A DNA stretch of 50,424 nucleotides from positions 1 to 50,424 of IMG/VR virus record IMGVR_UViG_3300037705_000022; one strand, 5' to 3'. The stretch comes from a virus (lineage: Duplodnaviria > Caudoviricetes). Below, one piece after another: positions 1 to 50,424 of this stretch (position 1 is its first letter; every line of letters begins with the position of its first letter). The notes under the pieces are model-generated. The model searched no databases. It saw only the letters and a list, made by a program, of their open reading frames with translations, and was not told the DNA's origin. The position numbers and the translations under genes were made by a program.

Positions 1-127
1 AGTCTCTGCCAACAGAATCTTCTCAAGTACCTTTGTTATCATCCAGCAATACCAACTGGCATTGTCGCGGTCGTCGCAACTGGGCTCAGTTATCCGAAAC
101 TGCTGATTCTCGACAACGAGCCACGCA
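1..127. repeat. Exact 127-bp terminal duplication (copy at 50298-50424); circular assembly overlap, genome length 50297 bp
   Basis: agtctctgcc...gagccacgca is identical at both ends; 127 is a common assembler k-mer; an ORF continues in frame across the junction. Confidence 0.95.
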
Positions 128-327
128 TTAGTGGCGTCTGGAATACAGCCCTCTCTGTGCTCATCGTCAGGCACAAGGGCGAAGCTTATTCGTGTATACT
201 TCGCGGCCAACTCACGTTCGCGCTCCGTTGCTTCAGGCGGCAACTGAGGCTGCCGCCTCCGAAACGGTTTATCATCCTTCGAGGGGTCGAAGCTCAAGTA
301 ATCGTCTGGGTCGTGTTGTGATGCCAT
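1..327 (-). CDS. Hypothetical protein spanning the circular junction (327->1, then 50297->50163; 153 aa, MASQHDPDDY...HCPTCG...HERTQA)
   Basis: Translated by hand; AGGAG RBS, TAATG overlap with the upstream ORF and TAATG overlap with 49831..50163; absent from the ORF track. Confidence 0.8.
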   Translation of the reverse strand, partial: MASQHDPDDYLSFDPSKDDKPFRRRQPQLPPEATERERELAAKYTRISFALVPDDEHREGCIPDATNAWLVVENQQFRITEPSCDDRDNASWYCWMITKVLEKILLAET

Positions 328-674
328 TACGCTTGCTCCTGTGCTCTCTTCTCACGAATTACCTTGACTACGTTTTGCCAACTATGGACGTGGATTCCTT
401 TGCGCCATTGCTTCTCTGCCACGAGCTTCGCGGAACTTGGCCACCACTCCCACCGTCGCAGTCGACCATCGGGAAACATGATGATCCAATGGTGCCCGTC
501 GTTGTGACGCTCGACAGTTGCTCCGATGATTGAGAATCCGATTGATGCCGCGTCGAATTCCCTGTTGGCAATTCCCAGCCTTCCCGAATGACGTTCACGC
601 CACCCACGAGGAACCCGCTGGCCTTTCTCTCTGACGTGCTCGACATCTCGGAATCTCTTTCTGCGTCGTGACAA
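327..674 (-). CDS. Hypothetical basic protein
   Basis: Fills the gap between coupled genes; flanked by a 17-bp direct repeat. Confidence 0.6.
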   Translation of the reverse strand: MSRRRKRFRDVEHVREKGQRVPRGWRERHSGRLGIANREFDAASIGFSIIGATVERHNDGHHWIIMFPDGRLRRWEWWPSSAKLVAEKQWRKGIHVHSWQNVVKVIREKRAQEQA

Positions 675-675
675 A

Positions 676-1305
676 TCACGCTTGCTCCTGTGCTGGTGTG
701 AGTTCAGCTTTACGTGCAGCGTACAGCGGTCGAAGCACGTCCTTTACCGCGTCACTCTTTTTTGCGAGTCCTCTGACAATCATCCCCAACGCTTCCAACG
801 TCTCAGCCGACGCAATCTCTTTCGTGCAATCTGCCACGTAGGTTGATTCGGATTCGGTTAGTGTTGGTGGATCTGGCTTGGCTGGCTGACTGGTTTTCGT
901 CTGGTCAAGTCGCTTTACGATGTACGCGCCCTTTGCACCCTTGCGGATCGTGACGACAAAAGCCATCTCAGTTTGCGGCAAGTCGGATAGGTGGCTGATC
1001 CGAAGCCCACCGCATTTTAGGCCGGCGTACTTGACTTCACCGTCTCGAAACAACCGCATGCTTCGGCCGATCCACGACTTGCCTTGTGTTCCGTCGTCGC
1101 CCCAAGCGTGAATGAATACCCGTCTCATCGAAAGGCACGGCATGTAAGGCTGATGTCCGCCGTCAATTACCATCTTCCACGGCTGCTGTGCGTTAGAGCG
1201 ATCAACCTCAATGTCGAGAAGTTTGACGGTGATCGGGCCGCATACCAAATCATCCGCGTTCAACTGATCGGATTTGGCTTTAATCGTGTCGCTTAGGTCT
1301 GTCAT
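676..1305 (-). CDS. Phage protein (KSDQLNADDL motif), probable recombination-module partner of the exonuclease
   Basis: ATGA-coupled directly downstream of the YqaJ exonuclease; function inferred from position. Confidence 0.6.
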   Translation of the reverse strand: MTDLSDTIKAKSDQLNADDLVCGPITVKLLDIEVDRSNAQQPWKMVIDGGHQPYMPCLSMRRVFIHAWGDDGTQGKSWIGRSMRLFRDGEVKYAGLKCGGLRISHLSDLPQTEMAFVVTIRKGAKGAYIVKRLDQTKTSQPAKPDPPTLTESESTYVADCTKEIASAETLEALGMIVRGLAKKSDAVKDVLRPLYAARKAELTPAQEQA

Positions 1306-1994
1306 TGGAACTCCGATGTCATTGCTGTTTGACTTTGAAAGATGATTTCGTGCTTCTGCTTTCGGATAGTCTTCTCGACTCGCTCAATCTCAGCAAGGAA
1401 CGTGAATAGGTGTTCCGCGATCTTCGATTGATAAGACTCTTCCGCTTCGTAGCAAACATGGAAAGGCTCTAATTCTGGATGCCATGCGTAGAAGTCCCAT
1501 ACAGGGCAACCACAGATAATCATTGATCCTTGCACTTGCGGCTTACTATAGAACTCACCATTGACTGGATTGAGCTTCATTTGCATTAGTACTTCGGGAG
1601 AAACGCATTTGATCTCTACACCACGATCGCACTTCCAGTGAGACTCATCGACTTTCCGTACGTTCACCAAACGATCCGGCGAGCATCCAAACAGGTCGGA
1701 GTAATCCGGTAAGACAAACCCGGCTTTCGTTGTCTTAACGCCGAATTGTTTCTCGTAGGCATGCGCGGCATTTGGCTCGTTTTCTCGGCCCCAATCCATC
1801 CATAGCGTTGGCATTCGTTCGACGCGGGCCAGTTTCATTCGAGCGGCAACGATCTCGCAGGCGTACTTCGTTGACTGCTTTGAGTAGTCGCACTTGGACG
1901 GCGTGATGAACTCATGGAATCGGCTCGCAGTAGGGCGAACACTGCGGATCTCTGCCCAAGCGTCCGATCCCTGCTCCACTGGAATAATTCTCAC
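1302..1994 (-). CDS. YqaJ-like / lambda exonuclease family recombination nuclease
   Basis: QGSDAW..R...TAS, MDWGRENEP, GCSPD, VEIKC, PQVQG motifs. Confidence 0.9.
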   Translation of the reverse strand: MRIIPVEQGSDAWAEIRSVRPTASRFHEFITPSKCDYSKQSTKYACEIVAARMKLARVERMPTLWMDWGRENEPNAAHAYEKQFGVKTTKAGFVLPDYSDLFGCSPDRLVNVRKVDESHWKCDRGVEIKCVSPEVLMQMKLNPVNGEFYSKPQVQGSMIICGCPVWDFYAWHPELEPFHVCYEAEESYQSKIAEHLFTFLAEIERVEKTIRKQKHEIIFQSQTAMTSEFQ

Positions 1995-3193
1995 AGCGTG
2001 CCTTTCTCAAGTCGGACCATCAGGTCACGAAGTCGCTCGATGAAGTCAACACCGAGTTGATTGAATTGCTCCATCGCTTCTGGTGACGATAGAACAGGCA
2101 ACGGAATGTCCGACAGTGCAACGATATAGGCGTCGATCTTCTCGCGATCCGGTGCCAGTGCTGCGATACGTGCCGCCTCATCTGCCGCGTCTTTGGCTTC
2201 AGCTTCCTTGCGTGCGATCTCGGCCAATCGTTCACGTTCGATGCGGTCTGCCTGTTCCTTGGCGGCCGTGGCGATACGTTCGGCTTCCTCTTTGGCCTCT
2301 TGCTCTTTGCGGAATGCTTCGGCGCGGGCTTCCTGTTCTTTGGCCTTCTCGTAATCCAGTCGCATCACGACGAGATGTTGCTCGAATTCCGCATCGGTCA
2401 GTTGCATCATCTCCGATGCCTGCGCGTCGGAGTTAATCGCACTAAGGCAAGCCGCCCTAAACGCAAGCCTCTTTTTTCGCTCCGCATTCTCGGCGTCTTC
2501 AATCGCCTTTTGCCTGGCTTCAATCTCGGCTCGCTGTCGGTCGAATTCCGCCTGTTGCTCGGCTTGCTTCTTTGCGAGTTCGGCTTGCTGACGTGCAATC
2601 TCGGCCGCCTGTGTTGCCTGTTCTTCCGCGACCTTTGCGAGTCGTTCGGCTTCTGCTTTGCGTGCCGCTTCCTCTTCTGCCTTGGCTTTCTCGGCGGCGT
2701 CGAATGCCGTTTTCTTCTCGTCATAAAAAGCATTGAATGCAGGAGCATCCATGAACTGCAATTCGATCATCGGGACCATCACGTTGATCTTGGCAAGCAC
2801 GTCACAACGGCGTTTGTTCTCGACTTCGCGGGCTTGCTTTTCGACTTCGGCCAGTCGCTCGGCTTCACGCGCCGCAGTTTCCTCGAGTTCCTTGAGTCGA
2901 GTTTCTTCGGGAGTGATAATCGCGGTCAACTCTTTGGCAACGGAATCAACTTTCTTTCCGTATGCCAGTGCGTCGGCCTTGAGTTCCTTACGCTTGGCTT
3001 CTATGGTTGTCCGCATCTTCTGGAGCGACAGGCGATTCTCGCGAGCCAATGCCATTCCCTTCGCGTCGTCCGGTCCTGTGACTGTGACGAGCTTTGACTT
3101 ATCGACAGTCTTTTGGATCTCAGCTTTCGCAATGCCGTACTTGGCCATCACGCTTGATTCGGTTTTCGGTGCGTCTAATAGCTCGGTGGTCAT
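1991..3193 (-). CDS. Long coiled-coil protein of the recombination module
   Basis: A/E/K/R-rich heptads; start MTTELL at 3193 after a GAAAGGAA RBS. Confidence 0.75.
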   Translation of the reverse strand: MTTELLDAPKTESSVMAKYGIAKAEIQKTVDKSKLVTVTGPDDAKGMALARENRLSLQKMRTTIEAKRKELKADALAYGKKVDSVAKELTAIITPEETRLKELEETAAREAERLAEVEKQAREVENKRRCDVLAKINVMVPMIELQFMDAPAFNAFYDEKKTAFDAAEKAKAEEEAARKAEAERLAKVAEEQATQAAEIARQQAELAKKQAEQQAEFDRQRAEIEARQKAIEDAENAERKKRLAFRAACLSAINSDAQASEMMQLTDAEFEQHLVVMRLDYEKAKEQEARAEAFRKEQEAKEEAERIATAAKEQADRIERERLAEIARKEAEAKDAADEAARIAALAPDREKIDAYIVALSDIPLPVLSSPEAMEQFNQLGVDFIERLRDLMVRLEKGTL

Positions 3194-3287
3194 GGGGTTC
3201 CTTTCTGGTTGGCAACTCTTCGATAATTTCGATGAGTTCAATAACTCGGTGGAATGGCAGCGAAACAAACGCGCGTCACGTAGATCA

Positions 3288-4205
3288 TTAGAAAATGCTG
3301 TCGATTAGTTCGACCAAGTAAGCCGTGTCAACCTTCGACTGATCGCGTTCACGCAATGCGTCAATGACTTGGTTGAAGTAAGCCGTATCAACTCCAGTAA
3401 GCTGTTCTTCCAAGACTTCGACGCTCGACAAGTCCATCGCGTTAAGTTGCATGACCATCTTGAGATATTGGCCAGCCGTAACGTGCCAGCCGCGTTCGAT
3501 AAACTTGCGAGTTCGGATGATCGAGCAAAGCGGGTACTTTGACCCGACGTACCGAAGCTCACGAGCAAGCAATGCCTCCAGTGATTCAGGTCGCAAGCAC
3601 AGTCGGTTGTCCCAGCTTGACCAGTAGTTCATGCAATGCGCGAAGTCGTAGTTCTCGTGGATCTGGTCAGGTTCACCGAAGAATCGCGTGACGAGTTGAA
3701 TGCGGCCTTTCAGCGTGATGGCGTTGGCTGAAAGATAGACCGCTCGATATGGCGGCTTGTCGTCTTTCTCTTCCGCGTCCTGGACGATGTTCAGAATCTT
3801 GGCAACGTACTCCGATGCTTCGCCAGTCTCGGGATTGACGCCCTCAAAATACTGATACTCGTTCGACGACGACTCCGATATCGCGCCGACCGACTTGACG
3901 ACAACGCGAACTCTGTCGCCTAAGTCTTCAACGTAAATCTGAACCGGGTTGCCGTTCTTAAATCTCTTCGGAGGATTCTTTGAAAACTGCGTTGCGTAGT
4001 AAGTGGCAATCGCGAACGTCGCTTCCTTCGTGCGGAAGTACATATCGAAGTCGTTGACGTCTTCTCCGAGAAGCATCGACGCGATTGCTCCGCCAGTGAT
4101 GATCGTATTGTTCTTTGCAAGCTCGCGAACCGCTTCGTCGTCAATGCTCTTGAGCCATGACCGGAACTTGGAATTGCACACTGATTTGACGTTCTTTGCC
4201 TTCAT
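3288..4205 (-). CDS. Putative Pol-beta-superfamily nucleotidyltransferase
   Basis: ITGGAIASMLLGEDVNDFDMYF = hGG..x..DhD signature; later QLV...YDFAHC motif. Confidence 0.65.
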   Translation of the reverse strand: MKAKNVKSVCNSKFRSWLKSIDDEAVRELAKNNTIITGGAIASMLLGEDVNDFDMYFRTKEATFAIATYYATQFSKNPPKRFKNGNPVQIYVEDLGDRVRVVVKSVGAISESSSNEYQYFEGVNPETGEASEYVAKILNIVQDAEEKDDKPPYRAVYLSANAITLKGRIQLVTRFFGEPDQIHENYDFAHCMNYWSSWDNRLCLRPESLEALLARELRYVGSKYPLCSIIRTRKFIERGWHVTAGQYLKMVMQLNAMDLSSVEVLEEQLTGVDTAYFNQVIDALRERDQSKVDTAYLVELIDSIF

Positions 4206-4283
4206 CGTTTCCCTTTCGTGTATTCAGGCGGGTGCTGAACACACCCGCCAAGGTCTCCAACAAGTCGACCTACTTACCAAGTT

Positions 4284-4667
4284 TCAAAACTGTTTTAATT
4301 GTTGCTTGCGTTCTGCAAGTAAGTCTCTTAGTTCTTGCAGTCGCCACATCCTGATCGTGTCTCGGCGCTGGAGAAGTTCCGCAACACGTTCTTCGCCGAT
4401 CTCTTCTCGCAACCGATCCTCGAATATGCGACGACGTCCATTGTCGATACCCTGGCACTCGTAGCACTGAGGACGGCAGTTGTCGAAGTCCCAGCGGATT
4501 GATTTGCACTTCCGACTCCAAAGGTGTCCGCACGTCATTTGATGCCATAGATCAACACGGTCGCAGGTGTAGCAAGTCACGGCTCCGAATCGCCTTGCCG
4601 ACAACCTCACAACCTTTGAGTGTGCTATGTCGAGTCGAAGTATCAGCCTGGTTCGTTCGTTCGGCAT
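4284..4667 (-). CDS. ninG: NinG/Rap-like recombination endonuclease
   Basis: CYTC...CGHLWSR...IRWDFDNCRPQCYEC pattern. Confidence 0.8.
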   Translation of the reverse strand: MPNERTRLILRLDIAHSKVVRLSARRFGAVTCYTCDRVDLWHQMTCGHLWSRKCKSIRWDFDNCRPQCYECQGIDNGRRRIFEDRLREEIGEERVAELLQRRDTIRMWRLQELRDLLAERKQQLKQF

Positions 4668-5077
4668 TAGGCTTCCTTTATCTCGATACCATACTCAGCG
4701 CGAAGCATTCTCACTTTGAGGTTAAATATCTGAGTCCTTACGCCCTTTGCGTCCTCCCACACCCACACCTTTCCGTCGTAGTATTTGAAGTCCGCAGCGT
4801 ACGTAGCAACCTTGATTCCTTTGACGTGAAGATCCCACTTTGGCTGCAACTGCAAGCGTTCAATAACTCCTGCGTTCTCCATCAACTTCAATTCGCAGTA
4901 ACGCTTCATCTCGCGAATCGAATCGAACACGATCCCATCAAGAGTCCGGTCCTCTTTCTTTCCTACGCCGTACTTGTGACGCTTCGGAGTCGTGTCGCCG
5001 ATCGGTTCGAGCCCAAGTAGCTCGCGACGTTGGCGAGGAGGCAGGTCGCTGATGTTGATCTTGTCGTCGCGTCCCAT
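4667..5077 (-). CDS. DUF1064-family PD-(D/E)xK endonuclease
   Basis: HKYG...DGIVFDSIRE..RY..L, LQPKW, YAADFKY, EDAKG. Confidence 0.85.
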   Translation of the reverse strand: MGRDDKINISDLPPRQRRELLGLEPIGDTTPKRHKYGVGKKEDRTLDGIVFDSIREMKRYCELKLMENAGVIERLQLQPKWDLHVKGIKVATYAADFKYYDGKVWVWEDAKGVRTQIFNLKVRMLRAEYGIEIKEA

Positions 5078-5088
5078 GTCGCTTCCAT

Positions 5089-5355
5089 TCAGATTCGTAC
5101 GGTCTTTGGCGGGACTACCTCGGCACTACTCGCGAACATCACGTTGCCGTGAGTGATTCGCATAGTCCCGCGCTCGTCAATGTCCACTTCTTGACCAGAG
5201 AACATTTCCAGGAACACAGGCCGCTTGAGGAAGAACGTCTGCAAGTTGAGCGTGTTGTATACGGTCGCATCGGGCGGCAGAGATTCAATTGCTCTCCTTA
5301 AATCGTCGAGCCGCTCAAGCGACTTTACTTGCGTGTGGTGTCTTTCAGTTTCCAT
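5089..5355 (-). CDS. Hypothetical protein
   Basis: ORF in operon orientation; likely start METERH. Confidence 0.5.
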   Translation of the reverse strand: METERHHTQVKSLERLDDLRRAIESLPPDATVYNTLNLQTFFLKRPVFLEMFSGQEVDIDERGTMRITHGNVMFASSAEVVPPKTVRI

Positions 5356-5521
5356 ACAGTGACTCCGAAACGCAGCCGACATATACTCCGACTGCTAGGG
5401 TTAGAATTGGGACTGTGATTTGTAACGCGGTGAGTACCATCTCAATCGCTCCCTGGTCCGTGCTTTCCATCGCTGTAGTAACGGTCGACTAGCTCTTCGT
5501 AGGTGAGGAATTCGTCACGCA

Positions 5522-5680
5522 TCAGGCAGCCTCCTTGAGTTCACCGCGACGAATCTTCACTTCCTTGGGTGCTTCGATTGCAACGTGAACCCGACCACCT
5601 TTGATCTTCGTGATCGTAATGGTCACGTCGTTTCCGAGTTGAATCTTCTCATTCACCTTGCGGGATAAAATCAGAGACAT
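5522..5680 (-). CDS. csrA: CsrA/RsmA-family RNA-binding translational regulator (52 aa, below the ORF-track cutoff)
   Basis: MSLILSRKVNEKIQLGNDVTITITKIKGGRVHVAIEAPKEVKIRRGELKEAA; AAGGAGG RBS. Confidence 0.92.
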   Translation of the reverse strand: MSLILSRKVNEKIQLGNDVTITITKIKGGRVHVAIEAPKEVKIRRGELKEAA

Positions 5681-5711
5681 ATTCAAACCTCCTTGTTTGG
5701 TTAGCGGTGAG

Positions 5712-5873
5712 TTACTTGCTGTTTTTGCCGAAAGACAAACCAGCCAGCTTGCGAACGATACCGTAGCCGCGGTAGAACTTTTTTCGCTGTCGTTCTGTGT
5801 CGATCTTGTCAGGATCGATGCCGTGTTCGCGAGCTTCCTGCTGAGCCTTCAATATTGCCTGTTCGTAGTTCAT
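5712..5873 (-). CDS. Small hypothetical protein (MNYEQAILK...)
   Basis: GAAAGGGA RBS before the ATG at 5873. Confidence 0.55.
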   Translation of the reverse strand: MNYEQAILKAQQEAREHGIDPDKIDTERQRKKFYRGYGIVRKLAGLSFGKNSK

Positions 5874-5886
5874 GCGATTCCCTTTC

Positions 5887-6198
5887 TTAGCGGTAAATGT
5901 TCCGTCTCTGCGTAATGTCGTTGATCGGACTAATCGGCTTCGCATCAGGTGGCCGAGTCGCTCGTGTCGCTCGGTCCCTGTCGTCGCGGTGTGCGTTCTC
6001 TGAAATCCAATCGTGCGCGCCGTTGCTGCTAGCCAGTGTCCGATGTGTTTCGTTGCACACGATCTGACAGTCGGCACCGATTCGGAACTCACCACGAGTC
6101 CAACGGTACGTCGGCGTGCGGTTCAGGTAATCTCTCGGCTTCGATTCTCGTTCGTTGCGTTCCATCGCTTGTTTGTTCTCCCGTCCCAGCGTCCGCAT
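5887..6198 (-). CDS. Hypothetical protein (start uncertain, probably MERNER)
   Basis: ORF track; GGGAGA RBS upstream of the internal ATG. Confidence 0.45.
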   Translation of the reverse strand: MRTLGRENKQAMERNERESKPRDYLNRTPTYRWTRGEFRIGADCQIVCNETHRTLASSNGAHDWISENAHRDDRDRATRATRPPDAKPISPINDITQRRNIYR

Positions 6199-6258
6199 CG
6201 TGCCTAGCTGGGCTTACTCCTATGGGCTCGCGTCGTGCGGGCCGAACTCCGTGATTCA

Positions 6259-6516
6259 CTACTGCCTTCCAAACAACACATCCGCCACGGCCACGATGTA
6301 CATCACGAGATATGCTGTCCGCGCGTCGCTGTCGCACAACACGTCGATCACGACCGGCGACCAGCGGCGTCCACCACTCCGCAGGCAGGCAGACATCACT
6401 GCCGCGTTCGGCAGGACAGCGACTCCGGCGAATGCTGCGTCGACAACGCGAGCGAATGATGGGCGATTGCTGTAATCGGCGTGGTTGATTGTTAGTGTCT
6501 TCGTCATCGTTTTCAT
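6259..6516 (-). CDS. Repeat-array cassette gene 6, orphan (85 aa)
   Basis: Start embedded in repeat copy 1. Confidence 0.7.
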   Translation of the reverse strand: MKTMTKTLTINHADYSNRPSFARVVDAAFAGVAVLPNAAVMSACLRSGGRRWSPVVIDVLCDSDARTAYLVMYIVAVADVLFGRQ

Positions 6517-6573
6517 TCCTTCAATGGGGCCGCGGGGTGCGGCAGTGGGTTGATTCGCTCCGGGGGACGGTGA

Positions 6574-6840
6574 CTAGGCAGGTATCAACCCCTTGCGGAG
6601 TAGCTCAGCGGTCAATCCATTGATCGCTCGCGGGTTGCTGACAGCCCGCAGAAACTGTCCGTTGTACACAGAGCACGACTCCGCTGCCTTCTCAATCGCA
6701 TCCTGTTCTGTTTCCGTCTCTACGATGGCAACCAGCTTATCCAGTCCGCTCTCAAACGTGCTCTTTGGGTTCCTAGCGCGGCCGACACTGGATTGATTAG
6801 CAGCATTCCATCCGCGTCGAATAACGTAAAATGTTGTCAT
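6574..6840 (-). CDS. Repeat-array cassette gene 5, orphan (MTTFYVIRRGW..., 88 aa)
   Basis: ATG is the last codon of repeat copy 2. Confidence 0.75.
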   Translation of the reverse strand: MTTFYVIRRGWNAANQSSVGRARNPKSTFESGLDKLVAIVETETEQDAIEKAAESCSVYNGQFLRAVSNPRAINGLTAELLRKGLIPA

Positions 6841-6887
6841 CGTTTCATTCCTTTCAATGGGGCCGCGTTGCGGCGGGTGGGTGGTGG

Positions 6888-7502
6888 CTAGGCCCATGAC
6901 GCAACTTCGGATTGCGGCTCAGCCCCGCAATCACAGCACGCGCACGTTCCGCCGGCACGGCGAATGGTGTCGACGTCCTCCTGAGTCATTCCGATCGTCG
7001 GAGTGCCACCGTCGCCAAATCTCGACACAACACACGTCGGGCACAGGAATAATGGCCGATAGAAACTCAATCGGTCCCAGACGTGTACTTTCGCTCCGGG
7101 GGACGGTGCCTGCTCAGCGTCTAGGTACCAATAGCCGTCGCTGCCGAGCGTGCAGCCGCACACCGGGCACTCGTCGCCAGCGGTGTGTTGCGAATCGTCC
7201 GCTGTAGCTCGTCCGTCACCGTCTCTGTGCGTGCATTTGGTTGCGTTCGTTTCGTTCTCCTTGGGGCAGGTGGGTGCCATCTCGACTGTCGCAGGTGCCC
7301 CGCGAAACCAAACCGCCAACGGATCGTTCCAGATTCGCAGGAATGCTCCTGCGTCGTCGCGGCAGTGATCTACCTCACCGTGTCGGTGCATGCCGGATTT
7401 TGCTGCCTCCATCTCTTGTGGGCAGCTCCACGCTTGCCCTCCGAACTCTAATGCCAGTCGTTCTGACAAGACTGGTTGGTCGTTAGTCTCCATCGTCTTC
7501 AT
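6888..7502 (-). CDS. Repeat-array cassette gene 4, Cys-rich (CPVC, CPTC, CACCDC), apparently a fusion of cassettes
   Basis: Starts in repeat copy 3; contains an internal relic repeat. Confidence 0.65.
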   Translation of the reverse strand: MKTMETNDQPVLSERLALEFGGQAWSCPQEMEAAKSGMHRHGEVDHCRDDAGAFLRIWNDPLAVWFRGAPATVEMAPTCPKENETNATKCTHRDGDGRATADDSQHTAGDECPVCGCTLGSDGYWYLDAEQAPSPGAKVHVWDRLSFYRPLFLCPTCVVSRFGDGGTPTIGMTQEDVDTIRRAGGTCACCDCGAEPQSEVASWA

Positions 7503-7549
7503 TCTCCTTGGGGCCGCGTTCTGCGGCAGGTGGTGGTGATATCGAGACA

Positions 7550-7774
7550 CTAGCAATGCACGGCAATCCATTGTGCTGCGTCATCGCTCGTGACACGTCG
7601 AAATACCTCGCGTGGGTCGTCGTGGTACATATTGCACCCAGCCGGCATGTCCACCCGGTTCCCCCACCCCTCGACCAATCGGCCGTCTGTAATCAGTCCG
7701 CGATCGGTCAGGATGGCGATCATTTTTCGGATCTGGGAAAAAGTTGCCTCTTGGGTTGCATTCATCGGTTTCAT
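7550..7774 (-). CDS. Repeat-array cassette gene 3, orphan (74 aa)
   Basis: Starts in repeat copy 4 with an AAGGAG RBS. Confidence 0.75.
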   Translation of the reverse strand: MKPMNATQEATFSQIRKMIAILTDRGLITDGRLVEGWGNRVDMPAGCNMYHDDPREVFRRVTSDDAAQWIAVHC

Positions 7775-7812
7775 TCTCCTTGGGGCCGCGCTATGCGGCA
7801 GGTGGTGGTGAT

Positions 7813-8226
7813 CTAGCGAAACAAGTCAGCCAATTTGCGGAGCGGCGAATCCGCGACGATATCGCCGGTCCCAACTGTCCCTAGTCGTCGCTCGGGGCCT
7901 TTGGCGAGACATTCGCCGCAGACATGGAGCTCAGACCAGATCGAGCCGGCGGTCTGATCGCCGTCCCACTCAGCGATAACGTACGGGCGCTCGACCAACT
8001 CTCGCCGCACTCCCTCGCGGGCGAGTTGGACGTATACCTGACTCAGATCGTCATCGCCGTCGATGGCCGCGGCGAAAATCTCTGGCCACGGCGTGATTGT
8101 CTGGCCATGGCGGACGCCGCGCGGCGTCAGGTCGACGATCATGAGCCTTCCATCGATACGGATTTCGGAACGCGGTACGCGACAGTCCGTGGCCAGCATC
8201 GCGACGCGAGTTGTTACCGTTTTCAT
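7813..8226 (-). CDS. Repeat-array cassette gene 2, orphan (137 aa)
   Basis: ATG is the last codon of repeat copy 5. Confidence 0.75.
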   Translation of the reverse strand: MKTVTTRVAMLATDCRVPRSEIRIDGRLMIVDLTPRGVRHGQTITPWPEIFAAAIDGDDDLSQVYVQLAREGVRRELVERPYVIAEWDGDQTAGSIWSELHVCGECLAKGPERRLGTVGTGDIVADSPLRKLADLFR

Positions 8227-8277
8227 CGTTTCATTCCTTTCAATGGGGCCGCGTTGCGGCGGGTGGGTGGTGGATGG

Positions 8278-8472
8278 CTAATACCCGCGAGTCTCGCGGC
8301 TGATCTGATTCGCGACGTCGATTGCGTCGCCGGTGCTGTGCTCGTGTTTGGTGATCAGGTGTCTGATGAGGTTGAATCGCGACAGGTATTTTTTGTCGCA
8401 CAGGCAGCACGCGAGCGGCTTCCGCTCAGCGTTTCCGCACCTGGTTTTAAGATCTGTCTTGTTTTTGGTCAT
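8278..8472 (-). CDS. Small classical C2H2 zinc-finger protein (64 aa), first gene of the repeat-array operon
   Basis: CCLC-DKK-Y-LSRFN-L-IR-H-LITK-H fits C-x2-C-x3-[FY]-x5-L-x2-H-x4-H; GAAAGGGA RBS. Confidence 0.8.
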   Translation of the reverse strand: MTKNKTDLKTRCGNAERKPLACCLCDKKYLSRFNLIRHLITKHEHSTGDAIDVANQISRETRGY

Positions 8473-8508
8473 CGTTTCCCTTTCGTGGTTTCGTTCTCGT
8501 CTGTATGA

Positions 8509-8537
8509 ATAATAGACTCTATCGACATTGCTGTCCA
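8509..8537 (-). promoter_or_regulatory. Sigma70-like promoter of the array operon
   Basis: TGGACA (8537-8532), 17 bp, TATTAT (8514-8509). Confidence 0.65.
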
Positions 8538-8595
8538 CCCCTAAACACCGATTCGAGCAAAGATTTTCGGAAGTTTTCTGGTAGCCGAGAATGCC

Positions 8596-8624
8596 TTGAC
8601 CGAAAGCTTTACGGGGTGTACACT
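8596..8624 (+). promoter_or_regulatory. Divergent sigma70-like promoter giving a probably leaderless transcript
   Basis: TTGACC, 17 bp, TACACT, then 6 nt to the ATG at 8631; no RBS. Confidence 0.65.
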
Positions 8625-8630
8625 TACGGC

Positions 8631-8936
8631 ATGGACGAAAACCAAGACAAACCGCGAATCGGCAGACCGCCCGCAGAAAATCCGCTGCGAAAGAGGTTTT
8701 TTCGCTGCACGGATGCGGAGTGGGAATTGATCGAGATGGCTGCGAAAGACTGCAATCGGAGCCGCGCAATCCGAGACGTAATGGTTCGGTGGGCGCGGCG
8801 GCATACACCGGGGCGAAAACGGAAAGCGAGAATAGGAGCTACGGCACCGGCGATTTATCCGGGCATGCCCCGCAGCACTCCACGCCGTCGAGTCGCTTGC
8901 CAATCGTGCATTCGCCGTGGATCGCGCACGCGGTGA
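8631..8936 (+). CDS. Ribbon-helix-helix/CopG-like DNA-binding protein, putative repressor
   Basis: GRPPAENPLRKRFFRCTDAEWELIEMAAKDCNRSRAIRD: GRP motif, beta strand, two helices; the only non-IS plus-strand gene I can support. Confidence 0.65.
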   Translation: MDENQDKPRIGRPPAENPLRKRFFRCTDAEWELIEMAAKDCNRSRAIRDVMVRWARRHTPGRKRKARIGATAPAIYPGMPRSTPRRRVACQSCIRRGSRTR

Positions 8937-9168
8937 CTTTGACTTGCACGCTACCGCTGCATGATTCGCAGCCGGCCCGACGCAATTCGTCGCCGCGATG
9001 AACGCACGCCATGTCTGGCTGTCTGCCTGTGACACTATCACATATCGCCACGCCTTCAACGTGATCCCTGATCGTACATTCTCCATGCACTCGACAGCTA
9101 AATACCTTGATCCAATGCAGTCCACTTTTTACTAGTCCTGCGATTTCGCACCGATGAGGGCATGTCAT
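8839..9168 (-). CDS. Cys-rich protein with a duplicated KV..C..HGECTI motif, last gene of the tail operon
   Basis: KVFSCRVHGECTI and KVTACAIHGECTI. Confidence 0.7.
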   Translation of the reverse strand: MTCPHRCEIAGLVKSGLHWIKVFSCRVHGECTIRDHVEGVAICDSVTGRQPDMACVHRGDELRRAGCESCSGSVQVKVTACAIHGECTIGKRLDGVECCGACPDKSPVP

Positions 9169-10451
9169 GGGTTCGGTCCCGCGCAGTAATATGCACTAAT
9201 GCTCTCTACCCGGTGCTGGGTAGCGTCTGCCCCAGCCGCAGCACGAACACGTTCACCGTTGAACGTGGATGCAATAGTCGCGGATAGATACGGCGGGTCA
9301 GTATGAACGCTCAAGCTCCCGATTACTGCGTAGACTGACGTCCCTCCAACCCATAGAGACATACCACCGGACACCGTACCGAGTCCAGGTCCATTAATAA
9401 GATCGCCGGTGTCTACCAGGGAACCGCCGACGTACAGATCGCCCCGCCACTGAAATAGGGACGGAGAAAATTGAGTTCTCTTGCCGTACCATTTCACTTC
9501 GATATTGTCACCGTCCGCAAACAATGAAGACAGGTGATACCATGTCCCGACATTCATCGCTGCCGCGCCAACAACGTTCGCACCTACCACGTATCCGTAC
9601 GCTCGATTCTCTTCCGTGATGGATATTCCGAGAGGAATGACGTTTGTTCCCTCTGCAGGAGATGCATTTGGGTTACCGGTGTAAGTTGCATCAGAAGTGT
9701 ACTCGTCAACATTCCATCGGGTTAAATCCCACTCGCCGATTTGCGATCCAATTATTCTCGGTATGGCAGGAATGCCTTCATGTGTACGCATTTGGCAATC
9801 CACCTCCAGAACGCACGCAACGGCATCTGTCTCAAGTCGATCGATAACGACCTCTTGAATGCGAACAACATCAGTCAGGGGATCGGCAATTATTGAAAGA
9901 CTATCCGGAGTCCAGTCGATTGCAATTCGCGTTCCAATGCCCCTAAACGCATACGTAGAGTCTGTATTTACTAGCTCGACTTCAACTCGCAAGTAGGTCG
10001 ATGTCCAAATGCAATGTAGAAGTATATTGTGATCCAAATCGTCAGCCGCCACCAAATCGCTGCGTTGCGGAAGCGTAGTGTATTGCTCGACTCCATCGAC
10101 CTTAATGCTGAGTGTGCTGGCGTCATCAACTCCATCTTCTCCGAACGTGATCTTCATTACCGCTGAATGCGAGCCGTTATAAATCTTCAGTGATACCTCT
10201 TGGTCTACAAGTGTTCCGCGTATGCGAAGTGCTGCGTAGCCTTGCGCCGGAATTGGGTCACCATCATAAATCAGCTCGCCAGCCGCTGTGCATGTGATAA
10301 AGGTATTGGACGGTTCAGACGCAGGCTCATCGAGTAACCACGTCCCGCTGTCGACAATCCAATCGTTTAGCTCGTCTGCGACGTCCCACGTATAGACATT
10401 GCAGACTTGCGTACAGCAATTGCAGCCAGGAGAGTGCTTATTGATGCTCAT
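9165..10451 (-). CDS. Putative tail tip / receptor-binding protein
   Basis: Distal position in the tail operon, beta-rich, N-terminal PGCNCC; start MSINKH coupled by ATGA. Confidence 0.55.
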   Translation of the reverse strand: MSINKHSPGCNCCTQVCNVYTWDVADELNDWIVDSGTWLLDEPASEPSNTFITCTAAGELIYDGDPIPAQGYAALRIRGTLVDQEVSLKIYNGSHSAVMKITFGEDGVDDASTLSIKVDGVEQYTTLPQRSDLVAADDLDHNILLHCIWTSTYLRVEVELVNTDSTYAFRGIGTRIAIDWTPDSLSIIADPLTDVVRIQEVVIDRLETDAVACVLEVDCQMRTHEGIPAIPRIIGSQIGEWDLTRWNVDEYTSDATYTGNPNASPAEGTNVIPLGISITEENRAYGYVVGANVVGAAAMNVGTWYHLSSLFADGDNIEVKWYGKRTQFSPSLFQWRGDLYVGGSLVDTGDLINGPGLGTVSGGMSLWVGGTSVYAVIGSLSVHTDPPYLSATIASTFNGERVRAAAGADATQHRVESISAYYCAGPNP

Positions 10452-11200
10452 GCTCCGCAGTCCTCCGCAATCGTCCGCCACTGATTTAGCCGACGATCAA
10501 ACCGCACGACGAGCTTCGTGTTGTCCGCAATTGCATCAGCGGTGCCGAGCCATTTGTGATGCACAGTGACTTGCTGAAGTGGAGATGTGACTGCGCCATT
10601 CCACCACACGTCAGCCAGTCCGGTTCCGCTGCCGCCGCTCGCGATTAACGCCGCGGTTTCGACTTCCAGCAGTTCTGACATAAATTGCCCTAACATGACA
10701 GCCGCCCAATACTGGCCACTCGACGCAGGCCATTCTTTCCGGCAGAGGATGCGGGCGTGACCGTACCAAGTCGTTGACAAGTGATCTTCGCCGGCAACCG
10801 GGTGTGCGTAGGGATGGTCCGCGTAGTCGTTGTCGATTTTAGCAAAGCAGCATGGTCCAGGCATTTGGACGCGTCCGATTTCGCCGTCAGGAATCGGGTC
10901 TAGCAATATCCCGCAAGGCTTATTGGCGGTCGTCGCTTGCTCGCCCGTGAACCATAGATATTCCGGGTCAATGTCTGTCAGCAGGAAATCGGCAATGCAG
11001 ATCGAATCTCCCCGAGCGAGGTTGCTGCCGGTGTCGTTTCGCACCTGGACAATATCGGTGGGAGTCGGCAAGAACACTCGTTGACCTGGCTGATGAAGCT
11101 TGCCGGATGCATGTTCCGCGCCTGCCTCGATCGCGTTGTTCCAATCGTCCGCCGGCGGAACTTTCCAGATATCGCCGCGTGAGATTTTGCCATTTGCCAT
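10448..11200 (-). CDS. Minor tail protein
   Basis: Position downstream of the tape measure gene; start MANGKI. Confidence 0.6.
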   Translation of the reverse strand: MANGKISRGDIWKVPPADDWNNAIEAGAEHASGKLHQPGQRVFLPTPTDIVQVRNDTGSNLARGDSICIADFLLTDIDPEYLWFTGEQATTANKPCGILLDPIPDGEIGRVQMPGPCCFAKIDNDYADHPYAHPVAGEDHLSTTWYGHARILCRKEWPASSGQYWAAVMLGQFMSELLEVETAALIASGGSGTGLADVWWNGAVTSPLQQVTVHHKWLGTADAIADNTKLVVRFDRRLNQWRTIAEDCGA

Positions 11201-11201
11201 G

Positions 11202-12008
11202 TCACGAAATTCCAAACGCGGTGGCGAAGTCGATCTCTTCGGAAACTCGCTCGACGTACACGAACTGCGGGATCTTCGCGGGGTAGGTGTCGCCACCCGC
11301 GGTCACAGTAGCGAGCTTGGATTTCGTCCAGGAGTAGTGCCAGCCTTTTTTCGTGATGCCTGTCACAGTGCCGACCGCAAACCCGGCTCGATTGCGTTCG
11401 ATCTCAAATTGGTAGGTGGCCTCGCTCTTGGCTTGACTGCCATCAGACGCGCGAGGCCCGAGGAAGCGGACTTCGCCGGCTGCCCACACGAGCCACGGAT
11501 TGGAGTTCACGTAGCCGGCCAAGAGGCTCAGATAATTGGCGTACGCGATCGTCATAAATCCCGACGGGTGGACGAAACGAATCGTCAGTTTCGCCGACGG
11601 CTTGATGACGTCCGCGCCGTGAATTTCTTCTTTGTCGAATCCGATCGCCTGTTGATAATCAGGTGCCGTTGCGGTCGGATACTTCGCGATCGTTTCGAGG
11701 CTGTGCGTGATGTGCTCGGTGCGACCGGTGCCGTCCATTTCCCAGGACCATTCGCCCGCATCCGACGGCCGGCGAGTGTAGGTCACGTCGACGTCGAATT
11801 GGTTGTAGGCCGTCGATGTCACCGCGACGTCGCTGCGAAACAGAACGCCTTGCGGGTGGACGATTGTTGGGCCGAGATACGTGCTCCCCAGAGAATGAGC
11901 GACGGATGCGAGTTGCGTTTCGCCGACGCCGAAATGATAGACTCGACGGAACTCGTTTCCGTTTTCGGTGTCGTCGACGAAGCGGGGTTTTTCGTAGATG
12001 TAGGCCAT
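11202..12008 (-). CDS. Minor (distal-tail-like) tail protein
   Basis: Immediately follows the tape measure gene. Confidence 0.6.
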   Translation of the reverse strand: MAYIYEKPRFVDDTENGNEFRRVYHFGVGETQLASVAHSLGSTYLGPTIVHPQGVLFRSDVAVTSTAYNQFDVDVTYTRRPSDAGEWSWEMDGTGRTEHITHSLETIAKYPTATAPDYQQAIGFDKEEIHGADVIKPSAKLTIRFVHPSGFMTIAYANYLSLLAGYVNSNPWLVWAAGEVRFLGPRASDGSQAKSEATYQFEIERNRAGFAVGTVTGITKKGWHYSWTKSKLATVTAGGDTYPAKIPQFVYVERVSEEIDFATAFGIS

Positions 12009-15000
12009 CAGACAGATCGCATCCCTTCCGCGAGTTTCGAGAATGCTTTGCGCAATTCTTTAAGCTCTGCTAACTGTTCTGCCGTGAGCTTTCCTTGCTC
12101 CTTGGACAGCTCGTGCATTCGCTCTGTGATGCCGTTTGCGCCGGTCCCGCGTCCCGAGTCGATCAATGCCGAAGCGGAGAAGCTGCCGAACGTGGTTGGC
12201 TTGGTCGATGCGGCCGTGGCACCGTCGCGAGTTTCGGCAATTTGCTTTTGCTTTCTCGCATGCGTGTCTTTGTCGATCAGCCCCGCCCCCTTAAGCTTGT
12301 CTAGTTCCGCCATGTCGGCTTTGTACTTTTCCATCGGCGTTCGCGTCTCGTCGATGATCTGCTTGACTCGCGATGGAAGGGCATCCATCGCAGCCGTTTT
12401 GAATTGGTCCTTGGTGATGAGCCCTTTGTCGAGTGCGGCGCGCAGTTCGGACAGCTTCTTCTTAAATTGGTCGATGGGATCGGTGTCGATGCCGAGGAAA
12501 TTCTGTTGCGAAGTTTTGAACGCATTGTCGAATTCGTCCTTTGTGATCGCGCCGGCTTTGAGTTGCTCTTGCAGCTCCTTGATTCTCTCTCCGAATTGGT
12601 CTAGCTGGCTTGTCTCAATTCCGAGGATCTCACGCTTCGCGTCCGCGAGCTGCTTGCCGTACTCTTGAGCACTGATCGCGCCGGATTGAAACGCCTGCTG
12701 TAGAGTCACGACTCGAGCTCTGAAGTCGTCCAGGGGTGAGCTTGCCAAGCTGAAAATCTCGTCGCGGGCATCGGCTACGGCCGACTTCCATTCGCGTTGC
12801 GTGATCGTGCCGTCGGCGAGGGCCTGGTTGAGCATTTCGAGACGCGAGTCGTATTGCTCAAGCGGCGTCGCATCGATTTTCAACGCGTCAGCTTTCAGGG
12901 CCGACAATCCGGTTGCAAATTCTTCGGCTGTGATCGTGGACGCGGCGAATGCGGCCGACAGTTCCGCGAGCCGCTCTTTGTATTGGGCGATTTCCGTCTT
13001 CGGGATCTCGGGATTGACGGGATCTGACGGCGACACAGCCTCTTCGCCTGGATTCGCGACTGTAGATGGGAGAGCACTGGCGGGGCCAGTGGCGCCCGGA
13101 GCGGCAGTATCTATGGATCCCGTCGCCTTTTCTGCGACCTTGGCGGATTCCGCCATCTTTTCGTAAGCCGCAATCGTCTCAGGACTCATCTTAAATTCTG
13201 GCATCTCACCGCCAAACAACCCGGCTGCCATGCCGCTGGCTGCGAGGGCTTGCGTCCGCAGGGCCTTTTGCACCGCGGGGCCGATTGCATTCAGCGCGCC
13301 GGCAATGTCGCCGGTGAGCATCGCACGAATGAGGCCCGGGCCCATGTTTGCAAATGACGAGAACAGCGTGTCGACGAAGCCGAGAAAAACTTGCCCCATC
13401 CAGTCTTGCAATTTCATCACAGCGAGAGCCACTTGCCGAATTGCGAGCCCGAACGCGAAGCCGATGATTTGCGGAGCCTGCGAAAATACATCATTCGCGA
13501 ACAGAGCCAGCGCACCGAGGGCCACCTTGCCGGCCTCCCAGACCTCGCCGAAGATCCGCTTCGCGGCCGTGCTGATCGTGGACAAGCCGCCGACGATTCC
13601 GCCGCTCGTTCCGGTCACGAGTCCAATCAGATTCGTGAGTGTGTTTTTCCATAGGTCGATCACGCCGCGGGCTGCCGCGAGCATGATCGTGCGAATGCTC
13701 GACGCCATGATCTCGAAAGCACCGGCGAAGTCGCGATTGATTAATGCTCCGGCGATGCCCTTGAATGCGGCCATCACAGCGGACGCGAGCGGCATCAGGG
13801 CCGTGAGCGGGTCGGCTAGTTTCCAGAATGCGAACACCAGACCGCCGACAACCAAAGCCACGCCCGCAACCGCAAGTCCGATCGGACTGAATAGCGATGC
13901 GACGATCGACGCGATGTCGCCGAACAAAGTGGCGAAGAACGCGTGAGCGCTGGCCATCACTCCGAGTTGCAGGGTAAATGTTCCGACCGCCATTTTAATC
14001 GCATTGGAAACCACTCCGGACATCAGGACGGCCGTTGCCCCGAACGCACGCATTGCGGTCATGCCGATACCGACGACGCCACTCATTAGACTCATAGCCG
14101 CTGTGATTCCTCCAATCGCGGTTGAGGCTGCGATCGACGACGCTCCGACAATGACCAGAGTCGCGCCGAATGCAGTTACTCCAGCCGCGACTTTCACGAG
14201 CGTGACAATCAGATCGCGATTCTTCTGGATGAAATCTCGAATGCTGCCGGCGACGTTCGTCAAATAGCTGGCGAGTGCCTGGATCTCGCCGTTCAGCGAT
14301 TCGCCAATCGAGATGGCAACGCCTTCGGCCGCCGACATCAAGATTCGGAAGCTGCCGCCGATCCCCGCATCCATCGCCGCCGCCGCTTTTGCTGCCGATC
14401 CTGATTCTTCCTTGATCGTTTTCGCGAGTCCTTTGATGTCGCCTGCGGCGCTGCCGATCGCGGAAGCGGCCGTGATTCCCAGTAAGCCGAATGCCTCGTT
14501 GAATTTCGCCGCGCGAACGCCGGTGCCAAGATCCTTTGTCGCCTCGTTGACCTCGCCGAGGACATCGACCAGGGGGCGGGCGTTCCCGGTCGCGTCGACA
14601 AACGAAACGCCGAAGATGCCTTGCAGTTTTTGGGCTTCCGCCCCGGTTAGTGTGAGAAGCCGCCTCATGGCTGTGCCTGCGTTGCTACCCTGGATGCCGA
14701 CGTTTCCGAGCCCGCCGAGAATCGCGAGCGTGTCTTGCACCGATAGGCCGAAGTCGCTCGCCACCTTGCCGGCGTAGCTCATCGCCTCCCCGAGCATTTC
14801 TACCGTGTTGAAGGTGCCGTTGGCCGTCGTCGTGAACGCATCGGCCACCATCGTTGCATCTTCGGCGCCGAGCCCGAATTGACGAATCGCGGAAGCCATG
14901 ATTCCGGCTGACATTGCCGCTTCTGTCTTTGTCGCTCTCGACAAGTTCAACACGGCGTCAGTCATCGCGTTAACTTGATCCGGCTTGAATCCGGCTCGAC

Positions 15001-15346
15001 CAAGTTCCGCCATCAAGGCGCCGACTTGCAACGCGGTGAAGCTCGTCGTTGCCCCGAGGTTTTTCGCCGTCTCGGTTAGGGTCGCAAAGTCGGCGTCTGT
15101 CGCCTTGGTGACGGCCTTCACCTCGCGCATCACGTCGTCGAAGTCGGCAAACCGCTTGACGGCGAGCCCAACCGGAAGCAAAGCAGTCGTGCCCATGCCT
15201 AAAAACATCTGACCGACGGCTTGAATCGACTGGCCGAAGTTGCGCAGCCGTTGCTGTGCTCGCATCAACCCGCGCACGAGGGCGGAGTCGTTGACGAAAA
15301 GCGTAACCATCGCACGTCCCGCTTGGATGTCACCGCGTACTGCCAT
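12008..15346 (-). CDS. Tail tape measure protein (TP901-type core)
   Basis: ~1110 aa Ala-rich; LGATTSFTA, GIQGSNAGTAMR motifs; hydrophobic segments; C-terminal repeats. Confidence 0.95.
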   Translation of the reverse strand: MAVRGDIQAGRAMVTLFVNDSALVRGLMRAQQRLRNFGQSIQAVGQMFLGMGTTALLPVGLAVKRFADFDDVMREVKAVTKATDADFATLTETAKNLGATTSFTALQVGALMAELGRAGFKPDQVNAMTDAVLNLSRATKTEAAMSAGIMASAIRQFGLGAEDATMVADAFTTTANGTFNTVEMLGEAMSYAGKVASDFGLSVQDTLAILGGLGNVGIQGSNAGTAMRRLLTLTGAEAQKLQGIFGVSFVDATGNARPLVDVLGEVNEATKDLGTGVRAAKFNEAFGLLGITAASAIGSAAGDIKGLAKTIKEESGSAAKAAAAMDAGIGGSFRILMSAAEGVAISIGESLNGEIQALASYLTNVAGSIRDFIQKNRDLIVTLVKVAAGVTAFGATLVIVGASSIAASTAIGGITAAMSLMSGVVGIGMTAMRAFGATAVLMSGVVSNAIKMAVGTFTLQLGVMASAHAFFATLFGDIASIVASLFSPIGLAVAGVALVVGGLVFAFWKLADPLTALMPLASAVMAAFKGIAGALINRDFAGAFEIMASSIRTIMLAAARGVIDLWKNTLTNLIGLVTGTSGGIVGGLSTISTAAKRIFGEVWEAGKVALGALALFANDVFSQAPQIIGFAFGLAIRQVALAVMKLQDWMGQVFLGFVDTLFSSFANMGPGLIRAMLTGDIAGALNAIGPAVQKALRTQALAASGMAAGLFGGEMPEFKMSPETIAAYEKMAESAKVAEKATGSIDTAAPGATGPASALPSTVANPGEEAVSPSDPVNPEIPKTEIAQYKERLAELSAAFAASTITAEEFATGLSALKADALKIDATPLEQYDSRLEMLNQALADGTITQREWKSAVADARDEIFSLASSPLDDFRARVVTLQQAFQSGAISAQEYGKQLADAKREILGIETSQLDQFGERIKELQEQLKAGAITKDEFDNAFKTSQQNFLGIDTDPIDQFKKKLSELRAALDKGLITKDQFKTAAMDALPSRVKQIIDETRTPMEKYKADMAELDKLKGAGLIDKDTHARKQKQIAETRDGATAASTKPTTFGSFSASALIDSGRGTGANGITERMHELSKEQGKLTAEQLAELKELRKAFSKLAEGMRSV

Positions 15347-15347
15347 G

Positions 15348-15785
15348 TTAGCCACTCACCTTTCCGCTTCCGTTGCATGCCCGACACGCGAGACGACTAC
15401 GCCCGCGTAGGATTATTTTTGCGCCGCCACACTGCGGACATGTGCGACGCTCTCCAGCCGTCACGCCGCTTGCGACTTGCGCGGCCGCAACGTGCCTTGC
15501 TTCCGCAGCACGCTTGGCTTCGATCATCTTGGCGGATTCCTCGTCTACCTTCCGTTTCAATTCGGGGTCGGTAATCAACGGCCCTCTGTCGACCGATGAC
15601 GTTGACCCGCAGCGCAAAAAGTCGCGGACGTCGATCTTGTCGTTGAATAAAACAATCGACTGCCACACGACGTGCTGGCGAATTTCCTTCTGACGACCGA
15701 CGTATAGCAACCACAGATCACGTAAGGTAAATCGCGTCGGATCATGCGGGCCAGCGAAGTGATAACATGCGGTCACAGCGTCCAT
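15348..15785 (-). CDS. Tail assembly chaperone, gpT-like part
   Basis: Between the chaperone and TMP genes; DPTRFTLRDLW motif. Confidence 0.6.
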   Translation of the reverse strand: MDAVTACYHFAGPHDPTRFTLRDLWLLYVGRQKEIRQHVVWQSIVLFNDKIDVRDFLRCGSTSSVDRGPLITDPELKRKVDEESAKMIEAKRAAEARHVAAAQVASGVTAGERRTCPQCGGAKIILRGRSRLACRACNGSGKVSG

Positions 15786-15793
15786 CCCGTCGA

Positions 15794-16306
15794 TTACGTA
15801 GCAGACGTCGACGCCGCCGAATCGACAGAATCGAAACTGGCCAGGAGCTTCGTCAGTTCCCTCTGCATCCTCTTCTCCATCGCCGTCTCGATCGCTTCCT
15901 GGTTCGTCGCCAATGTCTCCATCGCCTTCGTCGTCGCGTTCTTCGTCAGCGTCTCGTTTTGCGAACGGATGGAGAGAATTAACGACCTCTTCGATGCGGG
16001 GAAAAAATTTGTAACAGCCGCCTCCAGGGCTGTCACGGCATCGTCAATGTGCGGCGCGAGTCGCGTGTAGAATTCCTCTGCGGAGACGTTGGATTCACTC
16101 GCTTGCGTCTCGCAAAGAATCCAAATCACGTCCGCCAGCGTCAGCGGGTCCATCGCCAACCGATCGAACGGGTCCGATTTCAGATCCGTCAGATTGATCG
16201 ACGTCGCCTGCTGGATGCTCCTCACCAACGGTGCCGTCAGTTGCAAGGACCAGGTCTTTTTTGTCGAGTCGGTAAACGTCGGGCTCAATAGAATCTCGTC
16301 GCTCAT
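15794..16306 (-). CDS. Tail assembly chaperone, gpG-like
   Basis: Position upstream of TMP; NFFP slippery-type sequence. Confidence 0.7.
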   Translation of the reverse strand: MSDEILLSPTFTDSTKKTWSLQLTAPLVRSIQQATSINLTDLKSDPFDRLAMDPLTLADVIWILCETQASESNVSAEEFYTRLAPHIDDAVTALEAAVTNFFPASKRSLILSIRSQNETLTKNATTKAMETLATNQEAIETAMEKRMQRELTKLLASFDSVDSAASTSAT

Positions 16307-16559
16307 CTTCGTGCCTTTCGTGCGTTGGTTTCACGATCGGCTCGGCCACGCTCTGCTGCACTGGCTGATCCGTCGCGGTAATGGAATTGCGTTCGGCTAC
16401 GCGATTGCCTGCTGCCGTCAATTCGCCATCACGCAGCAACCCCATTCGCTCGAGGTTGCGCGTAATAGAGAGCCGCCTGTCGACAGCAATGGAACTGGGA
16501 CAGGCGACTCCGGCACGAAAGGCGTGCAGCAGAACGCGTTCGTCATCTTTTAATCGCAT
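16095..16559 (-). CDS. Hypothetical protein (3' part overlaps the chaperone gene)
   Basis: Its N-terminal half fills an otherwise empty 250-bp gap. Confidence 0.4.
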   Translation of the reverse strand: MRLKDDERVLLHAFRAGVACPSSIAVDRRLSITRNLERMGLLRDGELTAAGNRVAERNSITATDQPVQQSVAEPIVKPTHERHEDERRDSIEPDVYRLDKKDLVLATDGTVGEEHPAGDVDQSDGSEIGPVRSVGDGPADAGGRDLDSLRDASE

Positions 16560-16563
16560 GGCG

Positions 16564-17211
16564 TTACTCGATCAGGTTGATACCAACGGTCAGATAAAGC
16601 GTCGCCTCGGCCGTGGAGCTGCCGTTACTTGCGAGCCCCTGGGTAATCGGATTGCCAGTCAGCGGATTTGCGTCGCCGCCCGTGATGTCATAGGCGTTTG
16701 CGAGTCCAAGGGCATCACTGACCTCGAGCAAATCGAACTCAGCAATCTCCGCATCTCCGGTGTCCTGCAATTGCAGATGGCCGACCGCCGCAGTGTCTCC
16801 GGGGCAACTCAGGATTGCGCCGAAAATTTCCACCGCGTCGCCATCGACCGGGCATTGAAACGTGACTTGCACGGTTGCAACGATGGCCGTTTCGTCGGCT
16901 GGCAGGTTGTCGCCAGATCCCAAACTGAATGGCACCGCCGTTCCGCTAACGGTCCCAACAGTCACGCCGTACCGAACGCCGCCCGACCAGTAGATGTCGA
17001 TTATTGCTCCGGTTGTGATTCCGTGGCTCGCGCTGTCCATCGTCAGCTCTCCGACCGTGTCGGAAGTCCGTGTCGTTAGATCGCCATCCTTCCCCGCTGG
17101 CAGCGGAATGACGAAGTCGAGAATCGAATCGAACTCTCGCAGGATATTGGCTTGATTGCTCCACGCTCGACCGCCGAGCATGAGAGTCTTCAGAAATGAT
17201 CCTTGCGGCAT
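16564..17211 (-). CDS. Probable virion structural protein
   Basis: Beta-rich, acidic, directly after the major tail gene; GAGG RBS. Confidence 0.6.
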   Translation of the reverse strand: MPQGSFLKTLMLGGRAWSNQANILREFDSILDFVIPLPAGKDGDLTTRTSDTVGELTMDSASHGITTGAIIDIYWSGGVRYGVTVGTVSGTAVPFSLGSGDNLPADETAIVATVQVTFQCPVDGDAVEIFGAILSCPGDTAAVGHLQLQDTGDAEIAEFDLLEVSDALGLANAYDITGGDANPLTGNPITQGLASNGSSTAEATLYLTVGINLIE

Positions 17212-17272
17212 GTTTCACCTCGCGTGCTTGAGTGTTTGGTTGTTGGCTGAGTCTCGCCCTATAAGTCAGAAA

Positions 17273-17707
17273 CTAGCTGCCGTAGTAAGCCCACACGCGA
17301 CCGCCGTCTTCGGTCGGTGTCAACTCGAAGTCGTACGTTCCGGCTCCGCCAAGCGGCGCGTTCTTTTTCGACTTGACGTAGCAGTCACCGTCGAACATCG
17401 TGGTGCCCAACGCATTGACGTATTTGAATGCTCGCGGCGTCGAGGTTCCTTGAGCGGCGAGCAACAGCGGCAGGCCGGGATCGGCGGTTTTCTCGTTGAA
17501 TTTGAACGTGATCTTCACCGCGATCTTGACCGGCGTTTGATCTTCGTGCGGGACGGCAGATCCGTCGCCGCGATCGGTGACTTCGGCAAAGGACGTCGTC
17601 GCGTCAATGTCGAGGTCAGTGATGCGCAGTAGTTGCGTTGCCGCAGCCGCGCCAGCCGCATCGTGGTAGAGCTTGTCTTTGTATCCTGGTTGTTTTACAG
17701 CCGTCAT
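17273..17707 (-). CDS. Major tail tube protein
   Basis: Synteny; AEVTDRGD and YDFELTP pattern, 144 aa. Confidence 0.7.
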   Translation of the reverse strand: MTAVKQPGYKDKLYHDAAGAAAATQLLRITDLDIDATTSFAEVTDRGDGSAVPHEDQTPVKIAVKITFKFNEKTADPGLPLLLAAQGTSTPRAFKYVNALGTTMFDGDCYVKSKKNAPLGGAGTYDFELTPTEDGGRVWAYYGS

Positions 17708-17732
17708 ATTGGCATTCCTTTTTGAATGGTGG

Positions 17733-18131
17733 TCACTGTCCGATTGATCCGGCCCAGCCGGCCGCAAAACGATCTACACTTACCTCGAGCGCCGGTCCCA
17801 TGAACGGCCGCTCGGGAAAATCTTCGCCCTTGAATTCGCCGCCGAATTCTTGAGCCTCGCCAGCCTGCCCCACGAAGCTGGCGATTGGTCCAATCACTGC
17901 GTCGATGGCATTCGAATCGAATCGAATAGCGCCGCGCAAATTGTGCCCGCCCTTGCCGCGGGTGTGCGGGGCGTCGCCGGGGCTTGATGGCTTCTTTGAT
18001 TTCTCGATCGATGCTTTCGCCGTTTTCGCAATGCTCGCCGCACCGTGGCCGAGACGCTCGAACGACGCTTTTTTTGCAGCGTCTCGCACTCGGCTCATGT
18101 GGTCTTCGATGGTGGCGGTGGCGCTAAACAT
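17733..18131 (-). CDS. HK97 gp10-like tail completion/neck protein
   Basis: SSPGDAPHT..G.LR..I, EFGG, PERPFMGPAL. Confidence 0.75.
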   Translation of the reverse strand: MFSATATIEDHMSRVRDAAKKASFERLGHGAASIAKTAKASIEKSKKPSSPGDAPHTRGKGGHNLRGAIRFDSNAIDAVIGPIASFVGQAGEAQEFGGEFKGEDFPERPFMGPALEVSVDRFAAGWAGSIGQ

Positions 18132-18628
18132 CACACATCCTCCGACCATTGGAATGTGAGACGAAGCCACCCGTAAAACAGCCCTTGTCGCAATTTTTTG
18201 TGGTCGACCAACAGTTTGACGGACGACGCTTGCCACACGGCCAGCGGCTCCGTGGCGAGGGCATTTGATTCGCGGCGCGAGACGAAGTATTCGTGCATCT
18301 CGACCAACAGATTAACGAGTGGATCGATCGCGGAATTATTCAACCGCCCGTTCACGTCGCGATCATCAGGCGCAAATCTACGGCGAATCGCCGCATCGAT
18401 ATCGACCATGTAGTCGAGCGAGTTCTGATCGTCCAAGGGAGCGTCTACCGCCGCCCTGAACACAACATCCACCGAAGGCGTTTCCTCCGACAGATCGGTG
18501 AACTTGTCGTCCCAATCGGGGTAGCGACGTGCCGCAGTCCAATCGTTTACGCCGAACGCATCGGCAGCCGCGCCAACATTTAGTTGGGCAGCTACCGCGT
18601 CGGCAATTCTGATCGGTACGGCTGTCAT
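18131..18628 (-). CDS. Tail terminator-like protein
   Basis: Size and synteny in the connector cluster. Confidence 0.55.
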   Translation of the reverse strand: MTAVPIRIADAVAAQLNVGAAADAFGVNDWTAARRYPDWDDKFTDLSEETPSVDVVFRAAVDAPLDDQNSLDYMVDIDAAIRRRFAPDDRDVNGRLNNSAIDPLVNLLVEMHEYFVSRRESNALATEPLAVWQASSVKLLVDHKKLRQGLFYGWLRLTFQWSEDV

Positions 18629-18993
18629 TGGATCCGTTTCGTGTGGACAAGATATTCGTAGCCTCCGGTCTGCAATTCAACCGATGGCTTCTGATCGTCT
18701 GGCGGCTGAATCTCGAAGACTTCGCTGCCTTCGGTGATGCGATCGCCTGTTCGCGGCTCGATCGTCACTGAATCAATCACGAGCGAGGCTACTGGCAAGA
18801 TGAAGTCGCGCATCGTGATGCGAACCTCCAAGCCGAACTCCTGGCCAATCGCGTGATGGATCTTGTCGTTGCGTCTCGCGGTGAAAGCCTCCGTCACATC
18901 AGCACCACGCGCGAACACAACCGATACGCCGAAGTGGTTTTCAAGCACTGGCGTCGAGGCAATCTGTCGCATGGTTTCGAATTGTGACGGCAT
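18625..18993 (-). CDS. Head-tail joining / head closure protein
   Basis: Follows the capsid gene; EPRTGDRI motif. Confidence 0.65.
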   Translation of the reverse strand: MPSQFETMRQIASTPVLENHFGVSVVFARGADVTEAFTARRNDKIHHAIGQEFGLEVRITMRDFILPVASLVIDSVTIEPRTGDRITEGSEVFEIQPPDDQKPSVELQTGGYEYLVHTKRIQ

Positions 18994-19070
18994 TGGTAAA
19001 ATCCAATCACCTTGGCGGCGACGTGGAGCATGTCACGCCGCCGCCATCGGCGAAGCAGCCAAGGGGTGGA

Positions 19071-20045
19071 TTAGGCTGTGTAAATGTTGCTGAGCAAGTC
19101 GGCCAATTCGAGATAGAGAATCTTTTCGTCGACGTCGTGTCGCACGCGTGTCACGTCCGAGCGATCTGGGTCAGAGTAGTACGACTCGACCGTGCCGCCT
19201 TGCTGCGAGCCGTCCGCGGTCCAGTGGAACGTGCGGCCGAGGCAGGGCTCTTCGATCGAATTGGATTCCGCGAGTTTTGCGACCATCGCATACTCGGGAT
19301 TCCAGATCGGCGACAAGGAAGCCGACTGGCCTTCGTCGGCAGTGTTGTAATCGCCGGCCGCAACGAGGATCTGCCGCAGGTCGAACACCGCCGCAAGCAT
19401 CGCCGGCGTGACGTCCGTTGCTTTGATCTTGTCGCCCGCGCCAGTCGCCGAGATGCGGTCAAGAATCTGGTCGCATTGACGCAAGTCGCGGAAGCCCGTC
19501 TTGGTTACGATCAGCGAATCAGGCCACACGCCGGTTGCCGTGTGGATGCGGCGAACCGATGCCTCAACATCGTCGATCGGCGTCGCGTTGGTGAAATCGT
19601 CCCACTCGTTCGTGATCGCCGTTGGCGTCAGGTTCGTCGTGCTGAAAAGGGCTTGCGAGATTCGCAATTCCGCCTCAAGCATGACTTGGTGATGAACCAA
19701 GCGAGCGGTTGCAACTTCGGCGTCGAAGTAGTTTTGGTACTTGCGAGAGTTGCGCTGATCGATCACGCCTTCTAGACCGTACTCTTCGGTCGCGTAACTG
19801 TCGGTCGTGAATTTCCATTGAACGCGGTTGTAGCCGCCGCTCGAAGTGCGCTTGACGTCGGCCCGCTTGAGCAACTGCTCAATCGGGATCTTGCCGATCG
19901 TGTCAGCCGCGAGCGACACGTCAAACAGCGGCATAACACGATAGCCAATGAACTGTTCGCGGTTCATCACGAGATCGTACTCAAGGAACGAACCGATGTC
20001 GGGGCGCAGATTGTCAATCGCGACGGATGGAGTCGGGGAAGGCAT
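19071..20045 (-). CDS. Major capsid protein
   Basis: 324 aa after protease and decoration genes; sequence pattern consistent with a lambda gpE-like capsid. Confidence 0.85.
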   Translation of the reverse strand: MPSPTPSVAIDNLRPDIGSFLEYDLVMNREQFIGYRVMPLFDVSLAADTIGKIPIEQLLKRADVKRTSSGGYNRVQWKFTTDSYATEEYGLEGVIDQRNSRKYQNYFDAEVATARLVHHQVMLEAELRISQALFSTTNLTPTAITNEWDDFTNATPIDDVEASVRRIHTATGVWPDSLIVTKTGFRDLRQCDQILDRISATGAGDKIKATDVTPAMLAAVFDLRQILVAAGDYNTADEGQSASLSPIWNPEYAMVAKLAESNSIEEPCLGRTFHWTADGSQQGGTVESYYSDPDRSDVTRVRHDVDEKILYLELADLLSNIYTA

Positions 20046-20139
20046 TGTCTAACCTCACTTGTCCCAAGTTCGGTTAGCTTGATTTGTAAAACCGGGGGTC
20101 TTGGTGGCCACCGCCACCCCCGGCGAACTTGGGTATTGG

Positions 20140-21183
20140 TTAGTTGCGCTGCGATTGCACGCGGACGCGATCGGCCCTCACGTCGGCGGTCGTGTCGTTG
20201 CTGGTTTTTTCAACCATGATGATCGGCGTCAATGCGCCGGTATAAGCGGAAATGTCAAACGTGGTGCCGGACAAGACGCGAGTTCCGTTGATGAAAAACT
20301 TCACGTCGGCCTTGTCGCAAATGTCGATCTTGAAGGTCGCGTAGGTGTTGTCGACGAGGTCAATCGTCGAATCGACCGGCGCGGTGTCGGTTGTCCCATC
20401 ATCGCTGTGACACAACACCGACAGCGCTGCCCCGTCTAAATGAAACGCGGCGAACGTAGCGATGGCATCGAAATCGGTTGCGTGATCGTCACTCGCCAGA
20501 CCGAAGTCAATGTCGAGCGCCGCGTCATCGCCGATATCGAAAATCGCCAAGCGGCATTCGAATACCGGGCTCTTGTCGATGTCGACAGGGCTGTTTTCCA
20601 TGAACAGCGTTGCCGTGGCCGCTTCCGCAACCGCGTCGAAGGCGAAGATCAGCACGCCGTTTGCTTCATCGCTCGAAATCACGCCGAGCCCGTTCGTCTC
20701 GGTCTTCGACCACGCATACGGGCCTTGGCCCGATAGCGCGGTTGCGGCTGCCGGCCAGTCGCCGATGAAGTCGTCGTCGATCACGAGATTGCCGTCGATC
20801 GCACCCAGGTTGTCGAGGTCGTCGGCTTCAACTTGCCGCAGCACTTCGATTACCGAGTTGTTGCCGCTGGCCGCTTCCATCGCAACGCCGAGATAGTTCG
20901 CGTTGACGGTCGCGCCCACCTTGCCGCCCGCGAATCCGTAGACGGCGGCGTGCGCTGTGATCGCTTCGCCCGCGACCATGCGGGTTGTGCCCTGCTTGTT
21001 TTTCAAGCAAACAGTCTTCCACTCGTCAGCGGCGAACGCTTCCTCTAGAAGCGTGCCAAGATCGCTATCCGTGTCGCCAGCAACCGCCAGCTTTCCGGCT
21101 GTTAGCTTGACTCGCAAGTCTTGGGCGATGGCCGCGCCGACTTGAAACGATTTCGTTGGGTGGTCAGTGTATTGGCCGGTCAT
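20140..21183 (-). CDS. Capsid decoration/cement protein with a large extra C-terminal beta domain
   Basis: N-terminal ~115 aa decoration-like (AGEAITAHAAVY...GVAMEAASGNNSVIEVL) plus ~230 acidic aa. Confidence 0.65.
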   Translation of the reverse strand: MTGQYTDHPTKSFQVGAAIAQDLRVKLTAGKLAVAGDTDSDLGTLLEEAFAADEWKTVCLKNKQGTTRMVAGEAITAHAAVYGFAGGKVGATVNANYLGVAMEAASGNNSVIEVLRQVEADDLDNLGAIDGNLVIDDDFIGDWPAAATALSGQGPYAWSKTETNGLGVISSDEANGVLIFAFDAVAEAATATLFMENSPVDIDKSPVFECRLAIFDIGDDAALDIDFGLASDDHATDFDAIATFAAFHLDGAALSVLCHSDDGTTDTAPVDSTIDLVDNTYATFKIDICDKADVKFFINGTRVLSGTTFDISAYTGALTPIIMVEKTSNDTTADVRADRVRVQSQRN

Positions 21184-21240
21184 GGTTTACCTCACGAGTT
21201 TTCTTGATCGATTTGAGTTGGTCGAATGTGAATGAACGAA

Positions 21241-22323
21241 TTAGCTGAGACGCTTACGGGCGTCGTCGCGATAGGCGGTCAAGTATTCTTGATGAAGGTC
21301 CGGCGATTCTGCGATCACGTTGGACATTGCACTCTGGCGATCCATGCCGAGCGATACCTTTTCTTTGACCGCGTCGTTAAATGCTGCGATCGGATCAGCT
21401 GCTGGGGTGGTATTGCCGCCGCCTGAGTTGATCGGATCAACGCCGGGCTTGCCGGGCTTGGCCTTGGATGCGGCAAGTTCCTGCGTCAGTTTCTCGGTCT
21501 TCTCGGCTTCCGCCGCCGCCTTAGCTTCGGCCTCGGTTCGCGATGCCGTCAGTTGCGTGATCCACGCATCTTTGACGTCGTCGATCGTCGCGGAATTTTC
21601 GAGTTGCGCGAGCACAAAATCAGCGGAACAACCAACGCAGGCCGCTTTGATTTCCTTGGACGTCGCAGGTACTTTTTCGGCTGGTTTGTCGGCCATTGCT
21701 TCGGGCTCCTTGTGTGGTTCGTGCGGATAAAACGCCGCAAGTTCGGTTAGAATTTCGGAGGGGATTGAGGAAAAGAACTCCGCAGTCATCGGAGATTTAT
21801 CCAACACGATCGTGTCGATGAATCCGGCTGCCTTTGCTTCGCGTGCGGTCATCCAGTGATCTTTGCCGCTCAGCATTTCGATCATCGCCGCGACCGGCCT
21901 GCCAGTTCGTGTCGCCAGCATTTCGGCAATGATACCGTTGGCCTTTTCGATCATGTCGGCCATGCCGCGATGTTGATCTGCGGTAACGGCTCCAGCGCCG
22001 CCGCTGGCACCGTGAATCATCAGCAGTGCGTTGCTGTGCATTCGCCGTTCGTCGCCGGCCTGCGCGAGTACAGCGCCCGCAGAGTAGGCTCCACCGATGA
22101 TCGTTGTAACGATTCGCTTGCCGGTTTCGCGAAGCATCCCGTACATGGCTTGCCCGTCGATCACGCTGCCGCCGAGTGTCGTGATGTTGACGTGGATTTC
22201 CTTGGCCGATCCCTCAACCGCGTTCAATTTGTCCTGGAAATCAGCCGACAAAACGTCCTTACCGATGCCGCCATTGACGTTCATCACCACCGCTTCGCCG
22301 ACGTTTTGAATATCAAGCGACAC
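21241..22323 (-). CDS. ClpP-like (S14) prohead protease fused to scaffold
   Basis: NITTLGGSVIDG, AYSAG (catalytic Ser), LMIH (His), DHWMTA.EA...GFID; helical C-terminal scaffold; GTG start after AAGGAG. Confidence 0.9.
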   Translation of the reverse strand: MSLDIQNVGEAVVMNVNGGIGKDVLSADFQDKLNAVEGSAKEIHVNITTLGGSVIDGQAMYGMLRETGKRIVTTIIGGAYSAGAVLAQAGDERRMHSNALLMIHGASGGAGAVTADQHRGMADMIEKANGIIAEMLATRTGRPVAAMIEMLSGKDHWMTAREAKAAGFIDTIVLDKSPMTAEFFSSIPSEILTELAAFYPHEPHKEPEAMADKPAEKVPATSKEIKAACVGCSADFVLAQLENSATIDDVKDAWITQLTASRTEAEAKAAAEAEKTEKLTQELAASKAKPGKPGVDPINSGGGNTTPAADPIAAFNDAVKEKVSLGMDRQSAMSNVIAESPDLHQEYLTAYRDDARKRLS

Positions 22324-23914
22324 TGGACGCTCCTTGCTTCTGTCTTTGGCTTTGCGATTCCAATTGATCGGCATCGGGAACGGTGACGGGCGTTGCACCG
22401 TACGGCTGCAAAATTTGCTGGAATGTAACCGGGTAGTCGGGGTACTTTCCTCGCAGGCGAGCGGCCTCTTTGATCGCTAGCTCGAGTAACGCCCCGTTGT
22501 CGGCGATGATTTCCGCGTCAAGTTCTTCGCCGTCGTAACCTTGCTCTGCTGCCCGGCGTCGGCGTGAAATCAAGCCTCTGGACGTACGCAAATCATCGGC
22601 CGCCGCGTCTTTGTTTGGCTCGATATATCGCCATGTCGGAGGATTCCAGCGGTGCCAAAACATCTTCTCGCCGAGCTTCAGGAACGCCGATCGGAGACGG
22701 TCACTTTCTTCCATCCACTGGCGAACTTTCCACTTGTAAACCGGCGTGTGAAAGCCTTCTCGGAGGTCCGCCTGGATCGTGCGAAACCGCATCCGAGCTT
22801 GATCGATCGCCCCGCGCCAACCGCTGAAATTCGTATTGCTCGGATCGAGCAACAGAACGGCAACAGGCAAGTCGAGATTGACCGCGATGAACGTCAGGAT
22901 CAATGTCGCGTGCGGGAAAAACTCAGGGTTTGGAATGTTCGGGCTGAATCCCGTTAGCTTCACACCGGGTGAGCCGGTGACTCGCATTCCGGGCGCCACG
23001 CCCTCGACCGTGCGTTGCGTTCCGTCGGCATTTGCCTCGGTCGTTTGTGAGCCCGTGCGAATCGTGCCGGGCTTCGCGCCGCCAGCGCCGATCGCAATAT
23101 CGAGTTCCTCGAAGATCGCAAAACACGAAGCCACCTGAGCTTTAACCAGCGTCGCGAACTGCAAATCGTCATGCATTCCGATCGCGTCGACCACTGGGGC
23201 GAACGCTGTCACTCCGCGACGCTGGCTAAATCGTGTCGGCAAGTACACGTGGAACACTTGGCGATTGCCGAGTTCGTCGCGCGCCTCCACTTGTTTGACG
23301 TCCGAGACCCTCGAAAGCGACAGAATCGGGTCAAGATCCTCTTTCGTTATCCAATATCGTTCACGACGAGCTGAATCTGCCATCTCCACCCCGTGAACGA
23401 CGTTTTTTCGCGTGTTGGACGGGGTCCGAAGACGATGAGCCTCGACCATTTGGAGCGATCCGAAGTCACGTAGAGGCAGCGCCAAAACGTCGCCATCGAC
23501 GATTACCGAACGCAGAACGAGCGATTCCATCTTTCGAAAGGTCTTTTCTCCCTCGTAATCGCACGCTTCAGGGTCGTTCGCCCACTCCGACCAGCGTTCG
23601 CTCAACTCTTTGTCAATCGACTTGTTGCCGGTGCGTACGTCCAGAGTGAAGCCATCTTGCACCACGTTCGCGCAGAGTCGATTCACACCTTGGCCGACAA
23701 CCATGTTGTCACGATCGAAGAATCGCGAGCGTTCAATCGCTCGAAGGAATTTCGTTTCGCTGCGGTAATGGTAATCCGCCCCGCTGCCACTGATTTGCAC
23801 GCCGCGCGGGGCCGGCCGATACCGTGTATTGGTGCCGGCTGCGTAGTCGTTTTTCAGTTCGCCGAATGCCTGGCGAAATGACTGCGATAGTTTTGGAGCC
23901 TCGAGCGCGATCAT
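22313..23914 (-). CDS. Portal protein, lambda family
   Basis: 533 aa between terminase and protease; DGDVL, QRRGVT.FAP, NFSGWRGA, YIEP.KD. Confidence 0.92.
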   Translation of the reverse strand: MIALEAPKLSQSFRQAFGELKNDYAAGTNTRYRPAPRGVQISGSGADYHYRSETKFLRAIERSRFFDRDNMVVGQGVNRLCANVVQDGFTLDVRTGNKSIDKELSERWSEWANDPEACDYEGEKTFRKMESLVLRSVIVDGDVLALPLRDFGSLQMVEAHRLRTPSNTRKNVVHGVEMADSARRERYWITKEDLDPILSLSRVSDVKQVEARDELGNRQVFHVYLPTRFSQRRGVTAFAPVVDAIGMHDDLQFATLVKAQVASCFAIFEELDIAIGAGGAKPGTIRTGSQTTEANADGTQRTVEGVAPGMRVTGSPGVKLTGFSPNIPNPEFFPHATLILTFIAVNLDLPVAVLLLDPSNTNFSGWRGAIDQARMRFRTIQADLREGFHTPVYKWKVRQWMEESDRLRSAFLKLGEKMFWHRWNPPTWRYIEPNKDAAADDLRTSRGLISRRRRAAEQGYDGEELDAEIIADNGALLELAIKEAARLRGKYPDYPVTFQQILQPYGATPVTVPDADQLESQSQRQKQGASSVA

Positions 23915-24189
23915 CCGCGTATCCCTTCGAAATCAGGGAACACGGTGCGGCCATAGACTTGATTGTCCGTGTCGTTGGCCGCGAGCCAAGATTCGGCGTT
24001 CGCGAGTTCTTGCGTCAAGAACTCCGGCGAGAATTCCGACTCGCGTCCGCTCTCCGAAGATCGCGTTGCGAAGCGTTTCAGCCGTCGGCACGCGACGATA
24101 AACGCCTTGCACTTGACGACGGAAGCTTCCGTCGAGTAGACGCTATTTTCGTCGTACGAATCGACTAAGCTGGAATAAAGTTCGGCCAT
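23911..24189 (-). CDS. gpW-like head completion protein
   Basis: Small ORF coupled just upstream of the portal gene. Confidence 0.5.
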   Translation of the reverse strand: MAELYSSLVDSYDENSVYSTEASVVKCKAFIVACRRLKRFATRSSESGRESEFSPEFLTQELANAESWLAANDTDNQVYGRTVFPDFEGIRG

Positions 24190-24231
24190 GCTCCCATTGT
24201 TGAAACGAAAGCGACTTCGTAAACGCCGAAA

Positions 24232-24642
24232 CTATCGGGCTGATTCGGGTTGATTCGGATTGTTTCGTGCCGCACTTTCTAGCAACCACCGAATAACGTC
24301 CTGATTCGAATCGACCAAACGCCGCTTCTCGGTGTGCGAGAAGCAAGTTTCATTCACCGTTCGTAAGCCGATCAGTAGTTCACGGAGACTTTTCGATTGC
24401 GCTCGAGTCAAGTAAACGTCAACGTGGATCGGGCGGTCGTTTGCGCCTGGAATCATTCGCCCGATCGGGACTGTGAATTCCATCGTCTCCACGCCCGGCG
24501 TGTCGAGGCTGCCCGGTTGAACAGAATTGTTTTCCGGCTTGGAATCATTCTGCGAAACAGGTGCCGTCTCCGAAAATCCCGCCGTCCCTGGCAAGGCTCG
24601 CAGCTCCGACCGCTGCCGACTCTGCTGTTGTACCTTGCTCAT
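24232..24642 (-). CDS. Hypothetical protein
   Basis: ORF with AGGAG RBS between terminase and gpW-like gene. Confidence 0.6.
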   Translation of the reverse strand: MSKVQQQSRQRSELRALPGTAGFSETAPVSQNDSKPENNSVQPGSLDTPGVETMEFTVPIGRMIPGANDRPIHVDVYLTRAQSKSLRELLIGLRTVNETCFSHTEKRRLVDSNQDVIRWLLESAARNNPNQPESAR

Positions 24643-24650
24643 TATCGCTC

Positions 24651-26750
24651 CTATCGCTCAGTGATTAAAAATGGCCGATCATCGCGCGTACGGAATATCG
24701 ATTCCGCTTGCGGCTGATCGCTTCTCTGGGGTTGCTCCACTTCGCCAAATCCAAGATACCGGCCGCCGACAAGGGCATAGCCCGCGCAGTCGAGCAGGTC
24801 GTGTCGGCCACGAGTCTGCACCCACTCCTCGACGATCTTGCCGCGCTCATCGCGGACTTGTCGCCGGACTTCCGCGGCAAGATGGCCGCAGAGTTTCGTC
24901 AAGTGCTTGTTGTCGACGACGCGCGGCAAGCTGATAGCTCCCGCGTTACCGGGCTCGACACGAAGGCCGGACTGAACGTCGAGCTTGCTCTTATCCGCGT
25001 CCAAGGTGAGTTGATAATAGCCACGTTCGCGAACGTACGAAGTGTGCCAACCGTCGCCAACGAACATCACGCGAGACGCCGCCTTGTCACTGCCGCCGAC
25101 ACGTTGCGGCGCGGTGTACTCGCGCGATTTGAATTGCGACTTCCCTCGACCAAGGATAGGCAGGCCGCCGCGTTTCAAGCAAACATCGAAGGCCACCTCG
25201 GGAAACCAGCCGCTATCGACCATGCGAATCTGCGGCTGAATCAGTTCGCCACGGCGTGGCAGGCCCTCATCGAGTTCGTCATAGATTCGATTGAGCGTCG
25301 CGCTGATCGCACTGGCAACCTCGATGCTCTGCGTGTCAGAGTTGCGAATCAGCGACGTGTCGACGCCCGCGAAGCTCACAATCTGGATCTCTCCGTTCTC
25401 GCGAAACGCGAGCCCGACGTACCAACAGGTAAACTTTCCAAGGTCGATGCCGACCGCATAGTGTTCCGTGTCATCAGGCAGCACGTTCAGCGGCCATCGC
25501 CCGCGGCGATTGTCACGAATCCACGAGGCCCGAAGCGGAACGAAGTCGAGCATCGGCGGCTCGTACGTCTGAGCGAATTTCTTCGTCGCCAGATACTTCG
25601 CCTTGTCGATTCCGACCGGCGATTCCGCGTCTAGCTGTGCTCCTTGCCACTCTTCGGCGCCAAGTTCCGCCGTCGTCACAAGCAGATTTTGAAACGCATT
25701 CACGCGAAAGAACAGCCTCGCAACCTCGGGGACCGGACCGTTGACGACGCCATCGGGGCCGACAGATTGGCCGCGATGAACGAGACGGCACCGCCTGGCC
25801 GACTCTTGCCGCTCCTGCTCGCCGAAGACGTGTTGGCACTTGGGGCATTGCCATCGTGCCGATCGAGCCGCCTCCAATTCGTTCGCCGCATCTTGCCATC
25901 CAGTGAGATGTTCGCGATCGAACAGCGAATACTCCGAGCATTTCGGGCACGGTGAATAAATCTCGCTCTCCGTGCTGATCGGCGGGGCCTCGGGATCTTC
26001 GGTGTTGCGCAGAGTCCACGGCAGCTCCCGCTTGCTGGTCAACGTCCCTTCGCCGAAAAATCGCCGATTCGTGGTCAGGTTTCCGGCTGCATCGAAACGA
26101 TTGTAAGCACCCTGCCGAGCCTGTAGTTCGCCGAACGGATCACCGTCGAACCGATAAAGCTCGGTCACCACGATCACCCGGGCCGTGTATCCCGACCGCG
26201 TATGCTCGCCGCCGCTCGGAGTGAATGGCTTCAGTTCGCAGCTATTGCCGAGGCTCACGGCTTCTTTCGGCTTGCCGCCCTGGCTGCCAGTGCCTCGCCG
26301 CGGCTGCAGCTCGCGCAGCTCCGGCGACGCCATGATCACCGGCAAGATATCGATCGCCCACTTGTCTCCCCACATCTCTTCGTCAGGCAAAGCAACGCCG
26401 GTATTCTCGCGCAATTCGCAGACAGCCCACAGCAGCGGAATGACGAACATAACGAGCGTTTTGCCGCCCTGCGCGGGGCTTGTGCCGATAATTTCCGGCC
26501 AGCAACCGTTGTCGATCAGGTCGAAGAAAAGAGCCGTCCAGGGCTGGCGATCAACGGTGAAGCGAAAGCCCGCGTAAGGTCCGTCCGGGATGATCACGCA
26601 TTGCTCGGCAAACTCACGAATCGAACGCACTGGACGTGACAGAGAGCGCATCGCAGCACGAGCAGCCGCGTCGCGCAGTGTCTTTTTGCATGTGTCTCGG
26701 AATCTTGGCACAATGGCAATCAGCGAATTAACTCCACTCGATTGAATCAA
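24651..26750 (-). CDS. Terminase large subunit, lambda gpA family
   Basis: Walker A SPAQGGKT; CPKC...CPKC Zn motif; nuclease GIDLG, VDSG, HDLLDC. Confidence 0.92.
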   Translation of the reverse strand: MIQSSGVNSLIAIVPRFRDTCKKTLRDAAARAAMRSLSRPVRSIREFAEQCVIIPDGPYAGFRFTVDRQPWTALFFDLIDNGCWPEIIGTSPAQGGKTLVMFVIPLLWAVCELRENTGVALPDEEMWGDKWAIDILPVIMASPELRELQPRRGTGSQGGKPKEAVSLGNSCELKPFTPSGGEHTRSGYTARVIVVTELYRFDGDPFGELQARQGAYNRFDAAGNLTTNRRFFGEGTLTSKRELPWTLRNTEDPEAPPISTESEIYSPCPKCSEYSLFDREHLTGWQDAANELEAARSARWQCPKCQHVFGEQERQESARRCRLVHRGQSVGPDGVVNGPVPEVARLFFRVNAFQNLLVTTAELGAEEWQGAQLDAESPVGIDKAKYLATKKFAQTYEPPMLDFVPLRASWIRDNRRGRWPLNVLPDDTEHYAVGIDLGKFTCWYVGLAFRENGEIQIVSFAGVDTSLIRNSDTQSIEVASAISATLNRIYDELDEGLPRRGELIQPQIRMVDSGWFPEVAFDVCLKRGGLPILGRGKSQFKSREYTAPQRVGGSDKAASRVMFVGDGWHTSYVRERGYYQLTLDADKSKLDVQSGLRVEPGNAGAISLPRVVDNKHLTKLCGHLAAEVRRQVRDERGKIVEEWVQTRGRHDLLDCAGYALVGGRYLGFGEVEQPQRSDQPQAESIFRTRDDRPFLITER

Positions 26751-27198
26751 TCATGTCGTTGACTTTCTTCTGCGCGTCTCGTCCGCTGATCGGAATTGCC
26801 GATCGTCCGAAGTCCTCACCGAGTTCGCGGAGACCGTCAGCGATGCGTCCCAATAGAGCCTCGACCATGTCGGCCGGGCAGAGTCGGCCCGCTCGCTCTT
26901 CGGCTTGCATCTCTTTCAGATCAGCTTCTGCTCGGAGCTTGCGGGCCTTGTCGCAAATGTCATCGGGGTCAATCTCCACTTGCCGCCGGCCGTCGATGTC
27001 GCGAGACCATGCGACCACTTTCGAAATATCGTACGAACCATCGGCGTTCGTCGGCGCGGACTTATCGCGCAGTGTCCGAGTCGCGAGCCCCACGGCCCAC
27101 GCAGCGGCACCCTGGCAGCACGATTCCATAACGGCCCGCTGCTGAGCGTTCCCGAGTTTTTTCGTCTTGGCGGGCATGGTGAGGGACTGGAGTGGCAC
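26728..27198 (-). CDS. Terminase small subunit, Nu1-like
   Basis: N-terminal wHTH (QGAAAWAVG...YDISKVVAW) plus coiled coil; overlaps terL. Confidence 0.8.
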   Translation of the reverse strand: MPLQSLTMPAKTKKLGNAQQRAVMESCCQGAAAWAVGLATRTLRDKSAPTNADGSYDISKVVAWSRDIDGRRQVEIDPDDICDKARKLRAEADLKEMQAEERAGRLCPADMVEALLGRIADGLRELGEDFGRSAIPISGRDAQKKVNDMIDSIEWS

Positions 27199-27312
27199 AA
27201 CGAAAAAATGTCATTCACGAAAAAACGACAGGATGGGGATGGGATGACCTGCGCCCCTCCCTCCCGGAGGAACCTACGATGCGATGCCCGGGGGGGGCCT
27301 CATTTCGATACA

Positions 27313-28500
27313 TCACGCCTCTCGCCCCAGGAACGAGATAAAGGTACACGTCGACGCGTCTGGAATTGTGATTACATCGCTCAGCCCTGTGCCTCGTGTG
27401 CGCTTGTATTTAGCCAATCGAGCGACAGTGACTTCGATCACGCCGTCATTATCCGCAGTCAGCGTGATCGGCTTCGCGTCATACGATCGACCGGTATCAC
27501 TCGTTGGCACGGCAACCATCTGCAGCGTGACAATTGCCCCAGGCTCGGCCGCGAGCAGCTCGTCATAGCACGTCATGCTGAGCGTCGATTGTGCTGGGTT
27601 AGCCGCGGGCGTGATTACAATCGCCGTCATACTGTACGTCGCTGCTTCCGTGCCGTTGACGACCAGCGTTGTGCCTGCGTACGAGTAGCCTGATTTACTG
27701 ATCGATACCGCGTAAGTCGCATCATCGAGATTAAACACAGCCACGCCGCTTGCGTTCGTCAATGAGGCAAACGTGTTGATCCCCTCTGTCATTCGGACAA
27801 TCGCGTTTTGCAGCGCAGCCGCCCCGTCGTTGACCGTAACCGTGATCGTGCGTGCCCCGGCTCCGGCTCCTACGTTTAGATCGTTAACAACGCTAGTGAG
27901 GCCCGTAAGAATGGCCCCTACTTCCGTGTCGATGTATCCTGCGATTGTACTCTGATTCGCAACGGTTGCATCACCAACTGTCGCCGGAAACGTCGCCGCA
28001 AGAAATCCTGTTGGCTGCGCGTAGCTGGCCATTCGTGTCGTAATGGCCGCGTCGAGTCGAGCGAGTAGCGTATCAAGATCCAACCCACCAGCGTCACTGA
28101 TCGGCAATCCACCAGCGGCATCGGCGGCAGCATTTGGAGCGTACGCGACTTGGTTGTTCACATCAACCAGATTGACCTGTCGTGAAACCGTGCGGCACCC
28201 CGCAGCCTTGAGCGTGATCACAACCTCGAACGCACCAGTTGCAAACGCACCATCGGGCACATCGCACCGATACACGCCAGGCTGATTGGTATCGTCCACC
28301 AGGATAAACCCGCCGCTCGAATAGGCTGCGGATGCTGACGCCAGCGTGGCCATCGTGATCGCAACCCGTGCTCCTCTTGAGCGTGAGTAGGAGCCTGTCA
28401 CGTCGGTGTAGACTATACCAGTCTTGGGAAGCCCTGTTGTCGAACCTACGAACTCCAAAAACAGGCTGTTGCTAGTGGCACCTTTGAAAATATCGGTCAT
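27313..28500 (-). CDS. Probable virion accessory protein with prealbumin/Ig-like beta domains
   Basis: Thr/Ala-rich; LQNAIV...TNASG.A.F.L..ATY.V.ISKSGY pattern. Confidence 0.55.
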   Translation of the reverse strand: MTDIFKGATSNSLFLEFVGSTTGLPKTGIVYTDVTGSYSRSRGARVAITMATLASASAAYSSGGFILVDDTNQPGVYRCDVPDGAFATGAFEVVITLKAAGCRTVSRQVNLVDVNNQVAYAPNAAADAAGGLPISDAGGLDLDTLLARLDAAITTRMASYAQPTGFLAATFPATVGDATVANQSTIAGYIDTEVGAILTGLTSVVNDLNVGAGAGARTITVTVNDGAAALQNAIVRMTEGINTFASLTNASGVAVFNLDDATYAVSISKSGYSYAGTTLVVNGTEAATYSMTAIVITPAANPAQSTLSMTCYDELLAAEPGAIVTLQMVAVPTSDTGRSYDAKPITLTADNDGVIEVTVARLAKYKRTRGTGLSDVITIPDASTCTFISFLGREA

Positions 28501-29618
28501 TGAAAACCCCCGCTGAGATTACCGCCGCCGATCATACCGCCACTACCACCGCCACCAGGATCGTAGAATGGAACATTGGTGTTTGTTGTGTCTGTCCCTG
28601 CCCCTAATGATTTTGGATAACTGCCAGACTCGGCGGAAATAATTACGATAGCAGGGGCGGTTGACGAGACTCCAAAAGCACCAGCCGTATTGCCAGTCGC
28701 CAAGGCGATAAACGCAATGCCGGCGGCAGAAACAATAACGCCGTGGGCAGCGGAGGTAGTGCCTCCAGTGGCACTTCCATTAAACTTACCTCCACCGCTG
28801 ACCTGTGCTCCATACGCATTACTGGCACTACCGCCGGTGGCGTTGCCATTCATTATGCCGCCCGACGCTAGAGACACCGCCACCTCTCCACCCACGGTCC
28901 CGCCGGTGGCGTTGCCATTCATTATGCCGCCGTTAGTGACTAGACAGCCGAAGGCTCCGGAAACTCCAGCATGGGCGTTTCCGTTCATTATCCCGCCCGC
29001 CGAAATTTGCACTCCATGTGCATTTCCTACGCTGCCTCCTGTAGCGTCGCCATTCAAGGCACCGCCAGATAATAGATTCACACCGTGAGCACTGCTGGCA
29101 CTGCCGCCCGTCGCGTCGCCGTTCATTACTCCACCATTAATGACAGCACCGTAAGCACCACCGCCATTGCCACCCGTAGCGTTTCCATTTAGTGCCCCGC
29201 CGACGTTGGCGTTGGTCCCAGCTCGGCTGAATCCGTTACCACCAGTCGAATTTCCGGTATGCGTACTTGAGATATCAAGAACTGTGCCATATCGCGTATT
29301 AGTTGTATCACTCCCGAAACTATCTCCAACCTGTTCCGCACCGCCGCTCAAGGTGAGGCAGTTAGTCGTTCCTCCATACGAATCAGCAGTCACAACCACA
29401 GCCGTTGAAGCTGTGAATGATCCACCAGCAACTGCCGTTGTACCAACGCGGGTTTTCAAATCTGCAACTGTGATGTTCATATCAATCGTGATCGCTAAAC
29501 CATTCGCCAGAACAGAGTCTCCAGCCTGCGGGGCCATTCCATACGCAGAGCCATCCGCGTCGTTGTTCCACGTCCGCGTTGACCATGCTCCTGCCGCTGT
29601 TGGGTAGACGGTTGCCAC
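28497..29618 (-). CDS. Gly-rich repeat protein (putative beta-solenoid fibre/adhesin)
   Basis: Tandem ~24-aa units GGx[ML]NG[ND]ATGG. Confidence 0.65.
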   Translation of the reverse strand: MATVYPTAAGAWSTRTWNNDADGSAYGMAPQAGDSVLANGLAITIDMNITVADLKTRVGTTAVAGGSFTASTAVVVTADSYGGTTNCLTLSGGAEQVGDSFGSDTTNTRYGTVLDISSTHTGNSTGGNGFSRAGTNANVGGALNGNATGGNGGGAYGAVINGGVMNGDATGGSASSAHGVNLLSGGALNGDATGGSVGNAHGVQISAGGIMNGNAHAGVSGAFGCLVTNGGIMNGNATGGTVGGEVAVSLASGGIMNGNATGGSASNAYGAQVSGGGKFNGSATGGTTSAAHGVIVSAAGIAFIALATGNTAGAFGVSSTAPAIVIISAESGSYPKSLGAGTDTTNTNVPFYDPGGGGSGGMIGGGNLSGGFQ

Positions 29619-30247
29619 TAGCTGGCCTCCAACGAATCAGCCGCAGCACGTAATGCGATTACTAACGCAGCACGATCACCGAGTGACAGAGCAGAGTTAA
29701 TGCCGCCCTCATTTTGCAGCGCGGCCCAATCTGAATTGAGCGTGTCGATATCTACTCGTGATTGGTACTCAGCCCGTGACGCGGTCACGTCTTGCTCGGT
29801 TACTCCTGCGTAAATCTTGCCGCCTGTGATCGCGTCCATGCGAGCTTGCACGTATGCTGAATCGCCGTGGAGTTGACCAACGACTTGCGTTAGTGCGGTC
29901 GCGAGAAAACCCGTCTTAGGGTTGCCGTGCGTAAACACGGGCCGGTTGGAAATCTGCAGCTGAGTGAGCAACAACTCAAATCCGGCTTTCAGTTCTGCAT
30001 TCACGTCCGGTTGCTCGAAGTAATCGACCAGTGGCCCTTTCCAAGTAGCGTTACTTCCAATCCTCAACACCTCAAAGTCAGCAGCTAGTAGGTGTAGCAA
30101 GTCATGGTCCGACGTCGGAGAGACTGAGCCTGTTGCCATGATGTCACGCTTGTGACGTGGATCGGCCGCAAGTGTAGCGGCAATCTCTGTGTCCGTTTTT
30201 CTTTCGTCTTCGAGCGTCTTGACGAGTTTTAGGTAGTCGAGTTTCAT
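29618..30247 (-). CDS. Hypothetical protein
   Basis: 209-aa ORF abutting the fibre gene. Confidence 0.65.
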   Translation of the reverse strand: MKLDYLKLVKTLEDERKTDTEIAATLAADPRHKRDIMATGSVSPTSDHDLLHLLAADFEVLRIGSNATWKGPLVDYFEQPDVNAELKAGFELLLTQLQISNRPVFTHGNPKTGFLATALTQVVGQLHGDSAYVQARMDAITGGKIYAGVTEQDVTASRAEYQSRVDIDTLNSDWAALQNEGGINSALSLGDRAALVIALRAAADSLEAS

Positions 30248-30370
30248 GTTTGGTTATCCGTCTTCAGTTTTTCGGTTACTTCTAACGCGGCTCGATCCGC
30301 TCTGGATCGTTCATCCGCAGCACCTTTCAGGCTACCGGATACTGCCGCTTCATCAAAACGAGTTTGTCCA

Positions 30371-30829
30371 TCACTTATCCTCCACAACAGGTTTCGAGAA
30401 ACGATCCAACGCCTCTTCGATGTGTGATAAATCAGATTCTATCTCTTCAAAGCAGCCAAGCTTCTTCGCGATCGCCCGGAGGATTTTCAAATAACGATGC
30501 CAGATCATCTTGAAATGTTCCATGTTATTTGCAGTCTGATCCAGTTTTTGGCCGAGCTTGACAACGTGTGAATCAACTTTGTTGGTTGCAACCACGTTTG
30601 CCTGAGTGGCCGCGACTCCTTGCTGAAGTGCCCGCGTTTGCTCGTCCATCGCGGTAATCATCTTCGTTGCTATTCGTGTGATGATTCCGTTCTGTTCATC
30701 AAATAACCGACGCATCAAGTAGCGAACAGTGACGCCAATTCCAAACAGTACAGACATTAGAAAAAACAGCAGGATACCAACCATCCCAATTTCGCTGAGC
30801 CTGCCCGATGCTTCCAGTGCGTCACTCAT
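30371..30829 (-). CDS. Membrane protein (one TM plus coiled coil), holin-like candidate
   Basis: IGMVGILLFFLMSVLFGIGVTV followed by a helical domain. Confidence 0.5.
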   Translation of the reverse strand: MSDALEASGRLSEIGMVGILLFFLMSVLFGIGVTVRYLMRRLFDEQNGIITRIATKMITAMDEQTRALQQGVAATQANVVATNKVDSHVVKLGQKLDQTANNMEHFKMIWHRYLKILRAIAKKLGCFEEIESDLSHIEEALDRFSKPVVEDK

Positions 30830-30856
30830 CGTTTCTCTGCCTCATGTTGATACTCA

Positions 30857-31375
30857 CTAGTCAGTAACGAAGCCGGGCTTTATCCACGCTTCGACATCGT
30901 AATCTACTTCCGGTCTCGGTTGCACTGGCACAACAGGATCTGGCTTCAGACCTTCCCCAATCAAGTAACCTGCTGTCCCTAATCCTAACAGACTACTTGC
31001 TCCGATGATCGCGGGTCCAAGCCAGTTATTTGCAGATGCCGGAACTGTTGGTTGTGGAGCCGGAGTATTGTCAGGAAGTTGCACGTTGTACCTGTTTCCG
31101 ATACTGACTCCCATCTCTGAATCTTCTATCTTTTTGATATCGAATTCACCTTTATCGCCAGTGACGGCAAATCTCTGCGCTGCTTCGGCAAGTGCTATAC
31201 CCCGGACCATCTTAGCCACCATGACTCCTTGATGCGCGATCCGTGCATCCATAGCCTCGTGAGTGTGACGCATCCATTCTGCTGCATTCTCGATCTTCGT
31301 GTCGATGTCGAAGTAGACATCAGGTGATGTCGAACTTTCCGAGTTCTCTGGCTGCGTAGCTGGTCCACCACTCAT
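30857..31375 (-). CDS. Membrane-anchored hypothetical protein
   Basis: C-terminal TM WLGPAIIGASSLLGLGTAGYLI; start uncertain. Confidence 0.55.
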   Translation of the reverse strand: MSGGPATQPENSESSTSPDVYFDIDTKIENAAEWMRHTHEAMDARIAHQGVMVAKMVRGIALAEAAQRFAVTGDKGEFDIKKIEDSEMGVSIGNRYNVQLPDNTPAPQPTVPASANNWLGPAIIGASSLLGLGTAGYLIGEGLKPDPVVPVQPRPEVDYDVEAWIKPGFVTD

Positions 31376-31517
31376 TGAACGTTCCGTTCTCGTAGGCAAT
31401 GTCCATTTCCTTAGAGTCCTTCGTAAAGTCCTCCGCTGACTGAGCACCAATCGCGTAAAGTTCGGCTAGATGCTCTTCACCTTGATTGCTTGCTGGCAAG
31501 TCTTCGGCCAATGGCAT
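31320..31517 (-). CDS. Small acidic hypothetical protein
   Basis: GGAG RBS; operon orientation. Confidence 0.5.
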   Translation of the reverse strand: MPLAEDLPASNQGEEHLAELYAIGAQSAEDFTKDSKEMDIAYENGTFNEWWTSYAARELGKFDIT

Positions 31518-31734
31518 TCTCTAGCTCCAACTGATCCAAACGTGCGGCTAACTTCTGACGCTCTGCTTCGATCTGCCTTCCGACGTCTGCAACGCGAAGC
31601 GCCTCTGACCGATAGTGATCGACCTGCCTTCGCAGTTCGATATTCTCGGTTAGTATTCGTTCGCGTTCGGCCTGTTTGACCGCCTCAAGCTCACTCTTGA
31701 GACGATCAACTTCCACTTGAAGATCGTCAGTCAT
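31477..31734 (-). CDS. Small coiled-coil protein
   Basis: Heptad pattern. Confidence 0.55.
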   Translation of the reverse strand: MTDDLQVEVDRLKSELEAVKQAERERILTENIELRRQVDHYRSEALRVADVGRQIEAERQKLAARLDQLELENAIGRRLASKQSR

Positions 31735-31736
31735 AT

Positions 31737-32045
31737 CTAACCCTTAGCGGCAGCAGCACCGCTCAGCGGAATGCCGAGTTGACCGGATTGGCTGGCGACT
31801 TCACGAATTCCGAGAGACTGAGCAAGCGTCACAGAGTCACGGTTGCGCTCGTAATTCAGGTCGAGGATCTTGTTGTATTGCTGGTTGTGTTCGGCACCGG
31901 CGACGCCAGCTTGTGCAATTCTCGATAGGTTTTGTTCGTGCATCGAAACAGGAATATCAGTCATCTCTTCATCTCCGTTAGGGGTTTCTACATCTACCTC
32001 AACTACGTTGTCGAGGATATCGTCGTTTGGGTCAGGCTCGGGCAT
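31737..32045 (-). CDS. Hypothetical protein
   Basis: TAATG-coupled to the protease gene. Confidence 0.55.
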   Translation of the reverse strand: MPEPDPNDDILDNVVEVDVETPNGDEEMTDIPVSMHEQNLSRIAQAGVAGAEHNQQYNKILDLNYERNRDSVTLAQSLGIREVASQSGQLGIPLSGAAAAKG

Positions 32046-33409
32046 TACTTCCCGGCCTCTTCGAGGGCCTGTGCGACGGCACTCTTAATCAGGTTTACAT
32101 CGATTTGCACTCTCATTTTCAGCTTGTCACCGAGCCGCACGCCTCCAGGAATCTCGTCAATCACGTTGCGATTCTCGTCGACCCATTGTGGGAAGAACGG
32201 CGGGAGTTTTGCGACCAGTGCATCAATGTCAATATTGTCCGCGGTTGCATCAATCCCGTCAATTCCATTCGTGCCGTCGCTTCCGTTTTCCCCAGGATCG
32301 CCCTTCAGTAACGCGATCAACTCCGGCGACGATTTGAATTTGATTATCAACGACGTGACGATGTCTTCCGTTGTCGGATGTTCACACTCGCATTCTTTCG
32401 CCGGTGTCGTTGGTTGAATCGGGACTGTTGGATTCGGTCGATCTGGTGGCACCCAAGGCTTTTGTTCCGGTGTTGTCGGGCGTTGTGGAGGGTACAGGTC
32501 GGCTTCTGAGATTCCTCCACCCATTCCACCACCACCGTGCTGGCAGTTTCCGCCACTACATTGGACTGTATGTAGCCGTTCAGAAAACTCTCTGATTGCC
32601 TTGGTTTGTGCTGAGTTGCATGTGGTGAACACGTCATAACGCTGGCCCTGGCGGTTGCTGATTGCGCCCATCGAATCGCCGCCAGTTGACGAGATTCCTA
32701 CCACGGTGCCATTGTAAATCCACGGTCCACCACTGTCGCCGTTGGTGACTTTGCCATTGCCTGTTACAAGGCTTTGACCACGTTCTGTGACTCTCGCTTC
32801 AAAATGTCGGAAATCGTGCGATGGTCCTCCGAAGCCGCAAACTTCAAATGCTGGGTATAGATTCCCATCAGCGATAGGGACCGGCGTAATACCTTCGACT
32901 TCACCGATGAGGATTGCGGCGATGTCGTTGATATGACGTTCTCGCGGCGAGTAGCCTCGGTCATAAGTTGTCGTCCCGGTGAACTGGCGACCATCCTGAA
33001 ATGTGACGGTCGCTGTTTTGCTCCTGGTGACGTGTGCGGCGGTAAGAACGAATGACAAATCCTTGTGTCGAACGTAGCAGCCGGAACCTCCTGCCTGACC
33101 TGACTTGACCTTTACAACCGCGGAGTGGTAATCGGCTGGCTGCGTCCATTCGTACAATTCGGCTTGTGCGGTTGAAACGAGAAGCAAGAGGATTGCGATG
33201 ACGTTGGTAAACGGTTGAATTGCGGCTACCATCATTTCAGACATTGGCCCCGTATGTGGACGTCGCCCACTGCCATTACAATATGAGCACGGAGCCGGAG
33301 CGTACTGAAGGGAACACTCGGTCACAGATGCCGTAATTCCCGACGGAGGCATTGCCTTGCCAGTGCCCATACAAGCAGGGCAACGATTGCGTGCATTGAT
33401 TGTACTCAT
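32045..33409 (-). CDS. Exported trypsin-like (S1) serine protease with Pro-rich linker and short collagen-like tract
   Basis: VLTAAH, NDIAAI, GDSGGP triad motifs; signal-like IAILLLLVSTAQA; GDPGENGSDGTNGIDG. Confidence 0.85.
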   Translation of the reverse strand: MSTINARNRCPACMGTGKAMPPSGITASVTECSLQYAPAPCSYCNGSGRRPHTGPMSEMMVAAIQPFTNVIAILLLLVSTAQAELYEWTQPADYHSAVVKVKSGQAGGSGCYVRHKDLSFVLTAAHVTRSKTATVTFQDGRQFTGTTTYDRGYSPRERHINDIAAILIGEVEGITPVPIADGNLYPAFEVCGFGGPSHDFRHFEARVTERGQSLVTGNGKVTNGDSGGPWIYNGTVVGISSTGGDSMGAISNRQGQRYDVFTTCNSAQTKAIREFSERLHTVQCSGGNCQHGGGGMGGGISEADLYPPQRPTTPEQKPWVPPDRPNPTVPIQPTTPAKECECEHPTTEDIVTSLIIKFKSSPELIALLKGDPGENGSDGTNGIDGIDATADNIDIDALVAKLPPFFPQWVDENRNVIDEIPGGVRLGDKLKMRVQIDVNLIKSAVAQALEEAGK

Positions 33410-33594
33410 TACTGGCTGACCTCAGTGATAAAAATCGATTGGCTGGAATGAACGTACATGCCGACACTTTCTCCGCCCCTTAAAGTGGCTTTGTCACCAC
33501 CTTTTATTTTCTGTCCGTCTGGTGTTTTCACCTCAACTTTAACAACCGCGGTTTCTCGTGTGTCTTCATTTACAATATTAATACGGATTGTCAC
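33409..33594 (-). CDS. Small hypothetical protein
   Basis: GTG start after AGGAGA; TAATG-coupled to the protease gene. Confidence 0.55.
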   Translation of the reverse strand: MTIRINIVNEDTRETAVVKVEVKTPDGQKIKGGDKATLRGGESVGMYVHSSQSIFITEVSQ

Positions 33595-34084
33595 GATTAT
33601 TCTCCTGACTAGGAACGAACTGATAAGTCGATCGAGATGATAACCCTGTAATATGCGACCATGTCTTGCCTTGACAAACACTAGATATACATTCTCTTGT
33701 AACTCCAAATTGATCAGCAATGGCTTGTTGAGTAACTCCGATAGATCGCAATTGTAGAATCTCTTTCACGCCGTCAGATGTTAGCTTGTTTTTGCTCGGC
33801 TTGAATTGGATTCCAGTTACTTCTCCCCAGTGTCGCCCTGTTACAACATACGAAATTGCTGATTGCCCTACGCCGAACCGTGCGGCGATCTCATCTTGTG
33901 GAATACCTGATCGAAATTCATTGACAATTTCACAAGCAGAAGCGGCCGTAAGTTTCGACTTGTAATGATCCTCGCATTTTGGATTCCGACGTCTCTCAAC
34001 CTTATCACGAGCGTTGTCTTGATGCGTACCAAGCCTCAAATGATCGGGGTTTACGCACCCTGGCGTGTCGCAACTATGAAGCAC
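33578..34084 (-). CDS. HNH homing endonuclease with two C-terminal HTH repeats, probably N-terminally truncated
   Basis: LHSCDTPGCVNPDHLRLGTHQDN; two KLT...IA..FGV...IS....G..W repeats. Confidence 0.8.
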   Translation of the reverse strand: MLHSCDTPGCVNPDHLRLGTHQDNARDKVERRRNPKCEDHYKSKLTAASACEIVNEFRSGIPQDEIAARFGVGQSAISYVVTGRHWGEVTGIQFKPSKNKLTSDGVKEILQLRSIGVTQQAIADQFGVTRECISSVCQGKTWSHITGLSSRSTYQFVPSQENNRDNPY

Positions 34085-34114
34085 ACACAGCCCTTCAGTT
34101 AGATGATAGCACTT

Positions 34115-34687
34115 TCAATCCTCCATCCCACAAGCTTTGATTGAATCAACCACACTCAAAATAGCTACATCGAAATCAAGCTGAGCGCTGCCGAGGCTCG
34201 ACACTGGCATCGTAGCGATACTGGAGACGCCTTGGTTCATCGAGATCGACGACTCACCTGTTGCTATCGCCTGGAAGTGAAGTAAGGCGAAACGCTCCGG
34301 GGTGAGATTGCCGATTGGTCGACCAACCTTCGAGGCCGGGAATGCGGCGCCTGAAAGGTTGACGAGCGTGCCGGCCTCGTTATCGAGTGTCCCACCTTGA
34401 GCTATCGGAAGATTAGGTGTTATCAGTGAGGTAAGATCGAATGGGTCATCAACTTCTTTGAGGACGTTTGAGTTCCAAGCAATGTCGAGAGAGACACCCT
34501 GAAGTCCAGAAAATCCAGGATGGTGTTCTCGTACGGTAATCTCGGCGAATAACGTGTCGCCAACTTCGACCGTGTCACCAGTAATTAGAACACCGGGATG
34601 ACCGCCAATGTCCTCAAAGAGATTCACATCGAACGACGCAACTGCCGCTGCGATTCGTGGTTCGAGTTTCTCAAAGCCCAGCCTCAC
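34115..34687 (-). CDS. Planctomycete-extracellular (LEPR-type) N-terminal motif plus cohesin-like domain
   Basis: MRLGFEKLEPRIAAA; GVSLDIAWNSNVL, GTLDNEAGTL, FALLHFQAIATG. Confidence 0.7.
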   Translation of the reverse strand: MRLGFEKLEPRIAAAVASFDVNLFEDIGGHPGVLITGDTVEVGDTLFAEITVREHHPGFSGLQGVSLDIAWNSNVLKEVDDPFDLTSLITPNLPIAQGGTLDNEAGTLVNLSGAAFPASKVGRPIGNLTPERFALLHFQAIATGESSISMNQGVSSIATMPVSSLGSAQLDFDVAILSVVDSIKACGMED

Positions 34688-34816
34688 TTAATGCCGTTCC
34701 TTTCTTTCGTAGCGTGCTCCGCTTTTACTTGTTTCTCCGCCAATGACTCACCGTCAACGTAGACGTGACCTAGAATCCTACCGAACGAAAACACGTCGTC
34801 TAATCGCCTTACGTTG
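34684..34816 (-). pseudogene. 3' fragment of a thermonuclease (SNase)-like gene interrupted by IS1595; 5' fragment at 37266-37372
   Basis: Removing the IS and one TSD rejoins ...AVLVVPLDNV|RRLDDVFSFGRILGHVYVDGESLAE in frame; the N-terminus is also damaged. Confidence 0.65.
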
Positions 34817-34875
34817 GGCACTGACTGATTAGACGCACTACCGGGAAATAATTTACGGAATTGCTTATTAGTCAC

Positions 34876-34903
34876 TTGACGCACTACCGATAGTTGCTAA
34901 AAT
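34876..34903 (+). promoter_or_regulatory. IS-internal promoter overlapping a third copy of the TIR core
   Basis: TTGACG, 16 bp, extended -10 TGcTAAAAT; GACGCACTACC at 34878-34888. Confidence 0.6.
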
Positions 34904-34988
34904 GAGGATGTAACGCGGCAACGAGCCGCAACTCGCCGACTGAGTGAGTCGGAGCCGTGGCCCGCGAAGCCACGAAAGGAGAAAGAAA

Positions 34989-35756
34989 ATGCGATACGAA
35001 CTGAATGGTGCGAACTTGGTTTTTCACGCGGAATCCGGCGATCCTTGGAAGGGGGTTCAATCCGCACAGAGAATCGAAACAATTTCCGGCGTGGAGTGCG
35101 TAACGTGCTTCGGCACTGTCCGCAACACCGACCTGAAAAAGGATGTCCGGCTGTGCGTACGGATCGACAACAAGCCTGGATTGCCAGAACTCGTTGCGGC
35201 TTGGACTGCCGCGATTAAAGCCGAGGAATCTCGAAAAGTGGCTGAGGCGACGGCCGAGCTGGACGGCATCACCAGCGGTGCGACTCCGATTACTGTGTAC
35301 TATCACGACGGTGAATACCTCAGTGGTCACACTCTCCACGGTCCAGCCGCGAACATGCTGGTTAAAATCGGCGTTGCCAAGGACGTCAGTGGCTGGGGAG
35401 TTCACGTCGATTCCAAGCTCGTCGAAGCTCTCGGTACTACCTTCACGTATCCGCAGGCTCGCGAGTTTGCATCGCCGATCATTGAGAAGATCGAAGCCGC
35501 AAAGGCCAAGGCTGCCGAGCACGATGCCGCGATCGAATTGCGCCGATCCGAGTTGCTTGCAAGCGGCAAGCGGCTTGCGACACCAAAGCAACTCGGTGTC
35601 ATCTACCGCGCCAAGAAGGATTGGTTCGACTTGTTCGACGGCGCGACCAGCTACGGCATGTATGGGCCATCGGACGATCAGCTTGCGACGATGACTATCG
35701 ATGAAGCTTCCGCTTTGGTTGGTCAGATCATGTCCGCGAGAAAGGCGGGTGAGTAA
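34989..35756 (+). CDS. IS passenger 1, hypothetical protein (255 aa)
   Basis: GAAAGGAG RBS; C-terminal ATPKQ...MT..EAS.L motif. Confidence 0.8.
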   Translation: MRYELNGANLVFHAESGDPWKGVQSAQRIETISGVECVTCFGTVRNTDLKKDVRLCVRIDNKPGLPELVAAWTAAIKAEESRKVAEATAELDGITSGATPITVYYHDGEYLSGHTLHGPAANMLVKIGVAKDVSGWGVHVDSKLVEALGTTFTYPQAREFASPIIEKIEAAKAKAAEHDAAIELRRSELLASGKRLATPKQLGVIYRAKKDWFDLFDGATSYGMYGPSDDQLATMTIDEASALVGQIMSARKAGE

Positions 35757-36026
35757 ATGAGATCGTACTATCATGCCGGTCGCGTGCTTGGACAAATGCA
35801 ATCGATGTTCGGCGGACGAATGACGCCAGTTGCGCTCGGCAACTCGGTAGCTCTGGCCAACCGCATTCCGGTTGTTCTTCGGCACCTTTGGCCGGAGGCG
35901 ATGCGAAGCGAAGACTTCGTTCTCCTGCTTTCGGAAGGTGAGCTGCCGAGCACGCCCCCGAACGGCGAGCAACAGGCGGACGTGTGGCTCGGCTTTTATC
36001 ACCGGAAACACGAACTTCGCAAGTGA
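35757..36026 (+). CDS. IS passenger 2, small helical protein resembling the Cas8c C-terminus (Cas11c)
   Basis: YYHAGRV...LP......EQQADVWLGFYHRK compared with the Cas8c pattern Y..GRLF...P....EEQ..F.LGYYHQ. Confidence 0.55.
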   Translation: MRSYYHAGRVLGQMQSMFGGRMTPVALGNSVALANRIPVVLRHLWPEAMRSEDFVLLLSEGELPSTPPNGEQQADVWLGFYHRKHELRK

Positions 36027-36107
36027 GCCTTTCGCCATCGCCGCGCCGGTGTCGCAACCGGCCCCGCAAGGGACAAGCGGCGATGGCGGCTTTTTGAAAG
36101 CGCAACA

Positions 36108-37073
36108 ATGCAACTCCCCAAAACACTCCTCGAAGCCGTCCGTCATTTCTCTGACCTGGACGTGTGCAACGAGTATCTCGGCTCGATCAAGTGGCCCGGT
36201 GGAAAGCCGATCTGCCCGAAGTGCGGTGGCGACTCGGTCGGCTATCTCGTCGCCCGCAAGAAGCTCAAGTGCAACTCCAAGGCGTGCCAAAAACAGTTTA
36301 GCTACAAGGTCGACACGATCTTTGAAGACTCGCCGCTTGGGCTCGACAAGTGGCTCGTCGCGGTTTGGTGCGTCGCAAATTGCAAGAACGGCATCAGCAG
36401 TCACGAACTCGGCAGGTCGATCGGAGTCACCCAGAAGACGGCATGGTTCATGCTCCATCGCATTCGCGTGGCGATGGACATCGAAAGCGGCGACAAGCAC
36501 GATGGGGATGCGGAAGCCGACACGACCTACATCGGCGGCGCGGCGAAGAACATGCACCACAAGCGGCGAAAGGCGAAGATTACGGGCCGTGGTGGCGTCG
36601 ACAAGATCGCTGTGCATGGCGTGCTGAGGCGAGCGACGGGCGGACATCACAGCACGATCAGCGCGAAGGTCATTACGACAGAGAACGCCGAAAAGCTGAT
36701 GGCCGAAGTTCGGCGACAAGTCAAATACGGTGCGAACGTCTACACCGACTCGGCATCGAGCTACGGCGACTTGGCTTTGACTCACCGTCACAAGATGGTC
36801 GACCATTCGAAGTGTTTCGTCGTTGGCACTGTCCACGTCAACGGCGTGGAAAACTTCTGGTCGCTTCTGAAGCGAACGCTCAAAGGCACCTACGTTGCCG
36901 TCGCGCCGTACCATCTTTTCCGCTACGTCGTCGAGCAGGTTTTTCGATTCGACAACAGGCAAACGAATGACGCAGGACGATTCAACATTGTGATGCACAG
37001 ATGCGTTGGCAAACGGTTGACGTGGCGAATGCTGTGCGGCATTGGCGATGCTGGTTTCATGGGGATCAACTAG
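36108..37073 (+). CDS. IS1595-family DDE transposase
   Basis: KWPGG..CPKCG Zn ribbon; GISSHEL...GVTQKTAWFMLHRIR; EADTTYIGG, VYTD, HVNGVENFWSLLKR. Confidence 0.96.
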   Translation: MQLPKTLLEAVRHFSDLDVCNEYLGSIKWPGGKPICPKCGGDSVGYLVARKKLKCNSKACQKQFSYKVDTIFEDSPLGLDKWLVAVWCVANCKNGISSHELGRSIGVTQKTAWFMLHRIRVAMDIESGDKHDGDAEADTTYIGGAAKNMHHKRRKAKITGRGGVDKIAVHGVLRRATGGHHSTISAKVITTENAEKLMAEVRRQVKYGANVYTDSASSYGDLALTHRHKMVDHSKCFVVGTVHVNGVENFWSLLKRTLKGTYVAVAPYHLFRYVVEQVFRFDNRQTNDAGRFNIVMHRCVGKRLTWRMLCGIGDAGFMGIN

Positions 37074-37086
37074 GAGGATCAAGGCG

Positions 37087-37212
37087 ATGGGAAAGCCGAA
37101 AGAATGGCAAGCGTTTGACACACTTGCCAAGCAGTTAGTGAAGGTGCCGAAAGACAAAGTCGACGCCAAAATTGCGGCGACTAAGAAGCGGCGAGTGAAA
37201 AAGAAAAAGTGA
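37087..37212 (+). CDS. Small basic IS-associated protein (MGKPKEWQAFDTLAKQLVKVPK..., 41 aa)
   Basis: AGGAGG RBS; lies between the transposase and the right TIR. Confidence 0.6.
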   Translation: MGKPKEWQAFDTLAKQLVKVPKDKVDAKIAATKKRRVKKKK

Positions 37213-37375
37213 GTTAGCATGTTTCGTGCCAATGGAAATGGTAGTGCGTCTAATCAGTCAGTGCCTTACGTTGTCGAGTGGAACAACCAAGACGGCCTGC
37301 TTGCCTTCGTGCGGCTTGAGGTTGTCGCGGCTCTCAACACCTCCGTTGTCTCGCAGTTCCGAGGAGCTTCATTTG

Positions 37376-37615
37376 TTATTCGGCTTCCTCAATCGTGACG
37401 GACGGCTCGACACCATCTCGCAACTCTCGCAACTCGCGAATCTCTCGTTCCATCGACTTCTCGTGAAGCTCGTAAACCTGAAGATCTTCTTCACGATCTT
37501 CAAGTTCCTGGGTTAATGTTCGACACCGCAACACAACAGGAATGGTCGTCGAGACGGCTACCGAAAGTGCACCGGCAAGGAATATCCAGAAACACTGATT
37601 GATGCTGATTGTCAT
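37376..37615 (-). CDS. Small TM plus coiled-coil protein
   Basis: FWIFLAGALSVAVSTTIPVVL followed by a charged helix. Confidence 0.55.
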   Translation of the reverse strand: MTISINQCFWIFLAGALSVAVSTTIPVVLRCRTLTQELEDREEDLQVYELHEKSMEREIRELRELRDGVEPSVTIEEAE

Positions 37616-37618
37616 GGA

Positions 37619-37774
37619 TTAATGCCTTACTGGTGAAGGCTCTTCGGCATTGACTGCTGCTGGCACATCGCACTTACTTTTCGGACAACTAGGTGATTGG
37701 AAATCACCACGGCACGAGGCATAAGCCACAGCCGCCAATGAAAACAGTAACACACCCAACAAATACCTAGTCAT
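37619..37774 (-). CDS. Small exported Cys-containing peptide (MTRYLLGVLLFSLAAVAYASCRG..., 51 aa)
   Basis: Translated by hand; GGGGAG RBS; signal peptide-like N-terminus. Confidence 0.55.
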   Translation of the reverse strand: MTRYLLGVLLFSLAAVAYASCRGDFQSPSCPKSKCDVPAAVNAEEPSPVRH

Positions 37775-38858
37775 CGATCTCCCCTGAAATATGTCCACTC
37801 TGAATCAACCGATCATTCAACTTTGGCCGTCCGCCGATGCTTGCCGGATCGAACGGATGGAAACTGAAGATCCCGAATCCTCTCACGGCATTATTGGCTG
37901 TGATCTTCGCACTACCACTTTGATACCCGTACCCATCACCACGCCACCCCAATGCGAGAACGTGATTCGCAACGTGCCGGTGACAATTGAGACAATCCTC
38001 TCTTCCTATGCCGACAATCGAAGGACGATATTTAGCCGGGACGATGCTGCTCGTTTCCGAGTACAGATCGCTTGATTCGAGCACTTCGCGAAGAGGTGTA
38101 TTCAGCAGATGATCAACGATATCATTCGGCAACGGAGGTAGCTTTGCTTCGACAAGAGTTGCCCGAAACGATGGCGGCGAATGGAGCGGATCAACAAACT
38201 GCGTCATTACTTTCGGCGTGTTGCCAATCAGTGTTGCGAGTTCCTTGTGACCAACAAACCACACCTCGTTCGCCAATCCCCACGTCGTATTGTGTTGGCG
38301 AAACACCGCCGATTGCCAAGCGTCCGGCTCTCGTGTGAGTGTGCGAATCTCGATCGGATAGGTTCTTCCATTACGAATAAATCCGATAATCTCGCCGAGC
38401 ACGGAGTCAACTTCAAACTCCCACTCAACCGTTGGATCGGTATCAACATTAGCGTAGAGATTGTCGCGGCGACCTCTGAACACTTGCACCGGCTTGTGCT
38501 GCGGGTGCCAGTAGAATTTGACAACCGCAATCTCTCGCGAGTTGACGTTGTGCAGACCGCCGCCAACCTTCCAAGGGAATTCGTTTGACGGATTCGTTTG
38601 GTTGCCATTCAGATTAAACTGAAAACTCTGATGCACGATGCGAAGCGGCCTCAATGCAGCGTGTTGTACCACCCGCGGCATTGTCTGTGAATCGTAGAAC
38701 AGCGTCCACTCGTCCGCGAAGATCGTACGTAGCTCATCTGATTCAATCGGCGGCATGCAACGAACGACCGGGTGAACAGCAAACGCCAGCGACGAGACAA
38801 CGAGCACAATCGTCACGATGATCGCGATGAATGCGAACTCAGGAAGTAATTTACGCAT
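37767..38858 (-). CDS. Exported protein with one CxxCH (heme c-type) motif
   Basis: Signal/TM N-terminus; CLNCH at 37980-37994; AGGAG RBS. Confidence 0.65.
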   Translation of the reverse strand: MRKLLPEFAFIAIIVTIVLVVSSLAFAVHPVVRCMPPIESDELRTIFADEWTLFYDSQTMPRVVQHAALRPLRIVHQSFQFNLNGNQTNPSNEFPWKVGGGLHNVNSREIAVVKFYWHPQHKPVQVFRGRRDNLYANVDTDPTVEWEFEVDSVLGEIIGFIRNGRTYPIEIRTLTREPDAWQSAVFRQHNTTWGLANEVWFVGHKELATLIGNTPKVMTQFVDPLHSPPSFRATLVEAKLPPLPNDIVDHLLNTPLREVLESSDLYSETSSIVPAKYRPSIVGIGREDCLNCHRHVANHVLALGWRGDGYGYQSGSAKITANNAVRGFGIFSFHPFDPASIGGRPKLNDRLIQSGHISGEIDD

Positions 38859-39013
38859 CGACTAATTCTCCTTCACTTCTCAGGATGTCCACGCAGTCCT
38901 TGAATCGTCAGCAATAAACCGATGCCGGCTGCGACGGAAAGGAACGTCGCGACCGGCTCGGCTTCGGCGACGTGATCTGCTGGATTGCTCCAGGAGTCAC
39001 ACCGGCGAATTCG

Positions 39014-39373
39014 TTAAATCGCGTGCGTCCCTTCGACGCAGCGGTCAATTCGTTCCTTGGTTCGCGTGTGCAAAGACTCCATCGCGCCAATCACGCCGTC
39101 CAGTGCGAGTTGGTTCGATTCGCACGAATACGGGCCGCTTTGGAATCCTTCAAGACGATCACGGACGATTGCCAGTAACGCCTCGTTGCTGATACCGTTC
39201 ACGCCAACTTCGTTGATTGGTCCGTCCTGAAAGCCGAATTCCGCGAGCGTGCCAAGCTCATCGGTTCCGATGCTGTAGACGTGGCAAGCATTGCCTTGTC
39301 CCGGTTCGTCAACGGCAACAACTTGCAGCGACTCGTTCAATCCGTTGACTTTGTGGGTCGTGATCTCTCGCAT
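39014..39373 (-). CDS. tad1: Tad1-family anti-defence signalling-molecule sponge
   Basis: FQDGPINEVGVNGISNEALLAIVRDRLEGFQSGPYSCESN..A......L..RT.ER....VEGT matches the Tad1 family pattern. Confidence 0.85.
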   Translation of the reverse strand: MREITTHKVNGLNESLQVVAVDEPGQGNACHVYSIGTDELGTLAEFGFQDGPINEVGVNGISNEALLAIVRDRLEGFQSGPYSCESNQLALDGVIGAMESLHTRTKERIDRCVEGTHAI

Positions 39374-39546
39374 GGGTTCCCTTTGCTTCGAAACGAAAAT
39401 AGGCCAATCGCTCCGGTCCGATGTCGGAGTGATTGGCCTTTGGGTGTTCGGCACCTGGGCCTAATGAATTGTCGAGTGGTCCTACTTGCGTTTCATGATC
39501 GTCCTCCTGATTCGTGGACAGCAGAAGATTGTTGCTTCCGCGGTCC

Positions 39547-39735
39547 CTAAATAGATTTCACCGTGTCGGTGCTAATTAGCTTCCCAGTATTACCGATGGA
39601 ATCGGGATTGACAATCCGAATGTGTTGATCCGAAGTAATTACAACCTGGACCTCGCCCTTGCCGATGCCAGCGATTAACACCGTTGTATCTTTGCCGATC
39701 TTGATTGCGCGTCCGAGTTTGATGCTTCGTTCCAT
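39547..39735 (-). CDS. Divergent second CsrA-like protein
   Basis: IKIGKDTTVLIAGIGKGEVQVVITSDQHIRI follows the CsrA strand pattern but lacks L.R and R.E. Confidence 0.5.
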   Translation of the reverse strand: MERSIKLGRAIKIGKDTTVLIAGIGKGEVQVVITSDQHIRIVNPDSIGNTGKLISTDTVKSI

Positions 39736-40058
39736 GCTTTGCTTCCGTTCCTGGGGGTCTCTTGTTAGATATGTGGGATTCCCGTTTCGACCGAATTAGG
39801 GTTCCCTTGGCTGCCAATCACCGCACCAATCACCTTCGTTATAGATCCCATCTTCGTCTACGAAACCGGGGCTTACTGATGGCCATGCAACATCAAACGT
39901 GCCGTAATTTTTGAGAGTCCCATTGGCATGAATCATTCGCAGGTACACCGCCTGCGGCGCATTCCTACGGCACTAGGAATCGCCCGAACTTTCGTCTAAG
40001 AATCGGCACGTATCGCAACGCTCTTTCCTGCTTGACGGCTGCTTCTGAGGGCATGGTG

Positions 40059-40391
40059 TCATGGCTTCACCTTTTCAATTATTGGATTCCGTTTGCGCCA
40101 CTTCTCTATGAACCACGATAGGTCGCGACCGTCGTAGTATGAACGCTTTCCGTCGATGGGGAACCAATGAGCGTAAGCCTTGCGGTAGTCAGCGAGAAAC
40201 TCGTCACATTCTTCGGTCCAGTCGATTTCGTGGACAGTGTATTGGTCGATAACTCTCTCGTCAGGACCAATTATCTTGACGAACTTATTTACACCATCGT
40301 CTTCAATGAGACCTTGTAATACTACGTCCCAGTGGTCGAATTCGCAGATTAGTCGTTGCCTGACCCACGCATACGAGACTTGTTCATTCAT
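40059..40391 (-). CDS. Hypothetical protein
   Basis: ATGA-coupled; AAGGAGG RBS. Confidence 0.65.
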   Translation of the reverse strand: MNEQVSYAWVRQRLICEFDHWDVVLQGLIEDDGVNKFVKIIGPDERVIDQYTVHEIDWTEECDEFLADYRKAYAHWFPIDGKRSYYDGRDLSWFIEKWRKRNPIIEKVKP

Positions 40392-40630
40392 GGGCTAGGT
40401 TCCTCCTTCCAAGATTCCAATTCATCCGAGCCAACCGCGAACGCAAAACCACGAGGCTTACCTTCGATCACCTCGACACACCACAACAGCAGTTCGCCAG
40501 TTCCTCGCCGCTTGAAACGCTTATCGGGTTCGTTGCGTTCTGATCCTACCACCTGAATTATTCCGCTGTCGCACACTTCCGGCGGTGCTTTAAATCGTTT
40601 ACCGATTATGTCCTTGGCTTTCGCTATCAT
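40388..40630 (-). CDS. Hypothetical protein
   Basis: GGAGG RBS. Confidence 0.6.
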   Translation of the reverse strand: MIAKAKDIIGKRFKAPPEVCDSGIIQVVGSERNEPDKRFKRRGTGELLLWCVEVIEGKPRGFAFAVGSDELESWKEEPSP

Positions 40631-40694
40631 CTATTTCCTCCGTTCTCTTAGGCTTGCAATTGTCGTGCTGCCAGGTCGTCTGACTCGCACACTT

Positions 40695-40949
40695 TCACGT
40701 CTTTGACTCCACGAATTCGCAACTCTGACAGTGCTTGCAATGCCGATAAGGAAGTACTCCGTCGATCTGATTAACAAGTCCCCATTCATGCTCGACGCAA
40801 GATGTCGAATAGTCCGGTTCGTATTCAATCTCAACAACGAACTTGAATCCGCACGACTCGCATTCCATCTCACCGGAGTCTTCATCGTGGATTCCAACCG
40901 GGTCGTGTTCGTGCTTACACTTCGGGCATTCGATTGTTTCATCAGCCAT
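40695..40949 (-). CDS. Small zinc-ribbon protein
   Basis: CPKC, CESC, CKHC. Confidence 0.65.
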   Translation of the reverse strand: MADETIECPKCKHEHDPVGIHDEDSGEMECESCGFKFVVEIEYEPDYSTSCVEHEWGLVNQIDGVLPYRHCKHCQSCEFVESKT

Positions 40950-40976
40950 GTTTCACCTCGTAATCTCCATAGTAAT

Positions 40977-41255
40977 TCAATCGCCTATTTGACCTGCGCC
41001 AAGACTTGCCACCGACTTCTTCAACTTGCTAAACTCCGACGCTGCCTTGTCGAGTCTCTCAATCAACTGTCCTATCACTGCGTCACGCTCGTTCTCACTC
41101 GCCAGAATCTCGTCATACCGTTGGCTCATTGCGTCCGCTCGCTTCTCTAATCTTGCCATCTGTGCCGACTGCTCGTTCATTCTGTGGCACACTCCCTCGT
41201 ACTGAGTTCGCCACCATGAGGCTGTGAATTTGTCTTCCTTGACGGGGTCGCTCAT
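40977..41255 (-). CDS. Coiled-coil hypothetical protein
   Basis: ATGA-coupled to the MTase; start MSDPVK. Confidence 0.55.
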   Translation of the reverse strand: MSDPVKEDKFTASWWRTQYEGVCHRMNEQSAQMARLEKRADAMSQRYDEILASENERDAVIGQLIERLDKAASEFSKLKKSVASLGAGQIGD

Positions 41256-42004
41256 TGTTCTAGTGCCTCGACTATTCTGCGGCCTATCCAAAATGCGATT
41301 TTCGGAACTACTGAATTGCCGAGAACTCTCAGTCGATCTTCGTCCAGTCCTTTCCGAAACCCATCAGCCACTCCGAGAATGTCGGCATCAGGCACAGCCC
41401 AAACTCGTCCGCTAAGACCTCGTTTAAGTTCCGGTTTCCGCCCGCACCACTCCGAAGTTTCTTGTTGTGACCGCGCGTCAAGGATTCGATCCGAAGTAAT
41501 GATCGGCGTGAGTCGGTCGCCGTTGGGGTAGGCCAGAATAAAAACGCGGTCCCTGATGTGATACGCACCGAAGCCGGCAGCGCTGAGACAATGCCATTCC
41601 GCATCATACCCGCCCTCGGCAAGGTCGCAGAGAACGACATCAAGCCCCCGTGTAAGCAACGCTGATACGTTTTCAATGAGCACGAATCGAGGTCGCAGAA
41701 CGCGAATGATACGAGAGAATTCTTTCCATAGTCCACTGTGCTCACCGCTGATCCCTTCGCGTTTTCCTGCGTCTGATATTTCCGTGCATGGGAAACCTCC
41801 GGCAATAAGGTCGACACTCTCGGTATCAGATTGCGGCCACGTTCGCACGTCGTCATGCCGGCGGACGTCTGGCCAATGTCTGGCGAGCACTTGCCTCGCA
41901 AAGGCGTCGATTTCAACTTGCCACCTGCATTGCATGCCAGAACGATCAAGGCCAAGATCAAGGCCGCCGATACCTGAGAATAAGCTTCCGAAAGTAAGCG
42001 TCAT
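41252..42004 (-). CDS. C5-cytosine DNA methyltransferase, alpha chain (motifs I-VIII and X)
   Basis: SLFSGIGG, GGFPC, ENV, HIRDRVF, RLRVLGNS. Confidence 0.92.
   Translation of the reverse strand: MTLTFGSLFSGIGGLDLGLDRSGMQCRWQVEIDAFARQVLARHWPDVRRHDDVRTWPQSDTESVDLIAGGFPCTEISDAGKREGISGEHSGLWKEFSRIIRVLRPRFVLIENVSALLTRGLDVVLCDLAEGGYDAEWHCLSAAGFGAYHIRDRVFILAYPNGDRLTPIITSDRILDARSQQETSEWCGRKPELKRGLSGRVWAVPDADILGVADGFRKGLDEDRLRVLGNSVVPKIAFWIGRRIVEALEQ
41329..41736 (-). CDS. Nested alternative-frame ORF, putative MTase beta chain carrying motif IX
   Basis: WPTPTATD...LMPTFSEWLMGFGKDWT; frame open from 41961 to 41329; start uncertain. Confidence 0.65.
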   Translation of the reverse strand: MDYGKNSLVSFAFCDLDSCSLKTYQRCLHGGLMSFSATLPRAGMMRNGIVSALPASVRITSGTAFLFWPTPTATDSRRSLLRIESLTRGHNKKLRSGAGGNRNLNEVLADEFGLCLMPTFSEWLMGFGKDWTKID

Positions 42005-42378
42005 CGTTCAGTTGCCTTATCTGCGATCTTACGCGCCGCTTCGCAAACGTCAGACGCAAACAGTCGTGAACAATCTATCTGCGGTCCCTGTGATGCACAG
42101 ATTCCAGTTATCGCCGCAGCCATGAATATATCGTGTCGGCTGATCGTCTCCACCGGTCCCGTCTCGACACGATCCTCAGAGACAATCAAGCCACGATCTT
42201 CTGCAAGCCACCGCGGTATCGTCACACTCGACACTGTCTGTCCGTCCTGTAGGTCGACGTACGACTTCGGCAATTGTATCGGTTCGCATCCGTCCGCCTT
42301 CAGCCACCACGACGCCTTATGGTCCGACACCGTTCGTGGTGGCTCCAGTGTTACCGTTAGCAGTTCGTTGTTGTCCAT
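42001..42378 (-). CDS. Hypothetical protein
   Basis: ATGA-coupled to the MTase. Confidence 0.6.
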   Translation of the reverse strand: MDNNELLTVTLEPPRTVSDHKASWWLKADGCEPIQLPKSYVDLQDGQTVSSVTIPRWLAEDRGLIVSEDRVETGPVETISRHDIFMAAAITGICASQGPQIDCSRLFASDVCEAARKIADKATER

Positions 42379-42671
42379 GATTCACTACCCTCAATGTTTT
42401 CGTGTCGAGTTCTGTCGGGCTCGCAGTGAGCATCTGGTTGCGTTGGCAGGTGAACAACTAGCGGCCCGCGCAGGACGGTTCCTACCCCGCATTTTGGCCT
42501 TTCACCGTGGCTGCAATCTTCACATCCTCACCACACCTAACGTCAGCTTTACGCCCTGCGGCGCCGCGTAAACACGTTTCGGATTTGACATGCAGCTTTC
42601 GGCTCTTAGCGGGGGCTTCATCCCCTGGCCACGGAACGTATGCACCAGTTAACCGTTTGCCCAATCTGGGG

Positions 42672-42968
42672 CTATGTCTTGGATATCTCCGATTGGATGA
42701 ACGAAACGATATGACGCATGTTGTCCGTCGTCGGCTCCAGCTTCGACAGAAATTCCAAGTACCATTGCGGGCACTCGCGTAACCTCTTGCCGGCGAACTT
42801 TCCGAACCACAACTTTGCGTCCCACGATTGCAGACGATCGGCCTTAATTCGTTCGGCTTTGAGACTGATCTTCCGCTTGCAGTTTTTCCGCGTACGAGTG
42901 GTGTTGCCTTGCCGTCCCTTGCGGGCTGCGTCTTTGGCTCGTGCTTTGGCCCAGTCATCTCGTGGCAT
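42672..42968 (-). CDS. DUF3820 / exonuclease X C-terminal-like protein
   Basis: LWFGKFAGKRLRECPQWYLEFL. Confidence 0.65.
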   Translation of the reverse strand: MPRDDWAKARAKDAARKGRQGNTTRTRKNCKRKISLKAERIKADRLQSWDAKLWFGKFAGKRLRECPQWYLEFLSKLEPTTDNMRHIVSFIQSEISKT

Positions 42969-43216
42969 CAGGAATTACCTTCTGCTTCTACGTCTTCGGA
43001 ACCTTCCATCGCTTCCCATGTCTCCTTGTCGGCAAGTGCCAACGCGGCTCCAAGCGAACCGTCCGTCTTGGCTCGCATTTCAAGCAACTGTTTCTCGACG
43101 TGTTCAGGACTGGCGAACGGAAACGCCGTTGCTCCCATCAGCAACGCGCCAATCTCATCGTCTGGCAATTCTGGGTAATGTCGTCTCGCAGCATCAACGC
43201 ATAACTGACACATCAA
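42968..43216 (-). CDS. Hypothetical protein
   Basis: Coupled ORF; GGAGG RBS. Confidence 0.55.
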   Translation of the reverse strand: MMCQLCVDAARRHYPELPDDEIGALLMGATAFPFASPEHVEKQLLEMRAKTDGSLGAALALADKETWEAMEGSEDVEAEGNS

Positions 43217-43572
43217 GCGAGCCCTCCATTCAGCACATTGAAAGAGCCTCCGTGGGGAATCGAACCCTCCAGTGGACGCCGCGGACGTTTCGCAATGCCT
43301 TTAAAGAACGCACGAAACGCCCTGTCAAGATTAGCAAATGGGGTCGCGTGTGCGTCGCGGTGAATGTCTTTCATCCACGGGAATAACTCATACTTGGTAG
43401 CGTTGAATTCCTTTTTGAGTTGCATCCCGCATGGCCTGCCGCCCTCTTTATACTGCCGATCCCACTCCGCCACAGCGTGATTCCAAACGAACCGAGCACA
43501 GCCCGCCGCTTGCGAGAAATACTGACGTTGCTTGAAGGTTGTGTCGAGTGCAATCTTGTGCGAGAGAATCAT
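43213..43572 (-). pseudogene. tnpB: Truncated TnpB (IS200/IS605 OrfB): N-terminal HTH/REC part only, no RuvC
   Basis: SHKIALD.T..Q..YF..AAGCARFVWN...NLDRAFRAFFKG..KRP, then unrelated sequence. Confidence 0.8.
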
Positions 43573-43636
43573 ATCATTGCTCCAATAGAATCGCTCGGCT
43601 CCCGCCAGCGCCTGTAACTGGATGGCACGTGGTAGA

Positions 43637-44095
43637 TTATCGCCCGGAGTACGACTTGTTGAGGTGCATGAACTTCTGCTTCCACTCCCAGTCGTCCATC
43701 ACGAAGCATTGAAACTGCGACTGCGTCAACTGAATGTTCTCGCCGACTTCCCACTCTGCCATCTGAATCGCAACGTCGTAAGAGCGAGTGTGATCCTGCG
43801 GAACTTCGAGAAAAAACGACACTTGCGAAAGAACTATCACTTGATTCTGCAATGCGTCGTCTGGGTCGAATCGGTCTATCTTTGCCGCAATCATCGCCTG
43901 ATTGTCGGCGATCAGCTTGCGAGCACGTGACACTTGCTTCTCCAGTTCGGTAGTCGCGTCCGAACGATAGCCAGCAACCGATTCCACGTAAGCATGCTTG
44001 TGGATCTCTCGATTTTCCCTGAGCGTATCCAGCAATTTGATTCTGTTCACGGTTACTGTTCTCTCTTCCAATCCCATCGCTTCTGAGTCTCGCAT
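43637..44095 (-). CDS. Phage hypothetical protein
   Basis: GGAG RBS; 152-aa helical ORF ending FQCFVMDDWEWK. Confidence 0.7.
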   Translation of the reverse strand: MRDSEAMGLEERTVTVNRIKLLDTLRENREIHKHAYVESVAGYRSDATTELEKQVSRARKLIADNQAMIAAKIDRFDPDDALQNQVIVLSQVSFFLEVPQDHTRSYDVAIQMAEWEVGENIQLTQSQFQCFVMDDWEWKQKFMHLNKSYSGR

Positions 44096-44127
44096 CAGAT
44101 TCTCCGCTCAAAGGAAATGTGTTTACG

Positions 44128-44158
44128 AAAAAGCCACGGGCTCGAATGAACCCGTGGC
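44128..44158 (-). terminator. Rho-independent terminator/attenuator
   Basis: GCCACGGG-10 nt-CCCGTGGC followed by TTTTT. Confidence 0.7.
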
Positions 44159-44269
44159 CGGTGTCACGCGCATCTAGCTTGGCGGCAGGAGAGTACGCGA
44201 ATTGAAGTGTAGCATGAAGTTGTGACATCTCAAACTCTCCGTTTCTGTTGCCGCCAAGCAACTGGTAAT

Positions 44270-44297
44270 AAGGTAATGGTTTTCGTGTGAATGTCAA
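44270..44297 (-). promoter_or_regulatory. Sigma70-like promoter preceding a structured leader
   Basis: TTGACA, 16 bp, TACCTT in an AT-rich gap. Confidence 0.55.
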
Positions 44298-44347
44298 ACG
44301 TAAATGAGTGGATATTTTTAAGTGGGTTGGGTGGTTGGAGTTACTGA

Positions 44348-44944
44348 TTACGATCTCCTGACTGCCATTAAAAACGCAGTTCCGAACTGAAATCGACACG
44401 CCAGCATATCAGGTGTTGTAGAGCTGTGAATTCTCAATGCAGGCAACTGATTCAGAAGCCACACGTAACGACTCGCGAACATCCTGATGCCGATCGCGAC
44501 TAACTCAACGGCCTCTTCGCAACGGTATTCCTCGACAAGCGATCCTAAGCACGAGTCGCATTTGTGAATGTGACCCATGTTGCATTCAGCCTTGCCGGTA
44601 CCATCGCACCTACTACATGGACGGGTAGTGACCCATTGTTCATTCGCACGAGACGGCGGTCCTTCCGTATTGGGAAGCTTGATCTTCAATTCTTTGCCGA
44701 TCGAATCTAGTATCGCTGAGATTCCAGGAGGATTGCGAGGTGTTTCTAACGACCATTTTCCATCAATGAATCGATTGCAATGGAACGACTCTTCTGGCTC
44801 GTCGCAGTCGAATACCACCATCATTCGACCGTCAGTGATTATCAATTGACCATCACGCCAGAACGGTGGAACAGTTTCAAGCGACAGCCTTGGCGCAAGG
44901 AAGTCCCGCAGTTCGCACAATTCGGCGGTGGCGGTAGTTGTCAT
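44348..44944 (-). CDS. Phage protein with a DnaJ-like CxxCxGxG zinc motif
   Basis: CSRCDGTG...CDSCLGS. Confidence 0.6.
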   Translation of the reverse strand: MTTTATAELCELRDFLAPRLSLETVPPFWRDGQLIITDGRMMVVFDCDEPEESFHCNRFIDGKWSLETPRNPPGISAILDSIGKELKIKLPNTEGPPSRANEQWVTTRPCSRCDGTGKAECNMGHIHKCDSCLGSLVEEYRCEEAVELVAIGIRMFASRYVWLLNQLPALRIHSSTTPDMLACRFQFGTAFLMAVRRS

Positions 44945-44995
44945 CGGTATTAGCTCCTATCGGTCAAAATGGGTACAGGTCGCGTACTCGGCGGC

Positions 44996-46630
44996 TCAGA
45001 ATGGAACGTCAACAGGTTGTTGTCGTCCTTCGCGAATTGCAAGCGTCTCGCGAATGTGTATATCGAGCCCCCTTTGTTTCACAAACTCTTTATCGAGGCA
45101 CCACTTCAGGAAGCTGGTTGGAACATCCTTTAGAGGCTTTCCTGCGTGATCCTTACTAAACGTCAAAATGTGATCTGGACCGGTCTTGCTCTTGAGCTTC
45201 GTAATCACCGCACCAGCTTGACCGCGAGACATTCCCATCGCCTTGTCGGGATTGACTCCCAACTTCACGAGCAACGCAACTTGCTTGACGCTGGGGCCGT
45301 TTGGATTCGGCGTGTAGTCGGTGTCTGGGTTAAACTTGCGTCCTGCAAACAGGTCAACGTCCGTCGCGGTGTACTGGGCACGGTCTGCCTTGTGTCGAGT
45401 CGACGCCCTTGCAAGCCGTTCCTCTTCCTGTTTCTTTAACTTGGCTTCTCGGGCGGTCTTGGCCTTCTCAATCAACTCTTCCATGTCGACCGCTGTATTT
45501 GCTTCCTTAGCAGCGATCAACGCAGATTCCAAGTCGATCGGCTCCACGTCGTCACCAGCGAGAACGTCTGCAACGGTAATGAGCTTGTGGTTTCCGCTGT
45601 TGCCAACGAAATCGAGAATCACGCAATTAGGCTTATCACTTGCCGCGATCGCCGCGCGTCGAGCCTCGGCGGTGTCAGGACCATCGACAACGCCCTCTAA
45701 TGGTCGCGTCCCACGTCCGATAATTTGGTAGTACAGCGACTCCGCTTTTGTTGGTCGAGCGTTCGCGATGATGTAGGTTTTCGGAGCATCAAAGCCCTCG
45801 GTAAAGCACATGCAATTCACGAGTATTTGGGTCTCTCCACGCTTGTATCGTTCGATGATGTCGCGACGTTCTGATTTGTCCGTCTTGTCAATCACCATCT
45901 CGGCAGTCACGCCGTCATAGGCATTGAACGCCGCTGTCAGTTTCGCCGCGTGCTCTTGACCGGCTGCGAATACGAGCGTCGGACGCCCGGCTGCTTCGTC
46001 GATTGTTGGCTTCGCGATCGCGTGCAATAGCCTCTCTTCATCCTCGTCACAGTCACCAAGGAATGCACGCTCACGAGCACCTTCGGCAAGATCGCCTTTG
46101 ACCGTCTTCACCTTGGACAAGTCGAGTGAATCAACCTGAATGAATCGTTGACGAATCGGAACGAGCCAACCATCATCGATCGCTTGCTTGAGTCCCATTT
46201 CGTACGCGACGGAATCACAGACGTTGTGCAGTCCAACACCGTCAGATCGTTTTGGAGTCGCTGTCACAAGCAGTATCTTGAGTTCTGGATTCTGGCTGTA
46301 CCATTCGATCAGTAGACGGTAGCTCTCAGCGGTTGCGTGATGAGCCTCGTCGATGATCAGCAGGCCGAACTTGTGCGGGTTGAACTTGGTAAAGCGTCGA
46401 ACCTTCCCCTTGTCGGAGCACATCGGGCAACCGCCGCCATTACAGTCGGGGCACTTTGAGAATGCCGTTTGGGTTTGCACGGTCGATACAATTACCTTCT
46501 CGAATCCCGCGCGATCTGTCCCCATTTCTACGCCAGCGGTCAGGCCAGCACGCTTGGCATGCGCGACCGCTTGGTAGATCAATTCGCTTCTGTGTGCGAG
46601 AACAAGGATTCTCTTCATCGCTCCGTCCAC
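44996..46630 (-). CDS. SF2 (DEAH) helicase, C-terminal part (motifs Ia-VI)
   Basis: LVLAHRSELI.Q, IIDEAHH, VTATP.R, TEGFDAP, QIIGRGTR. Confidence 0.9.
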   Translation of the reverse strand: MDGAMKRILVLAHRSELIYQAVAHAKRAGLTAGVEMGTDRAGFEKVIVSTVQTQTAFSKCPDCNGGGCPMCSDKGKVRRFTKFNPHKFGLLIIDEAHHATAESYRLLIEWYSQNPELKILLVTATPKRSDGVGLHNVCDSVAYEMGLKQAIDDGWLVPIRQRFIQVDSLDLSKVKTVKGDLAEGARERAFLGDCDEDEERLLHAIAKPTIDEAAGRPTLVFAAGQEHAAKLTAAFNAYDGVTAEMVIDKTDKSERRDIIERYKRGETQILVNCMCFTEGFDAPKTYIIANARPTKAESLYYQIIGRGTRPLEGVVDGPDTAEARRAAIAASDKPNCVILDFVGNSGNHKLITVADVLAGDDVEPIDLESALIAAKEANTAVDMEELIEKAKTAREAKLKKQEEERLARASTRHKADRAQYTATDVDLFAGRKFNPDTDYTPNPNGPSVKQVALLVKLGVNPDKAMGMSRGQAGAVITKLKSKTGPDHILTFSKDHAGKPLKDVPTSFLKWCLDKEFVKQRGLDIHIRETLAIREGRQQPVDVPF

Positions 46631-46863
46631 CTTCTCATTACTTCGCTGAACACGACCGATTTACCGCAACCGGTCGGAAGGCAAACTAGAGTTGCCCGGC
46701 TGGTTTCAAATTCAGTGAATACGTTATCGACAGATGCTTTTTGGTACGGTCGAAGTGTGATCTCGCTCGGCTTGACCGACTTCGCAGCAGTCAGTTCACG
46801 CCGCTTTATTTCTTCCTTGATGTCGTCGAATAGAAAGAGCTTCTGGCTCATATCCCAAGCCAC
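46615..46863 (-). CDS. SF2 helicase, N-terminal part (Q motif and Walker A)
   Basis: LRPYQ...LPTGCGKS, stop at 46615. Confidence 0.85.
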   Translation of the reverse strand: MAWDMSQKLFLFDDIKEEIKRRELTAAKSVKPSEITLRPYQKASVDNVFTEFETSRATLVCLPTGCGKSVVFSEVMRRWTER

Positions 46864-47852
46864 CCTTTCTCCGCATCTGACAAGACGCCCCTTGAGCGAA
46901 TGGGAATGAATCCATGACCTTCACACCGCTTGCAGTCAGACTTCACCTTACCCTTGCATTTCGGACACTCGCACAACATTCCTGCTTGCTGAATCGACCG
47001 CTTGGCATCTCGCAATAGAGTGTCGATATGCACAAGCTCCAGCCACTCGCCACCCTTGACGGTCGCCAGTTCCTTGACCTCACGACGGGCCTTGTCGAGC
47101 GAGTTGCCGAGCGTCTTGAGAACGGCGTTCAGCCCGTGTTGCTCTCGTAGCGAGTCGATAACCACTCGCTCTAGTTCATCCAGGACGATGGACGCCTGTG
47201 ACTTTGGCGGTTCTGGTTCGTCCGCATCACCAACAGGTTCACCCTGGGGATGCGAGCACGCCGAGCACGCCGAGCCGCTGTCGTCTTCAGTCCATTCCGT
47301 ACAGCCGCAATTGGGGCAGGGCTCGGATGTCGGCGTGACGGATTCCGCATCGACAGTGTTATCGTCGTCGGCTTCTGGTTCTTCCTCGTTATCCTCGGGC
47401 TCCACGACAACCGTGTGTAACGCGATCAATTCCTTGGCTTGCTTGTGGGTTAGCCGCCCACCTTTCTTAGCGATTTTGATTGCGTCCTTAATCGCCTTCT
47501 CTGGGGTGGTAGTTTGGGCTAAGTCGTACAAAGCGTAGTCGTCAAACCCAATAAAATTAAGGGTGGAGTCATTCCCTACGTAGGGAAAAACAATTCGATC
47601 AAAGACGCTGGCGATGCGATACGCGCTCGACTTTGACATGCCGAAAGTTTCGTCCGCCCACGTTATGAATGTGCCGTTTTCGTCTTCCGCTTTGCAGTCG
47701 TCTCGGGCTCCTGCGAACTCTTCCGCAAGATCAAATAGAGAACGCTTTGCGGACGCCAGATGCTTCTTAACTCGCCCCTCACGATAGATCAGCTTGCTCT
47801 TGAGTTCCTTGCTGATTCCGTCGAAACATGATGTTGTCAACGCTTTTGCCAT
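46848..47852 (-). CDS. DUF3102-like protein with HTH, acidic linker and zinc ribbons
   Basis: GTFITWADETFGMSKSSAYR; CPNC/CSAC; CPKC/CKRC. Confidence 0.6.
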   Translation of the reverse strand: MAKALTTSCFDGISKELKSKLIYREGRVKKHLASAKRSLFDLAEEFAGARDDCKAEDENGTFITWADETFGMSKSSAYRIASVFDRIVFPYVGNDSTLNFIGFDDYALYDLAQTTTPEKAIKDAIKIAKKGGRLTHKQAKELIALHTVVVEPEDNEEEPEADDDNTVDAESVTPTSEPCPNCGCTEWTEDDSGSACSACSHPQGEPVGDADEPEPPKSQASIVLDELERVVIDSLREQHGLNAVLKTLGNSLDKARREVKELATVKGGEWLELVHIDTLLRDAKRSIQQAGMLCECPKCKGKVKSDCKRCEGHGFIPIRSRGVLSDAEKGWLGI

Positions 47853-48183
47853 GTCGATCTCTTTGGTTAAGCCGCTCAGGCCGAATCGCCGGGTACCGAC
47901 GTCGGACAAAGAACAACGCCACCCGAAAACGGGCGTCCGGCGATTCGGTCTGAGGGGCTGAATTGAAAATGAACTTTGTCGTAAGAATTTCGGTACGTCG
48001 CATATTGAAACCGATCACGTCGTGGATGTCAAGATGGAATCAGATCCTCAAAAGTTGGTACGTTCCTCGTTCGTCGATTGCCGGTATGTCCATCCAGCCA
48101 AACGGCAATAGTTCAATCTCAGCCGACGTGAGCGGCTTCTGCTCGTGTGCAAGGAAATGAAAGTGCTATCTGTTGTCGATTGT

Positions 48184-48378
48184 TCACGTCGCTACCCGCT
48201 CCTTAATCAACTGAATCAAACGCCCACTACATTCTCTGTCGTGCCACTGCCGCCAGATATCATTCTTTTCTGGAACCGTCCCCCATGCTAATCCGTGTCT
48301 CAATCGATATCCCTGCCACTTGCAGCCGTGACGCTTTTCACAACACCACACACCAGTATCTACGGGGCCGTGTTCCAC
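48184..48378 (-). CDS. Small hypothetical protein
   Basis: ORF track; operon orientation. Confidence 0.4.
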   Translation of the reverse strand: MEHGPVDTGVWCCEKRHGCKWQGYRLRHGLAWGTVPEKNDIWRQWHDRECSGRLIQLIKERVAT

Positions 48379-48424
48379 GCTTCACCGTCCAATTTCATTG
48401 TGTTACGTCCTGTTCATCGAGTCA

Positions 48425-48829
48425 TTAATTGCACATAGCGGGCCACGATGGCATCCATTCCGCCGATCCAAATCTGTCAATCTCACGCGGTGTTAAATAC
48501 GTCACGACGCCTCCATCGGCGGTATGAACAACGAGTATCAACGCGACACAATCGTCTTCCTCAAACTTCGCTCGGTATCGATCGCCGTCTTTCTCAAGCG
48601 TTGGTGGCTTTGAACTGTTGACGATCCTCGCTCTGACCGTCCAGTCGAGATGGTTCGTTAGTGTTATTCCAGCTTCAATAAGTCCGTTCAGAACATCCAG
48701 ATTGTCACCGCATGTTTGGCGGTTGATTTTCATTAATCCACTTATAGTTATCGACTCGAACCCGATCCAGAGATGCTTAACCAAGTAAGCGTGATCTATC
48801 GCATTTGTGCAATCCAAAACAGCCTTCAT
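48425..48829 (-). CDS. Hypothetical protein flanked by a 14-bp direct repeat
   Basis: ATGA-coupled; TCCTGTTCATCGAG at 48408 and 48839. Confidence 0.6.
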   Translation of the reverse strand: MKAVLDCTNAIDHAYLVKHLWIGFESITISGLMKINRQTCGDNLDVLNGLIEAGITLTNHLDWTVRARIVNSSKPPTLEKDGDRYRAKFEEDDCVALILVVHTADGGVVTYLTPREIDRFGSAEWMPSWPAMCN

Positions 48830-49029
48830 GGGCGTACATCCTGTTCATCGAGCCTCTTAACAATATCCACCCAACGTGTCCGCCAAAATTTCGTTGTCCT
48901 CTTCTGATCCAACAAGCAGTCGTATAGCTCATGGTTTGCGCGTCGCCAGTTGCGATCACAGATCCAATGAGACGCGAGTGCGCCGACGAGAAATCCAGAA
49001 GCGAATGCGATTGCAAATGCGATTGTCAT
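48826..49029 (-). CDS. Small membrane protein
   Basis: N-terminal TM; AAGGAG RBS. Confidence 0.55.
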   Translation of the reverse strand: MTIAFAIAFASGFLVGALASHWICDRNWRRANHELYDCLLDQKRTTKFWRTRWVDIVKRLDEQDVRP

Positions 49030-49180
49030 TGTGCGAGTTCTCCTTCAACTACCCTTCCGTCAACTGCCACGATATCAGGCAAACTTCAGTCGCTGCGTAT
49101 CCGAACATTCACAGAGCTTCGTGCTCGAGGCCGCGCGTTCGCCATGCGTCGTAGTTGCGTGGTAGTGGGTCTTTATTGGC

Positions 49181-49402
49181 TCAATCCGTGCAGTGTTTCT
49201 TCGCCACTTCAAGAACGTCTATGGCGTATTGAAGGATCTCGCTTTCCTTTCTGTGAGACGGACCATCAACAACAACAGTCACTCGCGAATCACCAGCCGG
49301 AAAGCTCCACTCGCACTTGTGCCTTTGCACCAACTGATGGAACACTTCCTTTAACTTGGTGACATCGGCGATATCCAAATCATTCAAAGTAACCGAATAC
49401 AT
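49181..49402 (-). CDS. Hypothetical protein
   Basis: AAGGA RBS. Confidence 0.55.
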   Translation of the reverse strand: MYSVTLNDLDIADVTKLKEVFHQLVQRHKCEWSFPAGDSRVTVVVDGPSHRKESEILQYAIDVLEVAKKHCTD

Positions 49403-49412
49403 CGAAGTTCCT

Positions 49413-49604
49413 TCACTTCAAGAGGATCCTTTCAATCAAATCCGCAACGGTAATGCCACGTTCATTCGCTCGTCTTAAAAGTTCCGCGTCGATCTCAGCG
49501 TCGGATGGTTCACGAAACCGAGCCTCATTGTCGAGACGCTTTTCGTACTCGTGCTCTCGTGATTCGCGTTCGTCGTAGTCGAATTGGTTCACTGATCGCT
49601 CCAA
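49413..49604 (-). CDS. Small hypothetical protein, C-terminus weakly RHH-like
   Basis: ELLRRANERGITVADLIERIL. Confidence 0.45.
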   Translation of the reverse strand: MERSVNQFDYDERESREHEYEKRLDNEARFREPSDAEIDAELLRRANERGITVADLIERILLK

Positions 49605-49834
49605 ATTCCGCGAATTCCACTAGCGAATCCGAAAATGATAAACCCAACACTGAGAAGTCTCCTAAAGTGATCTACCGGTTCTTGGCGATCGGAAATCGTC
49701 GCTCCATATCCAATGAATCCAAGGACGGCAATCGTTACCACGAGCATAATGCCAGTTCCGATTAGACGAATGCGAAACTCTCGTTTATTGCGGGTGCATT
49801 TAGAACAGTCGCAGTCGTTGACCCAGTCGTTCAC
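49589..49834 (-). CDS. Two-TM membrane protein
   Basis: Two hydrophobic segments. Confidence 0.55.
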   Translation of the reverse strand: MNDWVNDCDCSKCTRNKREFRIRLIGTGIMLVVTIAVLGFIGYGATISDRQEPVDHFRRLLSVGFIIFGFASGIRGIWSDQ

Positions 49835-50163
49835 GGTGTCTCCCTGTAGAGCGGCTCGCGGAAGTAAGGAGGCAGACTATCGACGACTGACGCGGCGATT
49901 GTTTCGCGGAAGGATGATCCCCATGCCGCCAGAGCACAGTACACAGCTTTGCGTACATCCCCGCTCGGATCTTCGATGGGCTCGCGTTCGTGTTCGGCTA
50001 CCTCGGCGAATAATTCGTACGACTCATGGTTGCACTCGAACTTCCACGTTGAGTCTCCTTCAACAGCAGTTAGTAGTCCATACCAAGACTCTGTGCCTTG
50101 ATTGCGGAATCGGCATGCCATCCCGATGTCATCCGCCGTTGCTGGTCGCCATACGATTGCCAT
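49831..50163 (-). CDS. Hypothetical protein
   Basis: TAATG-coupled to the junction-spanning ORF. Confidence 0.65.
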   Translation of the reverse strand: MAIVWRPATADDIGMACRFRNQGTESWYGLLTAVEGDSTWKFECNHESYELFAEVAEHEREPIEDPSGDVRKAVYCALAAWGSSFRETIAASVVDSLPPYFREPLYRETP

Positions 50164-50424
50164 TACGCTTGCGTCCTTTCATGCGGAAAGTATGGGTAGC
50201 TCTCGCACAGGTTGTGATCGAGATGCAGATTGCAATCCTCTTTCGTGTAGCCGCACGTCGGGCAATGCTTTGCAGTTGCCTCGTGTGATGTACTCTGAGT
50301 CTCTGCCAACAGAATCTTCTCAAGTACCTTTGTTATCATCCAGCAATACCAACTGGCATTGTCGCGGTCGTCGCAACTGGGCTCAGTTATCCGAAACTGC
50401 TGATTCTCGACAACGAGCCACGCA

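What the first reader, a model, noticed from the sequence alone, without database searches (positions are those of the whole stretch)
6259..8472. Gene array punctuated by CRISPR-repeat-like hairpins, with whole genes in place of spacers
Seen: five consecutive orphan genes each start at the end of a ~50-bp repeat. On the coding strand it reads C/A-rich tract, GCCGC-loop-GCGGC, CCC, then ATTGAA(A)G (copies at 6505, 6838, 8224) or AAGGAG (7491, 7763), running into RBS and ATG. The stem is invariant while the loop differs (AAC, ACCCC, AGAAC, ATAGC), which suggests selection on RNA structure. Established: Cas6-processed class 1 repeats are a hairpin followed by an 8-nt ATTGAA(A/G)N handle; from memory, type I-G repeats often end GGCCCCATTGAAGC; phage solitary repeat units can act as RNA anti-CRISPRs (Racrs). 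Inference: host Cas6/Csb2 may cut this mRNA, titrating Cas proteins and/or releasing monocistronic messages, so the operon could combine RNA decoys with small anti-defence proteins. The repeats could also act as recombination sites for cassette exchange. The stem is shorter than in typical I-G repeats, so chance resemblance remains possible.
Basis: partly seen in the sequence, partly recalled or inferred. Interest (0 to 1): 0.92.

Follow-up and report, generated by a model that had tools for sequence, protein, structure and literature searches.

The report
Hairpin leaders punctuating phage gene cassettes
Five small genes of an uncultured phage each start behind the same short hairpin and ribosome-binding sequence, which likely serves as a reusable start signal and swap point for gene cassettes; its partial match to type I-G CRISPR repeats is real but may be coincidental.

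Summary
Observation confirmed: five copies of GCCGC-loop-GCGGC-CCC (5 vs 0.01 by chance) each lie between a TAG stop and an ATG, in a promoter-led small-gene operon of a circular phage. The host is probably Planctomycetota (inferred). The genes are not all orphans. The array has turned over: the 201-aa gene is a fusion of three separate small-protein families, with a decayed sixth leader at one junction. The CRISPR likeness is real. Three copies share 17 exact bases with the 3' end of type I-G repeats, in the Csb2 cutting register. However, identity is only 20-22 of 36, the stem has 5 bp rather than 6-8, two copies lack the handle, and ATTGAAAGGA is a common ribosome-binding context. Related phage leaders keep the hairpin but vary the linker. 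Best reading (0.58): a portable stop-hairpin-RBS leader, akin to SAS/PeSL elements. Csb2 binding or cutting stays open (0.27), supported by a 29-base exact match in another phage and by I-G-like units in phage leaders. The scan noted CRISPR-like leaders of other types on other DNA, but not this element.

The parts
8631..8936 (+). Divergent Arc-like (ribbon-helix-helix) regulator, likely repressor of the operon promoter
   Evidence: phrog_6506 Arc-like repressor, E 3.4e-4; own promoter-like site 8596-8624; repression is inference
8509..8537 (-). Sigma-70-type promoter-like site heading the operon (TGGACA-17-TATTAT)
   Evidence: 10 of 12 consensus matches (3 sites found vs 1.7 in shuffles, so not significant alone); two short inverted repeats overlap it (sequence)
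8278..8472 (-). g0, 64-aa first gene, C2H2-like motif, plain RBS without hairpin
   Evidence: PF13894 E 0.0013, below cut-off; leader
8227..8277 (-). Leader 1: C/A-rich run, hairpin 8248-8260, CCC, ATTGAAAGGA, spacer to ATG
   Evidence: identical to leader 4 over 51 bp
7813..8226 (-). g1, 137 aa, no relative found
   Evidence: no hit
7766..7812 (-). Leader 2: hairpin 7785-7799, CCC, AAGGAG (no ATTGAA handle)
7550..7765 (-). g2, 71 aa, no family match; not searched in the large protein collections
7494..7549 (-). Leader 3: hairpin 7513-7527, CCC, AAGGAG (no handle)
6888..7493 (-). g3, 201 aa, in-frame fusion of three small-protein families A (aa 5-64), B (86-130), C (138-201)
   Evidence: 43 homologues: 16 match A, 25 B, 2 C; none carries two segments
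7236..7283 (-). Decayed sixth leader at the A/B junction of g3: hairpin deleted, read through in frame
   Evidence: local alignment score 49.5 against leader 2 plus the start of g2; background maximum 34.5 over 3223 windows
7090..7108 (-). 19-bp direct repeat, copy 1, at the B/C junction of g3
   Evidence: exact repeat of 6554-6572
6841..6887 (-). Leader 4: hairpin 6862-6874, CCC, ATTGAAAGGA
6574..6840 (-). g4, 88 aa, conserved small-protein family (GWNAANQ motif), function unknown
   Evidence: 27 homologues; model pLDDT 86; no clear fold match
6554..6572 (-). 19-bp direct repeat, copy 2, in the g4-g5 gap; the two copies flank [family C - leader 4 - g4]
6508..6573 (-). Leader 5: hairpin 6529-6543, CCC, ATTGAAGGA
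6259..6507 (-). g5, 82 aa; one homologue shares the N-terminal part only

Best explanation
The repeat lies between the stop codon of one small gene and the start codon of the next, and likely works as a portable translation leader in what is probably an early phage operon, its identical copies likely doubling as crossover points for gene gain and loss. Shown: five copies with a C/A-rich run, a 5-bp hairpin and a Shine-Dalgarno sequence; a promoter-like site and a divergent Arc-like gene at the head; a decayed sixth copy; a three-gene fusion; a 19-bp direct repeat around one cassette. Inferred: one transcript made right after DNA entry and later repressed by the Arc-like protein. The hairpin folds locally and would screen each ribosome-binding site from upstream coding RNA. 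Recombination between copies would excise or insert cassettes. On this reading the match to type I-G repeats comes from a common GC hairpin, one state of a drifting linker and a common ribosome-binding word, and needs no Cas protein.
For: All five copies sit between a stop and a start, with stem pair probabilities of 0.75-1.0 and Shine-Dalgarno unpaired probabilities of 0.42-0.84. Two of five lack the handle but keep hairpin and Shine-Dalgarno. A g4 homologue found by protein similarity alone (L232/G408) lies in a small-gene array with four hairpin leaders. Their stems differ with pairing kept, one is GCCGC/GCGGC, and none has the CCC-ATTGAA tail. Among viral matches of hairpin plus ATTGAARGR, 22 of 50 precede an ORF, with 18 linker types; CCC occurs in 2, both in one contig. 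In genomes 33 of 60 precede an ORF, and 2 carry the full CCC motif (Thermococcus, Gemmatimonadota). Hairpin-CCC-A...AGGAG without ATTGAA occurs in 39 viral loci, 23 of them before an ORF. Turnover. All 6 operon ORFs end in TAG against 10 of 56 other hand-picked ORFs, suggesting the stop travels with the unit. Csb2 was found in only 19 of 301 Planctomycetota genomes.
Against: A 29-base exact match covering hairpin, CCC and ATTGAAAGGA occurs twice in a phage fragment (L042/G407) that shares no detectable protein with the window. A metagenome contig (L012) has the same tail. Such conservation of the linker is more than a plain ribosome-binding site needs. Most comparison leaders were found with patterns that demand the GCCGC/GCGGC stem, so their homology is not shown. 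The g4 homologues in L233-L235 have no such leader (L236 and L237 not scanned). Five capsid-protein relatives show no clustered copies. No alternative cassette junction was seen in three runs. No translation data exist.
Confidence: 0.58

Rival explanations
1. The leaders are shortened type I-G CRISPR repeats, by descent or mimicry. Host Csb2 would bind the hairpin-CCCC and cut before ATTGAA, releasing single-gene messages that keep their Shine-Dalgarno sequence and soaking up Csb2 or Cascade subunits as an RNA decoy.
For: 10 of 11 array repeats in hand fold into a 6-8 bp stem followed by 4+8 unpaired bases; three window copies share 17 exact bases with such repeats and keep the outer CCGC/GCGG pairs. 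Csb2 cuts 4 nt 3' of the hairpin and binds the hairpin product, not the handle, which is the part all five copies keep. Another Csb2 was reported to tolerate altered stems. The I-G tail occurs in 105 distinct viral stretches, 93 solitary. L044, whose phage shares a portal homologue with the window, has GCCGC-CCC-GCGGC with a true handle. In L316 a short-stem I-G-like pair runs into AGGAG and ATG. The linker is conserved in L042 and L012. Ribozyme-punctuated phage arrays show that cutting such messages occurs.
Against: Best identity to an array repeat is 20-22 of 36. The T-rich 5' arm and inner stem are absent. No copy has the terminal C, 2 of 5 lack the handle, and there is no spacer. Short stems are not enriched among solitary viral tails (5 of 93 vs 3.3 expected, p 0.24), whereas full-length stems are (17 vs 3.3). 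Only 1 of 105 tails is followed directly by SD and ATG. The full motif arises in chromosomes. Host and its CRISPR type are unknown; 226 spacers gave no match.
Confidence: 0.27
2. The hairpin is a recognition site for another factor, either a phage-encoded translational repressor that shuts the early genes off together (candidates: the CsrA homologue at 5522-5686, or g0) or a host ribonuclease that cuts in the single-stranded run before it.
For: The phage encodes CsrA (PF02599, E 7e-19) and all five leaders hold A-N-GGA (sequence; the CsrA motif is recalled). Aca proteins are reported to bind leader RNA motifs. In phage G410 the same-looking hairpin follows type II hammerheads.
Against: Loops differ in length and sequence and hold no GGA. 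Any AGGA-type Shine-Dalgarno fits the CsrA motif. The window has no hammerhead match. The upstream run is C/A-rich rather than A/U-rich.
Confidence: 0.12

Closest known systems
Start Associated Sequences (SAS/ESAS) of cluster K mycobacteriophages and cluster EF Microbacterium phages (PMC7302621, PMC4351075; passages read)
   Same: Unusually conserved repeat at the ribosome-binding position of a subset of genes, with a linked upstream element; role untested.
   Different: Here the upstream element is a fixed 5-bp hairpin, the copies are consecutive in one operon and fill the whole stop-to-start gap, and the 3' part resembles a CRISPR repeat end.
PeSL cassettes of T4-like phages RB49/phi1 (PMC2839356; passages read)
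   Same: Repeated intergenic stem-loop plus Shine-Dalgarno plus ATG flanking non-essential small ORFs; signs of gene gain and loss at the repeats.
   Different: PeSLs carry their own promoter and act as terminators. Here one promoter-like site heads the operon and no terminator-like site was called on the coding strand. Mini-circles were not seen.
Type I-G CRISPR repeat and Csb2 processing site (bioRxiv 2022.08.08.503147; passages read); solitary repeat units / Racrs (PMC10651486; passages read)
   Same: Outer CCGC/GCGG pairs, CCCC linker and ATTGAA in the same register; up to 17 exact bases; located downstream of a promoter in a phage, among small genes.
   Different: 5-bp stem, no T-rich 5' arm, handle merged with the Shine-Dalgarno or missing, 20-22 of 36 identity, five copies used as translation leaders.
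Hammerhead-punctuated prophage gene arrays (PMC3088659; passages read)
   Same: Repeated structured RNA between variable small genes of one transcript; phage G410 has such ribozymes, two of them followed by a GCCGC/GCGGC hairpin and a Shine-Dalgarno.
   Different: The window has no ribozyme core, so any cutting would need a protein.

Membership tests
Type I-G CRISPR repeat | Outer CCGC/GCGG stem followed by a 4-nt linker and ATTGAA | tested here: met
   3 of 5 copies; 17 exact bases shared with array repeats
Type I-G CRISPR repeat | 36-nt unit with 6-8 bp stem and pyrimidine-rich 5' arm | tested here: not met
   5-bp stem; best ungapped identity 20-22 of 36 against 11 array repeats
Type I-G CRISPR repeat | Complete 8-nt handle ATTGAAGC | tested here: not met
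   ATTGAAAG twice, ATTGAAGG once, absent twice
Type I-G CRISPR repeat | Spacers of about 36 nt and cas genes nearby | tested here: not met
   Copies are 272-653 bp apart with ORFs between; no cas family among 65 ORFs scanned
Solitary repeat unit / Racr | At least 90% identity over at least 90% of a known repeat (SRUFinder) | tested here: not met
   Criterion; identities. Only 11 I-G repeats were compared, not the 17,823-repeat set
Solitary repeat unit / Racr | Bound or cut by the cognate Cas6-type enzyme and inhibits interference | not testable with these tools
   needs Csb2 assays
Solitary repeat unit / Racr | Host carries the matching CRISPR subtype | tested here: inconclusive
   Host not identified; Csb2 in 19 of 301 Planctomycetota genomes; no spacer match
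SAS/ESAS-type start-associated repeat | Conserved repeat at the ribosome-binding position of a subset of genes, beyond normal RBS conservation | tested here: met
   5 of 62 ORFs listed carry it, all in one operon
SAS/ESAS-type start-associated repeat | Conserved across related phages | tested here: inconclusive
   No close relative found; exact or near copies in L042 and L012; no cluster in five capsid relatives
PeSL cassette | Each repeat holds a sigma-70 promoter and a terminator stem-loop | tested here: not met
   One minus-strand promoter-like site, no minus-strand terminator-like site in 5300-9300
PeSL cassette | Gene gain and loss by crossover between repeats | tested here: inconclusive
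   Fusion, decayed copy and 19-bp repeat point to turnover; no joint or alternative junction in three runs
Hammerhead ribozyme array | CUGAnGA and GAAA core with three stems | tested here: not met
   No Rfam match in the window; no core near the leaders
acr-aca locus | Known Acr protein beside an Aca-type regulator | tested here: inconclusive
   Arc-like regulator present (an RHH-type Aca14 is described); no array protein matched a known Acr by sequence, and for g4 Acr folds appear only at Z 3.0 or less

The most novel reading that the evidence does not exclude
A phage has built shortened type I-G CRISPR repeats into the ribosome-binding leaders of its early genes. The host's Csb2 then cuts the polycistronic message into translatable single-gene units while being titrated away from crRNA maturation: one element serving as RNA anti-CRISPR, processing site and cassette crossover point.
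Probability: 0.25. Interest if true: 0.85.

Novelty: new variant of a known kind. Interest (0 to 1): 0.45.

Why it matters
Even on the plain reading, this is a clear case of an accessory operon assembled from interchangeable small genes behind one repeated stop-to-start leader, with the decay and fusion of cassettes visible in the sequence. It marks several uncharacterised small-protein families as candidates for anti-defence screens in a host group with few studied phages. If Csb2 does act on the leaders, it would extend RNA anti-CRISPRs to degenerate repeats that current 90%-identity searches miss. It would also give a natural case of Cas6-type cutting used to format mRNA. One in vitro assay would decide this.

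Tried and rejected
The strict leader pattern gave only chance hits in viral contigs (3 loci) and 1 relevant hit of 32 in metagenomes. blastn of the region and of one copy against 50,697 isolate phages gave only short chance hits. No Rfam family was found. g1 had no relative. g4 was not found in 401 Planctomycetota genomes; its fold searches were uninformative (best Z 5.3), as were the Atlas and PDB sequence searches. Host search: no spacer among 17 weak DNA matches in 401 genomes or among 226 spacers. No RNA holder was listed. No joints or alternative junctions were seen in contigs of three runs; the high depth of the 51-nt contig is not a copy number. A possible seventh decayed copy at 6214-6240 scored below background (28 or less vs 34.5) and is rejected. 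L046 was dropped because its match lies in coding sequence (by eye). TAG read-through as a polyprotein was rejected: only 2 of 5 gaps are in frame (sequence). A lost TAG at the g3 B/C junction was rejected: the Gln there belongs to a motif conserved in family B. The window's Arc-like protein and the L042 NikA-like protein show no pairwise similarity. The L042 promoter next to the leader is by eye only and was not called by the scan. Literature searches for Cas6-cut repeat-like leaders in phage genes, for solitary repeats in 5' UTRs and for type I-G in Planctomycetes phages returned nothing relevant; subscription papers are not covered.
Full report
Setting. The window is a whole virus record with direct terminal repeats. 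It has lambda-like terminase, portal, protease and capsid genes, a tape measure gene, YqaJ and NinG recombination genes, a CsrA homologue and an IS1595 element. It is held by sediment metagenome runs. The host is probably Planctomycetota, by inference only: capsid homologues occur in 8 of 301 Planctomycetota genomes at up to 35% identity (no other phylum was searched). The one organism name among the 120 transposase hits listed is Thermoguttaceae. Isolated phages match the capsid at only 24-26% in the 12 of 23 records listed.

Observation. Five minus-strand copies of GCCGC-loop-GCGGC-CCC-A occur, against 0.01 expected. Each fills the gap between a TAG and an ATG. Three continue with ATTGAA(A)GGA, two with AAGGAG. 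Copies 1 and 4 are identical over 51 bp. The stem is predicted to form in context (pair probabilities 0.75-1.0) and the Shine-Dalgarno is partly open (0.42-0.84), but the leaders fold no better than shuffles. A promoter-like site (8537-8509) precedes a first gene without hairpin, back to back with an Arc-like regulator. A second study holds 7556-8478 without a difference.

The array has turned over. g3 (201 aa) has 43 homologues, which match residues 5-64 (16), 86-130 (25) or 138-201 (2), never two segments (one family-B protein also aligns weakly to segment C with the same residues). At the first junction lies a leader with its hairpin deleted, read in frame; it scores 49.5 against a background maximum of 34.5 in 3223 windows. 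At the second junction lies a 19-bp sequence repeated at 6554-6572, so that [family C - leader 4 - g4] is flanked by direct repeats, as an inserted circle or a duplication would leave it (inference). All 6 operon ORFs end in TAG, against 10 of 56 other ORFs in my hand-picked list. g4 has 27 homologues, g5 one partial homologue. g1 has none found, and g0 and g2 were checked only against family libraries. No joint or alternative junction was seen in three runs.

The CRISPR likeness is real. The 14-mer GCGGCCCCATTGAA occurs in 23 of 301 Planctomycetota genomes, in five of them 7-124 times at array spacing, while the reversed control occurs 3 times in all. The repeats are 36 nt, and Csb1 and Csb2 lie beside 4 of 4 arrays examined, hence type I-G. 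Ten of 11 array repeats fold into a 6-8 bp stem plus 12 unpaired bases. Csb2 is reported to cut 4 nt 3' of a 7-bp hairpin, leaving an 8-nt handle, and to bind the hairpin product but not the handle (bioRxiv 2022.08.08.503147, passages). A second study reports tolerance of stem changes, a need for the 5' arm and a different cut site (bioRxiv 2022.08.19.504415, passages). The window copies keep the outer four pairs and the linker. The longest exact matches are 17, 12, 13, 17 and 17 bases, but identity is 20-22 of 36, far below the 90%/90% rule used to define solitary repeat units (PMC10651486, passages; its supplementary lists were not read). Phages do carry I-G tails: 105 distinct stretches, 93 solitary. 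Full-length stems are enriched among these (17 vs 3.3 expected), short stems are not (5 vs 3.3, p 0.24). L044 has the same short hairpin with a true handle, in a phage sharing a portal homologue. L316 has a short-stem pair whose second unit runs into AGGAG and ATG. These keep the terminal C and a spacer; the window copies have neither.

The likeness can also arise without CRISPR. Hairpin plus ATTGAAAGGA precedes an ORF in 33 of 60 genome matches, and the full motif with CCC does so in a Thermococcus and a Gemmatimonadota genome. In viral contigs 22 of 50 matches precede an ORF, with 18 linker types; CCC appears only in contig G407. Hairpin-CCC-A...AGGAG without ATTGAA occurs in 39 viral loci, 23 before an ORF, several just behind promoter-like sequence by eye. 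The least biased comparison is G408, found through g4 alone. There four small genes have hairpin leaders with differing but paired stems, one of them GCCGC/GCGGC with an upstream run like that of leader 5, and none has the CCC-ATTGAA tail. Three other g4 loci have no such leader (2 of 6 not scanned). In G410 the hairpin follows type II hammerhead ribozymes, once with the tail GAC-ATTGAAAGG and once with GAAAC, the arrangement described for prophage arrays (PMC3088659, passages). Against chance stands the exact 29-base match, twice, in G407, which shares no detectable protein with the window, and the similar leader in L012; a third G407 leader has GA in place of CCC. Csb2 was found in 19 of 301 Planctomycetota genomes, so a leader must work without it unless the host is one of those.

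Mechanism. Most likely (0.58) the unit is a portable translation leader. One early transcript, probably repressed later by the Arc-like protein (an RHH-type Aca is described in bioRxiv 2026.07.27.740549, passages), carries before each gene an unstructured run, a self-contained hairpin and a Shine-Dalgarno sequence. The identical copies would offer crossover points, as shown for PeSLs (PMC2839356, passages). Position, fusion and decay are shown; translation effects and recombination are inferred. Csb2 binding or cutting (0.27) cannot be excluded and could sit on top of the leader role. A site for a phage repressor or a host nuclease (0.12) has little specific support. No array protein resembles a known anti-CRISPR; an anti-defence role rests on position and size only.

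Comparison and verdict. The element works like SAS/ESAS repeats (PMC7302621 and PMC4351075, passages) and partly like PeSLs, but lacks per-copy promoters and terminators. It fails the membership tests for type I-G repeats, solitary repeat units and hammerhead arrays. It also differs from phage CRISPR-like regulatory RNAs, which have a handle and a spacer (bioRxiv 2024.10.29.618823, passages). Searches found no paper on Cas6-cut translation leaders in phages. The scan's notes hold CRISPR-like leaders of other types on other DNA (unchecked) but nothing on this genome or element. Verdict: a real feature, a new variant of start-associated phage repeats, interest 0.45, with a one-in-four chance of a much more interesting reading that one cleavage assay would settle.

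Noticed in passing
L387:19050-19506 and L388 (G410): Small-gene array punctuated by about seven type II hammerhead-like cores (best Rfam score 36.4 bits, gathering 37); two are followed by a GCCGC/GCGGC hairpin and the Shine-Dalgarno.
   Followed up: partly
L316, L441, L442 (G419) and L443 (G421): Phage units made of an I-G repeat 3' half with handle, a spacer-like stretch and a repeat 5' half able to pair back; two run into a Shine-Dalgarno and ATG. G419 has three, G421 two, and G418 has six I-G tails.
   Followed up: partly
L044:2990-3130 (G417): Two I-G-like units 100 bp apart with short hairpins and complete handles, in an intergenic gap of a phage that shares a portal homologue with the window.
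   Followed up: partly
L048:2750-3220: Short cysteine/threonine-rich ORF resembling a RiPP precursor (by eye), then a short-stem I-G-like unit with a UUCG loop, then a tRNA-like sequence.
   Followed up: no
window 5522-5686: Phage-encoded CsrA homologue downstream of the operon, on the same strand.
   Followed up: no
window 34811-37271: IS1595-family element with 32-bp inverted repeats that carries, besides the transposase, a 270-aa passenger ORF (34944-35756) with a hairpin-SD leader of its own.
   Followed up: partly
window 4202-4225 and 8469-8492: The ribosome-binding region of g0 is repeated (22 of 24 bases) before the gene at 3288-4205 (phrog_4400).
   Followed up: no
window 6880-6887, 7531-7538, 7803-7810, 8266-8273: The C/A-rich run of four leaders reads GGTGGTGG on the + strand, resembling Chi-type recombination motifs (recalled); coordinates approximate.
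   Followed up: no
L127:4330-4460: Two-repeat mini-array at the end of a large ORF that may be TnpB/Cas12-like (by eye), upstream of the early region of another phage.
   Followed up: no
L087, L089, L092, L111, L114, L119: Phages with an A-rich run, GCCGC-loop-GCGGC, ACAA or GCAA and ATTGAAAGG before different genes (82-243 aa), a parallel leader family.
   Followed up: no
window 28497-29618: Gly/Asn-rich protein with 22-23-aa tandem repeats (66-69 bp period).
   Followed up: no
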